This document shows, piece after piece, positions 1 through 64,000 of a DNA stretch of 64,000 nucleotides. The notes beneath the pieces are model-generated. The model did no database searches, was not told the origin of the DNA, and saw only the letters and a list, made by a program, of their open reading frames with translations. Position numbers and translations under genes: made by a program. Origin of the DNA: Candidatus Cloacimonadales bacterium (GTDB taxonomy: Bacteria > Cloacimonadota > Cloacimonadia > Cloacimonadales > JAIOQZ01); NCBI GenBank assembly GCA_963674825.1, contig OY771587.1:1184001-1248000 (forward strand), in the 5' to 3' direction. Each line of letters begins with the position of its first letter. Within the stretch, counting starts at the first letter, position 1.

Positions 1-1
1 C

Positions 2-1546
2 GTCGTGGCACGAGTCGGAGACCAGGAAATAACCTATATCGACTTCCTCGCTTATGCCGACCGGAGCGACGAGGATGATTTCCCTCTCAATGAAAAGATT
101 AACCTTCTGGACAATATGGTCGTGCAGAAGGCCGTACTCGAATACGCTCAAAAGACAGGTATTTTCGAGGACGAAATCCGTGAACAGATCCAGAAGGAAA
201 AGGATTATTCTTTCCGCTCCATCCTGGATCAGGAATTCACACGCTATGCCGCTGACACAGGAAGTGGTGTAACCGACGCAGAAGGGAAGGCTTTCTTCTC
301 GCGACATCCTTATATTGCGCTCTACCGCATCGCCGTTCCGCGTATCAACGAAGGCTCGCGCAACCAGATCGGCATGGCGAAAGAGATGCTCGAAAGCGGC
401 AAACCATTTATCGATGTGCTGAATGAATACGCCGACCCATCCTTGCAAAGCAACAATGGCTTTTACGGCTACTATCCGCAGAAGCTCTTCTCACCCGGTA
501 CGCCGCAATATCTGGACGCGGCCGAGAAACTGACCGCTGCTGACCAGTACAGCGACATTATTGCTGATGGCTACCTCTACGAGATCCTTTATCGTGGCAA
601 CGACCCTGATTTCGAACAGGTCTGGCCGCTGGTTTATGGCGAACTCCGCACCCGTAAGTACCGCAATATGATGAAAGAGCTCGAGGACGACCTCGCATCA
701 CGCATTATCATCGACCGCAATTTCCTCACGGAAGTTAAGTTCATGGACGACGCGACGCTCAACGACCCCGAAACGCGCGCCCATATCGTAGTCAGGTACC
801 GTGAAGAAGGAAACACCATTCGGATGGAGGAATTCGCACAAATCCTTAAGGATCGCTTCAGCATCGTTGATCCGCGTGACGCAGCACCCGGCTGGCTGCT
901 CGATACCGCGTATGCTATTGCGCGCGAGGAGCTTCAGGTGCAGTATGCGCGGGATATCCACATCGATAACACACTGCGATTCAAGCTGCACTGGCTGATG
1001 AATCAGCTTGAGCTGGAGCAAGCTCGCGGCGCTAAGCTGGTACAGTTCATCGAAGACCGAGAAATGCAGATCAGCGACGAGGAGATCATGGCACGCTACA
1101 AGCAGAATCCCGATCGCTATCATCGATCCGATATCTTCAAGCTGCAAAAGATTGTCGTTCCCGATCACGAAATCGCTAAGGCCGCCTTCCGCGAGGTTCA
1201 AGCCGGACTCGATTTCACCGACGCTGTGCTAAAGTATTCCACGGAAGAGAACAAATCCTTCACGAAAGGCATCTCCGCCCCCATGAATAGAGAGTTCCTC
1301 AAGGACACCTACGACGTTATCAAGCCGTTCAACGCCGGCGATATTGTCCCACCCGTTCCCGAGGACGACCACTATGTGATCTACAAGATCCTCCAACGGA
1401 TCGAAGGCGCGCAACTGACCTTCACGCAGGTCAAAGAGCCGCTCCGAAAAGAGCTTCTCGATGAGAAGTGGGATAAGTGGTTCGAGCAATTGCAAACCGA
1501 CCACGGTATCAAGGTCGAAAAGTATTACGAAGAGCTGGAAGGGTAG
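2..1546 (+). CDS. Parvulin-type peptidyl-prolyl isomerase / SurA-PrsA-like chaperone (5' partial)
   Basis: Frame is open to the window edge. Two rotamase-like segments ('LESGKPFIDVLNEYAD', 'AGLDFTDAVLKYSTE..KG') and a PrsA-like tail 'LTFTQVKEPLRKELLDEK'. Confidence 0.75.
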   Translation, partial: VVARVGDQEITYIDFLAYADRSDEDDFPLNEKINLLDNMVVQKAVLEYAQKTGIFEDEIREQIQKEKDYSFRSILDQEFTRYAADTGSGVTDAEGKAFFSRHPYIALYRIAVPRINEGSRNQIGMAKEMLESGKPFIDVLNEYADPSLQSNNGFYGYYPQKLFSPGTPQYLDAAEKLTAADQYSDIIADGYLYEILYRGNDPDFEQVWPLVYGELRTRKYRNMMKELEDDLASRIIIDRNFLTEVKFMDDATLNDPETRAHIVVRYREEGNTIRMEEFAQILKDRFSIVDPRDAAPGWLLDTAYAIAREELQVQYARDIHIDNTLRFKLHWLMNQLELEQARGAKLVQFIEDREMQISDEEIMARYKQNPDRYHRSDIFKLQKIVVPDHEIAKAAFREVQAGLDFTDAVLKYSTEENKSFTKGISAPMNREFLKDTYDVIKPFNAGDIVPPVPEDDHYVIYKILQRIEGAQLTFTQVKEPLRKELLDEKWDKWFEQLQTDHGIKVEKYYEELEG

Positions 1547-1556
1547 GGGAAAAGAG

Positions 1557-1690
1557 AAGGGCAATCCAATGGATTGCCATACAGTATCATGGAAATCTTG
1601 CACAAGCGGTAGGGGCAGATCACCGTGTCTGCTGCTCACTATAGATTCATCCTCAAAACAATAAAGGGCAATCACAGTTGATTGCCCCAT
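1557..1690. repeat. Cluster of three GTAGGGGC/GGGCAATC-type REP-like palindromes between convergent genes
   Basis: AAGGGCAATCCAATGGATTGCCATAC (1557-1582), GTAGGGGCAGATCACCGTGTCTGCT (1609-1633), AAAGGGCAATCACAGTTGATTGCCCCAT (1663-1690). A related copy lies at 61614-61643. Confidence 0.6.
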
Positions 1691-1711
1691 CAATAGAGTC
1701 TATTTTTCGTA

Positions 1712-2683
1712 CTACAGATACCAATCGTCGGTCATGAGGTAATTGCGGATATAATCGGCAATGGCGTCTTCGAGGGTATGGGTTTCGATTTCGCATCCGG
1801 CGGACTTGATTTTATTCATCTCGGCCTGTGTGAAATACTGGTACGCGCCCTGAAGCTGGTCTGGCATGTCGATATACTCGATGTTGGGCTCTTTCCCCAT
1901 CGCCTTGAACACAGCATTAGCGAGGTCGTTCCAGGTGTTTGCCTGGCCGGTACCGATATTGAATATACCGTTCACGTCCGGGTGATTCAACAGCCACCAC
2001 ATATATTCCACCGCGTCTTTCACGTACACGAAATCGCGCTTCTGTCCGCCATCGGGATACTCGTCTCTGTATGACTTGAACAGCTTGATCCCGCCGGTAT
2101 CGCGAACCTGCTCGAACGCCTTCTGCACCATGCTGCGCATGGAACCCTTGTGGTATTCGTTGGGTCCGAACACGTTGAAGAACTTCAGTCCCGCAAGCTT
2201 CGCAATCGCGCCGGAGCGGATCGCCCAGAGATCGAAGACATGCTTGGAATAGCCGTACATATTGCGTGGACGTAGAAGCTGGAGGATGTCTTCGTTGTCG
2301 CTGTAACCGTGTTCGCCTTCGCCATACGTAGCCGCGCTGGATGCGTAGATGAAGCGGACGTTTCTGGCTATGGCCCATTCGGCCAAGACGCGCGTGTAAC
2401 GGTAATTGTTTTCCATCAAATAATCTGCGTCAGTTTCAGTTGTAGAAGAGCAAGCGCCCATGTGGACGATGGCATCGATTTCTCCATCGAAATCACCCAT
2501 TTGAAGCTGCTCAAGGAAATCTATCTTGTGCAGATAATCCATGTAGCTGAGATTGACCAGGTTCTTCCACTTGATCGATTCCGCAAGGTTGTCTACGATG
2601 AGAATATCGGCAATTCCCTCTTCGTTCAAACGCGATACAAATGCGCTCCCAATAAGTCCTGCACCACCAGTTACGACGATCAT
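1712..2683 (-). CDS. hldD: ADP-L-glycero-D-manno-heptose 6-epimerase
   Basis: MIVVTGGAGLIGS Rossmann motif, 'HMGACSSTTE', 'YASSAATYG', YGYSK, 'FNVFGPNEYHKGSM', 'YQYFTQA'. Confidence 0.95.
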   Translation of the reverse strand: MIVVTGGAGLIGSAFVSRLNEEGIADILIVDNLAESIKWKNLVNLSYMDYLHKIDFLEQLQMGDFDGEIDAIVHMGACSSTTETDADYLMENNYRYTRVLAEWAIARNVRFIYASSAATYGEGEHGYSDNEDILQLLRPRNMYGYSKHVFDLWAIRSGAIAKLAGLKFFNVFGPNEYHKGSMRSMVQKAFEQVRDTGGIKLFKSYRDEYPDGGQKRDFVYVKDAVEYMWWLLNHPDVNGIFNIGTGQANTWNDLANAVFKAMGKEPNIEYIDMPDQLQGAYQYFTQAEMNKIKSAGCEIETHTLEDAIADYIRNYLMTDDWYL

Positions 2684-3606
2684 TCCATTACTCCTTCTAT
2701 TGTCCGTTGCTGGAGTTTATCATAATTTCGGAAGTGTATTTTGGCAACGTTTTTCAGCTCGGAACGGCCAAATTTCCTGTCAAACTCCCGCGCAGCAACG
2801 TCAACAGGTGCACCGCCACCCTTGGGAAACACCATTCCGTATTTCTTGGAAAGATTGTCCATTTCGACCAGAAACCGGTGACGCGCCAGGATTGATGCCG
2901 CCGCCACAGCAGGGTCCGCTTCTGCGCGTACCACGTTGACAAGCGGAATGTTAGATATATCCTTCAGGCCACCCTTCAGCACCCGATTGTCAGCAAATTT
3001 ATCCACGATAAGCCCCTCAGTGGGAAAACGCTTGTAGCTGTTTGCCAGCACTCTGGCATGCATCCAGCCCAGAAGTTGATTCAGCTTCTTCCCCTGTGAG
3101 CGGAAGTTTTCGTAGAGCTCGTTGTACTTGGATGGCATCAGTGCCAGGATCTCAATCCTGTATTTGAATCGTTGCAGAAGCTTCTCCGCAATCTGATGGA
3201 TGTTCTTGTCGGTGATGCGCTTGGAGTCGTCCAGCGGATAGCCGCGCAGATTCTTGAGCGTCTCCTGATCCACATTGAACGCACACACAACCAGCGGCCC
3301 AAAGAAATCGCCCTTTCCTGACTCATCAGATCCGATCCAGCTCTTCCAGTCGTGCAGGCTCGATTGTTCGTGACGGTGAAGGATCTGACTCACTTCATCT
3401 TTCAGAGGATTGTCTTTCTTACCACCATATACGAGCGACAGCCCCTTTTTCTGGGACCAGTAGATGTTGAGCGGTAACGAGGCGGTACCTTTTTGAAACG
3501 TCAGCTGAACGCCGTAAGGTATCTCTTTTTCGTCTGTCAGCATGATTCGTGATTTTTCAAGCTTGGGAAGATTCTCTTCAAGCCAGATCATGATCTGTTT
3601 TTCCAC
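2680..3606 (-). CDS. rnhC: Ribonuclease HIII
   Basis: 'IGSDESGKGDFFGPLVV', 'DDSK', 'VAAASILAR', 'AKIHF' plus an N-terminal extension of about 85 aa. Its stop overlaps the hldD start (ATGA). Confidence 0.85.
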   Translation of the reverse strand: MEKQIMIWLEENLPKLEKSRIMLTDEKEIPYGVQLTFQKGTASLPLNIYWSQKKGLSLVYGGKKDNPLKDEVSQILHRHEQSSLHDWKSWIGSDESGKGDFFGPLVVCAFNVDQETLKNLRGYPLDDSKRITDKNIHQIAEKLLQRFKYRIEILALMPSKYNELYENFRSQGKKLNQLLGWMHARVLANSYKRFPTEGLIVDKFADNRVLKGGLKDISNIPLVNVVRAEADPAVAAASILARHRFLVEMDNLSKKYGMVFPKGGGAPVDVAAREFDRKFGRSELKNVAKIHFRNYDKLQQRTIEGVME

Positions 3607-3851
3607 CTGCGAAGAACTCCTTATTCGGATTTGTGCCGAGTATTTTCATAGCGTTGATATCGTCAACAAACGAATATCGTGTGTGGCTGTTTCCAGGATA
3701 ATGAATACGCTCACATATTAACCCAATATAATTAATAGAAATATGTCAGAAAATCAGCGCTAAAGAGAAATTTATATTGACGATAATTTCAATATTACAC
3801 TATCCTATAATAGTGGGCTGGGGGTGATGAAAACCGTTATCGGGAGGCCTA

Positions 3852-5771
3852 ATGAAGAGTTGCACCGACGATTTAACTACACTTCAACATGAAAATGCTC
3901 GACTTGAAGCTCAAGTATCCAATTTAACGACCAGTCTCCACACATTCGATGTCACATTGCGAAGCATTGGCGATGGGATCATCTGCACAGACCTCAATCG
4001 TACGATCACTATGATCAACCAGGCTGCATCAAATTTGACGGGATGGCAAGAGGACGAAGCCATCGGGAAACCGTTGCTTGAGGTGTTCAATATTATCAGC
4101 GAGGAGACCAGAGAAAAGGCGAAAGATCCTGTCGCGCTCGTGCTCAAGTCCGGGCATGTGGAAGGCCTGGCAAATCATACGCTATTGATCCGAAAAAATG
4201 GCGAGGAATTACCTATCGCTGACAGCGCTGCGCCTATCAGTGACTCGGAAGGAAACATCTCCGGCGTGGTTCTCGTCTTCCGCGACCAGACAGAACAGAG
4301 AAGAGCCGAAGAAACGCTCAAATGCGAACACGACCAGATGCTGGCATTGTTCGACGGTATTGACGACGTAATCTATGTCGCAGATCCAAGAACCTATGAG
4401 CTTCTTTACTTCAATACAAGCGCGCGGAAGACGTGGGGAGAAGACATTATAGGAAAGAAATGCTACAAGGTACTCCAAAACCTCGATGCGCCGTGCCCCT
4501 TCTGCACCAACGACAAGATATTAGGTGAATACTTCGGAAAGTCGTATGTGTGGGAATTCCAGAACATGGTCGCGAGGAACTGGTATCGTTGCTCCGACAA
4601 GGCAATCCGTTGGATTGACGGACGTTACGTCCGCTTTGAAATTGCTGCGGATATCACCGAGTTTAAAAACACCGAATTGTCGTTGCAAAAAAGCGAGGCA
4701 TTTAACAAAGCGCTGATCAACAGCATTCCCATGAAGATGTTCATCAAAGATCCTGATCTGAACTACATCATGATCGACCGTGGTTATGCTAACTCTCTTG
4801 GCCTGGAACCGGAAGAAATCGTCGGAAACAACGATTTTGACTATTACCCGAGCGAACTTGCCGAGAAATACAGGGCAGACGATCGGGAAGTATTACTTAG
4901 CGGTGAGGTTAAAGATGTCGAAGAACCTTTCGTCTTGGGCGGGAACGAATATTGGGTACACACAATAAAAAGCCCAGTCCGTAACGCAAAACGAGAGATA
5001 ATCGCTCTATTGGGATTGTTCGAAGATATCACCCGCAGAAAACAGACGGAGTTCGAGCTGATTAAGACCATGGAAGCATTGAAGATATCGAATCAGGAGC
5101 TTGAACAATTCGCGTATGTTGCCTCCCATGATCTTCAAGAACCTCTTCGGATGGTTTCCAGCTACACACAGCTCTTGGAAAAACGATACAAGGATCAACT
5201 CGACCAGGATGCAAAAGACTTCATCAATTATGCAGTCGACGGCGCAAACCGCATGCAGAAACTGATTCAGGATCTCCTGTCCTTCTCGCGCGTTACCACA
5301 AGAGGCAGAGAATTCGTATCAATCGATACACATGAACCTCTTGGGGAAGCGGTCAGCAATCTCCAGATGATCATCCGCGAAAGTGGCGCAATGGTCAGCA
5401 ATGACGAGCTACCACCGGTGCGCGGCGATTATTCGCAGATCGTTCAGTTGTTCCAAAATCTCATTTGCAATGGAATTCGCTATCAGAAAAGAGGGGAAGC
5501 GCCACGAATTTATATCCACGCTCTAAAATCCCCATCGAATCAGAATCAAATCGAGTTCACCGTTTCCGATAATGGTATCGGAATCGAAGATAAGTATTTC
5601 GAAAGAATCTTCGTGATTTTCCAACGACTTCATGGAAGGCAGGAGTATCCTGGAACAGGCTTGGGCCTTGCGCTATGCAAGCGCATCGTCGAAAGGCATG
5701 GTGGCCGGATATGGGTCGATTCAGAATTCGGCAAAGGATCAACCTTCCACTTCACGTTACCCTCTGCGTAA
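3852..5771 (+). CDS. Cytoplasmic multi-PAS sensor histidine kinase (Cph1-like HisKA)
   Basis: Three PAS domains; H-box '[17 protein letters not shown]', N-box '[10 protein letters not shown]', 'DNGIGI', 'GTGLGL'. No TM segment. Confidence 0.92.
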
Positions 5772-5789
5772 TGAGGGAAAGGATCTACT

Positions 5790-6239
5790 ATGACGCGACG
5801 TTCGATGGGAAACGCAATCGATATTCTTCTTGTGGAAGATAATGAAGGAGATGCACGGCTCGCAAAAGAGGCAATGCGCGACAGTAAAATTGAAAACACC
5901 ATCTACCATGTCCTCGATGGCGTTGAAGCAATGAAATTCCTTCGCCACGAAGGGGAATACGCAGATTCTCCACGACCAGATTTGATCCTGCTGGACCTGA
6001 ACCTGCCCAAGAAAGATGGCCGAGAGGTTCTCGCCGATATCAAACAGGATGACTCGCTTAAGCGCATTCCAGTCGTTATCCTTACTGTCAGCAGCGCTGA
6101 AGAAGATATCCTGAAGTCGTACAATCTACACGCGAATTGCTATATTTCCAAGCCGATCGATCTCGACCAGTTCATGAAAGTCGTGAAATCGGTCGAAGAT
6201 TTCTGGCTAACCATTGTGAAGCTCCCCAATGAAGCCTGA
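5790..6239 (+). CDS. Stand-alone response regulator (Rcp1-like)
   Basis: 'ILLVEDNEGD', 'PDLILLDLNLPKKDGREVL', 'ANCYISKP'. Confidence 0.92.
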   Translation: MTRRSMGNAIDILLVEDNEGDARLAKEAMRDSKIENTIYHVLDGVEAMKFLRHEGEYADSPRPDLILLDLNLPKKDGREVLADIKQDDSLKRIPVVILTVSSAEEDILKSYNLHANCYISKPIDLDQFMKVVKSVEDFWLTIVKLPNEA

Positions 6240-6249
6240 GGGCGCATCT

Positions 6250-9066
6250 ATGGAAAGTGATCAGATAAAGGTTTTGTTGATTGAGGACAATCCCGGAGAC
6301 GCCAGACTGATCCAGGAAATGCTGCGAAGCCTCAAGCATGCGCAAATACAGCATAAGACCTGCCTGAAAGACGGCCTCCAATACCTCCTCACTGAATCCG
6401 TGGATGTTGTTCTACTCGATCTCGGACTACCTGACAGCCAGAACCTCGATACTTTCTACATTGTGAAGAAAAACTCGCCATTCACGCCTGTCGTGGTACT
6501 CACCGGTAATCGTGACGAAGAAGTCGGAGAGAAAGCGGTTCAAGAAGGCGCTCAAGATTTTTACATCAAAGGCGAAATCGATGAATACTCCCTTCGGCGA
6601 GCCATTAAGTACGCCATGGAAAGGTTCGAGATCCATGAGCAGCTGAATCACCTGAACCATGTGCTGATGTCGATTCGTAATGTGAATCAGCTTATCGTGC
6701 AAGAGCGTGACCCCAAGCAGTTGGTCCAGAAAATCTGTAATGTGCTGGTGGACAATAGAGGCTATAACGCAGCCTGGATCGCCCTTGCTGATACAGATGG
6801 GAAGCCCTACCTCGCAGCTCATTGTGGTTGGAACGATCATTTCGATTCGGTTGAAGATATTCTTTCAGAAGGCATCTGGACTGCGTGCCATGAAACCATA
6901 GAGAAATCGGGTGACGACATCATAGTCATAAATCCACAAAATCAATGCGATGGCTGCCCATTGAGAGAGTTTTACGGCGGTGATTTGTCCATCGTTATCG
7001 AGCTTCGACACGGAGACAGATGTTATGGCATGCTGGTAGCGGCATTCCACTCGAAAATCAATATGGACGATTTCGAGAAATCTCTGATCAGAGAAGTAGC
7101 TGGTGATATCGCTTTCGCACTTCACTCGATAGATCTCGAAGAGCGCGAAAAGGAAATCGAGAAACAGTATCAAAGGCTTTATAAGACAATGGCACAAGGT
7201 GTCGTCTTCCAAAATAGCGAGGGCCAGATCATTCACGCCAATCCCGCGGCAGAAAAGATATTGGGGCTGACACTGGATCAGATGCAAGGCCGAACGTCAA
7301 TCGATACACGCTGGAGAGCAATCCGTGAAGATGGATCTGATCTTCCCGGCGATGAGCATTTCGCCATGATCGCCCTTAGAACCGGGCAATCGGCAAGTGG
7401 TATAATGGGGGTGGTAAATTCCCAGACAGCCCAATACACATGGATCAATGTCCACGCAGTTCCAGAGTATGATGATTCCATGACGAAACCGATTGGAGTA
7501 TTCTCGACATTCGAAGATATCACGGAGCGAAAGATCGTCCAGCAACAGCTTGCAGAGAGTGTAGAGAAATACCGTGCAATGGTTCAGAATATCGGAATTG
7601 GCGTAACGATGATAAGTCCCGATATGCGCATCCTTGAAATGAATCGTCAAATGCGCGAATGGTACCCCGGAGTCGATATATCCAGAAATCCTCTGTGTTT
7701 CCGTCATTTCCGCAATCCTGCGAAAGACGAGGTATGCGATGAATGCCCAACCGTCATGGCACTTAGAACCGGGAAGGCAGCCGAAACAATCATCGATGTC
7801 GATTTCGGAGGAAAAACCAGGAGATTCAGAGTCGCCGCATCCCCCATCCGCGACGAGAGCGGGGATGTTGTCGCCGCAATCGAGATGGTCGAAGATATCA
7901 CTGAACGACTGTCACTGGAAGAACAGCTCCGTCAATCTCAGAAACTTGAAGCAATCGGGCAGCTTGCAGGCGGTGTGGCTCATGATTTCAATAATATGCT
8001 GGGCGTCATCATCGGTTACGGTGAACTGATGATGGACACCATGCACGAAAACGATCCTCTTCACGAACTCGCGAACGAAATCGTGAAAGCCGGACAACGT
8101 TCAGCCGGACTCACTCGACAGCTCCTCGCTTTCAGCCGCAAGCAAACCTTGCAATTGCGCATCGTCGATCTGAATATGCTGATTGAGAACCTCAACAAGA
8201 TGCTCCGCAGACTCATCGGCGAGGATATCGATTACGAAACCTATCTCACACCAGATCTCGACCTTGTGGAAGTCGATCCGGGACAAATCGAACAGGTTAT
8301 CATCAACATGGCGGTCAATGCCCGGGACGCCATGCCGCATGGCGGAAAGCTGACAATCGAGACTCGGAATTTCGAAGTCAACGAAGAGTACGTCTGCACA
8401 CACTACAACGTGGATGAAGGAAGGTATGTCTCGATCCTTATTTCGGACAACGGAATAGGTATGGACGAAGAGACGCGCAGAAAAATCTTCGAACCTTTCT
8501 TTACCACGAAAGGAAAGGGCAAAGGAACCGGACTGGGCCTTGCAACCGTTTACGGAATCGTTCGGCAGTTGGGGGGTACTATCATGGTATATAGTGAGGA
8601 GGATAAGGGTACAACATTCAAGGTACTCCTGCCCATCTCGAAATCCGGCACTGAAGAACCGCAACAGGCTCCATTATCAGAAAAAACCATCTCGCTCTGC
8701 GAGAAGAAGATATTGATTGTCGAAGACGACGACTCCCTGCGATTTTTAATCCAGCGAGCCTTCAAAAAATTGAATTGTGAGGTCAGGACATCCGCCAACG
8801 GTGGCGAAGCGCTGCTGGAAGTTGAAGAGAAAGGCTTTGTGCCCGACATCATCGTGACGGACGTCGTGATGCCCGAGATGAGTGGAAAAATCCTGATCAA
8901 TAGGCTGCGCAAGACCATGCCCAATCTCAAGTTCGTGTTTATGTCAGGTTATACTGACAACGCCATCGTTCATCACGGCATTCTCGATCCCGATACACCA
9001 TTTATTCAGAAGCCCTTCAACATGAAGGATTTGATAAAAAAGATCGAAGATACCTTGAACTCGTAG
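6250..9066 (+). CDS. Hybrid sensor kinase REC-GAF-PAS-PAS-HisKA-HATPase-REC
   Basis: N-terminal receiver '[18 protein letters not shown]', H-box 'GGVAHDFNN', '[14 protein letters not shown]', C-terminal receiver 'TDVVMP..FMSGY..QKPF'. ATG 6250 preferred (GAGGG upstream); the ORF extends to 6229. Confidence 0.92.
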
Positions 9067-9088
9067 AACCCAAGCAAAGGAGCAACAA

Positions 9089-9307
9089 ATGGCCGATTGT
9101 GAGTGCTTGCCGAAGTGCCCGTTCTTCCATGATCGAATGACGAACATGCCGGCAGTTGCAGAAATGATGAAAAAGCGATACTGTAAGGGCGATAGCAGCG
9201 GATGCGCCCGGTACATGATCTTTAAAAAGCTGGGCAGAGAGAAGGTTCCGGCAGATCTCTTCCCTCACATGAAAGAAGTTGCCGAACAGATCATCTCAAA
9301 GGGATAA
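9089..9307 (+). CDS. Small Cys-rich hypothetical protein
   Basis: AAGGAG RBS; motif CxC-x3-CPFF-x18-YC-x6-CARY...VPxDLFP. Last gene of the signalling cassette, followed by a terminator. Confidence 0.8.
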   Translation: MADCECLPKCPFFHDRMTNMPAVAEMMKKRYCKGDSSGCARYMIFKKLGREKVPADLFPHMKEVAEQIISKG

Positions 9308-9330
9308 CTTAATTCTATCCCGAAAAGATT

Positions 9331-9363
9331 AAGGGCAACCGTGATGGTTGCCCTTGTTTCTTT
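9331..9363. terminator. Intrinsic terminator between convergent genes (stem resembles the REP family)
   Basis: AAGGGCAACC-GTGAT-GGTTGCCCTT followed by GTTTCTTT. Confidence 0.7.
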
Positions 9364-9380
9364 ATATAAATAAAGCCATC

Positions 9381-10961
9381 TTACAGCTCATTCTCGAGCA
9401 ATTCGATCGCCTTTTCGATATCGATATAAGCAACCTTGTCTGTCTCCCAGAACTCCACGCCCTTCTCACGCAGCTTCTTGTAGATACGCAGGGTTTCGTT
9501 TCCGAAGAGCTCATCGGCTGTCTGTCCCTTGAATTCATCGTCAATGCGGAGTCGCATATCCAGCGCTTGGCAGGCGGTGATATATTCGATGGCGATGATG
9601 CGTTTCACATTCTCGAGGATTTCCCGGAACTGGCGTGCCGAGATCGGGCCCATGGAAACGTGGTCTTCCATATCTTCGCTGGTAGGAATCGAATCGACGC
9701 AAGCCGGATGCGCGAGCACTTTGTTTTCTGAAGCAAGCGCTGCCGCCGTGTATTGCAGGATCATCACGCCGCTCTGCAATCCGGGATCGCTGGTGAGCAT
9801 GCTGGGAAGCCCATGACTGATATATTGCGAGGTAAGCTTGAAGATACGCCGCTCGGAGATATTGCCCAGCTCCGCCATGGCAATCTTCATGAAGTCGCTG
9901 GCAAGCGCGATCGGCTCACCGTGGAAATTACCACCGGACAGGAAAGTCTTGCCATCCTCAGCGTCCGGGATAATGAGTGGATTATCGGTAACAGCATTGG
10001 CTTCACGTTCGATGATCGGCGCTGCGAGATCGATACTGGCCTTGATCGGGCCCACGACCTGCGGGAAGCAACGAAGCGAATAGCTGTCCTGCACCTCGCC
10101 CTGACGCGAATCGATCAGCTTGCTACCGCTATAGTATTCTCGAACCTGCTGGGCGATAAGCTGTTGCCCTTTCTGGCGGCGCAGCTCGTGAATGCGCGGA
10201 TGGAACGCGTCAGAAACACCGCGAAGCGCTTCCAGAGAAGCCGTAAAGACCTTCACAGCATTATCAAGCAGCGTACGAGCATCGCAGACAGCGAGTACCG
10301 CAATCGCGGTCATCATGTTGGTTCCGTTGTTGAGCGCCAGACCTTCTTTCGCGTCCAGAACGACCCGTTCGATACCGGCGTTGCGCATGGCTTCACTACC
10401 AGGAATGGTACGCACACGGAAGTCGTCGCGATGGCGATTCTCTTCCACGATCACGCGACCGCTGCAATCGTCGCAGTCGTCGTCTTCATCGCAAGATAAA
10501 ACCAGCGCGATGTGCGAAAGCGGCGCGAGGTCACCACTGGCTCCGACGGATCCCTGCTCGGGGACCGCAGGATGAACACCCTTGTTGAGCATGTCGAGAA
10601 GCGTTTGCAGCGTGTTCAGCCGGATACCGGAGAAACCGCTCGAGAGCGAATTGGCACGCAGCAGCATCATGGCACGTACGACTTCCACCGGCAGGTATTT
10701 GCCAACGCCTGTGGAATGGCTGATAATCAGGTTACGTTGCAACTGACGAAGCTTATCCGCAGGGATACGCTTGTCCTTGAGTGCGCCGAACCCGGTGTTG
10801 ATGCCGTACACGACTTTTTTATCGCGGATGATGCGATCGACTTCCTCGCGGCAATGGAGTACGCGCTGTTTCGCTTCTTCCGTCAGCGCGACCTGCTCTC
10901 CTTCCCGCGCGACACGCCGAATCTCGTCCAATTTCAATGAGCGTCCATCTATATAGATCAT
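9381..10961 (-). CDS. hutH: Histidine ammonia-lyase
   Basis: 'VYGINTGFG', MIO motif 'GSVGASGDLAPL', 'NLIISH' (HAL-type Ser-His), 'KEGLAL.NGT', 'QDSYSLRC', 'GGNFHG', 'EDHVSM'. Confidence 0.9.
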   Translation of the reverse strand: MIYIDGRSLKLDEIRRVAREGEQVALTEEAKQRVLHCREEVDRIIRDKKVVYGINTGFGALKDKRIPADKLRQLQRNLIISHSTGVGKYLPVEVVRAMMLLRANSLSSGFSGIRLNTLQTLLDMLNKGVHPAVPEQGSVGASGDLAPLSHIALVLSCDEDDDCDDCSGRVIVEENRHRDDFRVRTIPGSEAMRNAGIERVVLDAKEGLALNNGTNMMTAIAVLAVCDARTLLDNAVKVFTASLEALRGVSDAFHPRIHELRRQKGQQLIAQQVREYYSGSKLIDSRQGEVQDSYSLRCFPQVVGPIKASIDLAAPIIEREANAVTDNPLIIPDAEDGKTFLSGGNFHGEPIALASDFMKIAMAELGNISERRIFKLTSQYISHGLPSMLTSDPGLQSGVMILQYTAAALASENKVLAHPACVDSIPTSEDMEDHVSMGPISARQFREILENVKRIIAIEYITACQALDMRLRIDDEFKGQTADELFGNETLRIYKKLREKGVEFWETDKVAYIDIEKAIELLENEL

Positions 10962-11086
10962 GGTGTTACCGCCTTTTAGCTAATTTCTTGCAAAAATCTT
11001 CAGGGGCTTCATTGTGTCAATCAAAGTTCCTTGCGCGCGGTAAAAAATGCGGTGATATCATGCGAAATCGTACCTGAGCAAGAAGC

Positions 11087-13180
11087 CTACTTCAGCAATA
11101 GCATCTTCCGTGCGATAGCCCTTCCTCCGGCTTCCAGCCGGTACAGATAGATGCCCGACGACACGTTCTTGCCGGATTGGTTGTCGCCATTCCATACGGC
11201 CTTGTGCGATCCGGCTTCGAGGTGGTCGTTGACCAGCGTTTTTACCAACTGCCCTTTGATGTTGTACACCTTCAACTCGACCTTGTCATCCTTTGGGATC
11301 GAGTACGAGATCGTCGTGGTAGGATTGAACGGGTTGGGCGAGTTCTGCTCCATAGTGATGGTGTATTGCTGGATGAGGTTGTCGTAGTCGTGCGCGTCAA
11401 GGCTTTGCATGGTGATTTCGCGGTAGGTTGCCGCGCCCTGCTCCACCACGATGCCGCTGACCTGCTGGCCCTCGTAATACATGCGTTCCACATTGAGGGT
11501 GAAGGTACCGGGCCCGGTCAGAATGCGGAACCAACCGGTGCTGTCGCTCCACTCGGGGAACTGCACACCATCGACGGTGATTTTGGCGATATCCAGCGGT
11601 GTTTCACCGTCCTCTTCGTACACATAGCCCTCGATGCCACCCCAGAACGGCGCACCGTACTCGAATGCGCCGATATCGATGGTTGCGGTTCCGTCACCGT
11701 CGCCGTCCCACACACGGACGTTACCCAGGATGTCCGTGGGCGGGTAATCCCCATCCGGCATACCGGCATCGATGCACGGGCTACCCTCTGCCAGACTGTA
11801 GTCCCCGTTCAGCGTATCGGCGAACATCGGATCATCCCCGATGATGTTGCCGCCGCCGTCGGTGACATAATCAGGTAACGGGTGGTTCATGAAATTGTAG
11901 CTAAATATTGTTGTTGGACTGCCTGCGGGGATGATTTCATCGCCAGCGCACAGGATATTATTCATCACATTGAATTCGTGATCGCAAGATGCCAGGCAGC
12001 AATAAAAACCTGTCTGCAAGGTATTATTAAACATCGTGCAAGTTGCAATGGTTGGATAAATACTCAGGTATCCTGTGAATGTGTTGTTGAATATACTACT
12101 TGGATTGTCCGGCATGAAGAACTCATAATATTCATCCGGTCTGCACACCACATTATTGCATACAACCGTCGAATCGGCAGCATAATCACCAATAGCGACA
12201 TTACCAATAAAGATATTATCTGAAATGACATGAAAGCCTGAGCTAACGGTACCACCCGGGAAGCCTTCCAGTGGGTATGATACGTATGTTTTCCTGAAAT
12301 AACTCATATTATCGATTTCGCCTCCACCTCCACTTATGCCATTTATAATGTACTTTCCTCCATATACACACGTCATCGACTGATTTCTCTCGTTGTTAGC
12401 TTCATCTTCGAAATTATCATCGGAATCTGGAGAGTTATAATGATAATTGAATATCCATAATTTTATCCCGCCACCTCCATGATATATTTCGTTATAGCTT
12501 CTCGTGATATTGATAAGACGATTTCTTGCAATAATGATTTGCGGGGATGAACTATATTCCCAATCGGAGTAGCCATTGATGGCATCATAGTAAATATCGG
12601 TGGCGTATTGCCCCGGCTCCGTCTTTGTGAATGTGTTGCCGTAGATCATTACATCGCACGGCAGGTTCTGATACGTGATGCCAGCTTTGCAGTTCGTGAA
12701 AGTGCAGTATTTGATCCGGAAATCGCAGCCACGTACGCAAATACCGCCAACCGTTTTTGATCCGTCGGTGAACACATTGCGATACACGCCCATTAGTTCG
12801 CAGTATTCGAAAACCGGGGTATCCGCCGTTTCGTCAACAAAGATACCGCCCCAGGCAAAGCCTTCCGTATCTGGATTGCGGGTGAATGTGATCGGCTCGT
12901 CTTCGGTTCCGATCGCGACGATTTTTCCATATACATGAAAGATCTTCGCATGGGCTTCTCCGCTGTCCGTGACATAGAAAAGTCCGCTGGCTCCGGAGGG
13001 CATAGCTTTCATCAGGATTTCGCATCCTGGGAGAATGGTTAACGTAGCGCCTTCGAGCACATTGACGTTCTCATCGAAGATATACGGGTTATCCTCTGGA
13101 CCCCATGTCGTGTCTTCAGCAATGTCAAGAGCGTACAGGAGCGTGATTGAGAGCAGGATGAAAAACAGGGCTCGTTTCAT
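11087..13180 (-). CDS. Secreted beta-helix-like protein with choice-of-anchor-Q-like segment, carboxypeptidase-regulatory-like domain and C-terminal FlgD-Ig/T9SS-like domain
   Basis: Signal peptide; 'DYSLAEGSPCIDAG...IDIGAFEY'; C-terminal 'QNSPNPFNPTTTISY...SSGIYLYRL...KMLLLK'. Confidence 0.8.
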   Translation of the reverse strand: MKRALFFILLSITLLYALDIAEDTTWGPEDNPYIFDENVNVLEGATLTILPGCEILMKAMPSGASGLFYVTDSGEAHAKIFHVYGKIVAIGTEDEPITFTRNPDTEGFAWGGIFVDETADTPVFEYCELMGVYRNVFTDGSKTVGGICVRGCDFRIKYCTFTNCKAGITYQNLPCDVMIYGNTFTKTEPGQYATDIYYDAINGYSDWEYSSSPQIIIARNRLINITRSYNEIYHGGGGIKLWIFNYHYNSPDSDDNFEDEANNERNQSMTCVYGGKYIINGISGGGGEIDNMSYFRKTYVSYPLEGFPGGTVSSGFHVISDNIFIGNVAIGDYAADSTVVCNNVVCRPDEYYEFFMPDNPSSIFNNTFTGYLSIYPTIATCTMFNNTLQTGFYCCLASCDHEFNVMNNILCAGDEIIPAGSPTTIFSYNFMNHPLPDYVTDGGGNIIGDDPMFADTLNGDYSLAEGSPCIDAGMPDGDYPPTDILGNVRVWDGDGDGTATIDIGAFEYGAPFWGGIEGYVYEEDGETPLDIAKITVDGVQFPEWSDSTGWFRILTGPGTFTLNVERMYYEGQQVSGIVVEQGAATYREITMQSLDAHDYDNLIQQYTITMEQNSPNPFNPTTTISYSIPKDDKVELKVYNIKGQLVKTLVNDHLEAGSHKAVWNGDNQSGKNVSSGIYLYRLEAGGRAIARKMLLLK

Positions 13181-13899
13181 TGGGGCCTCCTCAGATACTC
13201 CTCAATCGCAGCTCTACCAACAGGTACCATCATGTTTTCTTCGATGAAGCGCTTCAGATCTTGCACGGGTACAAAACGAATTTCTGTGTGTTCATCGGCG
13301 TCAAAGGCATGTGAAAGCCGGGTTCGGACGCACTGCTCATCGCAATCGAGCCGTGCCTGGAAGATCAGCTCCGGCTTTTTACCTCGGTTGCATACGCCCA
13401 GCGTGACGCATCGGATCGAAAGGATGTGGTCGTCGTCGATACCGGTTTCTTCCACAATCTCGCGCCTCATGAGCTGGTAGGGGTCGATGATATCCATATT
13501 GCCGCCGATCACGTGCCATAGTCCTGCCCCTTGTGCTTGCTGCGCGCTACGCTTGCCGAGAATGATCTTGTTATCGCTGGTAACGCAGACGCAGCACGCG
13601 GCCATGATATCGGCGCGGTCGTTGGGATCGGTGAGTTCCTGTGCATGGGTGGCGTTGGTGCCGATAAATGATTTGTAGTCGGTCTCATGCAACGTGAGAT
13701 GAAGCGTGCCGCCCTCAACGCTGCATGCGAGCAGACTGAAGGCGATCCCGTTGTAGAGGCCAGGATTCGCCGCCGTGGCTTTCTCCCACTCTCGCTCGAT
13801 CTGCTGTTCTATCGCCGGGCGGTAGGATCGTTTGCCTGGTTTGACGCTTACTTCGATGCGGATGAAATCACCCCGGTGAAGAAAGCGCCATTCGGTCAC
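13177..13899 (-). CDS. NUDIX hydrolase
   Basis: Nudix-like box 'WHVIGG...MRREIVEETGI'; overlaps both neighbours by 4 nt. Confidence 0.75.
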   Translation of the reverse strand: MTEWRFLHRGDFIRIEVSVKPGKRSYRPAIEQQIEREWEKATAANPGLYNGIAFSLLACSVEGGTLHLTLHETDYKSFIGTNATHAQELTDPNDRADIMAACCVCVTSDNKIILGKRSAQQAQGAGLWHVIGGNMDIIDPYQLMRREIVEETGIDDDHILSIRCVTLGVCNRGKKPELIFQARLDCDEQCVRTRLSHAFDADEHTEIRFVPVQDLKRFIEENMMVPVGRAAIEEYLRRPQ

Positions 13900-14609
13900 G
13901 ACTGTTTCCTGCTGCGACGCATCTTCTTGAGGATCAGTACAAACTCGCCTTTGGGTAGCCCTTCGGCAATAACCTGTAATTCAGACAGGTGACCCCAAAG
14001 TATCTTTTCTTCCGGATATGTCAGCTTCCAGGCTATCATCGCTTCTCGCTCTTCTCCAAGAACAGTCGCCATATCGCGAAGCAGTTGCTTAAGACGGTAT
14101 GGCGTATCGAGAAAAATCAAGGTCTCGCTGGTGCGAGCACGCAATTTTTTCAGCTCATCAATGCGCTCTTCGCGTTTTGCAGGCAGGAATCCGTAATACT
14201 GGAACCGCTTCGTATTTACACCACAAGCCATGAGCGCAGTCGTGAGAGATGACGCGCCCGGAACCGGAAAGACCGGGATGTTGTTCAGATGACACTCCCA
14301 GACGAGCCGGGTGCCTGGATCTTCGAACAGCGGTGTTCCGGCGTCGCTGATGAGAGCCAGCGCTTCGTTGCGGTTTTGCAGTCGCTCCACGAGGTCCACG
14401 GTGGCGCTGCGTTCGTTATGCTCGTTCAGCGGAACCAGCGGCTTCTTGATGTCGTACTGGCTCAGTGTGCGGCTTCCCGATTTATATTCCTCGCAGATAA
14501 CCGCGTCGGCTGCCTGGAGAACCTTCAATGCCCTGAGCGTGATGTCGTCCCGGTTTCCGATAGGAACCGCGACCACGTACAACCCGGGTGCTAATTTTTC
14601 ATCTGTCAT
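13896..14609 (-). CDS. rsmI: 16S rRNA (cytidine1402-2'-O)-methyltransferase
   Basis: 'LYVVAVPIGNRDDITLRAL', 'ALISDAGTP..DPG', 'PVPGAS', 'GFLP', 'KGEFVLI'. Confidence 0.9.
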   Translation of the reverse strand: MTDEKLAPGLYVVAVPIGNRDDITLRALKVLQAADAVICEEYKSGSRTLSQYDIKKPLVPLNEHNERSATVDLVERLQNRNEALALISDAGTPLFEDPGTRLVWECHLNNIPVFPVPGASSLTTALMACGVNTKRFQYYGFLPAKREERIDELKKLRARTSETLIFLDTPYRLKQLLRDMATVLGEEREAMIAWKLTYPEEKILWGHLSELQVIAEGLPKGEFVLILKKMRRSRKQS

Positions 14610-17029
14610 GATTCATCCTTTATCACAAATTCGGTCTTGCCGCCGTAGTTTTTTCTGTAAAACAGAAAAATACCCAGCAACGTAATGCCAGTAGCCAGGA
14701 GCAGTCCGATCAGGCTGATGGTCTTACTGATATGATAGACATCGGGGTCGAACTTCATTTCGATAGTGTGCTCACCTGCGGGAACTTCGATACCGCGCAG
14801 AATGTAGTCGGCAGGGTGGATTTCTACTGGTTGGCCGTCGATCCACGCTTTCCATCCGGCAGGATAGTAAATTTCGCTGATCACCAGGAACGCCGGTTTT
14901 TCGGTCTTCACTTGCATGGTCATAGACTGAAGCTGATAATCGGTGAGCACCACCGACGCACTATCCGGCTTTTGCATGCCCTGGATAGTTGATTCCACGA
15001 TAGCGATATGCGCTGGGTCCCAGGTGGGATCGTTCAACCTGCGGATAATCTGATCGGGTGTAGAAATGACCTCGAGCGAATCGGCAAACCACGCGCGCGG
15101 AAGATAATCTTTGTTCTTGTAAACCATCATCTTGTCGGCTTGATCATAGTAGGCATATTCGAGATTGTCCAGCGGCAGACGGTTATTAAAAAGTAAATAC
15201 TTGGTGTTGAGCATGTTGACGATGTTCCAGTTAATAGGAATACCGCTGTGAATCTCCACATTCAGACTCTGCTCGATCACATCACGATATCGGCTCAGCT
15301 TGGAGGGATGGTATCCACCGATGGATTGATGATAAGCCGTCCAGCGGTTATCGCTGAATCCGGCTCCGAGGGGGTATATACGGAATACTTCCGGGTCATT
15401 CAGGAGAAATTCGTCGGCTGCTGTTTTCTCCAGCTTAGCAACAGTTTTTTCCTTGGTGATGAGACCATTGGGGTTGTCTTTCGATTTCTTCTGCAGGAAC
15501 TCCGCATTAGCGATGAGTAGGTCTAGAACCACCAGGATCGCGATCAACCACAGATAGGAATACTTACCCAACTTTTTGCCCAGCATGATCCAGGTTGCAC
15601 CAAGGAATGCGATGGCGAACAGGAAGGATGTCAGGCCACTCGACATAAGCATATCGAGGCGGGTCTGCCGGATGCTCTTGAGCTGATCGGCGCTGTATCG
15701 AGATAATTCATATGCGCTTGCGAGGTTCATCTTCGCAAACGAGCCCTTCATAAGGAAAAAGATGATCATCAATCCGGCAGTGGCGATCAACGCGCGCAGG
15801 ATGTTCTTGCGGAAGCGTTTGCTGTCTTTCTCGCGCATCTCCAGTATGATCTTGAGTCCCTTCGCAGCCAGCACCACGATGCAGAACTCCAGCAGAATCA
15901 GGATCATGGCAGGTACGCGGAATTTATTGAAGTAGGGGAGATAATCCAGCATGAGTCGTGAAAGCAGCCCGAAATGACGCCCGAACGAGACCATTAGAGA
16001 CATCGCCGAAACCGAGATCAAGATCCAGGTAAGCCGGTCACGACGTGTTACGATGGCGATAATCGCCAGGATGAGGATGATGGTTCCCATGTAGAGCGAA
16101 GTCTGGGTGGAAGGCATCCAGCCCCAGTAGTAAGGCGAAACGCCGCCGAAGAATTTCGGGATGAAGAACGAAAGCATCTCGGCGGGATGGAACGACCAGC
16201 TTTGGGCGTAGTCGGTGGAGAGGCCTTCTTTTCCGCGAATGGAGTAATCAGAGTATTCCCGGGTCGAAAGGTAGGGATTCATGACCGCTGAGATCGAAAC
16301 GATCGCCGCAAAGAGCAGCATGCCCGAGAAGATGAGGAACGGTTTGAGGTTCTTGTCACGGATCGACCAGATCAGGTGCAGAACCCAGAAAACACCGATC
16401 ATCATCCAGGTGTAGTAGACGACCTGCGGATGGTTTTCACGTAACTGACCGATCAGCATCACCATCAGAAGCCCCAGCGAGAGCACGCTGCGGTGACGGC
16501 GCATGTATTCGAGGGTGAGGAAGATCCACGGAACGAACATGGCCGCGCGGAACTTGGTGTTGTGTCCGATATCCAGAAGCCCGAGGAAGTGCGACGACAG
16601 CGCAAAGGCGATACCGCCCGTAAACGCGATGATCGGTTCGAATCCGAGCATGATCAAGAGCAGATAGACACCGATCCCCCCTGCGATCATCATGAGAACG
16701 CGCCAACTGATGATATGCCCCAGGATGTCGCGTATGGTGTCGATGAAGGGGAACTTCGCCGGAAGATGGATCAGATAGCCCGGCATTCCCGAAAAGACGT
16801 TGGGATTCCAGAGTGCCTTGTCCTTATGCGTTTCGTTGTAATCCATCATCGGTTGCGCGGTGTACCGCCACTGCTGAGTGTCCTGCGCTTGCGGCACGTA
16901 ACCTTGAAACGCCACAGGGAAAAACCTGATAATCAGGATAAGCGCAATGGCTACGCCAAAGAGAATGTATGCGTATTTGCTTTTGTAGAATCGGTTCATG
17001 GTTTCGTGTAGTCGTTCGATACCGGTCAT
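14606..17029 (-). CDS. YfhO-family (GT-C-like) polytopic membrane protein
   Basis: 'LWNPNVFSGMP', many TM helices, 'FNKFRVP', 'SIGGYH..KL.RY', 'LVISEIYYPAGWKA.IDG', 'GEHTIEMKF.P'. Confidence 0.85.
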   Translation of the reverse strand: MTGIERLHETMNRFYKSKYAYILFGVAIALILIIRFFPVAFQGYVPQAQDTQQWRYTAQPMMDYNETHKDKALWNPNVFSGMPGYLIHLPAKFPFIDTIRDILGHIISWRVLMMIAGGIGVYLLLIMLGFEPIIAFTGGIAFALSSHFLGLLDIGHNTKFRAAMFVPWIFLTLEYMRRHRSVLSLGLLMVMLIGQLRENHPQVVYYTWMMIGVFWVLHLIWSIRDKNLKPFLIFSGMLLFAAIVSISAVMNPYLSTREYSDYSIRGKEGLSTDYAQSWSFHPAEMLSFFIPKFFGGVSPYYWGWMPSTQTSLYMGTIILILAIIAIVTRRDRLTWILISVSAMSLMVSFGRHFGLLSRLMLDYLPYFNKFRVPAMILILLEFCIVVLAAKGLKIILEMREKDSKRFRKNILRALIATAGLMIIFFLMKGSFAKMNLASAYELSRYSADQLKSIRQTRLDMLMSSGLTSFLFAIAFLGATWIMLGKKLGKYSYLWLIAILVVLDLLIANAEFLQKKSKDNPNGLITKEKTVAKLEKTAADEFLLNDPEVFRIYPLGAGFSDNRWTAYHQSIGGYHPSKLSRYRDVIEQSLNVEIHSGIPINWNIVNMLNTKYLLFNNRLPLDNLEYAYYDQADKMMVYKNKDYLPRAWFADSLEVISTPDQIIRRLNDPTWDPAHIAIVESTIQGMQKPDSASVVLTDYQLQSMTMQVKTEKPAFLVISEIYYPAGWKAWIDGQPVEIHPADYILRGIEVPAGEHTIEMKFDPDVYHISKTISLIGLLLATGITLLGIFLFYRKNYGGKTEFVIKDES

Positions 17030-17271
17030 ATTTTCCTCGTCTCATCATATTATTCTGTCACATGAACGAATACAGAGTGCGGGATAATCAGGTCAATGAA
17101 AATTTGAGCAGGCACATCTTGTATCCTCGTTGGATATCCGGGAGATAACGTTCTGAAACGATGATTCAACAAAGCTGATGTGAATTCATGACGCATCGTT
17201 GTAAAAGATATTTCCCTTGACCCGAATCGCTTCATTCGATAACCTATTCCAATTGAAAATCAGGTGGAATT

Positions 17272-18087
17272 ATGAAAATCGATTTACATACACACACCAG
17301 CTATTCGGATGGTAAATTGCATCCGGAAGAACTGGTGAAACTATACGCCGAGCAGGGATTCGATATTCTCGCGATCACCGATCACGATAACATCGATGCC
17401 TTCAAGCCGGCCATGAAAGCCGCCAGGGAGCACGGCATCGAGCTGATTCCCGGTGTGGAAATCAGCACTCTCTTCCAGGGACGAGACCTCCACATCCTGG
17501 GCTACTACGTAGAACAAAATAAAGAACTGCTCGAGCTGCTCGATTTTATTCGCAACGAACGTGTTTACCGCGCGAAAAAGATACTGGCGCTGCTCAAGGA
17601 GCACTTCGATATCGAACTCGAGATGGACAGACTCTTCGAAATCAGCGGAACCAAAGATGTCATCGGTAGGCCACATATCGCACGCGCGATCGTGGAAAAA
17701 GGTTATTGTAAGACGCAGCAAGACGCTTTCGACAACTATATCGGCGACAACTGCCCGGCAAACCTGCCCAAGCAGAGCGTCACGCCCGAAGAAGCCATCG
17801 CGATCATCAAGCGTGCGGATGGCATCTCTGTCATGGCTCATCCAATCTATTCCGGCGGTATCACCAACATCAAAGCGATGATTAAAGCAGGTATCCAGGG
17901 CGTCGAAATTTATTACCCCGGACAGGAAGGCTGCACAGACTATATGCGACTCGTGGGTAAGCATGATCTGCTCTGTACCGGTGGGAGCGACTTCCATGGC
18001 TTTACGGATGATTATAAAGTCCTGATGGATTTCGAAGTACCGATTTCTTGTGTAACTGAACTGAAGAAATACAAAGGAGTGAAATGA
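17272..18087 (+). CDS. PHP-domain phosphoesterase (TrpH/YciV-like)
   Basis: 'DLHTHT..SDG', 'AITDHD', 'GVEIS', 'HILGY', 'GRPHIA', 'MAHP', 'TGGSDFHG'. Confidence 0.9.
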   Translation: MKIDLHTHTSYSDGKLHPEELVKLYAEQGFDILAITDHDNIDAFKPAMKAAREHGIELIPGVEISTLFQGRDLHILGYYVEQNKELLELLDFIRNERVYRAKKILALLKEHFDIELEMDRLFEISGTKDVIGRPHIARAIVEKGYCKTQQDAFDNYIGDNCPANLPKQSVTPEEAIAIIKRADGISVMAHPIYSGGITNIKAMIKAGIQGVEIYYPGQEGCTDYMRLVGKHDLLCTGGSDFHGFTDDYKVLMDFEVPISCVTELKKYKGVK

Positions 18088-18578
18088 TGCCAGAACAGAA
18101 AGTCTTTCGCTTCAACCAGTTCGTACGCTGGCTGGTTCTGTTTTTCGCTGTCGCGGCAATGCTATACGCGATCTGGGTGGCGATTAATAAAATCAGTGCA
18201 GAAACCAGCATGTTTTACAAGATTGTGCCGTTTGCAGTGATCTTTCTGGCAATCAATACCATCATCAAGAACTTGTTCAGCATCAATACGGTGCGGCTTA
18301 CGAAGGAGGACATCCGATTCGGCTATATAGGTCGAGGAAAAGTCGTGATTCCGTGGAGCGCGCTCAAGAAAATGGAGTTCGTCACCTCGAAGCAACGCCT
18401 GATCAGGTTTACATACGAGAAAAACGGCAGGGACACACTGTTTGTCTTCACTTCCGCATTCCCTAAAATCCTGGATATCCTTAACGGAATCCTTGCCAAA
18501 CGTCCCGACATCGAACTGGATGATTTCCTGGATAAGGTGCTGGTTAAAACCGGCCCGTATGAGAAGGTGGAAGATTAA
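18084..18578 (+). CDS. Hypothetical membrane protein (2 TM plus PH-like soluble domain)
   Basis: Two hydrophobic helices, then a beta-rich domain with 'IPW'; start overlaps the PHP stop. Confidence 0.7.
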   Translation: MMPEQKVFRFNQFVRWLVLFFAVAAMLYAIWVAINKISAETSMFYKIVPFAVIFLAINTIIKNLFSINTVRLTKEDIRFGYIGRGKVVIPWSALKKMEFVTSKQRLIRFTYEKNGRDTLFVFTSAFPKILDILNGILAKRPDIELDDFLDKVLVKTGPYEKVED

Positions 18579-18583
18579 GTAAT

Positions 18584-18614
18584 GAGTTACGAGTTACGAG
18601 TTACATGTTGCGAG
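18584..18614. repeat. Heptamer tandem repeat (GAGTTAC)x3 plus a degenerate unit
   Basis: gagttac gagttac gagttac atgttgc gag, read directly from the sequence. Confidence 0.6.
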
Positions 18615-18662
18615 AAAGAGAAGCAAGATAATCCACAAAAACTCGTAGTCAAGACCTCTCAG

Positions 18663-18701
18663 CTCCCGCGCCCATATACGGGAGAAGGTTGGGGTAAAGG
18701 C
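18663..18701 (-). repeat. CCCTC...CTCTCCC/GGGAGAGGG-type REP-like element
   Basis: Minus strand GCCTTTACCCCAACCTTCTCCCGTATATGGGCGCGGGAG; related copies at 22516-22554 and 34931-34966. Confidence 0.5.
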
Positions 18702-18712
18702 ACTCTAATCCC

Positions 18713-19816
18713 ATGCGCATCGGATTTTTAGGTCCAGCCCACCCGATCCGGGGTGGAATCGCGCAATTCATCGCCATCCTGGCCGAACGGCTTCAAAAGC
18801 GCGGCCATATAATAAAAACCTTCTCGTTTCATCGGCAATATCCCAAGCTGCTGTTTCCCGGCAAGGAGCAGATCGATCACAGCGAGAAGCGCATCGAGTT
18901 GGATATCGAGGCGGTAGTCACACCCTACAATCCGCTGACCTGGTGCGGTGCTGTACGAAAGATCAAGCGCTGGAACCCCGACGTGTTGATCATGAAATAC
19001 TGGATCCCCTTCTTCGCGCCGCTCTATGCCTGGATCGTGCGCAGATTGACCGGAACAAGAATCATATTCGTCATCGACAATATCGACTTCCACGAGAAGT
19101 GGATCGCCGGCAATCTCCTGACCCGGCTCGCGCTGGGAAAAGCCGATTATCTCATCACTATGTCCGACACGGTTCAGAAATCAGCCGCGAAGGTGCTTCC
19201 CAAGTTTCCACCCAAACGGATTATACCGCTCTTTCATCCCAACTATGATTTTTACGCGGAGAATATCCCGCAGGATAAAGCTCGTGAGTATTTCGGCCTG
19301 AAGAATGAGAAAGTGCTCCTCTTCTTCGGCTACATCAAGCACTATAAGGGGCTCGACATCCTCCTGGACGCGATGAAGCATCTACCGGATTGCATGCTGC
19401 TTATCGCGGGAGAAGTCTATGGCGATGCGGCTGTGTACGAGGAGAAAGTAGCGAATCTAGGCAAGCGGGTGCAGTTCCACAACCGGTTTATCCGCAACGA
19501 AGAGGTACCTCTCTTCTTCAACGCCTCGGACGTGGTGGTTCTTCCTTATCGCAGTGCCACACAGAGCGGTATCACACAGCTTGCCTTTGCTTTCGACAAA
19601 CCGGTTATCGCAACCGATGTAGGCGGACTCTCCGAGGTTATTCACAATGGAGAGAACGGCTACCTGGTGCAGCCAGATAATCCTGAAGCTATTGCCGGAG
19701 CCGTGAGGAGATTTTACGATAACAACGACGGCGAGAAGTTCGCTGAGACCATCCGAAAGGAGAAGGCGAAGTACGACTGGGAGCCGTTTGTTGACGAATT
19801 GGAGAAGCTATTGTGA
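18713..19816 (+). CDS. Glycosyltransferase family 4
   Basis: 'GPAHPIRGGIA', 'LLFFGYIKHYKGLD', 'LPYRSATQSG', 'PVIATDVGGLSE'. Confidence 0.9.
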   Translation: MRIGFLGPAHPIRGGIAQFIAILAERLQKRGHIIKTFSFHRQYPKLLFPGKEQIDHSEKRIELDIEAVVTPYNPLTWCGAVRKIKRWNPDVLIMKYWIPFFAPLYAWIVRRLTGTRIIFVIDNIDFHEKWIAGNLLTRLALGKADYLITMSDTVQKSAAKVLPKFPPKRIIPLFHPNYDFYAENIPQDKAREYFGLKNEKVLLFFGYIKHYKGLDILLDAMKHLPDCMLLIAGEVYGDAAVYEEKVANLGKRVQFHNRFIRNEEVPLFFNASDVVVLPYRSATQSGITQLAFAFDKPVIATDVGGLSEVIHNGENGYLVQPDNPEAIAGAVRRFYDNNDGEKFAETIRKEKAKYDWEPFVDELEKLL

Positions 19817-21072
19817 AGCGATGCCTGCTGCTGACCTACTATTTTCCACCCTGCGGCGGTGCAGGTGTGCAGCGATGGGTGCGCTTCCTGCGTTACCTTC
19901 CCGAAAACGGCTGGCTACCGACGGTCATCACGACTCAGAACGGCGATTATCCGGTGATCGACGATAGCCTGCTTGCGACAATCCCCTCCGAGATCGAAAT
20001 CATTCGCACGCACACGCCGTCCTACAAAGGACTATTTCGCATGTTCGCCGGGAAAAAGGCGACTATCCCCTATGGTGATTTCAGCACCGGCAAGACGGAT
20101 TCGCCGCTGAAGAAGCTGGCTTTCCAGTTGCGCCTCCACCTGGTAGCACCCGATATGCGTATCATGTGGAATCCCTACCTGTATAAAGCCGCGTTGCAGG
20201 AGCTTCGCACTAAGCCTTACGACTGCGTCGTGACCAGTGCGCCGCCACATTCAACACATCTTGTAGGCATGAAGCTGAGAAGGCGATTCGGAGTACCATG
20301 GCTTGCCGATTTCCGCGATCCCTGGACAAAGGTTTTCTACCTTCAACAGCAAAAGCAAAACCCGATCATTCGCTGGATCAACCGACGCATGGAGAAACGG
20401 GTAATCGCGTCTGCCGACCTGAATCTGATCATCACGAAGTTCATCGCGGAAGAGCTCCCAAAGGGAAACAAGCAGGTACTTTATAACGGGTACGATTCCG
20501 AAGATTTTCGGCATGCGACATATCAGCGGCAAGATAAATTCCGGGTGAAGTATATCGGCAAGGTGACGCAAGGTCAGGACATTTCGATTGCAATTCGTGC
20601 ATTGCAGGAGCTACGCGATGAGGGGCTGGACAAACTCGAGATGGTCTTTGTGGGTACATGGCCGGAGCAGGAAACACTTTTCAAGCAAGATTTCGTCCGC
20701 TATCTACCGCAGATGTCTCACGAAAAGGCTGTAGAGCAGATTGTGGACGCGGAAGCGCTGCTGTTGCTGATCAATCAGTATCCGGGCAGTAAAGGGATGC
20801 TGACGACCAAGCTGTTCGAGTACATCGGCTCGGGCACGCCAGTTGTTTCCCTGGGAGATACGACAGGTGAAGCTGCAGCGGTGCTCAGAGATTTCCATGC
20901 GGGTATAATGATCGATTATGTAGATATTAATGCGTTCAAGCAGGAGATCAAAAGACTTTATCAGAGCTGGGAGAACGGTACGCCCATCCGAAACAATGGG
21001 GATACATCGAGCATCTCGGCAAAAAAGCAGACAACTCAGCTAGCTGACTTCATGAGCAGTATCACAAAATAG
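19813..21072 (+). CDS. Glycosyltransferase family 4-like
   Basis: 'TYYFPP.GGAGVQRW', 'SAPPHS.HL', 'WLADFRDPW', 'KLFEYI'. Confidence 0.85.
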   Translation: MKRCLLLTYYFPPCGGAGVQRWVRFLRYLPENGWLPTVITTQNGDYPVIDDSLLATIPSEIEIIRTHTPSYKGLFRMFAGKKATIPYGDFSTGKTDSPLKKLAFQLRLHLVAPDMRIMWNPYLYKAALQELRTKPYDCVVTSAPPHSTHLVGMKLRRRFGVPWLADFRDPWTKVFYLQQQKQNPIIRWINRRMEKRVIASADLNLIITKFIAEELPKGNKQVLYNGYDSEDFRHATYQRQDKFRVKYIGKVTQGQDISIAIRALQELRDEGLDKLEMVFVGTWPEQETLFKQDFVRYLPQMSHEKAVEQIVDAEALLLLINQYPGSKGMLTTKLFEYIGSGTPVVSLGDTTGEAAAVLRDFHAGIMIDYVDINAFKQEIKRLYQSWENGTPIRNNGDTSSISAKKQTTQLADFMSSITK

Positions 21073-21091
21073 TAGGATATCCTGTAGCTTC

Positions 21092-21358
21092 TTATTCCTC
21101 GCCCTCTTTGAATCGCTCGACCATCGTGTAGAATTCGGGGGCAGTCTTTTTCGAGACGTTTCCCACAGGCATCGTGTCGAGCTTAAGCTTGGAATACCAT
21201 CCGAAGACGGAGTATTCGATTTCATCTCCAGCGCTGACATTCGCGCTTGCCTTGGCTGGTTTACCATTGATTTTGACAAGCCCCTTATCGCAGGCGTTCT
21301 TCGCCATACTGCGCGTTTTCATCAGGCACAGCGTGTTAAGCAGTTGATCGATACGCAT
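21092..21358 (-). CDS. Stand-alone S4-domain RNA-binding protein (RqcP/YabO or Hsp15-like)
   Basis: 'MRIDQLL...KTRSMAKNACDKG.V.ING..AKAS..V..GDEI', 88 aa. Confidence 0.85.
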   Translation of the reverse strand: MRIDQLLNTLCLMKTRSMAKNACDKGLVKINGKPAKASANVSAGDEIEYSVFGWYSKLKLDTMPVGNVSKKTAPEFYTMVERFKEGEE

Positions 21359-21483
21359 ATATACCTCGTTTCTATAATGGATGCCATATTAGCAACCGAT
21401 TGAATTACGGGCAATTTTTTTCCTTGCCATATTTTCCTGTATCATAATTTTGACTTTCACATGAAAATGCAAGGAGCTTGTAA

Positions 21484-22044
21484 ATGGCTGGAATGAATGA
21501 TCTCCGAAACGGAATGGTGATAAACTGGCGAGATAAACTCTGGGAAGTAGTGGAATTCCTCCACGTGAAACCGGGTAAAGGCGCCGCTTTCGTACGTTCG
21601 AAACTGAAAGACGTGATGACGGGACAGGTCATTGAAAACACCTTCCGTTCCAGCGACAAGTTTGTCGAAGTTCGTATCGAGAAGCAGAAGAAGCAGTATC
21701 TGTATTTTGATGGCAGCTTCTATGTGTTTATGGATAACGACACCTTCGAACAGATGTCTGTGCCGGAAGAGGTTATTGGCGATCTGGCTCTTTACATGAC
21801 CGAGAATATTGAGGTTTGGATGCGCATCGACCCGACCGGCAAGATCATCGGTATCGAGCTTCCGATAACCGTCGAGATGGAAATTGCCGACTGCGAACCG
21901 AACGTAAAAGGCAATACAGCATCCGGTGGTGGCAAGGGAGCTACTACGCAGACTGGACTGAAGATAACGGTCCCGTTTTTCATCGAAATCGGTGACAAAG
22001 TGAAGATTGATACGCGTTCAGGTGACTACCTCGAACGTGTGTAA
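21484..22044 (+). CDS. efp: Translation elongation factor P
   Basis: 'HVKPGKGAAFVR', 'KGNTA', 'VPFFIEIGD.VKIDTRSGDYLER'. Confidence 0.97.
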   Translation: MAGMNDLRNGMVINWRDKLWEVVEFLHVKPGKGAAFVRSKLKDVMTGQVIENTFRSSDKFVEVRIEKQKKQYLYFDGSFYVFMDNDTFEQMSVPEEVIGDLALYMTENIEVWMRIDPTGKIIGIELPITVEMEIADCEPNVKGNTASGGGKGATTQTGLKITVPFFIEIGDKVKIDTRSGDYLERV

Positions 22045-22046
22045 TG

Positions 22047-22092
22047 AAAAAATAAAAAAATACTTGACAACCTAATCTGCATAGGTGAGATT
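22047..22092 (+). promoter_or_regulatory. Putative sigma70 promoter of the 68-aa gene
   Basis: A-rich tract, TTGACA (22064-22069), 17-nt spacer, GAGATT (22087-22092). Confidence 0.5.
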
Positions 22093-22115
22093 ATCTATGT
22101 TGATGCGGAGGAAAA

Positions 22116-22322
22116 ATGGCTAAAGGTAGAGCTTTTGCAGCGAAATTGGCACATGAGATCTCGACCGAAGGTAAAGTGATTTGCCCCGTTTGCAACACTG
22201 AAGTGAAGCAAGTGAAACTGATTCGGGCAAGAAAATCCAAAAGCGAGAGCTGGCAACCCCGGTACGAATTCGTCAAAATGTGCAAATGCAATGAAAATGA
22301 TGTTATGAGCGGTAAAGTTTAG
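22116..22322 (+). CDS. Small basic Cys4 protein; candidate zinc-binding bL38/DUF4295-like ribosomal protein
   Basis: GGAGG RBS, own promoter and terminator; MAK start, CPVC and CKC motifs, 'KLIRARKSKSESW'. Confidence 0.7.
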   Translation: MAKGRAFAAKLAHEISTEGKVICPVCNTEVKQVKLIRARKSKSESWQPRYEFVKMCKCNENDVMSGKV

Positions 22323-22356
22323 AGTTCTCACACCCTACATAAAATGCCCTCCTAGC

Positions 22357-22396
22357 GAATACCCTCTAGTCGCCCGATTAGAGGGTATTTCATTTT
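22357..22396 (+). terminator. Intrinsic terminator
   Basis: AATACCCTCTAGTCG-CC-CGATTAGAGGGTATT followed by TCATTTT. Confidence 0.7.
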
Positions 22397-22515
22397 ATCA
22401 AAACTCGTTTCCAATCCTTCCCGACAATACACCAATCGAATTTATCCACTACTGTCAGAAATGCGCTCGGTCTGCGGTCCCGCCTTATGTTTGTAATGGA
22501 ATTTGCAGGAATTAA

Positions 22516-22857
22516 CCCTCATCCCCCGCCTTCTCCCGCAAGCGGAAGAAGGAGCTATAAGGTATGGCAATGCAAGATGTCTATAATGCTCCGATCGCGT
22601 GCGGGTAAAAGATATGATTCAAGATTGGGCAAATTCCCTTCCAATCACAAGGACGCCCCACCCACCCGATCTTTGAGCGCATTTCTTCTGCCTGGTGAGC
22701 GCTACGAAGCAATAGTGGATGCGTCGTTGATTGCCGTATCGAGGGAAAAAAGAGATGCCAAGCTAGGGCTTGGCGATCCAAGGAGAGAAAAGAGAGATGC
22801 AGTCGCTTGAAGATTCCAGATTTTGTGCAAAACCTACAGGAGCTCTGCGTACCCAGG
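22516..22857. repeat. Intergenic cluster of REP-like palindromes (two families)
   Basis: CCCTCATCCCCCGCCTTCTCCCGCAAGCGGAAGAAGGAG (22516-22554); GATGCCAAGCTAGGGCTTGGCGATCCAAGG (about 22755-22782); GAGCTCTGCGTACCCAGG (about 22840-22857), whose 3' end matches 43869-43897. Confidence 0.5.
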
Positions 22858-22861
22858 ATAG

Positions 22862-22890
22862 AAAAAGGGACAGACGCAGCGGCCTGTCCC
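22862..22890 (-). terminator. Intrinsic terminator of megL
   Basis: GGGACAG/CTGTCCC stem with an A5 tract on the + strand (U tract on minus). Confidence 0.6.
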
Positions 22891-22911
22891 AAAATGTATA
22901 ACTTCTATCTA

Positions 22912-24096
22912 TCAGTTGATCTTTGCGAGTGCGTTATCGAGATCGGAGATAATGTCCTCGATATCCTCGATACCGACGGAGAGGCGTACCAGCTCATCGG
23001 AGATACCGGCTTTGATACGGCCTTCGGGAGACACGCGGGAGTGGGTCATGGAAGCCGGATGCTGGATCAGTGTTTCGACACCGCCAAGTGACACGGCGAG
23101 CGTAGCCAGATGGACGTTGTCCATGAGTGTCTTTCCTGCGTCGAGTCCACCCTTGAGTCCAAAGGATATCATCGCGCCGAAACCCTTCATCTGCTTCTTC
23201 GCCAATTCGTGCTGCGGATGTGACTCGAGTCCCGGGTAGCGAATCCAAGCCACTTTCGGGTGATCCTCGAGGTAACGGGCGACTTTCATGGCGTTTTCCT
23301 GACCGCGTTCGACGCGGATGGAGAGGGTCTTCAGACCGCGATAGGCGAGGTATGCCTGATGCGGATCGATGTTCGGGCCCATGGTCGCCATCGTAGAATA
23401 AAGCGAGCGATAATCTTCTTCCGTCTTCGCGATAATGATTCCTCCCACGATATCGGCATGGCCGTTGATGAACTTGGTCATGGAGTGGAGAACAACGTCT
23501 GCCCCGAGTTCGAACGGACGCTGAAGGTACGGGCTGCAGAAGGTGTTATCGACGACAAGAGGGAAACCGTTGGCATGCGCGAGATTGGCACAGGCCTGAA
23601 TGTCGCTGATAACGATGGTCGGATTTGCGGGGGTTTCGATATAGAGCAACTTGGTGTTTGGCTTGATCGCGTTCTTGATCTCCTCGATATCCGAGGTATC
23701 CACAAAATCCGCTTCGACGCCAAAACGCTTGAAGTATTTCTCCAGTACACCGCGTGACGGACCGTAAACCGCCTCCGAGCATACGATGTGCGCGCCTTGG
23801 GAGAGGTAGTTCATATAAACGGTGGTGACTGCACCCATGCCTGAGGCTGTCGCGATTCCGCCGAAGCCGCCTTCGAGCTGTGCTACCGCATCTTCGAGCG
23901 CTTTAGTGGTAGGATTGCCGAGGCGTGTGTAGATAAAGCCATCGTCCTCACCGGCAAAACAAGCCGCACCATGATCGGCGTTCTTGAATGCAAACGTCGA
24001 TGTCTGATAGATGGGGATGGAAACGCTGAGATATTGATCGGGAAAGTGTCCCGCGTGAATTTGCTTCGTATTGAAACCCAGTTTTCTGGTGTCCAT
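22912..24096 (-). CDS. megL: Methionine gamma-lyase (Cys/Met PLP-dependent lyase)
   Basis: 'PIYQTSTF', 'YTRLGNPT', 'ASGMGA', 'ETPANPT', 'VDNTF', PLP lysine 'SMTKFINGHAD', 'AVSLGG.ETLI.HPASMTH'. The exact substrate within the family is not certain. Confidence 0.78.
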   Translation of the reverse strand: MDTRKLGFNTKQIHAGHFPDQYLSVSIPIYQTSTFAFKNADHGAACFAGEDDGFIYTRLGNPTTKALEDAVAQLEGGFGGIATASGMGAVTTVYMNYLSQGAHIVCSEAVYGPSRGVLEKYFKRFGVEADFVDTSDIEEIKNAIKPNTKLLYIETPANPTIVISDIQACANLAHANGFPLVVDNTFCSPYLQRPFELGADVVLHSMTKFINGHADIVGGIIIAKTEEDYRSLYSTMATMGPNIDPHQAYLAYRGLKTLSIRVERGQENAMKVARYLEDHPKVAWIRYPGLESHPQHELAKKQMKGFGAMISFGLKGGLDAGKTLMDNVHLATLAVSLGGVETLIQHPASMTHSRVSPEGRIKAGISDELVRLSVGIEDIEDIISDLDNALAKIN

Positions 24097-24375
24097 AGAT
24101 TCTCCTTCTTAATGATTGTAGCCAGAAAATTCGTACCGACGATTCTGTCTAATGAAATTAATATATACCTCGAACTGCCGGTAAGCATTCATTATTTTAC
24201 CGCAACAAACGATACGAGATTCCACAAAGCGCTTAAGACTGGGCATTCGGCCACTTTCGTATGTTCGTACAGAACCACGCCGAAAAAAGTTGACGACAAA
24301 ATCATCTACAGGTAATTGATAAATGAATTTCATATTTGAATATTCACGAGATAGATATTTTATGGAGGACCCAAG

Positions 24376-24957
24376 ATGAAGATTATACCTCGTTGGGAAT
24401 GGAGAACATTCGGCAATGACCTTCAAGGATACATGAAGGAATTCGAGCAATTCGAAAGCGCTGGCGTCAAGGCAAGCGAAGAGACCTATATCCTCTCACG
24501 GAAGAGTGACGACAACATCAAAATCCGCTTCGAGAAAGTCGATATGAAGACCATGCTCCGGCGCAGCCCGGACGGTATCGAACAATGGACGGTGCTTGGA
24601 AAGAACGGTTTCCCGGTAGACATCAACCAACTCGCGCTTATCTTCAAAGCATTCGGCTTCCCGATTCCCTGGCTCGATAAAGACGAATACGAATACAACG
24701 AATTCATGAGCGGAATCGTCGGGAACCTGCCCGACCTGACCACGGTGGAAGTCACCAAAACACGCAATATTTTCATTATCGACAAGGTGATCTGCGAATT
24801 CGCGGAAGTTACGTTTAACCAGCAGCCCATCCAGACGATCGCCTTCGAACACGAGGACATCGAGCTGGTTCGCAAGCTGGCCGAACGCTTCAAGAAACCC
24901 GGGATGCAGAACATCAACTACATCCAGGCAATGAAAAAAGCGGCAGGAATGATCTGA
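24376..24957 (+). CDS. CYTH/triphosphate-tunnel-like hypothetical protein
   Basis: GGAGG RBS. Motif order mirrors CYTH: 'RWEWR', 'EETY', 'KIR', 'K.R..F', 'IAFE', 'NY'. Confidence 0.6.
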   Translation: MKIIPRWEWRTFGNDLQGYMKEFEQFESAGVKASEETYILSRKSDDNIKIRFEKVDMKTMLRRSPDGIEQWTVLGKNGFPVDINQLALIFKAFGFPIPWLDKDEYEYNEFMSGIVGNLPDLTTVEVTKTRNIFIIDKVICEFAEVTFNQQPIQTIAFEHEDIELVRKLAERFKKPGMQNINYIQAMKKAAGMI

Positions 24958-24980
24958 TCGCACATGATAGGGGGAGAGTC

Positions 24981-25895
24981 ATGAAACGCATCGCAATACT
25001 GGACATCGGAACTAATTCCATCAAATTCCACGCAGCCGAAAAGACAGACCAGGGCGTCAACGTCCTGCACGATACCAACAACATCTCACGCCTCGGAGAC
25101 GGCATGACCCGCACCGGTATGCTCTCCGACGAAGCCATGGATCGCAACATCGAAGCGCTGCGCGAGTTCATGCAGCTCGCCAAAGACAAATACGATATCG
25201 ATAACTTCACCGCCGTAGGCACCATGTGCCTGCGTACCGCGAAAAACGCTCGAGATTTCACCGAACGCGCACGCAACGAACTCGGGCTGATTATCAATGT
25301 CTTGCCGGGCGAAGAAGAAGCGCGGCTTTCATATCTGGCGGTTGTATCGGGCGTTGGCGTCGGCAATGAAGATGTTCTCATCATCGATACCGGCGGCGGC
25401 AGCACCGAATTCATCTTTGGTCACGGCGACGACATCAAGAAGCGATTCAGCCTTGATATCGGCGCGGTGCTGATCACCGAAAACATCCTGATATCCGACC
25501 CGGTCGCAGCCGACGAGCTGCTACGCGCCAGAACCTACATCGAGAGCTTTTTCGACAAGAACGAGGTTAAGGGAAACATCACCCGTCTGGTGGGCATCGG
25601 AGGAACAGTGACAAGCCTTTGCGCAGTGATGCACAAGATGGAGAAGTTCAATCCTGACATCGTGCAGGGGAGCGTCATCAGCCTGAAAGAGGTGCAACAG
25701 CAGATCGAGAGCTACACCTCTAAGACGATCGAACAACGCAAGACCATCACTGGGCTGCAACCCAAGCGCGCGGATGTGATCCTCGCTGGCGCATTGATCC
25801 TCGAAGCTATCATGAAACGATTCAACGTTGAAGGCCTGGTGGTGAGCGATCGGGGCCTGCGCCACGGACTGACCTACGAAAAACTTGGAGGATAG
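24981..25895 (+). CDS. Ppx/GppA-family phosphatase (short form, no HD domain)
   Basis: 'ILDIGTNSIK', 'RLGDG', 'LRTAKN', 'GEEEARLSY', 'DTGGGSTE', 'GIGGT', 'RADVILAG', 'SDRGLRHG'. Confidence 0.92.
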   Translation: MKRIAILDIGTNSIKFHAAEKTDQGVNVLHDTNNISRLGDGMTRTGMLSDEAMDRNIEALREFMQLAKDKYDIDNFTAVGTMCLRTAKNARDFTERARNELGLIINVLPGEEEARLSYLAVVSGVGVGNEDVLIIDTGGGSTEFIFGHGDDIKKRFSLDIGAVLITENILISDPVAADELLRARTYIESFFDKNEVKGNITRLVGIGGTVTSLCAVMHKMEKFNPDIVQGSVISLKEVQQQIESYTSKTIEQRKTITGLQPKRADVILAGALILEAIMKRFNVEGLVVSDRGLRHGLTYEKLGG

Positions 25896-25905
25896 GGCAA
25901 CACAA

Positions 25906-27438
25906 ATGGTAAAAGCGACCAGAATTCTCACCGTCGTCATCCTCGTCGCCATCATGTTTTCCTGCGCCAAATCGAGCGACAACGCCTTTCCGAACAAACC
26001 GATCAAGATCGTCGTCTATACAGCCCCTGGCGGATTGATCGACATTACGGCACGAAAGTTCACTGATGTTGCCGCCAAATACACAGACGCCACCTTTGTG
26101 GTGGAAAATCGCCCCGGTGCCGGCGGCGTTGTGGGTATGCAGAGCGTTCTGCAAGCGCCTGCCGACGGCTACACCATTTTCGCGGGAACCAAATCCAATA
26201 TATCGTTCCTTGTCGGCGCAGACGCAGCCGTGAATTCAGATGATCTCAACTGGTTTGCCATGCTCATGGCCGATCCCGAATGCGTGATTACCAACAACAA
26301 GGCCGATATCAATACCTGGGAAGATATCGTCGAGGACGCCAAATCGCGTCCCGGCGAACAGATATGGCTCGGTCCCGATACCGGTGGACTCGATCACATC
26401 ATGGCGATGAAGCTCTGGGAACGCAGCGGCATTCAGTGCAAATGGATCCCCTTCAAGAGCGGCGGCGCCGCCAAGACAGCATTGCTGGGCGGACAGGGAG
26501 TTTGCTACGTGGGCAATCCCCGCGATATCGGTGGCAATCCAGACCTGAAAATCGCAGCGATCTCCGCAGAGAAACGGCTTCCACAATTCCCGGACGCTCC
26601 CACCTTCACCGAACTTGGTCTTCCCCGGCTCGAGCACGAGATTATGTGGCGCGGATTCGCTGTAAAAAAAGAAACACCCAAGAAAGCGCTGGCGTGGTTC
26701 TCGGATCTGATTGATGACGTAACGCAAGATCCGGACTGGCGCGGATTCTGGGAAAAGGGTGGTATCGAAGTCGTCCATTATGGCCCAGAGCGATTCCAGA
26801 AAATCGTGGAGCTCGACCGCATGGAATTCCACCACTATCTTTCCAGCCTTGGGCTGATCGAACCAGAACAGCGCCCCATGGACGGTCCCGGACAGCGTGG
26901 GCTCAACATGGAACTAATGACGTTCGGCATCCTCATGGTGCAGATCCTGCTGTTCTTCATCGCGGGAATCCGGCTTAAAAAAAGGGTGTTTAACTACACC
27001 GGCAGGATCCTCTTCCCCATCTTTTTCATCAGCCTGTCGCTGTTCTTCTTGATGCTCTCAACGCGCTTTTCAAGTGGCGAAAGCTACGGCCCGGCGGTGG
27101 TTCCGAGGTTATGGTCCATCTTCCTCGCTCTCTTCAGTGTAATCCTCTATATCAAGGTGCTCGCAGGCAAGGAAGAGCCCGACCCCAAGCCCGGAAGAAT
27201 GGACATCGTTTTCCGATTCATCGTGCTCCTGGCGCTCTATATTCCTGCGATTAACTACATCGGCTATATGATCTCAACAATCATCTTCCTTCCGCTGGCA
27301 ATGCTACTTCTTGGATACCGTAAAACCATCGCGATCGTTCTGATCACCATACTCTGGGCAGTGGTGTCGTACCTCCTCTTCTTCAAGCTGTTGCACGTCG
27401 CGCTGCCCGTAGGCATCCTCTGGACTTCGCTCGGGTAG
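25906..27438 (+). CDS. Tripartite tricarboxylate transporter substrate-binding protein fused to a TctB-like membrane domain
   Basis: Lipobox 'MFSC'; TctC motifs 'FPNKPIKIVV..APGG..D..AR', 'VVENRPGAGG', 'APADGYT', 'IPFKSGG...ALLGG'; C-terminal TM helices ending 'LFFKLLHVALPVG'. Confidence 0.85.
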   Translation: MVKATRILTVVILVAIMFSCAKSSDNAFPNKPIKIVVYTAPGGLIDITARKFTDVAAKYTDATFVVENRPGAGGVVGMQSVLQAPADGYTIFAGTKSNISFLVGADAAVNSDDLNWFAMLMADPECVITNNKADINTWEDIVEDAKSRPGEQIWLGPDTGGLDHIMAMKLWERSGIQCKWIPFKSGGAAKTALLGGQGVCYVGNPRDIGGNPDLKIAAISAEKRLPQFPDAPTFTELGLPRLEHEIMWRGFAVKKETPKKALAWFSDLIDDVTQDPDWRGFWEKGGIEVVHYGPERFQKIVELDRMEFHHYLSSLGLIEPEQRPMDGPGQRGLNMELMTFGILMVQILLFFIAGIRLKKRVFNYTGRILFPIFFISLSLFFLMLSTRFSSGESYGPAVVPRLWSIFLALFSVILYIKVLAGKEEPDPKPGRMDIVFRFIVLLALYIPAINYIGYMISTIIFLPLAMLLLGYRKTIAIVLITILWAVVSYLLFFKLLHVALPVGILWTSLG

Positions 27439-27444
27439 GTCACG

Positions 27445-28941
27445 ATGGAAATACTGACACATCTGCTTGAAGGATTTGGCTATATAGGCGGTTGGGCTCC
27501 TATGATCGCAATTGTTACAGGCGTAATCTTCGGTATCCTTGCCGGCGCTATGCCTGGGCTCTCTCCATCGATGGGTGTCGCGCTCTTGGTGCCTTTCACC
27601 TACGCACTCGATCCGTCATTGGCCCTTATCCTTCTCATCTCCATCTACATTGCAGCAAATTACGGCGGATCGATCACCGCGGTCACCATCAACGCACCCG
27701 GTACCGCCTCCGCGGTCGTCACCGCGTTCGATGGCTATCCGCTGACGAAAAAAGGCAAACCCGGCGTGGGACTCGGCATCTCGCTGATTTCATCAACAGT
27801 TGGCGGCATCGTCGGCACATTGATCCTGATATTCTTCTCCGTCCCGCTGGCGAAAGTCACCTTGAAGTTTCATCCCGCTGAATACTTCGCGCTGGCCTTT
27901 TTCGGACTTACCACCGTCGCGTCCCTGGGCGGAAAAAACTGGCTCAAAGCCTTCACAGCCGTATTTCTCGGGTTACTTCTTCGCACCATCGGAACTGAGC
28001 AGACCGGCATCAACCGGTTTTCCTTCGGCATTACCGAACTTTTCGATGGTTTCAACCTCATCCCGATCCTGATCGGGCTCTTCGCGCTCAGCGAGGTGTT
28101 CCGGCAGTTCGAGGCACATGAATTCGAAGTGCAGAAGTTTGAAGGCGGCAAATCACACTGGCCTTCCATTCCCGAATACTGGCGCTTGAAATGGACCATT
28201 CTGCGTTCATCAGTGATCGGTACCATTATCGGCATTTTCCCCGGTGCAGGCGCGACCATCGCGTCATTCATCTCCTATGATATCTCCAAGCGCATGAGCA
28301 AGAATCCCGACGAATACGGCAACGGCTCACCGGAAGGCGTCGCGGCAGCCGAGGCATCGAACAGTAGTTCCGTAGGTGGAGCGTTGGTTCCGCTTCTTAC
28401 ACTTGGCATCCCGGGAAGTGCTTCGACGGCAGTGCTCATCGGCGCACTGATGATTCACGATCTCGATCCCGGACCGCGGCTCTTCGAGACAGCGCCGGAA
28501 GTCGTTTACGGACTTTTCGCAAGCCTCCTGGTCGCCAACTTCGTCCTGCTGGCGCTCGGGCTCCTGGGCAGCAAGCTGTGGATCAAGGTAACGCAAGTCC
28601 CACGTGAGGTACTATTCCCCCTCATCTTTGCTGTATCGATCATCGGGGCTTTCGCGGTAAACAACTCCCTTTTCGACGTAGCCTCCTGTGTGGGCTTCGG
28701 AATTCTGGGCTGGCTGATGAGACGCCACGGCTATCCGGTTGCGCCGGTGGTGCTCGGAATCGTGCTGGGACGCATCGCGGAAGAGAACTTCCGAAACGCC
28801 GTCAAAATGGGAGGTTATGAAATTTTCTTTACAAGACCAATCAGTTTAGCAATCTTGAGTGTTGCGGTGATTTCCGTGTTGGTGCCGATGACAAGAGGCT
28901 TCTTCAAGAAGAAATCCACCGCCAATGTTGATACGAGGTAA
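27445..28941 (+). CDS. tctA: Tripartite tricarboxylate transporter large permease TctA
   Basis: 'GAMPGLS', 'YGGSITA..IN.PGT', 'FDGYPL', '[10 protein letters not shown]', '[11 protein letters not shown]', 'PGPRLF'. Confidence 0.92.
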
Positions 28942-28947
28942 GACATT

Positions 28948-29586
28948 ATGCTACTAAGAAGAACCAAACGCATTGAACGTATGATTGACGACTTTCTGGA
29001 CGTGGTAAGCGAAGGAGGTATTCTCTTCAGTAAAGCCATCCGCTTTTACGTCGAGGAAAACACCGAAGAATTCGATGCTCGCAGATTGAAAGTATCGGAA
29101 CTGGAGAGCACCGCTGACCAGCTTCGCCGTGATATCGAGATGGAGCTCTATGCCCATACGCTGATCCCGGAATCGCGCGGTGATGTGCTCGCAATCCTGG
29201 AAAACACTGACGACATTATCGACAATATCAAAGAAACTCTTCTGCAATTTTCGGTGGAACATCCGAAGATCCCACACGAATTTGCCAGCCAGTATATCGA
29301 ACTTGCAATAGCCAGTGGGGAAAGTGTTGATGCGCTCGTTACAGGTGTCCGCTGTTTCTTCCGGGATGTTAAAACCGTGAAGGATCATCTTCATAAAGTG
29401 TATCTGCACGAGAAAGAAGCGGACAAGATCGCCGAACGACTCAAACGGGCAATATTTAATTCGGATATCGAACTTGCCTGGAAGAACCATCTTCGATATT
29501 TCGCGCTGCATGTTGAACATGTATCCGATTACGCCGAAACGATGGCGGATCGGCTTTCAATTTATACCATCAAACGACAGGTGTAA
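28948..29586 (+). CDS. DUF47 / PhoU-like phosphate transport regulator
   Basis: Helical repeat 'ELESTAD.LRRDI...PESRGD', 'EKEADKI', 'SDYAE..ADRL'; directly upstream of PiT. Confidence 0.88.
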   Translation: MLLRRTKRIERMIDDFLDVVSEGGILFSKAIRFYVEENTEEFDARRLKVSELESTADQLRRDIEMELYAHTLIPESRGDVLAILENTDDIIDNIKETLLQFSVEHPKIPHEFASQYIELAIASGESVDALVTGVRCFFRDVKTVKDHLHKVYLHEKEADKIAERLKRAIFNSDIELAWKNHLRYFALHVEHVSDYAETMADRLSIYTIKRQV

Positions 29587-29589
29587 GCC

Positions 29590-31056
29590 GTGATACTGCT
29601 TATATATCTCTCCAGCGGTCTATTCCTGGCGTGGTCGCTGGGCGCAAACAATGCGGCGAATGTATTCGGTCCGGCAGTATCGACCAAAATGGTCAAGTTC
29701 CGCACAGCGGCAATACTGACCTCAATCTTCGTAATACTCGGAGCAGTCTATGAAGGAGCCGGCGCGTCGCAAACACTGGGTAAACTCGGTTCGGTTAACG
29801 CATTGGGTGGCGCTTTTACCGTAGCGCTGGCCGCTGCGATAACCGTCGCAGGGATGACAAAAATGGGCTTGCCTGTTTCCACATCACAGGCGATCGTGGG
29901 CGGAATCATCGGCTGGAACTTCTTCAGCGGATCACTCACTGACTTCTCCGCGCTATCGAAGATCTTTGGAACTTGGGTTATTTGCCCCATCCTGGCAGCT
30001 ATCTTTTCCTACATCTTTTACAAGCTGTACCTCGTGTTTATTGTCCGTACAAGAATTCACCTATTGCGGCTTGATGCACTTACTCGATTCTTCTATCTGG
30101 CGGTAACGGCATTCGGAGCATACAGCCTTGGCGCAAACAATATCGCCAACGCGATGGGCGTATTTGTACCGGCCTCGCCTTTCCACGACATACAAGTTAT
30201 GTCAGGCTTTACTCTATCTGGGACACAGGTGCTTTTCTTGATCGGAAGTATCGCGATCGGAGTAGGGGTCATCACATATTCACACAACGTTATCCGCACG
30301 GTGGGAAATGATCTTTTCCGCCTCTCTTCGGTTGGTGGATTAATCGTCATACTCGCCGAAGCCTGGGTGCTTTTCATCTTCGGTTCACAGTCACTCCACG
30401 ATTGGATGCTGGCCCATAACCTTCCGGCGTTTCCGCTGGTTCCGGTATCCAGCTCGCAGGCGGTTGTCGGTGGTGTAATCGGTATTGCGATTGCCAAAGG
30501 CGGACGGAATATCCAGTTTCGGGTGTTGGGCAGAATATCCATGGGATGGGTTACAACGCCTATCATCGCCTGTCTTATCACATTCATTCTGCTTTTCTTC
30601 GTGCAGAACGTGTTCGACCAGAAAGTACACAACGAATCGAGCTACGATTTCAGCCGCAATGTTATTACGGAGCTAAGCGAGCATGACATCGATTTCGACA
30701 AGCTCGAACCACTTAAAGGAACCAGTTTCAAAAATGCACGAGAGCTTAATAACTTCCTTTCAGGCGTAGATCAGTACAGCATGGAAGAGAAGGGATTGAT
30801 CCTCGCTTATGGCGCAGTTGATCCCATAGAGGTGACAACTCAAGGTATACGGATAATCCAGAATGATTATCTGAGCAAACAACAGCTTTCAGCCATCGAA
30901 GAGCTCGACGGAACGACGTACAAACACCGGTGGCAATTCGTGCAAGCGCTGTCAGACGCATCGGACGCCTGGCGAACAGATACTGGAAACAAACAGAAAG
31001 ACGATGAGACGCAGGAGCGTCTGAATTATATCATCAATCATTTTCGTATTCAATAA
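29590..31056 (+). CDS. PiT-family inorganic phosphate transporter with a C-terminal soluble extension
   Basis: Duplicated PiT signatures 'GANNAANVFG' and 'GANNIANAMG', 'LPVSTSQA.VG', 'PVSSSQAVVG'. Confidence 0.92.
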   Translation: MILLIYLSSGLFLAWSLGANNAANVFGPAVSTKMVKFRTAAILTSIFVILGAVYEGAGASQTLGKLGSVNALGGAFTVALAAAITVAGMTKMGLPVSTSQAIVGGIIGWNFFSGSLTDFSALSKIFGTWVICPILAAIFSYIFYKLYLVFIVRTRIHLLRLDALTRFFYLAVTAFGAYSLGANNIANAMGVFVPASPFHDIQVMSGFTLSGTQVLFLIGSIAIGVGVITYSHNVIRTVGNDLFRLSSVGGLIVILAEAWVLFIFGSQSLHDWMLAHNLPAFPLVPVSSSQAVVGGVIGIAIAKGGRNIQFRVLGRISMGWVTTPIIACLITFILLFFVQNVFDQKVHNESSYDFSRNVITELSEHDIDFDKLEPLKGTSFKNARELNNFLSGVDQYSMEEKGLILAYGAVDPIEVTTQGIRIIQNDYLSKQQLSAIEELDGTTYKHRWQFVQALSDASDAWRTDTGNKQKDDETQERLNYIINHFRIQ

Positions 31057-31074
31057 AATGAATTGGGGGACTTC

Positions 31075-32331
31075 ATGAATGGAACCTTTGGGAAAATCGG
31101 AGTAGTGACGATTCTGCTGTCGCTCTGCTTCGGAATGCTTTATGCCGATAGAACCAGCGCTAACACCGAGTGGAAAGACGGCATCCTGCAATTCTCATCA
31201 AGCGACGGTATGTTCAAGACACGCTTCGATGTCCGGATGTATCTGGACGGAGCAGTTTATTTCGAGAACAAGAATGAAGAATCAATGAGTGACGGTACCG
31301 ATCTTCGTCGTGTTCGCTTCGCGATGAAAGTAAAGCTCTGGGAAAAATGGCGCGCAGAATGGGATATGGATTTTGCCACCTATACTAAGAAAAGCGACAA
31401 GAAAAACACGGGACCGGAAGTCAAGGATATGTGGCTTGCCTACACGCCCTGGGACAACGCAATGCTCAAAGTTGGCCATTTCAAGCCGCCATTCAGCATG
31501 GAAGAACTAACCAGTTCTGCAAAAACCGTATTCCTCGAACGCGCTTACCCGAATGTATTCACCACCGGTCGCCGTATCGGTGTTGGTATGAGCTTCTGGA
31601 AACCATGGATGCATGTTTCGGCAGGTATGTTCGGCGAAGCAGCCGAAAACCTCGACCAGAAATCGGGTGACGAAGGCTCGGCAATCGCGGCACGTATCGT
31701 TGTCGCGCCCATCAATAACGAAAAATCCCTCGTGCATATCGGCGGTGCCGTCCAGTGGATCACTCCCGATGCAGTGGAAGACGGGCAGCAGCGCGTAATC
31801 GGATTCGACGAACGTCCCGAAACCAGCGTTGCCCGTACAAAATTCCTGGATACAGGTGATATCACAGACGTATCCGGCTATAACACTTTGGGCGGCGAGC
31901 TGGCTGGTAAATTCGGCCCGTTCTACGCTGAAGCCGAATACATGCTGACCACTGTATTGCGCAGAGCAGATAAGGAAGACGCAGAATTCGCAGGCGGTTA
32001 CGCGATGGTTGGCTGGTTCATCACCGGTGAATCCAGGCCCTACGATATCGAAGAAGCCGAGTTTGGCAAACCAGTTCCAAGCAGCGAATACGGTGCTCTG
32101 GAAGTCGCGCTGCGTTACAGCCACCTTGACCTCACCGACGAAGACGCCCTGATCTATGGCGGCATGGCAAACAATTACGCGGTCGCGCTCAACTGGTATC
32201 CCAATAACAACATACGACTCATGATTAATTACATCATGGTCGAAAACTCCGAATACGCTGACGGCGGTGGCGATTATGAGGGTGAAGACAATTTCTCCTT
32301 CGTCACAGCACGAGTGCTGGTCAATTTCTAA
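31075..32331 (+). CDS. OprO/OprP-family phosphate-selective porin
   Basis: Signal peptide; 'DLRRVRF', 'GHFKPPFSMEELTSS...FLER', 'WFITGESRPY', 'GALEVALRYS.LDL', 'LNWYPN.NIR', C-terminal Phe. Confidence 0.9.
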   Translation: MNGTFGKIGVVTILLSLCFGMLYADRTSANTEWKDGILQFSSSDGMFKTRFDVRMYLDGAVYFENKNEESMSDGTDLRRVRFAMKVKLWEKWRAEWDMDFATYTKKSDKKNTGPEVKDMWLAYTPWDNAMLKVGHFKPPFSMEELTSSAKTVFLERAYPNVFTTGRRIGVGMSFWKPWMHVSAGMFGEAAENLDQKSGDEGSAIAARIVVAPINNEKSLVHIGGAVQWITPDAVEDGQQRVIGFDERPETSVARTKFLDTGDITDVSGYNTLGGELAGKFGPFYAEAEYMLTTVLRRADKEDAEFAGGYAMVGWFITGESRPYDIEEAEFGKPVPSSEYGALEVALRYSHLDLTDEDALIYGGMANNYAVALNWYPNNNIRLMINYIMVENSEYADGGGDYEGEDNFSFVTARVLVNF

Positions 32332-32343
32332 GGGAGGTGTGTG

Positions 32344-33330
32344 ATGAAAAGCAAGACAAGCTTCACCGACCGTATGCGTAACCTTTTCCTGAAAAAGCAG
32401 ACTGACGACAAACCAGATCGCAAGAAAGCCAACCGCACAGACAAACGGCTGACCCTTCCTCCGCATCACGTCATTATGCTGATGGTCCCGATCCTGTTCC
32501 TTTTCGCGTGTAGCCTCGACGAAGATCCGATTGGCGGCGGTGGCGGAACATCCGATGTAAATCTGTTGATCAACGAAGTCTCCGCCAAAGGCGAAGACTG
32601 GATCGAGATCTACAATCCGGAATCACAGCTCATCGACATCACCGGCTTCCAATGCTACGACGGTGGTCATCAGGCCGATCCATACATCTTTCCGAACGCA
32701 CAGATCCCCGCAATGGGCTATCTGGTTCTTCATTTCAACGCTGTCGGGCAGCTCTACAACGCTTCGTTTGGCCTTTCTGCCGACGGTGAAAGCATCACCC
32801 TGGCCGATACCAACGGCGACCTGGTCGATCACGTCGATTCTCCCGCTCTGGGTGACGGTGAGTTCTACGCACGCGTTCCAAACGGCGGAAATACGTGGCA
32901 GATTGTTAATACCGCTACGCCCGGAATGCCCAATATTGGCGGAGTTCCCTCGCAAACCCTCTTCCTGAACGAGATTGTCTCGACTGGCGATCCCGACTGG
33001 GTAGAGCTTTACAATGCCACTCCATCCGATATCGATATCAGCGGATACTTTATCTATGATGGCGGCTCGTCGGACAACAAGAGCGTTTTCCCGGCTGGCA
33101 CTGTCGTTCCCGCGAACGGCTTCCTTACCTGGGATTGCGATGATGTGCAGACCAATTTCAAGCTCTCAAGCGGTGGCGAAGATGTCTATCTCGAGAATGA
33201 TCTCGAAGAGGCAATCGACAGCGTCACTTTCCCGGCTATGAACGATGGCGAATCGTACGCTCGCATCCCGGACGGCGGCGATTGGGCGATTACAACAACT
33301 CCGACACCGGGGTCGACGAACGGAGAATAA
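32344..33330 (+). CDS. Lipoprotein with two lamin-tail domains
   Basis: Lipobox 'LFAC'; two repeats 'INEV...DWIEIYN...IDI.G...F.LS..GE...YAR.P.G..W...TPG..N'. Confidence 0.82.
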   Translation: MKSKTSFTDRMRNLFLKKQTDDKPDRKKANRTDKRLTLPPHHVIMLMVPILFLFACSLDEDPIGGGGGTSDVNLLINEVSAKGEDWIEIYNPESQLIDITGFQCYDGGHQADPYIFPNAQIPAMGYLVLHFNAVGQLYNASFGLSADGESITLADTNGDLVDHVDSPALGDGEFYARVPNGGNTWQIVNTATPGMPNIGGVPSQTLFLNEIVSTGDPDWVELYNATPSDIDISGYFIYDGGSSDNKSVFPAGTVVPANGFLTWDCDDVQTNFKLSSGGEDVYLENDLEEAIDSVTFPAMNDGESYARIPDGGDWAITTTPTPGSTNGE

Positions 33331-34044
33331 ATGACCAAAATCTGGATTGCGATCCTGTCACTCTGCTTTTTGTTTGTGATCTTCGGATGCGAAGATAAAA
33401 AATCTGAAGATACTAAACTGGATTTCATTGCCAGTTTTCCACTTAAAATTGTCGAGCCATCCGGTCTTACCTACGATGGCACCAATCTTTGGACTGTCAG
33501 CGATGAAGAAGGTATGATCTATAAAATCGATACCGAAGGTGTGATTCTGGACTCGATCGATACCGAATTCGAGGACCTCGAAGGAATCGCTTGGGATAGC
33601 GAGAACAATCTACTTTGGGTTGCTGATGAACTCGATTCGAGGATATATGTTCTCGACACAGCAGGTACCGTTCGCGATACCATCAATCCCAGCTTCACAG
33701 GATCATATCTCAGTCTGGAGGGTTTATGCTACCGCGACAGTAGCTTCTGTGCGGCGGTCTATTATGCAGTCCAAGAAGCTGAAGCGGATATGGGAGGCGG
33801 AGCTTCCTACCCTCTCGACTTCAAGCCATCCGGGCTGGATTACGCAGAGGACAGAAGTTTCACACTTTATATCGTCAGCGATGAAACCGACTGTCTGTAC
33901 AAATGGAAATCGGGGATTCATCCTGAGATCCTTGAGCAATGGGAACTCAGGTCCGATGATCCTGAGGGTGTCGCTGTCGTGGGCAATAGGGTATATGTGG
34001 TCGACGATTCTGAAAACAGACTCGACATCTATATCCTGAATTAA
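33331..34044 (+). CDS. SdiA-regulated/YjiK-like beta-propeller lipoprotein
   Basis: Lipobox 'IFGC'; repeats 'EPSGLTY...LWTVSDE', 'DLEGIAW', 'LEGL', 'PSGL...IVSDE', 'PEGVAV'. Confidence 0.78.
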   Translation: MTKIWIAILSLCFLFVIFGCEDKKSEDTKLDFIASFPLKIVEPSGLTYDGTNLWTVSDEEGMIYKIDTEGVILDSIDTEFEDLEGIAWDSENNLLWVADELDSRIYVLDTAGTVRDTINPSFTGSYLSLEGLCYRDSSFCAAVYYAVQEAEADMGGGASYPLDFKPSGLDYAEDRSFTLYIVSDETDCLYKWKSGIHPEILEQWELRSDDPEGVAVVGNRVYVVDDSENRLDIYILN

Positions 34045-34084
34045 CATTCTCAACGTAAGTAATGAATAAAACCTGGAGGTTACC

Positions 34085-34930
34085 ATGAAAAAGATATTGA
34101 TCAGTGCTTTTCTTCTGACCGCGCTTTGCGGACTCTTTGCACAGAGCCTCTTCATCAACGAGGTGATGGCTAAAAACGAAACGACTATTGCCGATCCCCA
34201 AGGTGATTTCTGCGATTGGGTGGAGATCTACAACGGTGGCGATTCCGACATCGATATGGGCGGTCTCTACTTCGCAGACGACCATTATGACGGTACACTC
34301 GGCAGCGCTTACATGATCCCGACCACCAATTCGGAAGCGACAACCGTCCCCGCCGGTGGCTATCTATTGTTCTGGTTTGACGAAGATACCGCGGACGGAG
34401 AAACACACATCAACACCAAACTCGGCGGCGATAGTGACGCGGTTTACCTGCTGAACGCCGACAACGAAGTCATCGACAGCTTTGAATACGAATACGATGC
34501 CGAAACTGGACTTGACGTGGACGACGTTTCGATCGGACGCGTGCCCGACGGAACCAACGGATGGTCTTTCTTCGGATCAGACTACATGTACATGCCGAAT
34601 CCCGGTACGACCAACAACCTGATTGCGAACAACGAGCAATCCGTTCCTGATATCGCGGCCATCAGCATGACAAACTTCCCGAATCCGTTCAATCCGGAAA
34701 CGACTGTCAGCTTTAACGTACCGGAAGAGATGAACGCATCCGTGACCGTTTACAACATCCGCGGCCAGAAAATCGCAACCCTCTTCAACGGCAGAGCCGA
34801 AGCCGGTGCCAACAGCGTTGTATGGAACGGCACCGACGAATCCGGCAAGAAAGTTTCCAGCGGCATCTATTTCTATAAGCTTACTGCCGGAAATCAAACC
34901 CAGCTCAAAAAGATGGTGATGGTTAAGTGA
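34085..34930 (+). CDS. Secreted lamin-tail-domain protein with C-terminal FlgD-Ig/T9SS-like domain
   Basis: Signal peptide; 'INEVMAKN...D..G...DWVEIYN'; C-terminal 'NFPNPFNPETTVSF...SSGIYFYKL...KKMVMVK'. Confidence 0.85.
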   Translation: MKKILISAFLLTALCGLFAQSLFINEVMAKNETTIADPQGDFCDWVEIYNGGDSDIDMGGLYFADDHYDGTLGSAYMIPTTNSEATTVPAGGYLLFWFDEDTADGETHINTKLGGDSDAVYLLNADNEVIDSFEYEYDAETGLDVDDVSIGRVPDGTNGWSFFGSDYMYMPNPGTTNNLIANNEQSVPDIAAISMTNFPNPFNPETTVSFNVPEEMNASVTVYNIRGQKIATLFNGRAEAGANSVVWNGTDESGKKVSSGIYFYKLTAGNQTQLKKMVMVK

Positions 34931-34977
34931 CCCTCACACAGCCTCTCCCATTAATGGGCGAAGGTGTAGAGATAATG

Positions 34978-35006
34978 AAAGGCAGGTCGTTTGTACCTGC
35001 CTTTTT
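34978..35006 (+). terminator. Intrinsic terminator ending the phosphate-related locus
   Basis: AAAGGCAGGT...ACCTGCCTTTTT. Confidence 0.75.
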
Positions 35007-35042
35007 CTATGGAAATTTGATGGGGAACCCTCTCTCTCCAAT

Positions 35043-38000
35043 CTACGAGCTTTCGATCTTCTGCAAGAGCTCCTTACCTTTCTCCGTGAATTCGGCGTTG
35101 TTGAGCTCTTCTGCCTTCGTAAGGCCTTCTCGCGCCAGTTCCGCCGCCTCGGCCTTCTTTCCGTCCTCAAACAGCAAATCCGCCTTTTCGATCAGGAATT
35201 CAGGAAGTGAATGGCTCATGCCGGATTGCTCGATCAGCGTCAATCCCAGCTCGAAATGCCGGTACGCTTCCTCGAAATCACCTGCCAGCTTGCAAGCTCG
35301 CGCCATGTTCGCACGGATGTTGATCAGCGATTCGATGTCGTTGATCTCCTTGGCATAAGCAAGGGCATCCTGGTGATGCTCCAGCGCTTGCGTGTAGTCG
35401 CCGACGCATTGCAGTACGTAGCCGATGTTGTCGAGCATACGGATCATCTCACTCTTGAGCCCGAGTTCGCGGTTGATTGTAAGCGCGTTTCGGTAGTATT
35501 CAAGCGCTTCTGGATACTTCTGTTGACCGTCGAGCACCCAACCCAGATTGCCCATCGTGCGTGAAATCTGGATCTTATCACCCTGTTCCTCTGCAATCTT
35601 GAGCTGCCGCTTGAGGAACTCTGTCGAATTCTCGAAATCGCCAGTATAGCGATAGATCACACCCAGATTACCCAACGCTTCAGCCACACGAAGCGGATCA
35701 CCCATTTTTTCGAAGGCGTTAAGCTCCTCTTCAAAGTAGTGGAATGCATCCTTCTGCTTGCCCTGCCAAAAACTCAGAACGCCCATCTCCAGATAAGTCA
35801 ATCCGAGCATCTTCAGGTCGTTTTCGGACGAGAAAAGCTCTAGCGCTTCTTTCAGAAGCGTTTCGCATTGCTCGTAATTACCGCTGAGCTTGAGGAGGTT
35901 TGCCAGATCGAGGTTCGTTTTGGCGATATCAAGCCTGCTACCCCATTTATGGGCTATTTCCGCCGCTTCTTCCACCGCCTTATTCGCCTCGTCCATGTTA
36001 CCCAAAACCTGGTTGTAATACTTCGCTTCCAGCAAAGCACCCACAAGCGACTGCACGATCTCTGCGCGCGAGTCCGCTGTATCCAGTTCCTGCTTCAAGA
36101 GCTCGATCTGACGGCTACGGTACTGCAATGCTGCGCGATTCTGGTAGTTTCGCTTGGCGTGACTGGATGCCTTTTCGAGGTACTCGATAGCGCGGTCGCG
36201 TATCTCGGCGTTGTCGTAATGATACGCGAGGTCGCTGTAATGGAGTTCGATATCGGTATCGAAAAGTTCGCGAATGGTGTCGGCCGCCAGACGATGCAAT
36301 TCCCGAAGGCGCTGCTTAAGCTGAATGCCGTAAACAACCTCGCGGATGAGGGTGTTGTTGAAGATATAGCGTAGCTTCTGTAGGGGCATCCAGATGTTCT
36401 CGCGCTGGGCTTCGACTACGATTTCATCGAAGCTGTCACGATCGATCGGCTCGGTGATGTTGTGCAACATGGTCGAAAGTATGTTAACCGGAAATTCTCT
36501 GCCCAGTACAGACGCGGTCTGTACCGCTTGCTTGACTTGTTCAGTCAGCCGGTCTATACGCGCGATAATGATCTCGTTGATACGCGATGGAATCTCGATT
36601 TTATCGTTTTTCAGGGTGAAGTCATTGGCAAGAAGATTGTTCTCCTGCAAGTACATGAGAATCTGCTCGATATAGAAAGGATTGCCTTCGCTCTTGTTCC
36701 ATACTAGATTGAAAGTCGCTTCCGGTAGCGACCCAAGCAATTCCGCGATCATCTCCTGTGCCGCTTCGCGACTGAGGTTTTGCAGCCGTAGCCGGATAGT
36801 TGGAACATCTTTGAGCACCAGATCGAACGAACTACCGTCGTCTTGGAATCGGCAGGAAAGAACGATCGCAAAAGGATAGTCTTCCACGTTTCGGGTAAGC
36901 GTAGTCAGCCAGCTGACGGTATCGGTGTCAATCAGATGAGCATCATCGATTACGATCACCCGCGGTTTGTGCAGACTCATGGCCAGTATCAGCGTTTTTA
37001 GTGCGTAAAGTGTGTTCTCGTAACGTCCTCGTGCGTCGAGTTGCTCATAGAGGGAGTTTTCCCAACGCAAGCCCAGCATTCCGCCGATTACGGAGCGAGT
37101 TCGTTCCAACTCGACACGTAGATCAGCGTCCAGAACCTGTTTTTGAAATTCATCGAAACGCTGGTCGAATGTAGCTCTGTTTTCGTCGAGCGTACGGCTC
37201 TCTTCCTGCTCGAAACTGAGTTCGAGGAAATGCAGGATGGGGTTGAAGCTCTTGCGCAGGATGCCATCGCAAGGCATCTCGATCCAGCGAATTTCATCAG
37301 ACTCGGCCATCATCTCGTGAATGAGCCTGCTCTTTCCGGTTCCGGCCGAGCCGTCGAGATAGATCAGGCCGCCAAAACGCTTTTCGTTCAACGGTGATAG
37401 GGTTTCAGTCAGCTTCTGGAGTTCATCCGCACGATCTATAAGCTTCCCGCTGAACTTGTTCTGCTGGCTGCTTTTCAAGCGTTGTTCCAGCAGGTAGACC
37501 GGTATGGGTTCCGGAAATCCCTTGAATACTTGATCGCTCTTGAATTCGATTTTATACTGCTGTGCCAGATTCGCGTTGAAGAAGCGATCAACATAGATCT
37601 GGTGCCAGTCCGCACTCATGGCGAAGCGTGCTGAGAGGTTCACAACCATGCCAAGCGCAGTATATTCGCTACGTGTATCGCTGCCCACGAAGCCGGTAAA
37701 CGCCGTTCCGAAGGTCATGCCGACCCGTAGATTGATATCGGGAAGCTGCCGTAACGCCAGTGCGTAGTCGCATGCACGGGCAAACATCTTTTCACGGCCA
37801 ACGGGTGCACCGAAGATGACCAGGGCGATTCCGCCCTTGTCGCCGAAATCGAATTTATTGAAGTACCCGCCATAGCGCACGGCAAGCCGTACGATCTCAG
37901 GCAGTGCAGCATCGAGGTTACCGCCTTCATCGAACGATATAAACATCGAGATGACGTCGCGGAACTCACCCGGCGTCTTCAGATTGATAACAGCTTCCGG

Positions 38001-38642
38001 AATGAAGCGCTCAATCCCGGTATCGCAAGGCTTGATATCCACCGGTCGCGATGAGATCATCCAGTTTTCCGGCTGCACGTGATAGTAGCCATCACGATAC
38101 TCCTTTCTGCATGAAATGCCTGGCTCGAAATCGATAACAGCACAGCCCTTTTCGCAATGCTTCTCACATCTGGCAGCGCCATCAATCGCATCGCCCCGGA
38201 AGTAGTAGGCGTTTTGCTCATCGCAGCGAATGATCTTCCATTCCACTTCCCCACGTGAAACACCGATCTTCACCGCGAGCTGGAAATCGCCGAAACGGGT
38301 AGTCTGGAAGCCAATAGATTCGAAGCTTGTGAGGATATCCATTGCCGCCCGTAGGGGCATGTTGTTATCGGTATGTTCTGCGGGAAACACAGCGGTGAAG
38401 GCATCTCCTGCAAAGCATGAAACGAAGCCATGATTACGATAAATGGAGTCGATTGCCGGCGTGAAAACACGGTTGATGATCCCCGTAAGGATTTCTGCGC
38501 CTTCTTTGCCGTTTTTCATTAATGTATGGGTCATGAGCGTGAAACCAGATACGTCAATGAACATGGTTCTGGCCTGTAAATTCCCGGAAGTCCGTTCATT
38601 CGCAGCATGATCGAGTATAGTTCTTGGAATGAGTTGTCGCAT
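35043..38642 (-). CDS. Class III adenylate/guanylate cyclase - STAND ATPase - TPR protein
   Basis: Cyclase motifs 'FIDVSGFT', 'FAGDA'; second cyclase domain 'FGDKG..FGAP', 'VNLSARF'; Walker A 'GSAGTGKS', Walker B 'IVIDDAH', 'GNPFY'; C-terminal TPRs. Confidence 0.88.
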   Translation of the reverse strand: MRQLIPRTILDHAANERTSGNLQARTMFIDVSGFTLMTHTLMKNGKEGAEILTGIINRVFTPAIDSIYRNHGFVSCFAGDAFTAVFPAEHTDNNMPLRAAMDILTSFESIGFQTTRFGDFQLAVKIGVSRGEVEWKIIRCDEQNAYYFRGDAIDGAARCEKHCEKGCAVIDFEPGISCRKEYRDGYYHVQPENWMISSRPVDIKPCDTGIERFIPEAVINLKTPGEFRDVISMFISFDEGGNLDAALPEIVRLAVRYGGYFNKFDFGDKGGIALVIFGAPVGREKMFARACDYALALRQLPDINLRVGMTFGTAFTGFVGSDTRSEYTALGMVVNLSARFAMSADWHQIYVDRFFNANLAQQYKIEFKSDQVFKGFPEPIPVYLLEQRLKSSQQNKFSGKLIDRADELQKLTETLSPLNEKRFGGLIYLDGSAGTGKSRLIHEMMAESDEIRWIEMPCDGILRKSFNPILHFLELSFEQEESRTLDENRATFDQRFDEFQKQVLDADLRVELERTRSVIGGMLGLRWENSLYEQLDARGRYENTLYALKTLILAMSLHKPRVIVIDDAHLIDTDTVSWLTTLTRNVEDYPFAIVLSCRFQDDGSSFDLVLKDVPTIRLRLQNLSREAAQEMIAELLGSLPEATFNLVWNKSEGNPFYIEQILMYLQENNLLANDFTLKNDKIEIPSRINEIIIARIDRLTEQVKQAVQTASVLGREFPVNILSTMLHNITEPIDRDSFDEIVVEAQRENIWMPLQKLRYIFNNTLIREVVYGIQLKQRLRELHRLAADTIRELFDTDIELHYSDLAYHYDNAEIRDRAIEYLEKASSHAKRNYQNRAALQYRSRQIELLKQELDTADSRAEIVQSLVGALLEAKYYNQVLGNMDEANKAVEEAAEIAHKWGSRLDIAKTNLDLANLLKLSGNYEQCETLLKEALELFSSENDLKMLGLTYLEMGVLSFWQGKQKDAFHYFEEELNAFEKMGDPLRVAEALGNLGVIYRYTGDFENSTEFLKRQLKIAEEQGDKIQISRTMGNLGWVLDGQQKYPEALEYYRNALTINRELGLKSEMIRMLDNIGYVLQCVGDYTQALEHHQDALAYAKEINDIESLINIRANMARACKLAGDFEEAYRHFELGLTLIEQSGMSHSLPEFLIEKADLLFEDGKKAEAAELAREGLTKAEELNNAEFTEKGKELLQKIESS

Positions 38643-38755
38643 TTTCCATCCTTACACGGTATCTCAACATTCGTATAAATAATACATCAGGAAAGTTCGA
38701 TGCTGTCAAGAAAAACGTGCACTCCCGGCTTTGCATCTCCTAACAGTAATTTCAT

Positions 38756-38791
38756 TTGACAGCGAAACAAATAAATCTAACGATCGTTTGA
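38756..38791 (+). promoter_or_regulatory. Promoter with a palindromic TetR-type operator
   Basis: TTGACA at 38756-38761; perfect palindrome AACGATCGTT (38779-38788) within TCTAACGATCGTTTGA, just before the RBS. Confidence 0.55.
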
Positions 38792-38807
38792 GATAAAAGG
38801 AGTCACG

Positions 38808-39461
38808 ATGCGCAAACCACGTTGCGATGGACAGCAAACCAGAAAACGGCTGTTGGATGAAGCATGCAAATTGTTCGCAGAGCTTGGTTTTTATAAAACC
38901 ACCACACAGGAGATCTGCAAAAAAGCAGATACCAATCCGGCGGCTGTGAATTATTATTTCAAGAGTAAGAAGGATCTTTATATCGAGAGCTGGAAGCACG
39001 CATTCAATATTTCTCTCGAACGGTATCCCGCCGACGGAAGAATTCCGGCCGATGCACTGGCCGAACAGCGACTTTTCGGCAGGATATCCTCGATCGTACG
39101 CAGAGTTGTCGATCAGGAGAATTATAGCTTTGACATCTCTCATAAGGAAATGGCGAACCCGACAGGCTATTTGCAGGATGCACTGCATGAAGCATTCAGC
39201 CCCATTCGGGAAGGTCTCAGACAGGTTATCATCGAATTATTGGGCGATTCTGCAACAGATGAAGCCGTCGAGATGTGCCGTCACAGCATCCTGTCACAGT
39301 GTTTCAGCCCTCTTCTCGACTTCCGTAAGCGCAAGAAAAAGAAGGGCTTGAAGAAACACGACTTCATGGTTCTCAGCACAGATAAACTCGAACAGCACAT
39401 ATTTCAATTCAGTCTGGCTGGGATTCTAGCAGTAAAAGAAAATATAAAATCGGAGGAATAG
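38808..39461 (+). CDS. TetR-family regulator (CecR/DUF1956-like)
   Basis: 'TRKRLLDEACKLFAELGF..TT..IC..A..N.AAVNYYF.SKKDLY'; C-terminal 'HIFQFSLAGI'. Confidence 0.88.
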   Translation: MRKPRCDGQQTRKRLLDEACKLFAELGFYKTTTQEICKKADTNPAAVNYYFKSKKDLYIESWKHAFNISLERYPADGRIPADALAEQRLFGRISSIVRRVVDQENYSFDISHKEMANPTGYLQDALHEAFSPIREGLRQVIIELLGDSATDEAVEMCRHSILSQCFSPLLDFRKRKKKKGLKKHDFMVLSTDKLEQHIFQFSLAGILAVKENIKSEE

Positions 39462-40640
39462 ATGGGATTCAACGCGAGACATTATTTCATTGCAATTATT
39501 GCGATTGTAACAGTTGCGTTCATTATTGCAGGATGTAGTAACACCGATGGCGGCAAGATGAGCAAGCCTCCTGTCGCAGTGGAGATCACGAAAGTTTCTC
39601 ATGAAAATATCCGGGATATCGGCACTTTCAGCGGTACGCTGTCCCCACGTAGCAGCTTCACCGTATCACCCAAAGTAGCAGGACGGCTCCAACGGCTAAC
39701 AGTCGATATCGGCGACGTGGTTCATTCTGGGCAGATGATAGCAGTCCTGGATGACGAGGAATACGTGCAGGATGTACTTCAGGCAAAAGCTGATCTGGCT
39801 GTCGCGCAAGCGCAAAAAGTGCAGACTGAAAGCGCGCTGAACCTTGCCTCGCGTGAACTTGAGCGCGTCAAGACACTGCGTGAAAAAGACTTCGTGTCCG
39901 AATCGGATATGGATCAGGCGCAGTCTGAATACGACGCGGCCTACGCCAATCATCAAGTGGCAAACGCACAACTGGAGAAGCGCAAGGCCGAGCTCAAATC
40001 CGCAGAAGTACGTCAATCCTACACACGTATCACCGTTTCCTGGGAAGAAGGTCCCGCTACTCGCGTTGTGGGTGAGCGATATGTGGATGAAGGCGCTATG
40101 TTAACCCCAAACAGCGCAATCGTCAGCATCCTCGACAATAGCTCTATGACAGCCGAGATCGATGTAATCGAACGCGATTATCCCAAGATTCGCATCGGAC
40201 AACCTGCAATCATTTCGACCGACGCTTTCGCAAATGAAGATTTCGTGGGCAAGATCAACCGCATTGCGCCGATGTTGCAGGAATCTTCACGTCAGGCAAA
40301 GGTCGAGATCGATGTACCGAATCCCGATGGCAACCTCAGACCTGGGATGTTTGCACGGGTTCAGATCGAATTCCAGACCCACGAGAACGCAATTGTCATC
40401 CCAACCTCTGCCCTTGCCCGTAGAAATGAGCACGAAGGAGTATTCATCATAGACCGCGACACGATGACAGCGAAGTTCGTGGAAGTCCAAACCGGTATCC
40501 GTCAGGACGATCGCATCGAAGTGATCAAGCCCGAACTCAAGGGTGAAATCGTCGTTCTCGGACACCATCTGCTGGAAGACGGCGGTGCTATCAGATTGCC
40601 AAACGCGAAACCGCAGAATAATGGGGAGATGAGTAAATGA
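39462..40640 (+). CDS. RND efflux periplasmic adaptor (MFP)
   Basis: Lipobox 'IAGC'; 'VSPKVAGR...VDIGD.V..GQ.IA.LD'; 'LRPGMFARV'. Confidence 0.92.
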   Translation: MGFNARHYFIAIIAIVTVAFIIAGCSNTDGGKMSKPPVAVEITKVSHENIRDIGTFSGTLSPRSSFTVSPKVAGRLQRLTVDIGDVVHSGQMIAVLDDEEYVQDVLQAKADLAVAQAQKVQTESALNLASRELERVKTLREKDFVSESDMDQAQSEYDAAYANHQVANAQLEKRKAELKSAEVRQSYTRITVSWEEGPATRVVGERYVDEGAMLTPNSAIVSILDNSSMTAEIDVIERDYPKIRIGQPAIISTDAFANEDFVGKINRIAPMLQESSRQAKVEIDVPNPDGNLRPGMFARVQIEFQTHENAIVIPTSALARRNEHEGVFIIDRDTMTAKFVEVQTGIRQDDRIEVIKPELKGEIVVLGHHLLEDGGAIRLPNAKPQNNGEMSK

Positions 40641-43600
40641 AGCTTTCAGAACAAGCGGTGAATCGTCCGATTTTCACCATCATGGTGGTGCTGATCGTGA
40701 TTATTCTGGGCAGTGTATCGCTGTCGCGGCTGTCCGTTGACCTGATGCCCGACATCACCTACCCCACGCTCAGTATCTCAACAACCTACGAAAACGCTAG
40801 TCCGCAAGAAATCGAAGAGCTGATAACCCGCCCTATCGAAGAGGCTGTCAGCGCTGTTCCGGGTGTGGAAGACATTACTTCGACTTCATCCGAAGGCAGC
40901 AGCAATGTCCGCATCACATTCAACTGGGGTACCGATCTCGATACTGCTTCCAACGACATCCGCGACCGGCTCGATCGCGTGATTTCAAATCTCCCGGACG
41001 AAGCCAGCAGACCAAGCCTCCGCAAGTTCGATCTCGCGGCTTTCCCGGTGATGTTGCTGGGTGCATCAGGTAATCTCGACCCGATCCAGATGCGCAAAAT
41101 TATCGACGAGCAGATCAAGTATCGCCTCGAACGCGTTCCCGGTGTTGCATCGATGGATGTCTGGGGTGGGCTCGATCGTGAAATCCATGTTTACATCAAC
41201 CCCGAGAAAATCAAAGCGCTGCGTATCACGCTCAATACCGTGCTGGATCGCATCAGATCCGGGAATATCAACCTCCCGGCCGGTACGGTAACACGCGGTA
41301 ACTACGAAGTGACCATCCGTACTCCGGGTGAATACGAGAACCTGGACGATCTGCGCCACACGACCATTATGGAACGCAACGGCAGCACGATCACACTCGA
41401 CGATATCGCCGAAGTGGAAGACTCATGGGAAAAAGTAACCCGCATCGTGCGTATCAACGGAAAACCAGGTATCCGGTTGGCGGTGAACAAGCAATCCGGC
41501 GCTAACACGGTGAAGGTCGCCAATGGTGTTCTGGATGAGCTCGAAAAAGTTTCGCAAGAAATCCCGCAAGTCCAGCTTGTTCCCATCATGGACTCATCCG
41601 AATACATCAAGCGCTCGATTTCCAATGTTGCCACTTCAGCAGTGATGGGCAGTATTCTGGCGATTCTGGTGCTTCTATTCTTCCTCCGTAACGTCCGCAG
41701 TACATTTATTATCGGTACCGCAATTCCTGTCTCTGTTATCGCCACATTCGGCTTAATCTATTTTGGTAATTTCACCCTTAACCTGATGACCCTCGGCGGT
41801 CTTGCACTGGGTATCGGTATGTTGGTGGATAACTCAATTGTTGTACTGGAAAACATCTACCGACTCCGCGAGAAAGGGATGAGTAAAAAAGAAGCCGCGA
41901 TCCAGGGGAGCAAAGAAGTCAGCTCCGCGATTATCGCATCGACGCTGACAACACTGGCTGTTTTCCTGCCACTGATTTTCATGCAGGGGATGTCTGGCGT
42001 GATGTTTCGACAGCTATCGTACGTGGTAAGCTTCTCGCTCATCTGCTCCATGTTCACCGCTTTGACTCTGATCCCCATGCTTGCCGGGAAACTGCTTGAG
42101 CCCAGCCAAATGTACAAGCACAAACCCGGTCTCGTTAAATCGGCATATAACGCCTCGGGAAACTTTTTCACGTGGTTGGAAAACCACTACAAGCGCATCC
42201 TCGATTACGCGCTTCATCACCGCATCCGCACAACCGTTTTCGCGATTCTGCTGCTGTTGGGTAGCTTGCTCTTGATACCGTTTGTGGGAACAGAGCTGAT
42301 GCCTGCATCGGACGAAGGTGAAGTGCGTATCAGCGCAGAAATGGAAGTCGGCACCAAGCTCGAACTGATGGACGAGAAGATGAAGCAGGTCGAGAAGATT
42401 ATCTACGAGCAGGTTCCGGAAATCGAGAATTCCGTTATCAGCGTTGGTGGATCGCACTGGCGCGGTAACCAATCCAACTCCGCCGACTGTCGAATCAATC
42501 TTGTACCAATGTCGCAGCGTAGCCGCTCCAGCGAAGAAGTCGCACAGGCATTGCGCAAAGCGCTGAGCGGAGTCCCCGGCATGACCTTGCGTGTGCGATC
42601 CAATTCGGGACTATTCATTTTCCGGCGTATGGCAAGCAGCACAGATCAGATTGGTATCGAGATTCGAGGACATGATCTTGATATCGCGTTAAAGCTGGCA
42701 GAGGAAGTCAAGAAGGCGATCCGTGACGTCGATGGCATCACGGATGCACAGCTCAGCCGCGACACAGGAACGCCTGAAGAGCTTATCGTGGTCGATCGCC
42801 GCAAAGCTGCCGATATGCGCCTGACCGTCAAGCAAGTGGCCTCCACGCTGCAAACCGTCCTTTCCGGTTCCACAGCCGGTAATTACCGCGAAGGAGGCGA
42901 CGAATATGCCATCCGTGTGCAGGTCAAGGACGCTGACAAGCTTGAGATACGCGATATTCTCGATCTGACTCTGACCAACTCCGATGGTCAGCCTGTTATC
43001 CTGCGCAACGTCGTTCGGCTTGAATCCCGCCGCGGCCCTGTAACCATCGAACGTCACGACCAGGAACGTGTGATCTCCGTTTCCGCCAACATCAGCGGTC
43101 GCGACATGGGCTCGATCATTACCGATATTCAGGCAAAGCTCAAGCAGATTCCGGTACCACGAGATTTCAGCATCCTGCTTACCGGAGACTACGAAGAGCA
43201 GCAAGAGGCTTTCCACGAGCTTCTTTTCGGGTTCGCGCTGGCTCTGTTGCTGGTTTACATGGTGATGGCATGTCAGTACGAATCGCTGCGGGATCCCTTT
43301 GTGGTGATGTTCTCCGTACCGCTGGCAATCGTGGGAGTCGTCCTGATTCTGTTGATCACCGGTACGACGTTCAATATCCAATCCTACATCGGCTGTATCA
43401 TGCTGGGCGGTATTGTGGTGAATAACGCGATCCTTCTGGTAGATACTACCAACCATCTACGACGCAGCGAGAACATGGAAACCTGCGCCGCGATCGAAGA
43501 AGCCGGTAGAAGAAGGCTGCGTCCCATCCTTATGACCGCGTTTACCACCATCCTCGGCCTTACGCCGCTGGCAATCGGCATCGGTGAGGGTGGCGAAGCT

Positions 43601-43714
43601 CAGGCTCCCATGGCACGCGCTGTGATCGGTGGTCTGCTCAGCTCGACCATCATCACCCTGGTGTTCGTTCCAATCGTGTATTCGTGGTTCGAATGGCGAA
43701 AGAAGAAGTGTTGA
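40637..43714 (+). CDS. RND efflux permease (AcrB/AcrD/AcrF family)
   Basis: 'LSVDLMPDI.YP', 'GMLVDNSIVVLENI', 'GIVVNNAILLVD', 'RLRPILMT'; 1025 aa. Confidence 0.95.
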   Translation: MKLSEQAVNRPIFTIMVVLIVIILGSVSLSRLSVDLMPDITYPTLSISTTYENASPQEIEELITRPIEEAVSAVPGVEDITSTSSEGSSNVRITFNWGTDLDTASNDIRDRLDRVISNLPDEASRPSLRKFDLAAFPVMLLGASGNLDPIQMRKIIDEQIKYRLERVPGVASMDVWGGLDREIHVYINPEKIKALRITLNTVLDRIRSGNINLPAGTVTRGNYEVTIRTPGEYENLDDLRHTTIMERNGSTITLDDIAEVEDSWEKVTRIVRINGKPGIRLAVNKQSGANTVKVANGVLDELEKVSQEIPQVQLVPIMDSSEYIKRSISNVATSAVMGSILAILVLLFFLRNVRSTFIIGTAIPVSVIATFGLIYFGNFTLNLMTLGGLALGIGMLVDNSIVVLENIYRLREKGMSKKEAAIQGSKEVSSAIIASTLTTLAVFLPLIFMQGMSGVMFRQLSYVVSFSLICSMFTALTLIPMLAGKLLEPSQMYKHKPGLVKSAYNASGNFFTWLENHYKRILDYALHHRIRTTVFAILLLLGSLLLIPFVGTELMPASDEGEVRISAEMEVGTKLELMDEKMKQVEKIIYEQVPEIENSVISVGGSHWRGNQSNSADCRINLVPMSQRSRSSEEVAQALRKALSGVPGMTLRVRSNSGLFIFRRMASSTDQIGIEIRGHDLDIALKLAEEVKKAIRDVDGITDAQLSRDTGTPEELIVVDRRKAADMRLTVKQVASTLQTVLSGSTAGNYREGGDEYAIRVQVKDADKLEIRDILDLTLTNSDGQPVILRNVVRLESRRGPVTIERHDQERVISVSANISGRDMGSIITDIQAKLKQIPVPRDFSILLTGDYEEQQEAFHELLFGFALALLLVYMVMACQYESLRDPFVVMFSVPLAIVGVVLILLITGTTFNIQSYIGCIMLGGIVVNNAILLVDTTNHLRRSENMETCAAIEEAGRRRLRPILMTAFTTILGLTPLAIGIGEGGEAQAPMARAVIGGLLSSTIITLVFVPIVYSWFEWRKKKC

Positions 43715-43721
43715 ACTATTG

Positions 43722-43752
43722 AGGGCAGGAGCAATTTCCTGCCCTTTCTTTT
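43722..43752 (+). terminator. Intrinsic terminator of the RND operon
   Basis: AGGGCAGGA...TCCTGCCCT followed by TTCTTTT. Confidence 0.75.
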
Positions 43753-43928
43753 ATAGGCAAGTTCCCGTGCCTGCCCTTCTCTTTCCCCTTGTCTATGAAA
43801 TCATCTTCTGAATGTGGCGAACGCAGTGAGGCTCTTCCGAATGTTGATTTCATGGGATTTTAAAACCAATGCGGACGAGGACGTCCGCGTACCCAGGGGG
43901 GACTGTAGGGGCAGGTCCCCGTGCTTAC
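43753..43928. repeat. Degenerate REP-like palindromes
   Basis: ATAGGCAAGTTCCCGTGCCTGCCC (43753-43776), ATGCGGACGAGGACGTCCGCGTACCCAGG (43869-43897), GTAGGGGCAGGTCCCCGTGCTTAC (43905-43928). Confidence 0.5.
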
Positions 43929-43961
43929 TATTGCTCCATCCACCTTCCCATGGATACATTT

Positions 43962-43990
43962 AAAAAAACCTGCCCTGGAGGAAGGGCAGG
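43962..43990 (-). terminator. Intrinsic terminator of the TPR gene
   Basis: A7 tract, then CCTGCCCT...AGGGCAGG. Confidence 0.6.
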
Positions 43991-44138
43991 CTGAGGTGGA
44001 GGGTTTCCTATGCTATTATGCTACGCCATTCGCAGAGAGATTCATGCAATCAATGCTCTGGCATTAGTTTATTACGGTTTGCTGTAAGGCAGGAATAATT
44101 GCGGTGTGAATAGCCGATGAACAAATATCGAATAGAAA

Positions 44139-45551
44139 TCAGGATTCTTCGTCGAAAAGAAACATGGGGGTGTCAGCGCTGTACTCTCCCAGATGTGCAT
44201 CCTCAAACTGGCGGTATTTTTTAAGCTGATCATTGATTCGTTGGAGTGAGGCTCGGATTTTCTGAAGCCTTGTGGTAGCCTTTTCACCGGCAGATTCGAT
44301 CGTCCCCTCCAGTAAGTCGAGATTACCCTGGATGACCATTAAGGGCTGGTTCAGCTCATGGTTGGCCGTAACCGCCATGGCATAGATGGAGTTTCGACGC
44401 TCAAGATTACGAATCTCGTTCTGTGCCTCTTCGAGTTGCTTGTTCTTTGCTACAAGTTCCTCGTTGCGCAGGCGATAGACTTCTGTTTCATGTTGCTTGC
44501 GTTCGAGGTCGAACTTAATCTCCAGGTTGTGGAGCCGCTCCATCGTTTGTTTACTTAAAACCTTACTTTTCACTTTGTCGTATTTGATAAAGGATTCCAG
44601 AGTCTTCTCGGAATTGCCAATCTGGGCATACATCCCAGCCTGCATGAAGTAAATCTGCATGATGATGTGTTCTGCGTTGATCTCTTGCGCTTTGACAAGA
44701 CCTCGTTCGAGGTTGTCTTTTGCTTTATCGAATACCTCTTTCATCGAGTAGGTTTGCCCGATATTGGCCAATGCGGTGGCGATCATAGATTCGTAGTTTT
44801 TCCCTTCGGCAATCTCCAGGCATGACTGGTATAGTTCAAGCGCATCATCCAGCCGACCCTGATCTTTTCTCAGCAGCGCCATGGAATTGAGTGTATTGCA
44901 AACGCCGCGTATATCCTCGAGCTGGTAGCAATAGGCAAGTGCCTTCTCGTTATATTCCAGCGCTTTCTCAAATTCCTTCATCTTCCTGCAGGTGACAGAC
45001 ATACCGCTGCAAATCAGACGCTTGTGTTCATCGAAACCATTCCGGTCTCCGATCATCTCCTCGGCTTTGCGGTAGTGCTCCAGCGCAATATCGAGCTTCT
45101 CGTAACTCCGGTACACATTGCCAATGTTGATCAACGTCCCAGCCATACCCTCGATGTTATTGCGCTCGAAGAACACATCGTACGACATATTGTAGTAACG
45201 CAGGCAGTTATCGAAATCACCAATGCCGCGATACGCAATGCCGAACTGGTTGTAGAGCAACGCCAGATCAAGATCCACATTGCCCTCGATCACTTTCTCG
45301 AGGAGTTCATGAAGGATTGGAAGCGCTTCCTTATTGCGATCGCTCGCCATCAAGAGATGCGCCTGCATATCCTTGCATTTCAACTGAACAGAATCGGTAC
45401 GGGCCAGTGATTCGGCTTTATGAAGAGCCTCATAAGCCTCATCCATTCGGCCTTTTTTCGAAAGAAGCTCCACCAGCTTGATCAGCAGACCAGCCTTGCT
45501 GTCGGGATTCCTTTCCGCGTCGATCTGTCGTTGCAATTCCTCGGGCATCAT
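44139..45551 (-). CDS. TPR-repeat protein with C-terminal HisKA (DHp) helix pair and no ATPase domain
   Basis: Multiple TPRs, a coiled coil, H-box 'TANHELNQPL'; the protein ends about 60 aa later with no N/G boxes. Confidence 0.8.
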   Translation of the reverse strand: MMPEELQRQIDAERNPDSKAGLLIKLVELLSKKGRMDEAYEALHKAESLARTDSVQLKCKDMQAHLLMASDRNKEALPILHELLEKVIEGNVDLDLALLYNQFGIAYRGIGDFDNCLRYYNMSYDVFFERNNIEGMAGTLINIGNVYRSYEKLDIALEHYRKAEEMIGDRNGFDEHKRLICSGMSVTCRKMKEFEKALEYNEKALAYCYQLEDIRGVCNTLNSMALLRKDQGRLDDALELYQSCLEIAEGKNYESMIATALANIGQTYSMKEVFDKAKDNLERGLVKAQEINAEHIIMQIYFMQAGMYAQIGNSEKTLESFIKYDKVKSKVLSKQTMERLHNLEIKFDLERKQHETEVYRLRNEELVAKNKQLEEAQNEIRNLERRNSIYAMAVTANHELNQPLMVIQGNLDLLEGTIESAGEKATTRLQKIRASLQRINDQLKKYRQFEDAHLGEYSADTPMFLFDEES

Positions 45552-45627
45552 CGTTCCTCATTTGACCATTGAAATATGATCATAATACAAGGAACTGACA
45601 ATCCGTCAAGGGGAAATTACAGAAAGA

Positions 45628-47601
45628 TTACGATAGATCAATATCGAAAATCAGCGTCGGAATAATCAGCTTAGAGCGCTTTCCGCCAAGCTTGAGCAGA
45701 TCGGAATATTTCTCCTTTGGTGCAAATGATCGCTTGAATTTACGCGTCTGTTCTATATGTAGATGATTGCCGTCAGCTCGATAGGTTCCCTGTATCTCGC
45801 CAAACTGGTTGGAAAAATTTACATCTTTCAGCTCCGATTGCAAAGTCCAGCCTTCCGGCGCCTGGATATCGATAATCTTTGTATAGACCTCGTCTTCGTA
45901 GATCGCAATGTCGTTTTTACGCTTCTCTGCATCGATCTTATAGCGCTTGATGGATGCCGGTTCAAGGAGGCCGCCAGTCTGCATGATCGCTTCATCCATC
46001 ATGATGGACATCAGGTTATCCACCGTGTATTCGAAGGTAATATAGAGCGGTTCGCGCGGTTTTTCGAGGTTGGTGAGTTCGTATGTAAAATCCTCGACAT
46101 TGATGTTCTTCCAGGTGAGAAAGGTGTCCATCATCTTATCCTGCTCTTCGGCTTCAAGCTCTTCCCAGGTATTCCTTAGCGAATAGGCCGAACCGCCATG
46201 CGCACCCAAGACCTGCTTCACATGCAGCTTACCGTCTTCCTGAATCGTGATCTCATATTCCTCTTCCACGATATTATCGATCGCAGCCGCTTCGGGGAGT
46301 GTGAACTTTTCAGCGTCCTCATACGGTTTCGAGACAACTATCGCCGGCTGCTCCGACAGATCTGAGGGTATCTGGTTCCACTTTAGGTATGCAAAATACG
46401 GGAAGGAATAGTGGTACTCCCCATCAAGCTTTATCCGCAACCCTGGAATCGGGTACTGCTCCAGATCGACAAACGACCGATCGAGATAACCGTACAGCGG
46501 AAGATGGCAGATGATCAACTCGCTCGAGACATCAATCTCAGCCAGCATCAGCTTGGCCACTCCGCAGAATTGATATGGGTTCGCTTCACCAGATCTCAGA
46601 ATCTTGGTTCCGATGTTCTGATTGCCGTTCCATGCCAGTTCGAGGTTATCCTGCAGGTAATTGACAATGTTGCGGATCTGGGCCATCTTCGTCTCTTCGT
46701 TTACCGTCAGACTATCGACGATCTCGTCGAATCGTGTTCCCCAGAAGAATTTCTTACCTTTGTGCGAGGGTACGCTTTCGAGAATCGAGGTGAACAACTC
46801 ATCCCATGTCTGCGACAGATCCAGCGAACCGAGCTTGCTGATCTTGTATTGGATGTATCGACCGCTCTCCCTGCGGTATGGTGAATACGATTCTTTCTCA
46901 TAGGCTTCCAGGTTTTCCATTGTGTACGAGGTAACCACACGGCCAGGATAGACATTCTTCTTGGTTTTGACAAACGGCTCTTCCTCTGCCACTTTCTTCC
47001 GGTAGAATCCGGCGCTCTGCGGGAGATTCATCGTAAACGTGCTCTTCAAACACGGAGATTCTATATCAAGAAAGACCGTGCTGGAAAAATGGTAGTTGTT
47101 TTGCGTGAAATCTTCTCGTATCTGGTATCCTTCCTGAATAATTGCGCCTTTGACAATATTGGGATAGCTAATCTTGTATCGGAGATACCCATTGCTCAGT
47201 CTCTCCAAAATGCAATCATCCCGCGTATAGGCATTGACTGTTCCATCTGGGTAGAGAACGCGAAGATACAGGGATTGCAGCTTCTGGTATCCAGGAAACG
47301 ATAGGGAAAACTGATTGAGGTACTCGTTAGTAGGATCGAGGATGATATATTCGTTTTCAATTGTCTCGAAATAAGCAAAGACTTCCCGATCCATCACAAC
47401 CGTAGATCCATATTCAACGGTTCTGTTGCGAACAGAGAATAATGCATAGTCATCCGGGTATTCGGCAACAAGTGAATCGATTTTTGTACAATCGATTCCG
47501 GGCTCCTGCGGCGGATTTAAAACAACGTAGCTTTTCACCATACAGCCACTGAGCGTCAGCAGCATCACCAATAACAAAAGCGGAAAGTAAAGACGTCTCA
47601 T
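45628..47601 (-). CDS. DUF3857/DUF3858-like lipoprotein with a degenerate transglutaminase-like core
   Basis: Lipobox 'LSGC'; 'ISYPNIVKGAII', 'RKNDI', 'PEGW', 'NQFG...Y'. No GxC catalytic motif seen. Confidence 0.7.
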   Translation of the reverse strand: MRRLYFPLLLLVMLLTLSGCMVKSYVVLNPPQEPGIDCTKIDSLVAEYPDDYALFSVRNRTVEYGSTVVMDREVFAYFETIENEYIILDPTNEYLNQFSLSFPGYQKLQSLYLRVLYPDGTVNAYTRDDCILERLSNGYLRYKISYPNIVKGAIIQEGYQIREDFTQNNYHFSSTVFLDIESPCLKSTFTMNLPQSAGFYRKKVAEEEPFVKTKKNVYPGRVVTSYTMENLEAYEKESYSPYRRESGRYIQYKISKLGSLDLSQTWDELFTSILESVPSHKGKKFFWGTRFDEIVDSLTVNEETKMAQIRNIVNYLQDNLELAWNGNQNIGTKILRSGEANPYQFCGVAKLMLAEIDVSSELIICHLPLYGYLDRSFVDLEQYPIPGLRIKLDGEYHYSFPYFAYLKWNQIPSDLSEQPAIVVSKPYEDAEKFTLPEAAAIDNIVEEEYEITIQEDGKLHVKQVLGAHGGSAYSLRNTWEELEAEEQDKMMDTFLTWKNINVEDFTYELTNLEKPREPLYITFEYTVDNLMSIMMDEAIMQTGGLLEPASIKRYKIDAEKRKNDIAIYEDEVYTKIIDIQAPEGWTLQSELKDVNFSNQFGEIQGTYRADGNHLHIEQTRKFKRSFAPKEKYSDLLKLGGKRSKLIIPTLIFDIDLS

Positions 47602-49517
47602 TTCATCTCCTTATTGATCGCAAACATTGATTTTCGGTTCTTATCGTATTCCCGAATGCACTGCACCAGCTTGAGGTTGTCATCTCCCTGAAAGATACCC
47701 GGTGCCAGGTAAAGCTCATACGCGGCATGAATCGAACCATTAGCGCTGTGGCACTCGGCGTTGAAATCCCACATCGAATCAGTGATCGACAGGCTGTCGG
47801 AGCCGGCAATATAGCCTGGAGACTGGATATCGATCACAAGACGCCCATGTAACGGATAGCTCGAGTTGATCGGCGCGTCTCCCTCTCGTTTTAAAATCGA
47901 CTGACTGTCGATTGCAAATGGAGTCTTGGGAAGGTACAGCCTTTTGCTCGAAACAGGAACCATTTCGGAGAGTCTCGCCGTCGCATCGAGGATGACCTGC
48001 GTGGAATCGGTATGCTTCAGGTCGAAAAAATCGAATTTCAGGTTAACGAATCGATCACTCAACTCGTTTGCCAGATAATTCTCGAGATCGAGGTCGTTCA
48101 GATGATCCGCAGCGTTGAGAACCATGAGCATGAGCCTGCCATGAAGCACGATCTCCGCACGGGCTTTGTTGAGGGAATCGGCTTTTGCTGTAATAAAAAT
48201 CTCATATGCCGGGCCGGAAAGCGCTCCTTCAATGAGCTGCTCTCTGGGATTTATCTCAGAGAGAATCAGCGCTTTTTTCCCATCCAGAATCTCGGATCTC
48301 AGGTATGTCGAGCAGCCGATGGAAGTTGGATCGAGGAAATATGTTTTTCCGTTATTCTCCCAGTGGCATATCATGTGATCGTACTGAAAGGGGTGTATTC
48401 CATCGAATGGTGGTGCAGGATCGACCGATACCAGTGCCAAGTCGATATTGATGCCGTACATTGACGTCAAATAGCGTAGCAACAGCGACTTATCCTTACA
48501 ATCGCCATACATGTTATTGAGGGTCTTCACTGGCGGATGAGGATAGAAGGAGAAGCCATCCTGATGCTCTGCAACATAGCGTACGTTTCGGCTGATGAAA
48601 TCGAGGAAGAGATTCACCCGATCTTCATCCGTGCTCAAGGAATCTGCTTTGTTCAACAGAGCTGTTACACGGTTTCGCGAGAAAGCGTTCAGAAGCTCCT
48701 TCGATTGATCCGGAGCTTCCACTTTACCAATGAGGCTGTCCGGTATTTCAGGCGTCAGATAGAGGAGCTCTTCCCGCGTAGGAGCACTTCGAGTCATTCG
48801 GCTGAGATACCACTTTGTGAACTTCTCGGGCGTATTGGGTAAGATCGATTCCCCATCACGATAGATCGAAATCATGACGTACCCCAGCATACCCGGAAAA
48901 GGATCATAATCTTCCGCCTCAATAGCCTTTATATTCTCGATCTTGAATGTTGCGGAGTTTCCTTCGCTTTGGATGATCGGCTCGATATTCGGCCTGTTGC
49001 TGAAGAACTGGAAATCAATCGTGCATGACTTGGGAACAAGGACATCGATTTGGATGCGGTTCACATCGCTATCGCCATGTAATGGTACGATTGGTAGATG
49101 GGCGTAGTCACTGTATTCGGTTTTATATTGGATCTCCAGAACATCTCCGATCTCGGGATTGAGCTTTGCGGGAATCGTTACGCGATTGCGTTTGTCGTCG
49201 GAATAGAACACGTCGCTTGAATAGACGCTGCTCCAGTCGATCCTGGCAGTCAGATCTTTATCCTCGAATTTGGCTTTCTGTCGGGTTATCGGATTGTCGG
49301 CCGCTTCGAAGAAATAGAAGGTGCGATAATCGAACGAACGTTCCGTCTGGAAGATATAATCAAGCGTTGTCCAGCATTGAAGCTCGTACGAATCATCATC
49401 AGTCTCATTAAGCTCGAATTCATACAGCTTGTCGATTGCGAAATCCGCCTGTAGAGCATACATGGAGGCGAACCCGAATGTGAAGAACAGAAGTATAAGA
49501 ATAGCGCGAAAGTACAC
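47598..49517 (-). CDS. Transglutaminase-like (DUF3857-associated) secreted protein
   Basis: 'NVRYVA...PHPP..TL...YGDCKDKS', 'DHMI', 'FLDPT' (Cys-His-Asp triad). Confidence 0.8.
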   Translation of the reverse strand: MYFRAILILLFFTFGFASMYALQADFAIDKLYEFELNETDDDSYELQCWTTLDYIFQTERSFDYRTFYFFEAADNPITRQKAKFEDKDLTARIDWSSVYSSDVFYSDDKRNRVTIPAKLNPEIGDVLEIQYKTEYSDYAHLPIVPLHGDSDVNRIQIDVLVPKSCTIDFQFFSNRPNIEPIIQSEGNSATFKIENIKAIEAEDYDPFPGMLGYVMISIYRDGESILPNTPEKFTKWYLSRMTRSAPTREELLYLTPEIPDSLIGKVEAPDQSKELLNAFSRNRVTALLNKADSLSTDEDRVNLFLDFISRNVRYVAEHQDGFSFYPHPPVKTLNNMYGDCKDKSLLLRYLTSMYGINIDLALVSVDPAPPFDGIHPFQYDHMICHWENNGKTYFLDPTSIGCSTYLRSEILDGKKALILSEINPREQLIEGALSGPAYEIFITAKADSLNKARAEIVLHGRLMLMVLNAADHLNDLDLENYLANELSDRFVNLKFDFFDLKHTDSTQVILDATARLSEMVPVSSKRLYLPKTPFAIDSQSILKREGDAPINSSYPLHGRLVIDIQSPGYIAGSDSLSITDSMWDFNAECHSANGSIHAAYELYLAPGIFQGDDNLKLVQCIREYDKNRKSMFAINKEMK

Positions 49518-49835
49518 AGATCCTCCCTTACGAGATTATGGTGTTCCGGCGCTAAAATAGCCATAAGACAATGAAGCGATCCGGAATTATTGGCCCGACA
49601 ATACATTTGCACATAGCATTTCACCAATATTGATACCGCTCTACAGAATTGACAAGTCTTTTTGCTGTATTTTGGAATACTTGCTCGTGTCAAGCCTTGA
49701 TACTACCCACACCCATCATTAACTAATATTACCCACAAGCAAGCAAGATATCCGCCCAGGCAATAACCGAGAATTGTTTTTATTGACATAATAACATTAT
49801 ACACACTATATGTCATCAGGGATTAAGGAGGCGTT

Positions 49836-50057
49836 ATGCCATCTATCTACCAAAAGATATCGTCCGAGAACAAACATGAATTAGAAATGATCATGAGAAA
49901 TCACTTACAAAAACCAATCACGGAAAGAAACATAAGTCTCATGCAAGATCTCTGCTGCCGCTTCCTGAGCAGCCCCTACTATTCGCCACACACGCGCATT
50001 GAATTTGAAAACTATCTCGCGATCTATTCCACCGTGGAGGAATGGGACGAGAAATAA
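49836..50057 (+). CDS. Small hypothetical protein
   Basis: TTGACA at 49783, AAGGAGG RBS and a terminator directly downstream. Confidence 0.6.
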   Translation: MPSIYQKISSENKHELEMIMRNHLQKPITERNISLMQDLCCRFLSSPYYSPHTRIEFENYLAIYSTVEEWDEK

Positions 50058-50071
50058 CAGCTAACCGAAGT

Positions 50072-50101
50072 AGAACCGGGTAGAGATACCCGGTTTTCTT
50101 T
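50072..50101 (+). terminator. Intrinsic terminator
   Basis: AACCGGGTA-GAGA-TACCCGGTT followed by TTCTTT. Confidence 0.75.
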
Positions 50102-50129
50102 CAGACATTGTTGTGGTGTGGTCAAAAAC

Positions 50130-50163
50130 AAAGAAACCGGACATTTCTGTCCGGTTTCTTTTT
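50130..50163. terminator. Bidirectional intrinsic terminator (ends the 746-aa gene)
   Basis: AAAGAAACCGGACA-TTTC-TGTCCGGTTTCTTT. Confidence 0.75.
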
Positions 50164-50176
50164 ATAAGTATCGAGA

Positions 50177-52417
50177 TTATTCAGCTGTTACGCGATAGAA
50201 GTATTTTGTCGCGCCGGGAGCCGAGTCGATAAACGAGTTTGTTGACGATGTGTCGTAGATTGTGAAGCCGTCATCGGGCTGGTTGGAACGATAGATTTTA
50301 TAAGTCGTCGCACCAGTTACAGCCTGCCAGGTAATGTGCATGTCACCGCTAACTTCTTCAATAGTTATATCCAGCGGTGCATCGAGCTGGCCAAGCACAT
50401 TGAGCGTAAGCGGAATCCTGTAGTTACCATTATAAGAGCCATTGTGAACGATCACAAGCTCACCTTCTTTCATTGCGCCACCAGAAAGACCCGCTGCGTC
50501 AAATTCAAGCCCGAGGTTGATCGAGTCGCGTGCATAGCCGCTGATCGTACCCGAGGCATTGGATGTGATAGATACCCATGTTTCGGTCGCTTCGAGCTCC
50601 ATCGCAAAGATGAAGTCACTCGGCGTTCCCTGCGTCATACCGATCAAGACACGCTTTCCGTAAACGAGGTCGGCAGAATAGGCAGAACCGCCAGCCATCT
50701 GAGTAGAGCATCCGCCAACAAGTGGAACGTTATAAGTATTGCCTGTCAGGGTTCCGGCTGTAGGATCGATTTCGATAAACGTCGTCGAATATATACCCGA
50801 CTGGTCAAATGCCCAGAGTGTTCCGGATACTGGATCGTAAGACATACCGTAAGCAGCGTCCGCTCCGGGTGAAGCGATCACTTCGAGAACATTGCCGGCA
50901 GTATCGAATTTCACGATAGCGCTGCTGAAGCTCTTGGTATAGAAACCCTCGCCCGGTACATAAGCCAGCGCGCGGATACAGGTCACACCGCCAAAATTGG
51001 CAGATGTAAATGTGAACAGAATCGTCTGTTCACCGGTAGCGGGATTGATTCTTACAAACGAAGTTTCGTTACCCGCATAGAGGTACGTACCATCGTATGC
51101 CAGGTCACGAAGACCCCAGCCGGTAATAGATGAATCTTGTTCCCAAGACTGAATCAGGTTACCGTCGGTATCCAGTTTGTAGATATAGTTGGGATCGGCA
51201 TCGCTACCTGCGCCAGTTGCGTAGAAAAAGCCATCGGCATATTCGATGCCCAGAAGCTGAGTTTCGCTTGTAGGCGTACCTGCATCGAGTTCGAAGACCA
51301 CATCGCCCACTTCACGTGAGAGTGTCGGATTGCTGACAATGGTCGGAACTGTATCGGTGTTCGGATCGCTATTGCGATTCATGGTAGTTTCCGTTGCATC
51401 AGGATCGAAGGCTAACGCAGGTGCGAAGAAATTCAGATAAGCGTTATATTCCAGCGTTCCCGGGCCATCATTGGATAACTGCACAACAGAAGCAGTAGTT
51501 GCTTCGGGATTGAGGTCAACCGAGACCGATGCCGGGTTGGAGCTGATTTCCGCCCATTGAAGGAAGAAATTATGCGTGGTAGTACCACCGTCGACCACTT
51601 CAACCGAAGACGCTTCATCGAAGAAGTAACCGCCATCGGGGCCATAGCAATCGAGGTCATAGGTTCCCACATACACATCATTGAATTGGAAGAAACCATC
51701 TGTCGAAGTGATGACGTACGTACTGCCGCCAAGAACGACATATGCACCTTCGATCGGCGTTGTTGAGTTGTACTCGTAAACGTGACCTTCGATGTTACCG
51801 GTAGCCGCTTCCGGAGCTTCCGCATAGACGCTGGTAAGCCACTCGTATGCGGCAGAACCGTTGTCATACAATACCCAGCTTCCAGCTTCGCCGACATACG
51901 AGTGAATCGGGTAGCCGGTGCCACGGTTTGTGGAGCAGCTCGATGGGAATCCTGTCTCACTGACGGGGACAACGGCGAGATAGAAGTCGTCGTTTACAGT
52001 AACAGGAGTAAGAGCAAGATTCTTTACAGTCTGAGTAGGATAAGCCGATGCATGAACAGTTTCAGACTGATACAGAACAGTCGATCCATCCACATCGTAA
52101 ATGACCCAGTAGAATTCATCGCTATCCCACGGATAGGATGAATGTTCGTAGAAATACGTTGTCAACTGTGTAATGGTTACCGGATATTGAAGCCCGAAAT
52201 CGGTTGTCATTTGAAACAGCGTCGCGCGTTCAGGTGTTGGCCAGTTCAGGTTGGTCAATTCTGAAGCATCCGCATAGTAGTAGTATTGATATTCTCGAGA
52301 TGTTTCTTGCGAAGGACGTTGCGCAAGGTCCACATCTTCAACAGGAGCTTCAGTGATCGCCAAGAGTGCGGAAGTCAAAAGGAAAAACAAGACAATTACA
52401 ACATTGAACCTTTTCAT
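50177..52417 (-). CDS. Secreted multidomain protein (carboxypeptidase-regulatory-like, beta-propeller-like, C-terminal FN3-like)
   Basis: Signal peptide; 'GNIEGHV...PIEGAYV...TDGFF....GTY'; 'GLRDLAYDGTYLY'; C-terminal 'ITWQAVTGATTYKIYRS...FYRVTAE'. Confidence 0.75.
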   Translation of the reverse strand: MKRFNVVIVLFFLLTSALLAITEAPVEDVDLAQRPSQETSREYQYYYYADASELTNLNWPTPERATLFQMTTDFGLQYPVTITQLTTYFYEHSSYPWDSDEFYWVIYDVDGSTVLYQSETVHASAYPTQTVKNLALTPVTVNDDFYLAVVPVSETGFPSSCSTNRGTGYPIHSYVGEAGSWVLYDNGSAAYEWLTSVYAEAPEAATGNIEGHVYEYNSTTPIEGAYVVLGGSTYVITSTDGFFQFNDVYVGTYDLDCYGPDGGYFFDEASSVEVVDGGTTTHNFFLQWAEISSNPASVSVDLNPEATTASVVQLSNDGPGTLEYNAYLNFFAPALAFDPDATETTMNRNSDPNTDTVPTIVSNPTLSREVGDVVFELDAGTPTSETQLLGIEYADGFFYATGAGSDADPNYIYKLDTDGNLIQSWEQDSSITGWGLRDLAYDGTYLYAGNETSFVRINPATGEQTILFTFTSANFGGVTCIRALAYVPGEGFYTKSFSSAIVKFDTAGNVLEVIASPGADAAYGMSYDPVSGTLWAFDQSGIYSTTFIEIDPTAGTLTGNTYNVPLVGGCSTQMAGGSAYSADLVYGKRVLIGMTQGTPSDFIFAMELEATETWVSITSNASGTISGYARDSINLGLEFDAAGLSGGAMKEGELVIVHNGSYNGNYRIPLTLNVLGQLDAPLDITIEEVSGDMHITWQAVTGATTYKIYRSNQPDDGFTIYDTSSTNSFIDSAPGATKYFYRVTAE

Positions 52418-52524
52418 GAGTACCTCCTTTGATATTGGTTAATTTTTGCAATAGTTTAAGTATGCTGTCAAGTAAATCGGTGTCGCGACCACCCATTATT
52501 TTCCATTCATAATATATATTGAAT

Positions 52525-52562
52525 AAAGAAACGCTCTGCACAGCCCCTCACCGTGCAGAGCG
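52525..52562 (-). terminator. Intrinsic terminator of the ECF operon
   Basis: AAAGAAA then CGCTCTGCAC...GTGCAGAGCG. Confidence 0.65.
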
Positions 52563-52581
52563 AATTCTTTCTGGTTATGGT

Positions 52582-53112
52582 TTAGAAACGTTGATTGTGA
52601 TGGCCCTGTCCTGAGCCCATCGGTGTTTCACCACCGCAATTTCCTTGATCTTTATGCATACCGCGTCCACCATGCATACCTTCGCGATCACCACGCATTC
52701 CAGCATGAGCAATCGTTTTAAGATATTCCTTCTGTTGGTCGGCGTTCAGTTGCTTGTAAATCTGCGACTGCATATCGATTCTCTTTTCCTGGAGATCTGC
52801 ACGCTTGTCGCTGATCTTGCGGGATATCGTCTTGGCGTCGCTGAATTTTCCGTCCTTCATTGCGTCGCGAAGATCGATTTCAAGCTTGTCTATAGCCGCG
52901 TGGATATCGATCGTCTGCTTTCTATGTGCGCTTTGGATGTCTTGAATTGCCTGTTCCTGCTGTTCGCTGAGGTTCAGCGTCTGCATGAATCCACCGCGTT
53001 GGGGTCCGTCACAGTCTTCGAGATTACCACATGGTCTTTCGTCATCCGCCGTGAGAATTGCTGTGAAAAGCATCATCACGATTACCATTGCCAGTGTCAT
53101 ATACCGAGTCAT
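52582..53112 (-). CDS. Spy/CpxP-family periplasmic chaperone
   Basis: Signal peptide; 'LNLSEQQ' and 'LNADQQ' LTxxQ-like motifs; Gly/Met/His-rich tail. Confidence 0.8.
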   Translation of the reverse strand: MTRYMTLAMVIVMMLFTAILTADDERPCGNLEDCDGPQRGGFMQTLNLSEQQEQAIQDIQSAHRKQTIDIHAAIDKLEIDLRDAMKDGKFSDAKTISRKISDKRADLQEKRIDMQSQIYKQLNADQQKEYLKTIAHAGMRGDREGMHGGRGMHKDQGNCGGETPMGSGQGHHNQRF

Positions 53113-53124
53113 TATTTCCTCCTT

Positions 53125-53550
53125 CTAATCGGTAAAGGGTCTATCTTTACGGTTTCTTGGGTGATTTTTCATATGCTCGAACATTTCTTTGCGCTGTTCG
53201 GGCGTCAGGTTTTTACGTGCCTCGATCATAGTTTTCCCGATGTTCAGCTCAAGATCTTTCAATAGATCAATCGAACGATCGAGTTTGATCTGTAATTCTT
53301 CATCTGTAATATTTGGATCGTGCAGAGACGACATGAAATCATCCTTTGCAGTATGGAAACGTTCCCGGCAACCTCGCACAGCTTCTTTGTTCTGTTGGAT
53401 AAAATCCAGAAACTCTTTCGGAGGCTTCGGAGGGAAGTTCGGTGGGAATTCTGGCCTGGAAATATACCTGTGGTACACAAATGAGCCGAGAAATGCCAAA
53501 TTGAATGCCAGTGATATAATAACCAAGATCGTTAAGGTCCTGTTGCTCAT
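53125..53550 (-). CDS. Periplasmic heavy-metal-sensor / ZraP-like membrane-anchored protein
   Basis: 'IISLAFNLAFLG' anchor; 'LTPEQR'. Confidence 0.75.
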   Translation of the reverse strand: MSNRTLTILVIISLAFNLAFLGSFVYHRYISRPEFPPNFPPKPPKEFLDFIQQNKEAVRGCRERFHTAKDDFMSSLHDPNITDEELQIKLDRSIDLLKDLELNIGKTMIEARKNLTPEQRKEMFEHMKNHPRNRKDRPFTD

Positions 53551-53936
53551 CCTTCTACCCCCGTATCGAAACTGTAGAGTGTTTCAGTTCCCATTGTGAA
53601 GTCGTTATACTGACTGCTGTTGCTGGTGGCGATTTCACTGCTGGTAATGACACCAAGGAACAACGCTGCTGCTGCCGAAGCAGCCAGGGCAAACCGGCCA
53701 AACCAACCCAGACCCCTGAACGCTTTGCGTCGCGGTATTGCCAGGATGTTCTCGATCGCACGCGTCGAAACAGCCTCTTCTTCATACTGTGACAGGAAAT
53801 CATTCACCGATACAAGCTCATCGAGCTCCCTGCGGCAATCCGCGCACATATCCAGATGACTGCTAACCTCTTCCGGGTTCTCCAGTTCGCCATCCAGGTA
53901 GGCGTTCAGCTTGTTTCTGATTTCATCACATTTCAT
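53547..53936 (-). CDS. Zinc-finger (zf-HC2) anti-sigma factor
   Basis: 'AYLDGEL....HLDMCADC' (HxxxCxxC); a single TM helix. Confidence 0.88.
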   Translation of the reverse strand: MKCDEIRNKLNAYLDGELENPEEVSSHLDMCADCRRELDELVSVNDFLSQYEEEAVSTRAIENILAIPRRKAFRGLGWFGRFALAASAAAALFLGVITSSEIATSNSSQYNDFTMGTETLYSFDTGVEG

Positions 53937-53978
53937 CTTTCACTCCCCGGTCGGCTACTCGTTCCGACCAACACACTT

Positions 53979-54488
53979 TCAGACATCGCCCTTTGCGAAA
54001 TCCTGCGATAAATATTGTTTCAGCTTCCGCTTCGCTCTAATCAGCAGCGAATCCACGGCGGATACTGTCGAGTCCATTACCTCGGCAATTTCCTGATAGC
54101 TCTTGTTCTCGTAATACTGGAGATTGAGCGCAGACGCCTCTCGTTCGTTCAAGCGCCCTATCGCATCGCGCACCAGCGCATTCTTTTTCTCGCGCATCTG
54201 CTGTTCGGGGTCGAAGACCTTCTCGCTGGCCTGCAGAAGTTCCGGCATTTCCAGCTCCGTATTGCGACCGCGCTTTTTGATCAGATTCAACGCTTTGTTG
54301 TGTGCGGTGCGATACAGATAAGATTCAAAGTAGTCTTCATCCACCTTCGGCATTTTGTCATAGAACGACGCAAACACCTCCTGCAGAAGGTCTTCCGCAT
54401 CCTCACGGTTACGTACCATTCGCATCAGGTAGTTGTACAGCTTTTGGCTGCATTTGGACACTATTGTCTCAAATCGATCTCTCTTCAT
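53979..54488 (-). CDS. ECF RNA polymerase sigma factor
   Basis: 'DAEDLLQEVF', 'YLYRTAHN', 'SYQEIAEVM..TVSAVDSLLIRAKRKL'. ATG 54488 preferred over the longer ORF. Confidence 0.92.
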   Translation of the reverse strand: MKRDRFETIVSKCSQKLYNYLMRMVRNREDAEDLLQEVFASFYDKMPKVDEDYFESYLYRTAHNKALNLIKKRGRNTELEMPELLQASEKVFDPEQQMREKKNALVRDAIGRLNEREASALNLQYYENKSYQEIAEVMDSTVSAVDSLLIRAKRKLKQYLSQDFAKGDV

Positions 54489-54622
54489 GAACACTCCGAA
54501 CCTATAGACAACACCAACCCAAAATACCTGCAAAGAATTTATTCGTCAACATTCGATACTCTTAACCTTCAGCAGTTATCAATCGAAAAGGAATGGCTTG
54601 CCGATAGCCTAAGGGCATCAAT

Positions 54623-54660
54623 AAAGAAAGCCCCCTTAGCCAATAGCCAAGGGGGCTTTC
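54623..54660 (-). terminator. Intrinsic terminator
   Basis: AAAGAAAGCCCCCTT...AAGGGGGCTTTC. Confidence 0.7.
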
Positions 54661-54679
54661 GAATAATTTGAGATGGAAG

Positions 54680-55738
54680 CTATTCCATCATGGAGTTACC
54701 ACGCATATCTTCCCAGAGCTTGTCGATCTTGATGATCTCTTCGCCGATGTCCTTGAGCGGATAGCTTTTGCTAAGGAAATCGTCATCCGGATAGATGATC
54801 GTATCTTCGCGAACTTCGTCCGGAAGGATTTCGAATGCAGCTTTATTGGGAGTAGCATACTGGACGTACTCGGCGTTTGCGGCTGCAACTTCGGCTTCGT
54901 TCAGGAAATTGATAAACTTGTAAGCGAGCTCTTTGTTTTCGGCATTTTTAAGGATAACCATGGAGTCGATCCACAGGGATGCACCTTCCTTGGGAAGAAC
55001 GAATCCAATTTCCTCGTTTTCAGCAATGATTTGAAGGGCGTCGCCATTATAGATCTGCGCCAACCATGTTGTTCCGTCCTGAATCTCGTTCTTGGCTGAA
55101 TCGGAATCGAACTGAGAAATATTCTTGTCCCACTCTTTGAGTATCTCGCGTGCTGCGGCGAGGGCTTCGTCGGAGGTCTCGTTTACCGAGTAACCAGCCG
55201 TAACCAGCGCAGCGCCTACCACTTCGCGAACATCGTCGAGCATGGTAACAACGTTTTTACCATTGTATTTCGGGTCTCCCAGCTTGTTCCAGGAGGCTCC
55301 CTGCATCTCTTCGTCCGTAATATATTTGCGGTTGTACATCAATCCACAGGTTCCCCAGAAGTAAGGGACGCTGTATTCGTTCGTCGGGTCGAACGTGGTC
55401 GCCTTGACAAGGATCGATTTATCGAGGTTTTCCCAGTTCGGTAGCTTCGATTTATCCAGCTTTTCCAGCAGATCTTTCTTCATCATGATCGCGACGTGAT
55501 CGCCACTTGGAACCGCGATGTCGTAAGATGCTTCAGAATTCAATATCTTCGTGAGCATGTTTTCGTTGGAATTGTAGGTGTCGTAAATGACCTTGCAATT
55601 GTACTTTTCTTCAAACTGTTTGATAAGTTCCGACTCAATGTAATCTGTCCAATTAAATACGTACAGTTTCTGCTGAACCGTCTTGCCGCATGATACCAGC
55701 ATGACGGCTACTGTCACAATTAAGATGAACCTCTTCAT
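54680..55738 (-). CDS. potD: Spermidine/putrescine ABC transporter substrate-binding lipoprotein
   Basis: Likely start MKRFILIV (55738) with lipobox 'LVSC'; 'LYVFNWTDYI', 'YNSNE', 'PYFWGT.G', 'PKEGASLWID'. Confidence 0.85.
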   Translation of the reverse strand: MKRFILIVTVAVMLVSCGKTVQQKLYVFNWTDYIESELIKQFEEKYNCKVIYDTYNSNENMLTKILNSEASYDIAVPSGDHVAIMMKKDLLEKLDKSKLPNWENLDKSILVKATTFDPTNEYSVPYFWGTCGLMYNRKYITDEEMQGASWNKLGDPKYNGKNVVTMLDDVREVVGAALVTAGYSVNETSDEALAAAREILKEWDKNISQFDSDSAKNEIQDGTTWLAQIYNGDALQIIAENEEIGFVLPKEGASLWIDSMVILKNAENKELAYKFINFLNEAEVAAANAEYVQYATPNKAAFEILPDEVREDTIIYPDDDFLSKSYPLKDIGEEIIKIDKLWEDMRGNSMME

Positions 55739-56601
55739 TTGTTTTTCTCCTTTTCCATGAGTTTTGTATATACTTTGAGAGCGTTGTCGTGAAACACCGC
55801 TTTCCAAAAGTCGTGCGGAATGAGCATTTCGACGAACCGGATATAGGAAGCAAGCGGAACCAGCGGCCAGTCGGAACCATAGAGGATTTTGTCGTAGCGA
55901 TCGCAGTAGATCAGCGCTTTGCGGAAGTGATCCATGAACAACGGTTCGTTCATGAAACGCTTGACCTTGCTGGAATCGCCCACGATCAATCCCGAAAGAT
56001 CGGCATACACGTTGTCGTTCTTGTAAACGACCTCGGCGGTTTCCATTACCCACGGATCACCCAGATGGCTGATCACGATGCGCACCTCTGGATGATGATA
56101 CGCCACTTCATCAATCGCCATCGGGTTGGCAAATTTGAGCAGCGCTCTCGGGCCGTAGGTATCACCGCTGTGGATCGCAACGGGAAGATCGTACTTCTCC
56201 GCCAGGAGATAGATCGGCTTGTAAACCTCATCCGTCGGATACGTATGATAATACCCGGGATATAGCTTGAAACCGACGACTCGATCATCCTCGAGCGCAG
56301 CTTCTATCTCTTTCAACGATTTCTCGTCCAGACGATAGGGATTCACGCCAATGCAGGTGTAGAGGTTATCCGGAAGCTTGTCGTCGAGATCCAGAAGCAT
56401 CGGATTGGATGCACTCTGATCCGGGAACCCCCATTTGCGATTCTCGATAAGTCCCATTCCGATAACCGTCTTAACCCCACTGCGCATGCATTCGCCGCGC
56501 AGTCCTCTTTCCGAATACAGCGTATGGACGATACGGTCGGCAGTCTCTGCAAACCGTTCGATCTTCGAGAAATGGATATGGGCGTCGATTATGTCATACA
56601 T
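55735..56601 (-). CDS. Amidohydrolase-2 family metallohydrolase
   Basis: 'IIDAHIH', 'GFKLYPGY', 'IHSGDT', 'SHLGDPW', 'YGSDWP'; stop overlaps the potD start (ATGA). Confidence 0.88.
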   Translation of the reverse strand: MYDIIDAHIHFSKIERFAETADRIVHTLYSERGLRGECMRSGVKTVIGMGLIENRKWGFPDQSASNPMLLDLDDKLPDNLYTCIGVNPYRLDEKSLKEIEAALEDDRVVGFKLYPGYYHTYPTDEVYKPIYLLAEKYDLPVAIHSGDTYGPRALLKFANPMAIDEVAYHHPEVRIVISHLGDPWVMETAEVVYKNDNVYADLSGLIVGDSSKVKRFMNEPLFMDHFRKALIYCDRYDKILYGSDWPLVPLASYIRFVEMLIPHDFWKAVFHDNALKVYTKLMEKEKNK

Positions 56602-56768
56602 CGTTATTCTCCAATGTGAATTTGTCCTTATCAGGGTTCACTGTCAAGGAAAATCGATGTGGGACAAGAACTTTGCCCATATGGTCTTAATCCCATTGAT
56701 TGCATTTCAGTTGAGATAATGACACTTGATTAGTTGGATATTGACAACAGACTTGAAAAAGTGTCAGT

Positions 56769-56794
56769 AAAAAGGGGCCTCCAAAGAAGCCCCT
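56769..56794 (-). terminator. Intrinsic terminator of pruA
   Basis: A5 tract, then GGGGC...GCCCC. Confidence 0.55.
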
Positions 56795-56818
56795 AAATTT
56801 TATCCGATCGACGACGCG

Positions 56819-58444
56819 CTAGCCCAGGAAGGGATACTTGTAGTCGGTCGGCGGGTTATAGGTTTCTTTGATGGTTCTGGGATTGACCCAGCGCATGAGG
56901 TTGGAGAGTCCGCCGGCCTTGTCGTTGGTGCCGGAACCGCGCGAGCCACCGAAGGGCTGCTGTCCGACAACCGCACCGGTCGGCTTGTCGTTGATATAGA
57001 AATTACCCGCAGCGAAGCGCAGCTTGTCGAGCGCTATCATGGTGGCGTAGCGATCATTGGAGAAGATGGCCCCGGTGAGTGCATACGGCGAGGTCTGATC
57101 GCAGAGTTCGAGTGTCTCTTCGTATTTCCCATCCTCGTACACGTAGATGGTGATGACCGGGCCGAAAATCTCTTCACGCATGGTGACGAAGTTAGGATCT
57201 TTTGCCAGAATGACGGTCGGCTCGACGAAGTAGCCTTTCGATTTATCGCCGTTACCGCCGATGATCACTTCCGCGTCGTCGGAGGTCTTGGCTTGCTCGA
57301 TGTAGCTCATGATGCTGTCGAACGACTTCTCGTCGATGACGGCGTTGACGAAGTTGCTGAAATCGAGCGGATCGCCCATCTTGATCTCACCGGTCATGGA
57401 TTCTACCAGCGGAAGGATGTCGTTCCAGATGGATTTTGGGATATAGCAGCGGGAAGCTGCGGAGCATTTCTGACCCTGATATTCGAAAGCGCCACGGACG
57501 ATCGCGGTCGCGACCTGTTGCGGCTCAGCCGATTCATGGACAAAGATGAAGTCCTTACCACCGGTCTCGCCCACCAGGCGCGGATAGGAGCGCAATGGGC
57601 CGAGGTTGTGTGACACGGTTCTCCAGATGTGGTTGAAGGTGCTGTTCGAGCCGGTGAAATGAACGCCGGCAAGTTCTGTGTGCGCCAACGCAATTCGACC
57701 GATCATAGAGCCGCTTCCGGGCAGGAAGTTGATCACGCCGTCCGGCATTCCCGCTTCCTGATAGACCTTCATCAGGTAGTAGTTTGATAGCAGCGCCGTA
57801 GTAGCGGGTTTCCAGATGGTGACGTTGCCCATCAGCGCGGCCGACATATTGAGGTTCGACGCGATGGCTGTGAAATTGAACGGCGTAACCGTCATCACAA
57901 AGCCTTCCAACGGCCGGTATTCCATACGATTGAGCTGGTCGGTACCGGAATTAGGCTGATTCGCGTAGATCTGCGTTGCGAAATAGGCGTTGAAACGCAG
58001 GAAGTCAATGGCTTCGCAGGCGGAATCGATCTCGGCCTGGAAGGCGTTCTTGCTCTGACCAAGCATGGTGGCGGCGTTAATGAGCCAGCGGTACTTGGTG
58101 GAGAGCAGATGCGCGGCACGGAGCTGAATGGATACGCGCTCAACATAAGGCAGATCCATCCACTGTTTTTGCGCCTTGATCGCGGTCTCTATCGCCATCT
58201 TGACTTCGGCTTCACCCGCTTTGTGATAGGTCGCCAAAACATGTTGGTGATCGCTGGGCATAACTACGGTATCGGTATTGCCGGTGCGGATTTCCTTGCC
58301 GCCGATAATCAGCGGGATTTCGATCTGGGTAGCATGTTGCCGTTCCAGTTCCTGTGTCAGAAATTGTCTTTCGTTCGAGCCCGGCGCGTAGGAAAGGATG
58401 GGCTCATTCTTGGGCATTTCCAAGTGAAAGATTGCATTGTTCAT
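56819..58444 (-). CDS. pruA: L-glutamate gamma-semialdehyde (delta-1-pyrroline-5-carboxylate) dehydrogenase
   Basis: Start MNNAIF (58444) after GGAGG; 'NEP..SYAPGS.ER', 'TPFNFTAI', 'FTGS', 'GETGGKDF', 'EYQGQKCSA', 'EEIFGP', 'SGTNDKAG'. Confidence 0.93.
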   Translation of the reverse strand: MNNAIFHLEMPKNEPILSYAPGSNERQFLTQELERQHATQIEIPLIIGGKEIRTGNTDTVVMPSDHQHVLATYHKAGEAEVKMAIETAIKAQKQWMDLPYVERVSIQLRAAHLLSTKYRWLINAATMLGQSKNAFQAEIDSACEAIDFLRFNAYFATQIYANQPNSGTDQLNRMEYRPLEGFVMTVTPFNFTAIASNLNMSAALMGNVTIWKPATTALLSNYYLMKVYQEAGMPDGVINFLPGSGSMIGRIALAHTELAGVHFTGSNSTFNHIWRTVSHNLGPLRSYPRLVGETGGKDFIFVHESAEPQQVATAIVRGAFEYQGQKCSAASRCYIPKSIWNDILPLVESMTGEIKMGDPLDFSNFVNAVIDEKSFDSIMSYIEQAKTSDDAEVIIGGNGDKSKGYFVEPTVILAKDPNFVTMREEIFGPVITIYVYEDGKYEETLELCDQTSPYALTGAIFSNDRYATMIALDKLRFAAGNFYINDKPTGAVVGQQPFGGSRGSGTNDKAGGLSNLMRWVNPRTIKETYNPPTDYKYPFLG

Positions 58445-58490
58445 TTTTCCTCCAAAAATTTTGCTTTTTCTTTGGAGCAAGAGCTTTACT

Positions 58491-58540
58491 CTCGCCTTTC
58501 CAAACGGGAGGCGGATCGGTTTCCCAATACACCCTATCGG
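58491..58540 (-). promoter_or_regulatory. Probable Na+-sensing riboswitch (DUF1646 RNA motif) in the pruA 5' UTR
   Basis: Minus strand AUAGGGUG-U-AUUGG-GAAA-CCGAU-C-CGCCUCCCGUUUGGAAAGG: GAAA-capped hairpin plus GCCUCCC...GGAAAGG tail. It matches the DUF1646 consensus as I recall it; no covariance search was run. Confidence 0.7.
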
Positions 58541-58791
58541 TATGATTCCATGCGGCATGAGGCCGTTTAGGCGATTCATACTCGGCGATAGCGTCATTCA
58601 TTCTTTCAGGCTCTTCTTGTCAAGCCCAGTGTGCCATACTCGTTTAACATATCAACCCAAGCTTGATCCCTGGCAACTTTCCTCTGAAGCAGAACAAATC
58701 CAATTCATTATTAACCCTTGACACGTTCCAAGCATCTATCAAGCTCCGATTTCATGGCAACATTCTCCACCAGAAATATAAAGGATGAAAC

Positions 58792-59358
58792 ATGACCAGA
58801 TTCAGCATATGGCTTATTGTCGTCTCAACATTCATCATGGCAGTCGCAATCCTCTTCTTCCCCGAGTACGATATCGTTGTGTCTTTTGGCATCCGGATCA
58901 TCGCAATGATCGTTGCGATGTATTTCGCAATTCAGTTCAAGGAGTGGCGTCTCTTACCTCTGGCCGCCATGTTTCTCTTGATGGCCTTCAGGCAGGCGAT
59001 GACATTCCTCATCTGGTGCAAAGTCATGGACAACTCAGCATACGTCAAATCGCTCAGTGAGCTTCCTGGAAACATTGTCACCCTATTGGGATTGAGCTCC
59101 ATCTGCTACCTGGGTTATCTGATCTCCCAGAAGAACAAAGTCATCCACACACAGAGCTGCCAGATCAACCAACTGAAAGACCTGCTACCCATCTGCTCTA
59201 AATGCAAGAAAGTACGCAACGACGACGGCTACTGGCAACAGATCGATTCGTACATCGAACAACATACGGATACAGAATTCAGTCACGGCCTGTGCGATGA
59301 TTGCATGAAAGAGCTATACGGAAAAGAACCTTGGTTCAAGGATAAGAAGAAGAAATAA
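58792..59358 (+). CDS. Membrane protein with C-terminal Cys/His motif domain
   Basis: About four TM helices, then 'LLPICSKCKKVRNDDGYWQQIDSYI...FSHGLCDDC'. Confidence 0.8.
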   Translation: MTRFSIWLIVVSTFIMAVAILFFPEYDIVVSFGIRIIAMIVAMYFAIQFKEWRLLPLAAMFLLMAFRQAMTFLIWCKVMDNSAYVKSLSELPGNIVTLLGLSSICYLGYLISQKNKVIHTQSCQINQLKDLLPICSKCKKVRNDDGYWQQIDSYIEQHTDTEFSHGLCDDCMKELYGKEPWFKDKKKK

Positions 59359-59498
59359 TCCATCCGCATTCCATCCAACAGGTGGTTTTCAGAATTATTG
59401 CTTTTATTGATTAAAATTTTCTATTTGACACCATTCAACTTCCTATTGTATTTTATCTTTGTGATTCCGATATGCAATTCCGGCATTAGGGAGGCATC

Positions 59499-61571
59499 AT
59501 GAGAGAGGGTTTCAGGGTAATCATCGTTCTTCTATTGTTGTCCGGGCTTTGCTACGCCCAGGAATATCGCGTCAACACCAATCACAAAATCAAGCGCCCG
59601 GCTACGCAGCGGCAAGTGCCGGAATGGAATTTTGAGGTCGAACCAACCGAGCTCGTCGAAATCCACAACGAAGCCGCGTTTCATCCGAATGCCATTTCAG
59701 TTCAACAACAAAATGAAGACTCCTATAGTGGTGTCTTTACGCTTTACAAGGCAAAGCTATCGGAACAAGCGCTCTCTCGTGAATTACTCTCGTATATCAA
59801 TTGTGATGGGACGCTCAATAGTACGAACTATGTGTCGCAGTACAACAACAGCGAAGGAACAGGGTCAATAGCCATCGACCCGGAAACATACGATCCGATC
59901 TACGCCTGGGAGTGCTACACCGGCAACAATCCCTATCCAGATATCATGCTGGGTATGGATGCCTGGCATCTTCTGGGATCTCCGGGATTACTATCGACAC
60001 CGATCATGATCTTCAACAACAACGATGCGGACGAATTCCCTGAGTATGAGCCACAGGAAAATCGCTATCTACAGAAACCGATCATTCTGATCAGCCATGC
60101 GCCAAGCTATAATGAAGATGGGAAACGCAGAGTTTTCGTCATTGCCAGTCAGCCCAACAACAATCGCTACGATTCCGATCCCTTGTCACAGCTCGTGATC
60201 GCATGGACCGATTTCACGACGACCGATATTGAATGGGGGAATTTTCCATCGCTCGATTGGAGTTTTGCCACGAACATCAACCTTGTCGAGCCCTGCACAC
60301 CTTGCGATGTAAAGACTCATTTCTCTGCGGCATGCGACGAATCAGGTAATATCGCCATTGTTGGCTGGAAAGAAGGACCGTGGGATCAATTGCCACAGGA
60401 TGAACCGGAGTTCTTCGTCTTATACAACGATAATTACGGCGAAGGCGATTGGGAGCTGCATGAAACCAACCTCGAACTGGAGGTAGACTCACCCTCGAAT
60501 CAAAACGGCGTTCCATGGTTACAGGGAACGGAAGAGCTTGCTTTTGCACCAGTCTATGCAGGCAATTTCACCGCACAATGGGATGACGAGGGTCGCCTCC
60601 ATGTCCAGATGCCTTTCACGCTCAGGGGGCTTCAGTTCCGCGTGCCAACCGTCTGGCCGCTCCTATCGCAAGTGAGAGACGTTTTCTTTGACATAGTTGA
60701 TAATGAGTTCTACAGTACCGAAATTTATCCTCAAAGCACAAGTAGCGAACTCAATGTTCCCTTCCTTCCGTGGGACATAAACAAAGATGAACAAGTTGAT
60801 GAGTTTGATCCCCAAACGGGCCAAGTCGTACCGGTCTGCACACTTCCATTCCAGCACTGGGATATGCAGTTCGCACATTACCTTAACGGCATCAAATCGG
60901 CAGTTAATCTCGATTTTGATTTCATGGCCTGTACCTGGATGGATGCGCTTGATTCTTACATCGCGCACCTTGAAGGAGAAGCCAAGCCGCCCAATATCAT
61001 GGTTAGCATATCCAATTCATCGGGTCTCCCCTGGGCAGACCCAATCATCATGAGTCCTGACCCGGATAATGAGGATGGTAACTTCGTCGATGATCTCGAA
61101 GGACAGATTCCCAATACGCCCAATTTGCAATCTCCCATTGCCTATCTTGGAGACTATTATGGACGTGTCGGGATTTCCTATATAGACGAGTATTCTCACG
61201 GTCCTTATGGAGAAATTGGCGGTACCCTGCGCTATATGTGGCTTTCTGTCGAGTACAACGTCTGGGTGCTTGATAACGCTGATGAAAACGCACAGCCGGT
61301 AATCTCACGCGGAAATCATCCCAATCCCTTCAATCCATCCACAACCATCAGCTTCGATCTTCCCACAGAACAACCGGTAACGCTCGAAGTGTACAACATT
61401 CGCGGCCAGAAGGTCAAAACGCTGGTAAATAGTATGGGAAAAAAGGGAATTAACTGCGTCGTGTGGAATGGCGACGATATGGCTGGCAAAGCCGTATCCA
61501 GCGGGATCTATTTCTATCGGTTGCAGACGGAGAATCAGTCCATCACGCAGAAGATGCTGATGGTGAAGTAA
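59499..61571 (+). CDS. Secreted acidic protein with C-terminal FlgD-Ig/T9SS-like domain
   Basis: GGGAGG RBS, signal peptide; 'NHPNPFNPSTTISF...SSGIYFYRL...KMLMVK'. Confidence 0.82.
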   Translation: MREGFRVIIVLLLLSGLCYAQEYRVNTNHKIKRPATQRQVPEWNFEVEPTELVEIHNEAAFHPNAISVQQQNEDSYSGVFTLYKAKLSEQALSRELLSYINCDGTLNSTNYVSQYNNSEGTGSIAIDPETYDPIYAWECYTGNNPYPDIMLGMDAWHLLGSPGLLSTPIMIFNNNDADEFPEYEPQENRYLQKPIILISHAPSYNEDGKRRVFVIASQPNNNRYDSDPLSQLVIAWTDFTTTDIEWGNFPSLDWSFATNINLVEPCTPCDVKTHFSAACDESGNIAIVGWKEGPWDQLPQDEPEFFVLYNDNYGEGDWELHETNLELEVDSPSNQNGVPWLQGTEELAFAPVYAGNFTAQWDDEGRLHVQMPFTLRGLQFRVPTVWPLLSQVRDVFFDIVDNEFYSTEIYPQSTSSELNVPFLPWDINKDEQVDEFDPQTGQVVPVCTLPFQHWDMQFAHYLNGIKSAVNLDFDFMACTWMDALDSYIAHLEGEAKPPNIMVSISNSSGLPWADPIIMSPDPDNEDGNFVDDLEGQIPNTPNLQSPIAYLGDYYGRVGISYIDEYSHGPYGEIGGTLRYMWLSVEYNVWVLDNADENAQPVISRGNHPNPFNPSTTISFDLPTEQPVTLEVYNIRGQKVKTLVNSMGKKGINCVVWNGDDMAGKAVSSGIYFYRLQTENQSITQKMLMVK

Positions 61572-61613
61572 GTTCGGCTTTTGCGCAGCAAAAACGATTA
61601 AGAGATTGGAGCT

Positions 61614-61643
61614 GTAGGGGCAATCCACAGGATTGCCCCTTAC
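61614..61643. repeat. GTAG-type REP-like palindrome (may also act as a terminator)
   Basis: GTAGGGGCAATCC-ACA-GGATTGCCCCTTAC between convergent genes; same family as 1557-1690. Confidence 0.65.
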
Positions 61644-61654
61644 CATTCCCTAGC

Positions 61655-64000
61655 TTATTTTATCATAAGCATTTTTCGTGTATCGGAGATGGTTGAAGTC
61701 TTCATCCTGTAGAAATAGAGCCCCGACGAGACCGATTTTCCGCAATCGTTGCGACCATCCCATCCAACCGCGTATGTACCGGCAATCTGCGATTCATTCA
61801 CCAGCGTACGCACAAGCTGGCCTCGTTGATTATAGATCGAGAGGTTAACCGGGCTATCTTCCGCAAGCTGATAGCTAATGGTCGTGGATGGATTGAACGG
61901 ATTGGGGAAGTTAACGCCTAGAAGCGTCTCCATGGGCAGCTCAGGAGTATCACCTCCGCCTTCACCTCCACCCGGTTTGATCGTCAGTGAAACCGGTCCG
62001 AAAAGCTGAGAAGTACCATTCATCTCATAGCCCTCGAGCCAGTAATAATAGGTCTCATCCATTGCCACGTCTTCATCGACGAAGCTGTATCGCTGTTCGA
62101 CGGATGTATTGTGCGCCGGGATAATCTCAGATGTGACAAGAATCGCCGTATCACCGCTTTCATCCGTATCCCGCAATACATGATAGCCAATCATATCGGA
62201 TTCCGTCTGTGTTTCCCAGGCAATCAGCGCAAAGCACTCACCGGTAAGCGCAGCAGAGAATGAACTGAGCGTAATCGCGAGTGTTGATTCATCGTAAACC
62301 GCGATCGCGAAATCGGAGAAAGCGCTGAGTCCATGAACAGTGAGAAGATTCCCCGCGATAGACAGGGTTGCACCCAATTCGTTGACATCAACCCACTCGG
62401 AACCGCTGTTGGGCCGCTTGAGGACGTGCAACATCTCGTAGTCTTCCACCACCAGATCGGAGATATCGAACGTGATATCGTAAGTTCCCACTGTCGAGCT
62501 GTTCGGCGAGATCGTCCACCACACGGCATAGAGGCTATCGATATCTGCAGGAAGTTCACCCGTAACGCCGGGCTGGCTGAACAGTTGCGTGGCCTGTAGT
62601 CGTGTTACGCTTTGGTTGCCGTCAAACTGGATCACCAAATCGATATTGGGAATTTGAATAGGGCTGGTGGTACCGGAAGCAATATAGGTGGTTTCGTTTA
62701 ATTCATCGCTACCACTGTACCACGTGAGGAAAGGATAACCGTTGTTTGTCTCGTTATCCACACCCCATGTATTACCGGACCCATTAGCGTTTTCACCCAG
62801 CAGATCCCAACCGGCATCGATGAAAATTGGAGCGTCGCTCATCTGGTCGGTTGTGAGCCCGGTTCCGACAGCGCTGTTCGACTTGTTGGACGTGTGCACA
62901 TCCCAGAAGCAGCCACTAGCCAAAGCGCTCGATGCCGCTGCCGCGAAACCACCCGTGGTTCCACTTCCATCAACTCGACCCTTGCAATAGCAATTAGTCA
63001 CGCTTGCACTTCCGAGGTAACCGAGGAAGCCGCCGTAGTTCGTACCACCGCCGTCGATATAGCAAATGCTGTAGCAGTCCTGGATCGTGCATGTATAAGG
63101 TGAAGACGGGCTAGAGCTTCCAATCAAACCACCGACCGAATTGCTTCCTTCGATATCTCCGGAGCTGAAACAGCGCTTCACGGCTCCACCCTGTTGATAT
63201 CCGACGATGCCGCCGACCCGGGTGCCTCCTTCGACAAAGACTGTCGAGACACACTCGCTGATGGTAGAATTACCCCAGAGTTGCCCAACCAATCCGCTAA
63301 CATTGGTCGTGCCGTCAACATCACCCGACACGGAGCATCCGTTTACCGTTGAATGGCTCAGTGTTCCGACGAATCCACCAACGCTCGTCGCGCCTTTGAC
63401 ATCAATGTTTTCAAGGGTCAGATCGCTGATCTGCGCGGTGTATGCGTAACCGAAAAACCCGGTGCAGTCAGCCGTGCTATGGTTATTATAATAACCGCTT
63501 ATCGTGTGACCATCACCATCGAACGAGCCGGTAAACCGATTATTGAAAGTGCCAATGGAGGTAGCCCCACCGGTAACTGCGGTCAGCGAGCTGGCATCGA
63601 TATCGGAAATCAGCAGGAAGTCCGCGCTCCATACACTGGAATTGTTGATCAACCAGAGAAGGTTGGCCAGGTTGATGATTTGATATGGCGATTCAGGCGT
63701 ACCGCTTCCAGAAGCCTTGAGAGCTGGATAATTGAATCCACCATACCATGCGAGGCTGGGGTATTCGTCCGATATGCTGTCGAACCGCCATACGCCGGCA
63801 CTTGGTTCGCCGATAACAGTCAGATTGAAATTCCAGCCGGCGTTGACGAAATTCGCCAGATTATGTGTCATCTCATCTGTTGTAAGTCCCGTTCCGCCAC
63901 CGTAGGTTGTCGTTACCCCGACCGTCTGGGAGTCCCAGAAACAACCGCTCATGGATACACTGCCTTCACCCGTTGCGATGAGAGCGCCTTTGGTCCCACC
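61655..64000 (-). CDS. Secreted GLUG-repeat protein with C-terminal FlgD-Ig/T9SS-like domain (5' partial)
   Basis: Frame is open to the window end. 'GSGTPESPYQI', 'FTGSFDGDGHTI', repeated 'VGGLIG/VGGIVG', 'FWD..TS'; C-terminal 'NFPNPFNPSTTISY...KMLMIK'. Confidence 0.85.
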   Translation of the reverse strand, partial: GGTKGALIATGEGSVSMSGCFWDSQTVGVTTTYGGGTGLTTDEMTHNLANFVNAGWNFNLTVIGEPSAGVWRFDSISDEYPSLAWYGGFNYPALKASGSGTPESPYQIINLANLLWLINNSSVWSADFLLISDIDASSLTAVTGGATSIGTFNNRFTGSFDGDGHTISGYYNNHSTADCTGFFGYAYTAQISDLTLENIDVKGATSVGGFVGTLSHSTVNGCSVSGDVDGTTNVSGLVGQLWGNSTISECVSTVFVEGGTRVGGIVGYQQGGAVKRCFSSGDIEGSNSVGGLIGSSSPSSPYTCTIQDCYSICYIDGGGTNYGGFLGYLGSASVTNCYCKGRVDGSGTTGGFAAAASSALASGCFWDVHTSNKSNSAVGTGLTTDQMSDAPIFIDAGWDLLGENANGSGNTWGVDNETNNGYPFLTWYSGSDELNETTYIASGTTSPIQIPNIDLVIQFDGNQSVTRLQATQLFSQPGVTGELPADIDSLYAVWWTISPNSSTVGTYDITFDISDLVVEDYEMLHVLKRPNSGSEWVDVNELGATLSIAGNLLTVHGLSAFSDFAIAVYDESTLAITLSSFSAALTGECFALIAWETQTESDMIGYHVLRDTDESGDTAILVTSEIIPAHNTSVEQRYSFVDEDVAMDETYYYWLEGYEMNGTSQLFGPVSLTIKPGGGEGGGDTPELPMETLLGVNFPNPFNPSTTISYQLAEDSPVNLSIYNQRGQLVRTLVNESQIAGTYAVGWDGRNDCGKSVSSGLYFYRMKTSTISDTRKMLMIK

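Follow-up and report, generated by a model that had tools for sequence, protein, structure and literature searches.

A Cloacimonadales gene cluster with a tripartite transporter as a candidate for the uptake and hydrolysis of short condensed phosphate

A ten-gene cluster in the window (the whole stretch of 64,000 nucleotides that was analysed) is best read as an operon that takes up short condensed phosphate (PPi, PPPi or short polyphosphate), probably in a metal-bound form, and hydrolyses it in the cytoplasm; we put the probability of this reading at about 0.55. Condensed phosphate, in all likelihood complexed with a divalent metal, would cross the outer membrane through an OprO/P-type porin and be captured by the anchored TctC domain of a tripartite tricarboxylate transporter (TTT), and TctA/TctB would bring the anion inward by ion symport. 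In the cytoplasm Pi would be split off by a short Ppx or, in relatives, by a NeuTTM-like tripolyphosphatase, the TTM protein encoded by gene 1 would act on or hold the same polyanion beside the hydrolase, and PiT–DUF47 or an Na/Pi symporter would move orthophosphate. The hydrolases of the locus have no signal peptide on inspection of their sequences, so condensed phosphate would have to be carried intact across the inner membrane; judged from sequence, the transporter is a good candidate for bacterial uptake of pyrophosphate or short polyphosphate.

Organization of the locus

The ten open reading frames, all on the + strand, span positions 24376 to 34930 with intergenic gaps of 23, 10, 6, 6, 3, 18, 12, 0 and 40 nt. 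The ORF list and the Pfam and structure matches bear out both the existence of these genes and the names given to them by the first-pass annotation. Gene 1 (24376..24957) encodes a TTM/CYTH-fold protein of a family without a name (the 'PRWEWRTF' family), assigned from an AlphaFold model and fold matches. It is followed by a short single-domain Ppx/GppA phosphatase (24981..25895; PF02541, E = 7e-63), a TctC–TctB fusion that joins a lipoprotein solute-binding domain to the small membrane subunit (25906..27438; PF03401, 1.7e-26; PF07331, 1.7e-15), the large membrane subunit TctA (27445..28941; PF01970, E = 4e-156), a PhoU-like DUF47 protein as the partner of PiT (28948..29586; PF01865, E = 8e-24), a PiT-family phosphate transporter (29590..31056; PF01384, PHO4, E = 1.5e-53) and an OprO/OprP-type outer-membrane porin (31075..32331; PF07396, Porin_O_P, E = 7e-63). 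The porin matches 2o4v (E = 8e-20) and 4rjw (E = 3e-19) alike, so it is not assigned to OprO or OprP. Each of the 25 Cloacimonadota genomes in which the porin has a strong match carries this TctA as well.

The last three genes encode accessory proteins: a lipoprotein with two lamin-tail domains (LTD; 32341..33330; PF00932 twice; lipobox LFAC, net charge −30), a β-propeller lipoprotein (33331..34044; lipobox IFGC, net charge −31; SdiA-regulated, 39 bits, 5e-10; Phytase-like, 30 bits, 7e-7), which is possibly a periplasmic phosphatase or esterase, and a secreted LTD protein with a C-terminal FlgD/T9SS-type sorting domain (34085..34930; net charge −26; PF00932, PF13860, FlgD_ig, PF18962, Por_Secre_tail, and TIGR04183). 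For comparison of gene content 81 related loci were used, from several phyla including Cloacimonadota and Marinisomatota. Capture of polyphosphate at the cell surface by the LTD and propeller proteins, as first proposed, was rejected as unsupported because these proteins are strongly acidic and dispensable, LTD genes being present in only 16 of the 81 loci. The functional slots around gene 1 are taken by unrelated equivalents: Ppx or a NeuTTM-like CYTH protein, TTT or DASS, and PiT or an Na/Pi symporter (PF02690), the last of which replaces or accompanies PiT.

Co-transcription of the ten genes is inferred from their close spacing. A terminator-like hairpin rich in G+C, with a T-run, follows on the + strand (34978..35010; hairpin 34978–35004; −18.1 kcal/mol over a 50-nt stretch). 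The closing terminator described earlier is thus seen on the + strand; the program-made site scan lists it on the − strand, so it is probably bidirectional and may also serve a convergent cyclase/TPR gene. A likely sigma-70-type promoter (24290..24318, + strand; TTGACG, 17 nt, TAATTG) was read from the sequence and is absent from the program-made site list; TTGACG lies upstream in all three same-genus loci, and TTGAC precedes an ArsR-like gene in other Cloacimonadota loci. No PHO box was seen upstream, the best match being 9/14 to the E. coli consensus; the pstS-like promoters of the same genome, at 8–10/14, score no better, so that this comparison has no power in the present organism. Pst-like and PhoBR-like genes are found elsewhere in this genome. 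Related loci carry ArsR, LysR or a PhnD-like sensor system as regulators, and upstream of Marinisomatota loci are a phosphate/phosphonate-type binding protein, a kinase and a sigma-54 regulator. With no PHO-box-like site seen upstream and these other regulators in relatives, the sequence lends no support to induction under phosphate starvation.

The TTM-fold protein and its partner enzyme

Gene 1 is the marker gene of the system. It has no Pfam or NCBIfam match, PF09359 (VTC) included; its profile found no significant match in a PDB sequence search, and profile–profile comparisons among gene 1, canonical CYTH and an exported lipoprotein gave none that was significant. One relative scores only E = 0.034 against Pfam CYTH. 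The AlphaFold model (pLDDT 96) matches TTM/CYTH structures, with ThTPase as the best fold match (Z = 12.2, r.m.s.d. 3.5, 171 aligned), YgiF close to it (Z = 12.1, r.m.s.d. 4.0, 169 aligned) and Vtc4 further away (Z = 7.1, r.m.s.d. 4.5, 158 aligned). An eight-stranded triphosphate-tunnel fold with a basic interior is predicted, and eight K/R residues are invariant; the full set conserved in 43/43 sequences is R6, E8, R10, E36, K49, R51, D56, K58, K76, K128, R130, E141, E158 and N179.

The N-terminal motif of TTM tripolyphosphatases is ExExK (PMC8233210, in part), the first glutamate of which is required by AtTTM3 for hydrolysis (PMC4641920, in part). This motif is not present in gene 1, where R6-x-E8-x-R10 stands in its place in 43/43 sequences. 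Of the C-terminal ExE metal motif E158 alone is invariant, with A/C/N/S at position 156 and variation at position 160; E158 may correspond to either glutamate of the motif. The first description of gene 1 as CYTH-like therefore holds for the fold but not for the first ExExK glutamate, and because this residue is missing gene 1 may not be a plain hydrolase. Membership of the VTC polyphosphate polymerases was considered and rejected for want of a PF09359 match; the acidic patch is not wholly lost, E8 being kept. A profile search at E ≤ 1e-10 gave 1505 clusters (50% identity) for the gene 1 family, and in 13 of the 25 longer members scanned gene 1 is fused to Ppx. A word index returned no longer homologues, a blank that reflects limited sensitivity since the profile search found the fusions.

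The Ppx of the locus scores 248 bits against TIGR03706 (cut-off 307) and has 2j4r/1t6c as the nearest solved chains. Its PF02541 domain is present and E113, the glutamate of the EEEA motif that serves in catalysis, is invariant (24/24). Single-domain Ppx enzymes tend to prefer short-chain polyphosphate. Across the 81 loci the second-enzyme slot is filled by Ppx in 46 and by a canonical CYTH protein in 29, never by both, with at least four switches between them on the tree. The CYTH proteins are closest to NE1496/NeuTTM (E = 4e-18), retain ExExK, and carry as invariant Y29/K52 the Tyr28/Lys52 dyad of NeuTTM (PMC3440374, in part), an enzyme given as a specific tripolyphosphatase (PPPi) in the excerpt consulted. 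That a NeuTTM-like tripolyphosphatase can take the place of Ppx points more narrowly to a PPPi-type condensed phosphate, which would be the simplest substrate common to the two enzyme families. PPPi is described as a poor substrate for E. coli Ppx in the source excerpt, and Ppx/GppA enzymes may use pppGpp instead.

The genome of the locus is 99.6% complete and has no match to PPK1, PPK2 or VTC. PPK1 was found in two of 232 genomes of the phylum, both without this TctA, and thus no internal source of polyphosphate is known. These absences would also suit a phosphate uptake and storage operon, in which gene 1 would be a Vtc4-like polyphosphate polymerase or phosphotransferase replacing PPK, Ppx or CYTH would remobilize the store, and the porin, PiT/NaPi and TTT/DASS would supply orthophosphate or counter-ions. 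A synthase beside a hydrolase would resemble the ppk–ppx operons, in which the two are paired. The invariant arginine in place of the first glutamate also recalls Vtc4, which has basic residues where the acidic patch of TTM hydrolases stood (PMC4641920, in part). We consider this explanation unlikely: the gene 1 model resembles hydrolases (Z about 12) more closely than it does Vtc4, E158 is kept along with E8, a PPPi-specific partner would not remobilize long polyphosphate, at least one holder (G233) has PPK1 too, and the existence of a dedicated TctC clade, its pocket rebuilt, is left unexplained.

The transporter clade and its binding pocket

Homologues of TctA, TctB and TctC occur together in the locus, all above the Pfam cut-offs, and its TctA is the only copy in the genome (one match). 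In the TctC–TctB fusion the lipobox reads MFSC and the C-terminal part contains six hydrophobic segments; its TctC domain adopts the TTT binding-protein fold (Foldseek TM-score 0.79–0.88 to TphC, Bug27, BugD/E, MatC and AdpC). The fusion is reflected in the length of the clade TctC ORFs, which reach at least 480 residues in 61 of 87 cases. The 39 TctCs linked to the gene 1 family all belong to a single clade with 47 members (FastTree support 1.0, stem 0.67). With clade members found by transporter queries and other TctCs as an equal-window control, a phosphate-handling gene lies within 1.5 kb of 44/49 clade TctCs and of 0/68 others, a count in which kin are not independent. This long-stemmed TctC clade is thus dedicated and tied to phosphate genes, and the recurrence of the linkage to ppx/pit/oprO, named at the outset as a check, is strong and extends over several phyla. 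Clade members with no such gene within 1.5 kb are L096, L099, L102 and L349. Downstream of L349, on the opposite strand, lies an aconitase-B-like gene.

The nearest sister of the clade is a citrate-type TctC group (support only 0.6). In the 81 loci the carrier slot holds TTT in 38, DASS in 18 and both in two; TTT and DASS are two polyanion carrier families in one slot, and DASS is mainly a carboxylate carrier family.

Pocket columns were compared in 88 clade sequences, mapped via four GGGFD-type TctCs rather than BctC itself; these four were classed as citrate-type by residue pattern and by their tctD-tctCBA surroundings. The domain-1 pincer motif of TTT proteins is P-F-x-A-G-G-x-x-D, with the Phe as docking platform (PMC5812351, in part). 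The clade keeps G-G-x-x-D, with the proline replaced by Y/H in 85/88 and the Phe platform for carbon backbones replaced by T/V in 82/88; citrate-type TctCs also deviate from the motif, and deviation alone does not exclude the TTT family. The citrate contacts F48, I78, Q170 and N107 of BctC (preprint 10.64898/2026.07.27.740893, in part) are not kept, their columns being I/M/V, G, L/N and K/other; the citrate-type Phe column is I/M/V in 85/88, and position 72 is K or R in 60/88. From the same part of the preprint, the metal-water and salt-bridge residues of BctC are D171, Y212, D215, E218 and R263. Four have equivalents in the clade, namely D139 (70/88, K in 18), Y177 (75/88), D/E183 and R225 (both 88/88), and the D215 column is an invariant asparagine (N180, 88/88); arginine in the R225 column also occurs in 31/74 other TctCs. 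As read from these alignments, the pocket has lost its aromatic platform and retained the metal-water and arginine sites of citrate–metal binders.

Loss of the hydrophobic platform argues against import by the TTT of a phosphorylated organic polyanion (the triphosphate of a nucleoside or of thiamine, a phosphocarboxylate, for example PEP or phosphoglycerate, or fragments of phytate) that cytoplasmic enzymes then dephosphorylate. In favour of such a ligand, thiamine triphosphatase is the top fold match of gene 1, the propeller has a Phytase-like score, sulfolactate, which is a mixed-acid ligand, is among the compounds carried by TTTs (PMC5812351, in part), a PgtP/UhpC/GlpT-like MFS carrier appears below cut-offs in 3/23 loci of one set, and some Marinisomatota loci have genes for thiamine pyrophosphokinase and an SSF carrier on their upstream side. 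Against it, the thiamine genes are limited to those loci, no gene for use of an organic moiety recurs across phyla, and NeuTTM-like enzymes are PPPi-specific according to the excerpt consulted; an organic ligand appears improbable.

The first-pass annotation had noted no citrate-utilization gene. This is correct for the locus but not for the genome, which encodes a citD–citE fusion and citF 490 kb away with no carrier seen within 20 kb around them. Citrate lyase is found in this genome and in 20 of 28 TctA holders; CitF is missing from the other eight, four of them 97–99% complete, and present in 56 genomes without this TctA, so that co-occurrence at the genome level is not tight. Continued import of citrate or a citrate–metal complex (Mg/Mn/Zn, or carbon for citrate lyase), merely travelling with a phosphate operon, would accord with the sister group, the retained metal-water residues, two carboxylate carrier families and a lyase whose genome has this TTT only, but it is improbable given this loose co-occurrence, the lost citrate contacts and clade loci in which reference comparisons and ORF starts show no tie to citrate lyase and no recurring citrate gene.

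Assessment and relation to known systems

Uptake of condensed phosphate is favoured, at the probability given above, by the linkage, the clade, the enzyme swap, the Ppx fusions, the carrier swap, the pocket, the absence of PPK and the phosphate/phosphonate sensor genes of Marinisomatota. Against it stand the citrate-type sister, the kept BctC residues, the carboxylates of DASS, citrate lyase, the four unlinked members, the first-glutamate loss in gene 1, the poor use of PPPi by E. coli Ppx, the pppGpp alternative and the lack of a visible PHO box upstream. A bolder version is doubtful: intact condensed phosphate would be imported by a dedicated inner-membrane system as an energy and phosphorus source in anaerobes without known polyphosphate kinases, PPPi would yield Pi and PPi, PPi would drive the membrane pyrophosphatase (which this genome encodes), and the R-x-E-x-R tunnel protein would be a new enzyme class, either a polyphosphate phosphotransferase or an enzyme that opens the ring of cyclic trimetaphosphate, which is a tri-anion as citrate is.

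With a binding domain that is small and soluble and a pair of small enzymes, the locus makes the import question directly testable. Uptake of condensed phosphate would give a function to the large, nameless gene 1 family and would amend the 'citrate transporter' annotation that Cloacimonadota, Marinisomatota and other groups likely carry. No description of the system was found in searches of the open-access literature; 'tricarboxylate' and 'polyphosphate' are absent from the text and five supplements of the Ace Lake Cloacimonadota paper. A 2018 table has no phosphate among characterized TTT ligands (PMC5812351), and microbial polyphosphate import is stated to be unknown in a 2026 paper on an archaeon growing on polyphosphate (PMC13318637).

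The transporter shares with TctCBA/BctCBA of Salmonella and Bordetella its families, the order C-B-A, the binding-protein fold and the equivalents of BctC D171, Y212, E218 and R263. It differs by the fusion of TctC to TctB, by a rebuilt pincer motif without the citrate contacts, and by having phosphate genes instead of tctDE as neighbours. Gene 1 has the TTM fold of NeuTTM (NE1496), YgiF, AtTTM3 and SaTTM, and the partner CYTH of relatives is a close NeuTTM homologue; unlike these enzymes, gene 1 has R-x-E-x-R and lies outside Pfam CYTH, and none of them is described alongside an importer in the source excerpts. With Vtc4 it shares the fold and a basic residue replacing the first acidic-patch glutamate, whereas its structural match is weaker, E8 and E158 are kept, and there is neither a VTC Pfam match nor a fused membrane domain. 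In Pseudomonas, OprO/OprP work with Pst under PhoB, and pit-DUF47-ppx(-ppk) phosphate operons exist. The present locus has the same porin family, the PiT–DUF47 pair and Ppx, but PPK is missing from its genome, upstream inspection showed no PHO box, and the Pst-like and PhoBR-like genes lie elsewhere.

The operon and its first gene

Ten ORFs, all on the forward strand, were located at window positions 24376–34930 with intergenic gaps of 0–40 nt, and are followed by a hairpin and T-run at 34978–35010, in agreement with the ten co-oriented genes and closing terminator of the first-pass annotation. The families that it named are carried by nine of the ten ORFs, as judged by library searches: Ppx, a TctC-TctB fusion, TctA, DUF47, PiT, an OprO/P porin, a lamin-tail (LTD) protein, a propeller, and a second LTD protein with a sorting domain. 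The fusion (25906–27438, +) is a single ORF with a lipobox and six hydrophobic segments towards its C-terminus; its soluble TctC domain spans about residues 25–322. The G+C content of the operon is close to that of the window (0.518 versus 0.502). A convergent gene at 35043–38642 (−), encoding a 1199-residue adenylate/guanylate cyclase–AAA–TPR protein, may share the operon terminator; it was not found adjoining the operon in relatives.

The remaining ORF, gene 1 (24376–24957, +), matched no family in Pfam or NCBIfam. Its CYTH-like label is backed by a predicted model (pLDDT 96) with the triphosphate tunnel fold; the model gave 29 Foldseek matches at E ≤ 0.001 (among those listed, all are TTM-fold enzymes) and aligned with human ThTPase (Z = 12.2) and YgiF (Z = 12.1). 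Eight basic and five acidic residues are invariant in the family alignment. Arg6 stands where the first ExExK glutamate would be, a residue described as required for hydrolysis by AtTTM3; in Vtc4 the acidic patch is described as occupied by basic residues (PMC4641920). Because of this replacement and the Vtc4 precedent, gene 1 may hydrolyse its substrate at a rebuilt metal site, act as a transferase or bind polyanions. Of the longer family members 25 were scanned, and 13 of these are fusions of gene 1 with Ppx. Degenerate copies (20–24% identity, first motif altered) occur in five further stretches, at L251:9823-10416, L252:9886-10470, L255:396-1016, L256:1714-2295 and L257:1890-2504; that of L255 still lies 5′ of DUF47-PiT, and the others stand without the operon.

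The operon Ppx is of the short form, nearest to 2j4r and 1t6c. Both this Ppx and the gene 1 product lack a signal peptide, and their substrate is therefore made inside the cell or imported. The best reading, with a probability of about 0.55, is that the operon would import a short condensed phosphate and then hydrolyse it in the cytoplasm. Of the alternatives, phosphate uptake with polyphosphate synthesis by gene 1 ranks first but is improbable. PPK1, PPK2 and VTC had no match in the source genome and PPK1 is almost absent from the phylum (2/232 genomes). The canonical CYTH partner found in relatives is nearest to NE1496, with ExExK and the Tyr/Lys dyad both retained; NE1496 (NeuTTM) is reported as a specific tripolyphosphatase (PMC3440374). 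Far from the window, a longer second Ppx-like gene (682 residues), an Na/Pi symporter and phosphonate ABC transporter-like genes (by-eye label) lie within ~25 kb on the same contig (G000:C1:3566372-3568417, 3584764-3586491 and 3588278-3589938).

Conservation, module exchange and regulation

TctA is present as a single copy in the source genome and in 28 of 232 genomes of the phylum, all 28 of which also have gene 1. The proposed linkage to phosphate genes recurs: in 28 of the 29 stretches fetched around TctA copies of 27 other genomes, one or more of the following is present: gene 1, ppx, pit, DUF47, an Na/Pi symporter or the porin. The sole exception is a 2.8-kb contig. Strong OprO/P matches were obtained in 25 genomes, all TctA holders. 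Gene order varies, with pit-DUF47 5′ or 3′ of the TTT and an Na/Pi symporter instead in some loci. The linkage extends beyond the phylum: the TctA scan yielded 44 loci, and 19 of the 23 outside Cloacimonadota, which were those annotated here, carry the same system, mostly in Marinisomatota. These 19 comprise gene 1, canonical CYTH instead of Ppx (16 loci), TctCB, TctA and Na/Pi and/or PiT, followed by porin-LTD-propeller or by an exported protein with a DASS or GlpT/PgtP-like carrier and another likely porin. The exported protein (~310 residues; L070:15034-15969 and homologues) has an S-x-E-x-K start motif and is a lipoprotein in Marinisomatota. It had no Pfam match, and its nearest language-model clusters are CYTH-like (score 0.95; PF01928 on 12% of that cluster); as a lead only, it is a possible periplasmic tunnel enzyme of the same operons.

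Scanning metagenomes with a profile of gene 1 gave 548 confirmed relatives, the best 80 of which were taken with two plasmid loci; 81 of these 82 loci were scored, without dereplication. The hydrolase slot holds Ppx in 46, canonical CYTH in 29, both in none and neither in six, all six with less than 3 kb of downstream sequence. The carrier is a TTT in 38, DASS in 18 and both in two; PiT or Na/Pi occurs in 28, the porin in 21 and LTD in 16. A tree built from 112 distinct sequences of gene 1 implies at least four switches of hydrolase and at least three of carrier. A Citrobacter freundii plasmid (L103:8208-13727) carries LysR, CYTH, gene 1, an SLC13 permease and a conserved unknown protein, and thus the DASS form of the module on a mobilisable plasmid. 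A Cupriavidus megaplasmid (L104:1-3403) carries a gene 1-Ppx fusion ~7 kb from PEP mutase-like and aminoethylphosphonate aminotransferase-like genes, which we presume to be unrelated. In several loci a DUF498 (Mth938-like) gene lies between gene 1 and the hydrolase (L044:15011-15388, L048:11190-11582, L058:1049-1441, L108:10646-11044).

Upstream, the promoter element TTGACG is conserved. A scan for PHO boxes, which lacks discriminating power in this organism, brought out no clear site before the operon; genes resembling Pst and PhoBR are found at other places in the genome. ArsR-like, LysR or PhnD-like sensor systems stand 5′ of the operon in relatives: an ArsR-like gene comes first in 17 of the 29 Cloacimonadota stretches (not in the source genus), and a PhnD-like binding protein, a kinase and a sigma-54 regulator precede 12 of the 19 loci outside the phylum. 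Such regulators would suit substrate induction better than starvation induction. Upstream of the ArsR-like gene (L035, L036, L041, L045, L055, L058 and others), a conserved TTGAC is followed by an imperfect inverted repeat (ATCATATCAG...CATATGA-like), likely the operator of this regulator.

The TctC clade and its pocket

From the fetched loci 163 distinct TctC domains were extracted; eight partial or duplicate rows were dropped and near-identical sequences thinned, leaving 102 for a tree. The 39 TctCs linked to gene 1 all belong to a single clade of 47 members (support 1.0, stem 0.67), whose sister, with weak support (0.6), is a GGG[FW]D group that includes the citrate-type TctC. Eight clade members lack gene 1 in the stretch fetched: four are on cut contigs still with CYTH, Ppx or PiT, one adjoins an Na/Pi-like gene and three (L096, L099, L349) have no such gene. 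In equal 1.5-kb windows a phosphate-handling neighbour accompanies 44/49 clade TctCs versus 0/68 others, counting those found by transporter queries with the length filter on (48/58 versus 0/74 with it off). An unrelated TTT of a Marinisomatota genome (L294) adjoins sugar-acid aldolase-like and kinase-like genes (by-eye labels), as expected of an ordinary TTT.

The TTT binding proteins treated in PMC5812351 and PMC8556258 are described as having a P-F-x-A-G-G-x-x-D loop, the Phe of which docks the ligand carbon chain, and as mostly lacking positive pocket residues. In the clade this P-F is Y/H-T/V. Residues of BctC, for which citrate is reported bound solely together with zinc (preprint 10.64898/2026.07.27.740893, section 6), were mapped by alignment rather than coordinates, with four fetched TctCs of the GGGFD type as the bridge. 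The residues that contact citrate, Phe48, Ile78, Gln170 and Asn107, are replaced; equivalents of Asp171, Tyr212, Glu218 and Arg263 are kept and Asp215 becomes an invariant Asn. Position 72 is Lys/Arg in 60/88 clade TctCs and position 77 is Lys in 58/88 (Phe in the source genus). The Asp171 equivalent is Lys in 18/88, as if the side chain replaced the bound cation. These substitutions are suggestive of a pocket that would fit a polyanion bound to metal and lacking a carbon backbone. Import of an organic phospho-polyanion ranks second among the alternatives and is improbable.

Citrate, pyrophosphate and known systems

Import of citrate or citrate-metal by the TTT is the least probable alternative. 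The locus itself has no citrate-utilisation gene, but the genome carries a CitD-CitE fusion gene and citF at a distance of 490 kb from the operon (L250:7862-14686, a stretch of the source genome; G000:C1 about 1,697,900-1,704,700). These genes are flanked by two saccharopine dehydrogenase-like genes (by-eye label) and a (homo)isocitrate dehydrogenase-like gene, no carrier gene was seen in the 20 kb around them, and they may encode a citrate-lyase-like enzyme of lysine or homocitrate metabolism. CitF occurs in 76/232 phylum genomes (20/28 TctA holders and 56 others) and in 2/4 further holders outside the phylum; the holders without it include four near-complete genomes. Across these genomes the TTT thus does not follow the presence of citrate lyase; import of a citrate-metal complex keeps a low probability.

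The source genome encodes a membrane pyrophosphatase; if PPi arises from the import and hydrolysis of condensed phosphate, this enzyme would let it conserve energy. For other Cloacimonadota, PMC8542988 mentions a Na+ pump dependent on PPi as well as PPi-PFK.

The operon is real and conserved and apparently undescribed, with a predicted substrate; no open-access paper was found that joins a TTT to polyphosphate or describes the TTM family of gene 1. The CYTH survey in PMC8233210 covers PF01928, which does not extend to the gene 1 family, and the fold in the PPK3 paper (PMC12995831) is unrelated. Every part of the operon except gene 1 is a member of a known family; novelty lies in the kind of substrate that the TTT probably carries, in the unnamed family of TTM-fold proteins and in the modular make-up of the operon.

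Follow-up and report, generated by a model that had tools for sequence, protein, structure and literature searches.

A P3-less Moco/Tuco-family aptamer in the leader of pruA in the Cloacimonadales, predicted to act as a translational switch

The Moco RNA motif is composed of helices P1 to P5; P4 ends in a GNRA tetraloop, for which P2 carries a receptor (PMC2408646). P3 is missing in 58 of the 176 representatives of the motif, and these track use of the tungsten cofactor (Tuco). According to the main text of that study (Regulski et al. 2008, PMC2408646), the P3-less RNAs are found almost exclusively with genes for MPT synthesis or for tungsten enzymes; the link between a missing P3 and tungsten is presented there as a correlation, in which the ligand was never directly shown. 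The same main text offers the speculation that Tuco might repress a gene if an alternative pathway that uses Tuco exists, and the word 'dehydrogenase' is absent from it. In a separate line of work, a tungsten AOR has been purified from a mutant without the normally used aldehyde dehydrogenase (PMC6365974).

Here, we describe an RNA of this family that precedes pruA in a stretch of 64,000 nucleotides (the window) from a bacterium of the order Cloacimonadales. The RNA is an ordinary member of its family with an uncommon target, an enzyme unrelated to the cofactor sensed. The novelty lies in this regulatory link and in its setting in a cofactor auxotroph, and not in the RNA itself. No literature linking a Moco/Tuco riboswitch to an aldehyde dehydrogenase was found in a search that left subscription journals and supplements outside its range.

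The RNA element and the gene that it precedes

Comparison of the whole window with Rfam 15 gave a single match at gathering thresholds, to RF01055, the Moco/Tuco riboswitch aptamer (cmscan, positions 58477-58599 of the minus strand, 60.6 bits against a gathering score of 36, E 4.4e-12 for the 64-kb window). The genome to which the window belongs (3.89 Mb in one contig, 99.6% complete) holds this one aptamer of the family (E 6.3e-14). The match covers model positions 1-135 of 135 with the columns of the P3 stem deleted, the P3 region of the model being reduced to g...A, and the aptamer is therefore placed, on its alignment, in the P3-less, tungsten-associated subclass. The parts of the aptamer, all read on the minus strand, are as follows.

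58477..58599, minus strand: Moco/Tuco-class aptamer, P3-less form (cmscan, RF01055)
58588-58584 with 58496-58492, minus strand: aptamer P1 core, UCGCC with GGCGA (cmscan and alignment)
58571-58566, minus strand: receptor-like CCUAAA (aligned to the consensus CUAA...AuGg)
58552-58548, minus strand: receptor-like CAUGG (aligned to the same consensus)
58534-58530, minus strand: GGGUG (sequence)
58528-58515, minus strand: AUUGG-GAAA-CCGAU (sequence)
58523-58520, minus strand: P4 GAAA tetraloop (sequence)
58512-58506, minus strand: GCCUCCC (sequence)
58504-58495, minus strand: UUUGGAAAGG (sequence)

Helices P1, P2, P4 and P5 are present around the conserved junction, and the conserved core nucleotides agree with the family consensus in the cmscan alignment. 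The GNRA tetraloop on P4 and the receptor in P2 are also present, as far as the letters alone allow this to be judged. In an alignment of the 61 aptamers of the order, the copy in the window forms 27 of 28 consensus pairs; across all copies, 1576 of 1706 pair cells (92.4%) are canonical and compensatory changes occur at 25 of the 28 pairs. The P3 stem between P2 and P4, a feature of the Moco-specific subclass, has no counterpart in this copy and is missing from 60 of the 61.

An earlier note on this DNA had taken the region for a DUF1646-type Na+ riboswitch by which salt would act on proline and ornithine catabolism. Every motif it quoted, and its hairpin that buries the ribosome-binding site, lie where they were placed on the minus strand. 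Its span of 58445..58540 encloses these motifs but is too short, as the structured element extends 5' to 58599. That a riboswitch aptamer sits in the pruA leader was correctly recognised; its class and ligand were not. When positions 58300-58800 were scanned permissively with all 4227 Rfam families (E<=10), the matches were RF01055 and four at chance level (a miRNA, two snoRNAs and a CRISPR repeat), with no Na+/DUF1646-type family among them. The DUF1646 family is presumably included in Rfam 15. Since the lack of a covariance-model match was what the note itself had named as decisive, the DUF1646 reading is refuted, and its inference about salt and osmolytes falls together with the Na+ class. 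In its favour stand the visual likeness of short motifs and a hairpin over the Shine-Dalgarno (SD) sequence that is real, and the two kinds of RNA are alike as cis-acting leaders able to gate an SD. Against it stand the full-length RF01055 match, a downstream gene, pruA, that is not one for Na+ or ion transport, and sister copies in relatives whose targets are genes for tungstate transport and AOR rather than ion transporters; neither the gene neighbourhood nor the ligand is related to that of a Na+ riboswitch. We give this reading practically no credence: the RNA is a genuine member of the known riboswitch family RF01055 and not a Na+ switch.

The gene downstream, its Shine-Dalgarno sequence and the site beyond its stop codon are as follows.

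58449..58453, minus strand: Shine-Dalgarno GGAGG of pruA, 4 nt before the ATG (sequence)
56819..58444, minus strand: pruA, L-glutamate gamma-semialdehyde (P5C) dehydrogenase, 541 aa (TIGR01236, Pfam Aldedh)
56773..56794, minus strand: terminator-like GC-rich hairpin and T-run, about 25 nt past the pruA stop (pattern scan, consensus match only)

The identification of the gene as pruA, already proposed in the earlier note, is borne out by the equivalog model TIGR01236 (770.9 bits against a curated cut-off of 613.6, residues 12-539 of 541) and by a match to Pfam Aldedh. PruA is an NAD-type aldehyde dehydrogenase without need for a pterin cofactor, and this copy of the aptamer departs from its family in that it does not precede a gene that makes, transports or uses the cofactor. 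Translation starts at the ATG at 58444-58442, with an N-terminus, MNN..(F/I).L..P.NE, common to relatives. A 592-aa open reading frame from the in-frame ATG at 58597 was rejected as an artefact, its extension running through the aptamer; gene callers can absorb the aptamer into pruA in this way. The neighbours of pruA are an amidohydrolase, a PotD-like binding protein and an ECF sigma factor. With the terminator-like site behind it, pruA is probably the one gene under the control of the aptamer. A scan of positions 58600-58800 of the minus strand for the sigma-70 consensus saw no promoter-like site of that type upstream of the aptamer.

Of the two substrates in the note's proposal, proline and ornithine, the gene content favours ornithine. 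A search of the genome for proline dehydrogenase (Pro_dh) gave 0 matches, and an ornithine aminotransferase is present (TIGR01885, 681.5 bits); PruA therefore probably serves the breakdown of ornithine and arginine to glutamate rather than the oxidation of proline.

Expression platform and predicted switching

Folding energies are -50.7 kcal/mol for the leader (58599-58430; z = -2.97) and -16.6 kcal/mol for the platform (58505-58439; z = -2.93), and in each case 1 of 200 shuffled sequences equals the value. Two alternative hairpins are predicted in the 3' part of the leader.

58471..58504, minus strand: anti-sequestor hairpin, predicted to form without ligand (lowest-energy fold of the 3' part alone)
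58450..58477, minus strand: SD-sequestering hairpin of 9 bp, CUCCAAAGA (58477-58469) with UUUUUGGAG (58458-58450) (fold with aptamer pairs enforced)

The platform, folded by itself, takes the anti-sequestor as its minimum-energy structure, with an energy of -17.9 kcal/mol for the 3' part alone; the hairpin reads UUUGGA[AAG]GCGAGAGU-AAA-GCUCUUGC-UCCAAA (58504-58471). On the minus strand, UUUGGA (58504-58499) pairs with UCCAAA (58476-58471), and GCGAGAGU (58495-58488) pairs with GCUCUUGC (58484-58477). This hairpin takes up the 3' side of P5 and most of the 3' strand of P1 and is therefore incompatible with the folded aptamer. Once the aptamer pairs are enforced, the minimum-energy fold contains the SD hairpin, which hides the GGAGG ribosome-binding site at 58453-58449. 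A transcription attenuator was considered and rejected: the stretch from aptamer to ATG has no terminator-like site, and GGAAAAAUG, not a U-run, comes after the sequestor hairpin.

These folds suggest a mechanism of the following kind. Without ligand, the 3' end of the aptamer (UUUGGA...GCGAGAGU) would pair with GCUCUUGC-UCCAAA, GGAGG would be free and PruA would be made. With ligand bound, P1 and P5 would retain those bases, CUCCAAAGA would pair with UUUUUGGAG and the SD would be buried. Control at translation, which the earlier note had also proposed, is most likely correct, by way of the SD-burying hairpin, though with a signal other than Na+.

Three platform designs precede pruA in the order. 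The anti-sequestor design recurs with other arm sequences in five relatives (G001-G004 and G007): the arms are GCGAGA/UCUCGU in G001, and in G004 and G007, where a hairpin is inserted, they are GCGAA...UUCGU; the pairing is kept in each. Among the six pruA leaders of the window's taxonomic family, which comprises 8 genomes only, stems are kept and loops vary, as does the loop between CUCCAAAG and UUUUGGAG. In the second design (G022 and G016), the 3' strand of P1 itself serves as the SD (AAGGAG), with the AUG 7 nt further on, which is a moaA-type OFF design, as in E. coli moaA. The pruA leaders of a third family have a long spacer.

Switching was modelled as the probability that the SD is unpaired, P(SD unpaired), with the bound state represented by enforced aptamer pairs and the free state by a blocked P1 5' strand. 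The global model took 56 of the 61 leaders, the omitted ones being 3 Fe-hydrogenase and 2 Oxidored_molyb-like leaders with an unclear first gene or start codon.

PruA leaders, n=13: bound 0.14, free 0.36; 5 OFF-like, 0 ON-like (global model)
270-aa family leaders, n=26: bound 0.11, free 0.36; 15 OFF-like, 0 opposite (global model)
ECF leaders, n=5: bound 0.18, free 0.54; 4 OFF-like (global model)
AOR leaders, n=5: bound 0.61, free 0.19; 4 ON-like (global model)

A local model made 8 of the 13 PruA leaders OFF-like and 3 of the 5 AOR leaders ON-like; no PruA leader was ON-like in any of three models. The AOR leaders, when free, have their SD paired to CCUCC and GUUUG of the aptamer itself. The models thus suggest that pruA and transport-type leaders act as OFF switches and AOR leaders as ON switches. 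The SD of the P6CDH-like leaders (G004 and G007) is predicted to be paired in all states, and Fe-hydrogenase operons look OFF-type.

For the leader in the window, the predicted direction depends on the model. In the global model, P(SD unpaired) is 0.20 bound and 0.28 free. In the local model, against the same bound value of 0.20, the free value is 0.87 with nothing but the 3' end of the aptamer released and 0.01 with CCUCC released, since CCUCC then pairs with the SD, a pairing that could cover the SD in both states or even reverse the switch. On the folds as a whole, we infer an OFF polarity for this leader and regard it as rather probable.

Distribution across the order and links to tungsten enzymes

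At or above the gathering score, RF01055 occurs 61 times in 33 of the 41 genomes of the order, that of the window included. The first gene downstream was classed by BLAST clustering, with NCBIfam applied to 30 of the 61 and Pfam to 9 representatives.

About 270-aa lipoprotein family: 27 aptamers of the 61 in the order
Aldehyde dehydrogenases: 15 aptamers (13 PruA and 2 P6C-dehydrogenase-like NAD aldehyde dehydrogenases)
AOR: 5 aptamers
ECF S-component-like (PF09819): 5 aptamers
Fe-hydrogenase operons: 3 aptamers
WtpA: 2 aptamers
TonB receptors: 2 aptamers
Oxidored_molyb-like: 2 aptamers

Sister copies in relatives thus do sit on cofactor-related genes, namely those for WtpA, AOR and Oxidored_molyb-like proteins. 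The lipoprotein family has no Pfam match at E<=1 common to more than 2 of the 17 members searched and no PDB relative better than E 0.085, and its comparison with the Oxidored_molyb-like protein of the window's genome gave an hhalign probability of 2%.

Upstream of pruA orthologues, where the earlier note had advised looking for its motif, the RF01055 aptamer is found in 13 of the 41 genomes, in 5 taxonomic families. Each of the 4 species in the window's genus carries a single aptamer, and it lies on pruA in every case. Across the order, pruA occurs once each in 28 of the 41 genomes, 13 with an aptamer and 15 with none detected in front, one of the latter (G033) having its pruA at a contig edge where presence of an aptamer cannot be judged. 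In a FastTree phylogeny of the 61 aptamers, whose 120 columns are too short for conclusions on origins, the pruA-linked copies fall in about five places. Outside the order, an nhmmer profile, which is sequence-only, was built from this order and could miss divergent aptamers, found one at 1 of the 80 nearest pruA loci on genome contigs (L116); Rfam, applied to 20 of these 80 loci, confirmed L116 alone. The same profile found none at 80 pruA loci on metagenome contigs, taken from a PruA-based scan in which the closest PruA has 68% identity.

AOR genes are present in 29 of the 41 genomes. AFOR_C occurs in 28 of 33 genomes with an aptamer as against 1 of 8 without, and in 12 of 13 genomes with an aptamer on pruA as against 6 of 15 in which pruA lacks a front aptamer, counts that overstate the support, kin not being independent. 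The window's genome has one enzyme of the AOR family, in split form: an AFOR_N domain fused to a NuoE-like domain, a NuoF-like protein, and a 2Fe-2S/4Fe-4S module fused to AFOR_C (304.5 bits). It is the one candidate in this genome for a cofactor-dependent enzyme isofunctional with PruA. The split AOR is followed by a ThiF-family gene and then by a P6CDH-like aldehyde dehydrogenase, the orthologue of which has an aptamer of its own in G004 and G007.

Genes for synthesis of the cofactor are scarce. Profile searches of this complete genome found no MoaC, MoeA_N, MoaE or ModA and no true MoaA, the best match to the last scoring 48.9 bits against a cut-off of 284; the single MoCF_biosynth match lies in a 417-aa open reading frame. 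Of the 41 genomes of the order, 3 have a MoaC match and 2 a MoeA_N match; the same searches gave matches in 11 of 14 control genomes. The genome also encodes an ECF-type module with an Oxidored_molyb-like protein, relatives of which are aptamer-controlled in other genomes. As AOR and sensor are kept and the synthesis genes are missing, the cofactor sensed, or a precursor, may be imported from outside the cell.

Readings of the link between aptamer and pruA, and comparison with known systems

The aptamer-pruA link is most economically explained, as seems likely, by an exchange of enzymes. When the tungsten cofactor is scarce, NAD-dependent, cofactor-free aldehyde dehydrogenases such as PruA would be made; when the tungsten AOR can be loaded with cofactor, the NAD aldehyde dehydrogenases would be shut down, and AOR would carry out a reaction of the same kind, with electrons released at lower potential. 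The cell would presumably obtain the sensed cofactor from outside. We know of no AOR that oxidises glutamate semialdehyde, and that AOR and PruA are isofunctional is something we only infer. Since 6 of the 15 genomes with an unlinked pruA have an AOR, the swap would not be obligatory, and the OFF-type look of the Fe-hydrogenase operons is left unexplained by it. Taken jointly, the view that the P3-less RF01055 element is a translational OFF switch of pruA serving a cofactor-sparing enzyme swap is the one we favour, with some reserve. If it is true, the cofactor-sparing logic known for vitamin B12 would extend to the tungsten/molybdenum pterin cofactor, and tungsten AOR would have an unrecognised job, oxidation of amino-acid semialdehydes with low-potential electron output, with consequences for how fermenting and syntrophic anaerobes balance their energy.

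The same aptamer might work with the opposite polarity, a free CCUCC holding the SD until ligand releases it, with PruA co-induced with tungsten enzymes, for example because both serve one route of amino-acid fermentation. The unconstrained minimum-energy fold of the leader does pair CCUCC with GGAGG, a pairing that the earlier note had also seen; the local model with CCUCC free leaves the SD almost wholly paired (0.01), and the AOR leaders appear to use exactly this CCUCC-SD pairing. With the aptamer enforced, however, the SD stays in its 9-bp hairpin (P unpaired 0.20), and ligand binding would therefore not free it. An ON switch would also leave the conserved pair of sequestor and anti-sequestor without a role, and it sits badly with the placement of the pruA SD inside P1 in G022 and G016 and with the count of ON-like PruA leaders (0 of 13 in three models). 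We consider it quite improbable. Far more improbable still, in our view, is that the aptamer before pruA is idle or in decay and regulates nothing: pruA needs no pterin cofactor, and this copy scores lowest among the pruA-linked copies of the genus (60.6 against 62.5-66.4 bits), but its conserved nucleotides are all intact, as are 27 of its 28 pairs, and an aptamer on pruA recurs in every one of the 4 species of the genus and across 5 taxonomic families. In one family, moreover, the pruA-linked copies carry a compensatory change in P5 (CCUUCC with UGAAAAGG), and the platform is conserved with variable loops.

The identity of the ligand is a separate matter. Because most genomes of the order cannot make molybdopterin, it was considered whether their aptamers sense a scavenged pterin precursor, a breakdown product or Moco in place of the mature tungsten cofactor, which would be compatible with the OFF-switch mechanism and would change the ligand alone, the link to pruA then taking on a correspondingly different meaning. 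The rarity of MoaC and MoeA_N, together with the lack of MoaA, MoaE and ModA in the window's genome, speaks for such a ligand, and the ECF S-component-like protein, TonB receptors and lipoprotein among the targets suit uptake of an organic molecule; the main text of PMC2408646 gives no proven ligand for any P3-less aptamer. Set against this are the agreement of the conserved core nucleotides with the family consensus and a regulon that includes WtpA tungstate-binding proteins and AOR, which fits the published correlation between P3-less RNAs and tungsten. A ligand of this other kind therefore appears unlikely to us.

The OFF switch and the enzyme swap may be part of a wider scheme, which we put forward tentatively and with more doubt than confidence: a regulon for salvage and swap, in which a scavenged tungsten cofactor or precursor is sensed, uptake genes and aldehyde dehydrogenases are turned OFF and AOR is turned ON. 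The order would have lost molybdopterin synthesis and kept its tungsten AOR, scavenging the cofactor from neighbouring microbes. With cofactor present, the 270-aa lipoprotein family, the ECF module, the TonB receptors, PruA and the P6CDH-like enzyme would be OFF, in contrast to AOR, which would be ON; of this regulon, the pruA switch alone would be left in the window's genus. The aptamer-controlled 270-aa lipoprotein, ECF module and TonB receptors are candidates for acquisition of the cofactor in the order. Were this salvage scheme true, the pterin cofactor would be a shared good in anaerobic consortia, and the split, NuoEFG-fused AOR would replace PruA in ornithine and arginine fermentation.

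Of the known systems, the Moco riboswitch of the E. coli moaABCDE operon belongs to the same family, RF01055, and shares P1, P2, P4 and P5, the GAAA tetraloop on P4 with its P2 receptor, and the conserved CCUCC and GGAAAGG junctions. It acts on translation through the SD and is a demonstrated OFF switch, as is predicted for the copy described here. In contrast to the E. coli element, this copy has no P3, its SD lies in a separate hairpin with an anti-sequestor and not in P1, its target gene neither makes, transports nor uses the cofactor, and its host shows no genes for cofactor biosynthesis.

Cobalamin riboswitches precede B12-independent isozymes (metE, class I/III ribonucleotide reductases). 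The logic proposed for pruA, a cofactor-sensing OFF switch on a cofactor-independent enzyme, is that of the cobalamin riboswitch on metE. Aptamer, cofactor and enzymes all differ, and the isofunctional pairs of the B12 system are established, whereas the equivalence of AOR and PruA is a surmise.

The P3-less 'Tuco' subclass, as published for Clostridia and Syntrophomonas wolfei among others, is close in structure and setting: P3 is missing, the hosts are anaerobes with tungsten-enzyme genes, and sister copies in the order described here lie before tungstate transporters (WtpA) and AOR. The published targets are almost exclusively genes for MPT synthesis and tungsten enzymes, whereas the target in the window is pruA.

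For the enzymes, a parallel has been described in Aromatoleum aromaticum (PMC6365974). It differs from the present case in that no riboswitch is involved, the substrates are aromatic aldehydes and not amino-acid semialdehydes, and the subunit architecture of its AOR is another. In the account given there, a tungsten AOR and an NAD phenylacetaldehyde dehydrogenase catalyse the same step and the AOR replaces the deleted aldehyde dehydrogenase; the AOR of A. aromaticum also uses NAD through extra subunits (PMC6365974), and the NuoE/F/G-like fusions of the split AOR in the window's genome suggest that it may do likewise.

Pterin-cofactor genes and the split AOR

The tungsten aldehyde oxidoreductase (AOR) is present in 29 of the 41 genomes of the order (G000, the window's own complete genome, and 40 relatives), and the RF01055 aptamer in 33 of the 41. 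Across this same set, recognisable pterin-cofactor biosynthesis is missing, save for MoaC in three genomes and MoeA_N in two. No recognisable MoaA, MoaC, MoaE, MoeA or ModA was found in the whole of G000. MoaC and MoeA occur together in two genomes, G015 and G038, and these are the two in which an aptamer controls a gene for the tungstate-binding protein WtpA. The sole AOR of G000 comes in split form:

G000:C1:2625808-2633457 (L061 2309-9958): split AOR and following genes
gene 1, 430 aa: AFOR_N fused to a NuoE-like 2Fe-2S domain
gene 2, 626 aa: NuoF-like FMN/NADH protein
gene 3, 663 aa: AFOR_C fused to a Fer2_4/4Fe-4S module

A ThiF-family gene lies downstream, followed by a P6C-dehydrogenase-like ALDH. 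The split enzyme looks like an NAD(H)-linked tungsten aldehyde oxidoreductase, possibly a bifurcating one, and most genomes of the order that have an AOR carry this long form of AFOR_C.

Aptamer targets and variants in the order

The most frequent first open reading frame (ORF) after the aptamer, at 27 of the 61 aptamers of the order, encodes a lipoprotein family of approximately 270 aa (loci L005-L007, L009-L012, L016-L021, L023, L026-L028, L034, L040, L042, L044-L047, L049 and L051), in which a signal peptide is followed by an invariant Cys19; two members, in G004 and G007, are longer, at approximately 610 aa. Searches of Pfam, NCBIfam and PDB found no relatives of this family, and tblastn found no member in G000. 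Its members are candidates for the uptake or binding of tungstate or the pterin cofactor.

G000 has an ECF-type module that no aptamer precedes; in relatives, five homologous S-component genes and two homologous Oxidored_molyb-like genes are under aptamer control. The module of G000 is located as follows:

G000:C1:3010955-3014540 (L062 2456-6040): ECF-type module, downstream of a radical-SAM/DUF2344 gene

Within it lie genes for an S-component-like protein (PF09819) and a 316-aa Oxidored_molyb-like protein, together with two small ORFs and the genes of two ABC ATPases. Four aptamers ahead of ECF S-component genes (L041, L055, L056 and L057; 137-177 nt) carry an additional hairpin in the P5 loop, with, for example, CUCUCCGGAGUGAGAG-like arms. 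The pruA-linked aptamers at L008, L036, L052 and L054, all from one taxonomic family, read GCCUUCC ... UGAAAAGG in and around P5, where the usual form is GCCUCCC ... UGGAAAGG; this is a compensatory change of C-G to U-A, and sister aptamers in the same genomes retain the usual form.

At L048, L053 and L058, from three genomes, the aptamer, which has the Shine-Dalgarno sequence in its P1 3′ strand, precedes a short ORF, and the gene for an [FeFe]-hydrogenase large subunit lies 220-490 nt downstream. This hydrogenase link is left unaccounted for by the proposal that a cofactor-free ALDH is made when the tungsten cofactor is scarce and turned off when AOR can be loaded.

Surroundings of pruA in the window

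An in-frame ATG at 58597, inside the aptamer, opens a 592-aa ORF (56819-58597, minus strand); automatic gene calling could extend pruA across the riboswitch and thereby hide it. Three further genes of the window are:

58792-59358, plus strand: divergent gene upstream of pruA, 188-aa protein
59499-61571, plus strand: large secreted protein
61655-63952, minus strand: large secreted protein

The 188-aa protein, which has no match in Pfam or NCBIfam, is hydrophobic in its N-terminal half and Cys-rich at its C-terminus (CSKCKK...HGLCDDC). The two secreted proteins share a similar C-terminal segment of approximately 80 residues (…NPFNPSTTISF/Y…GxYFYR…KMLMxK), which we take to resemble a type IX secretion sorting domain.
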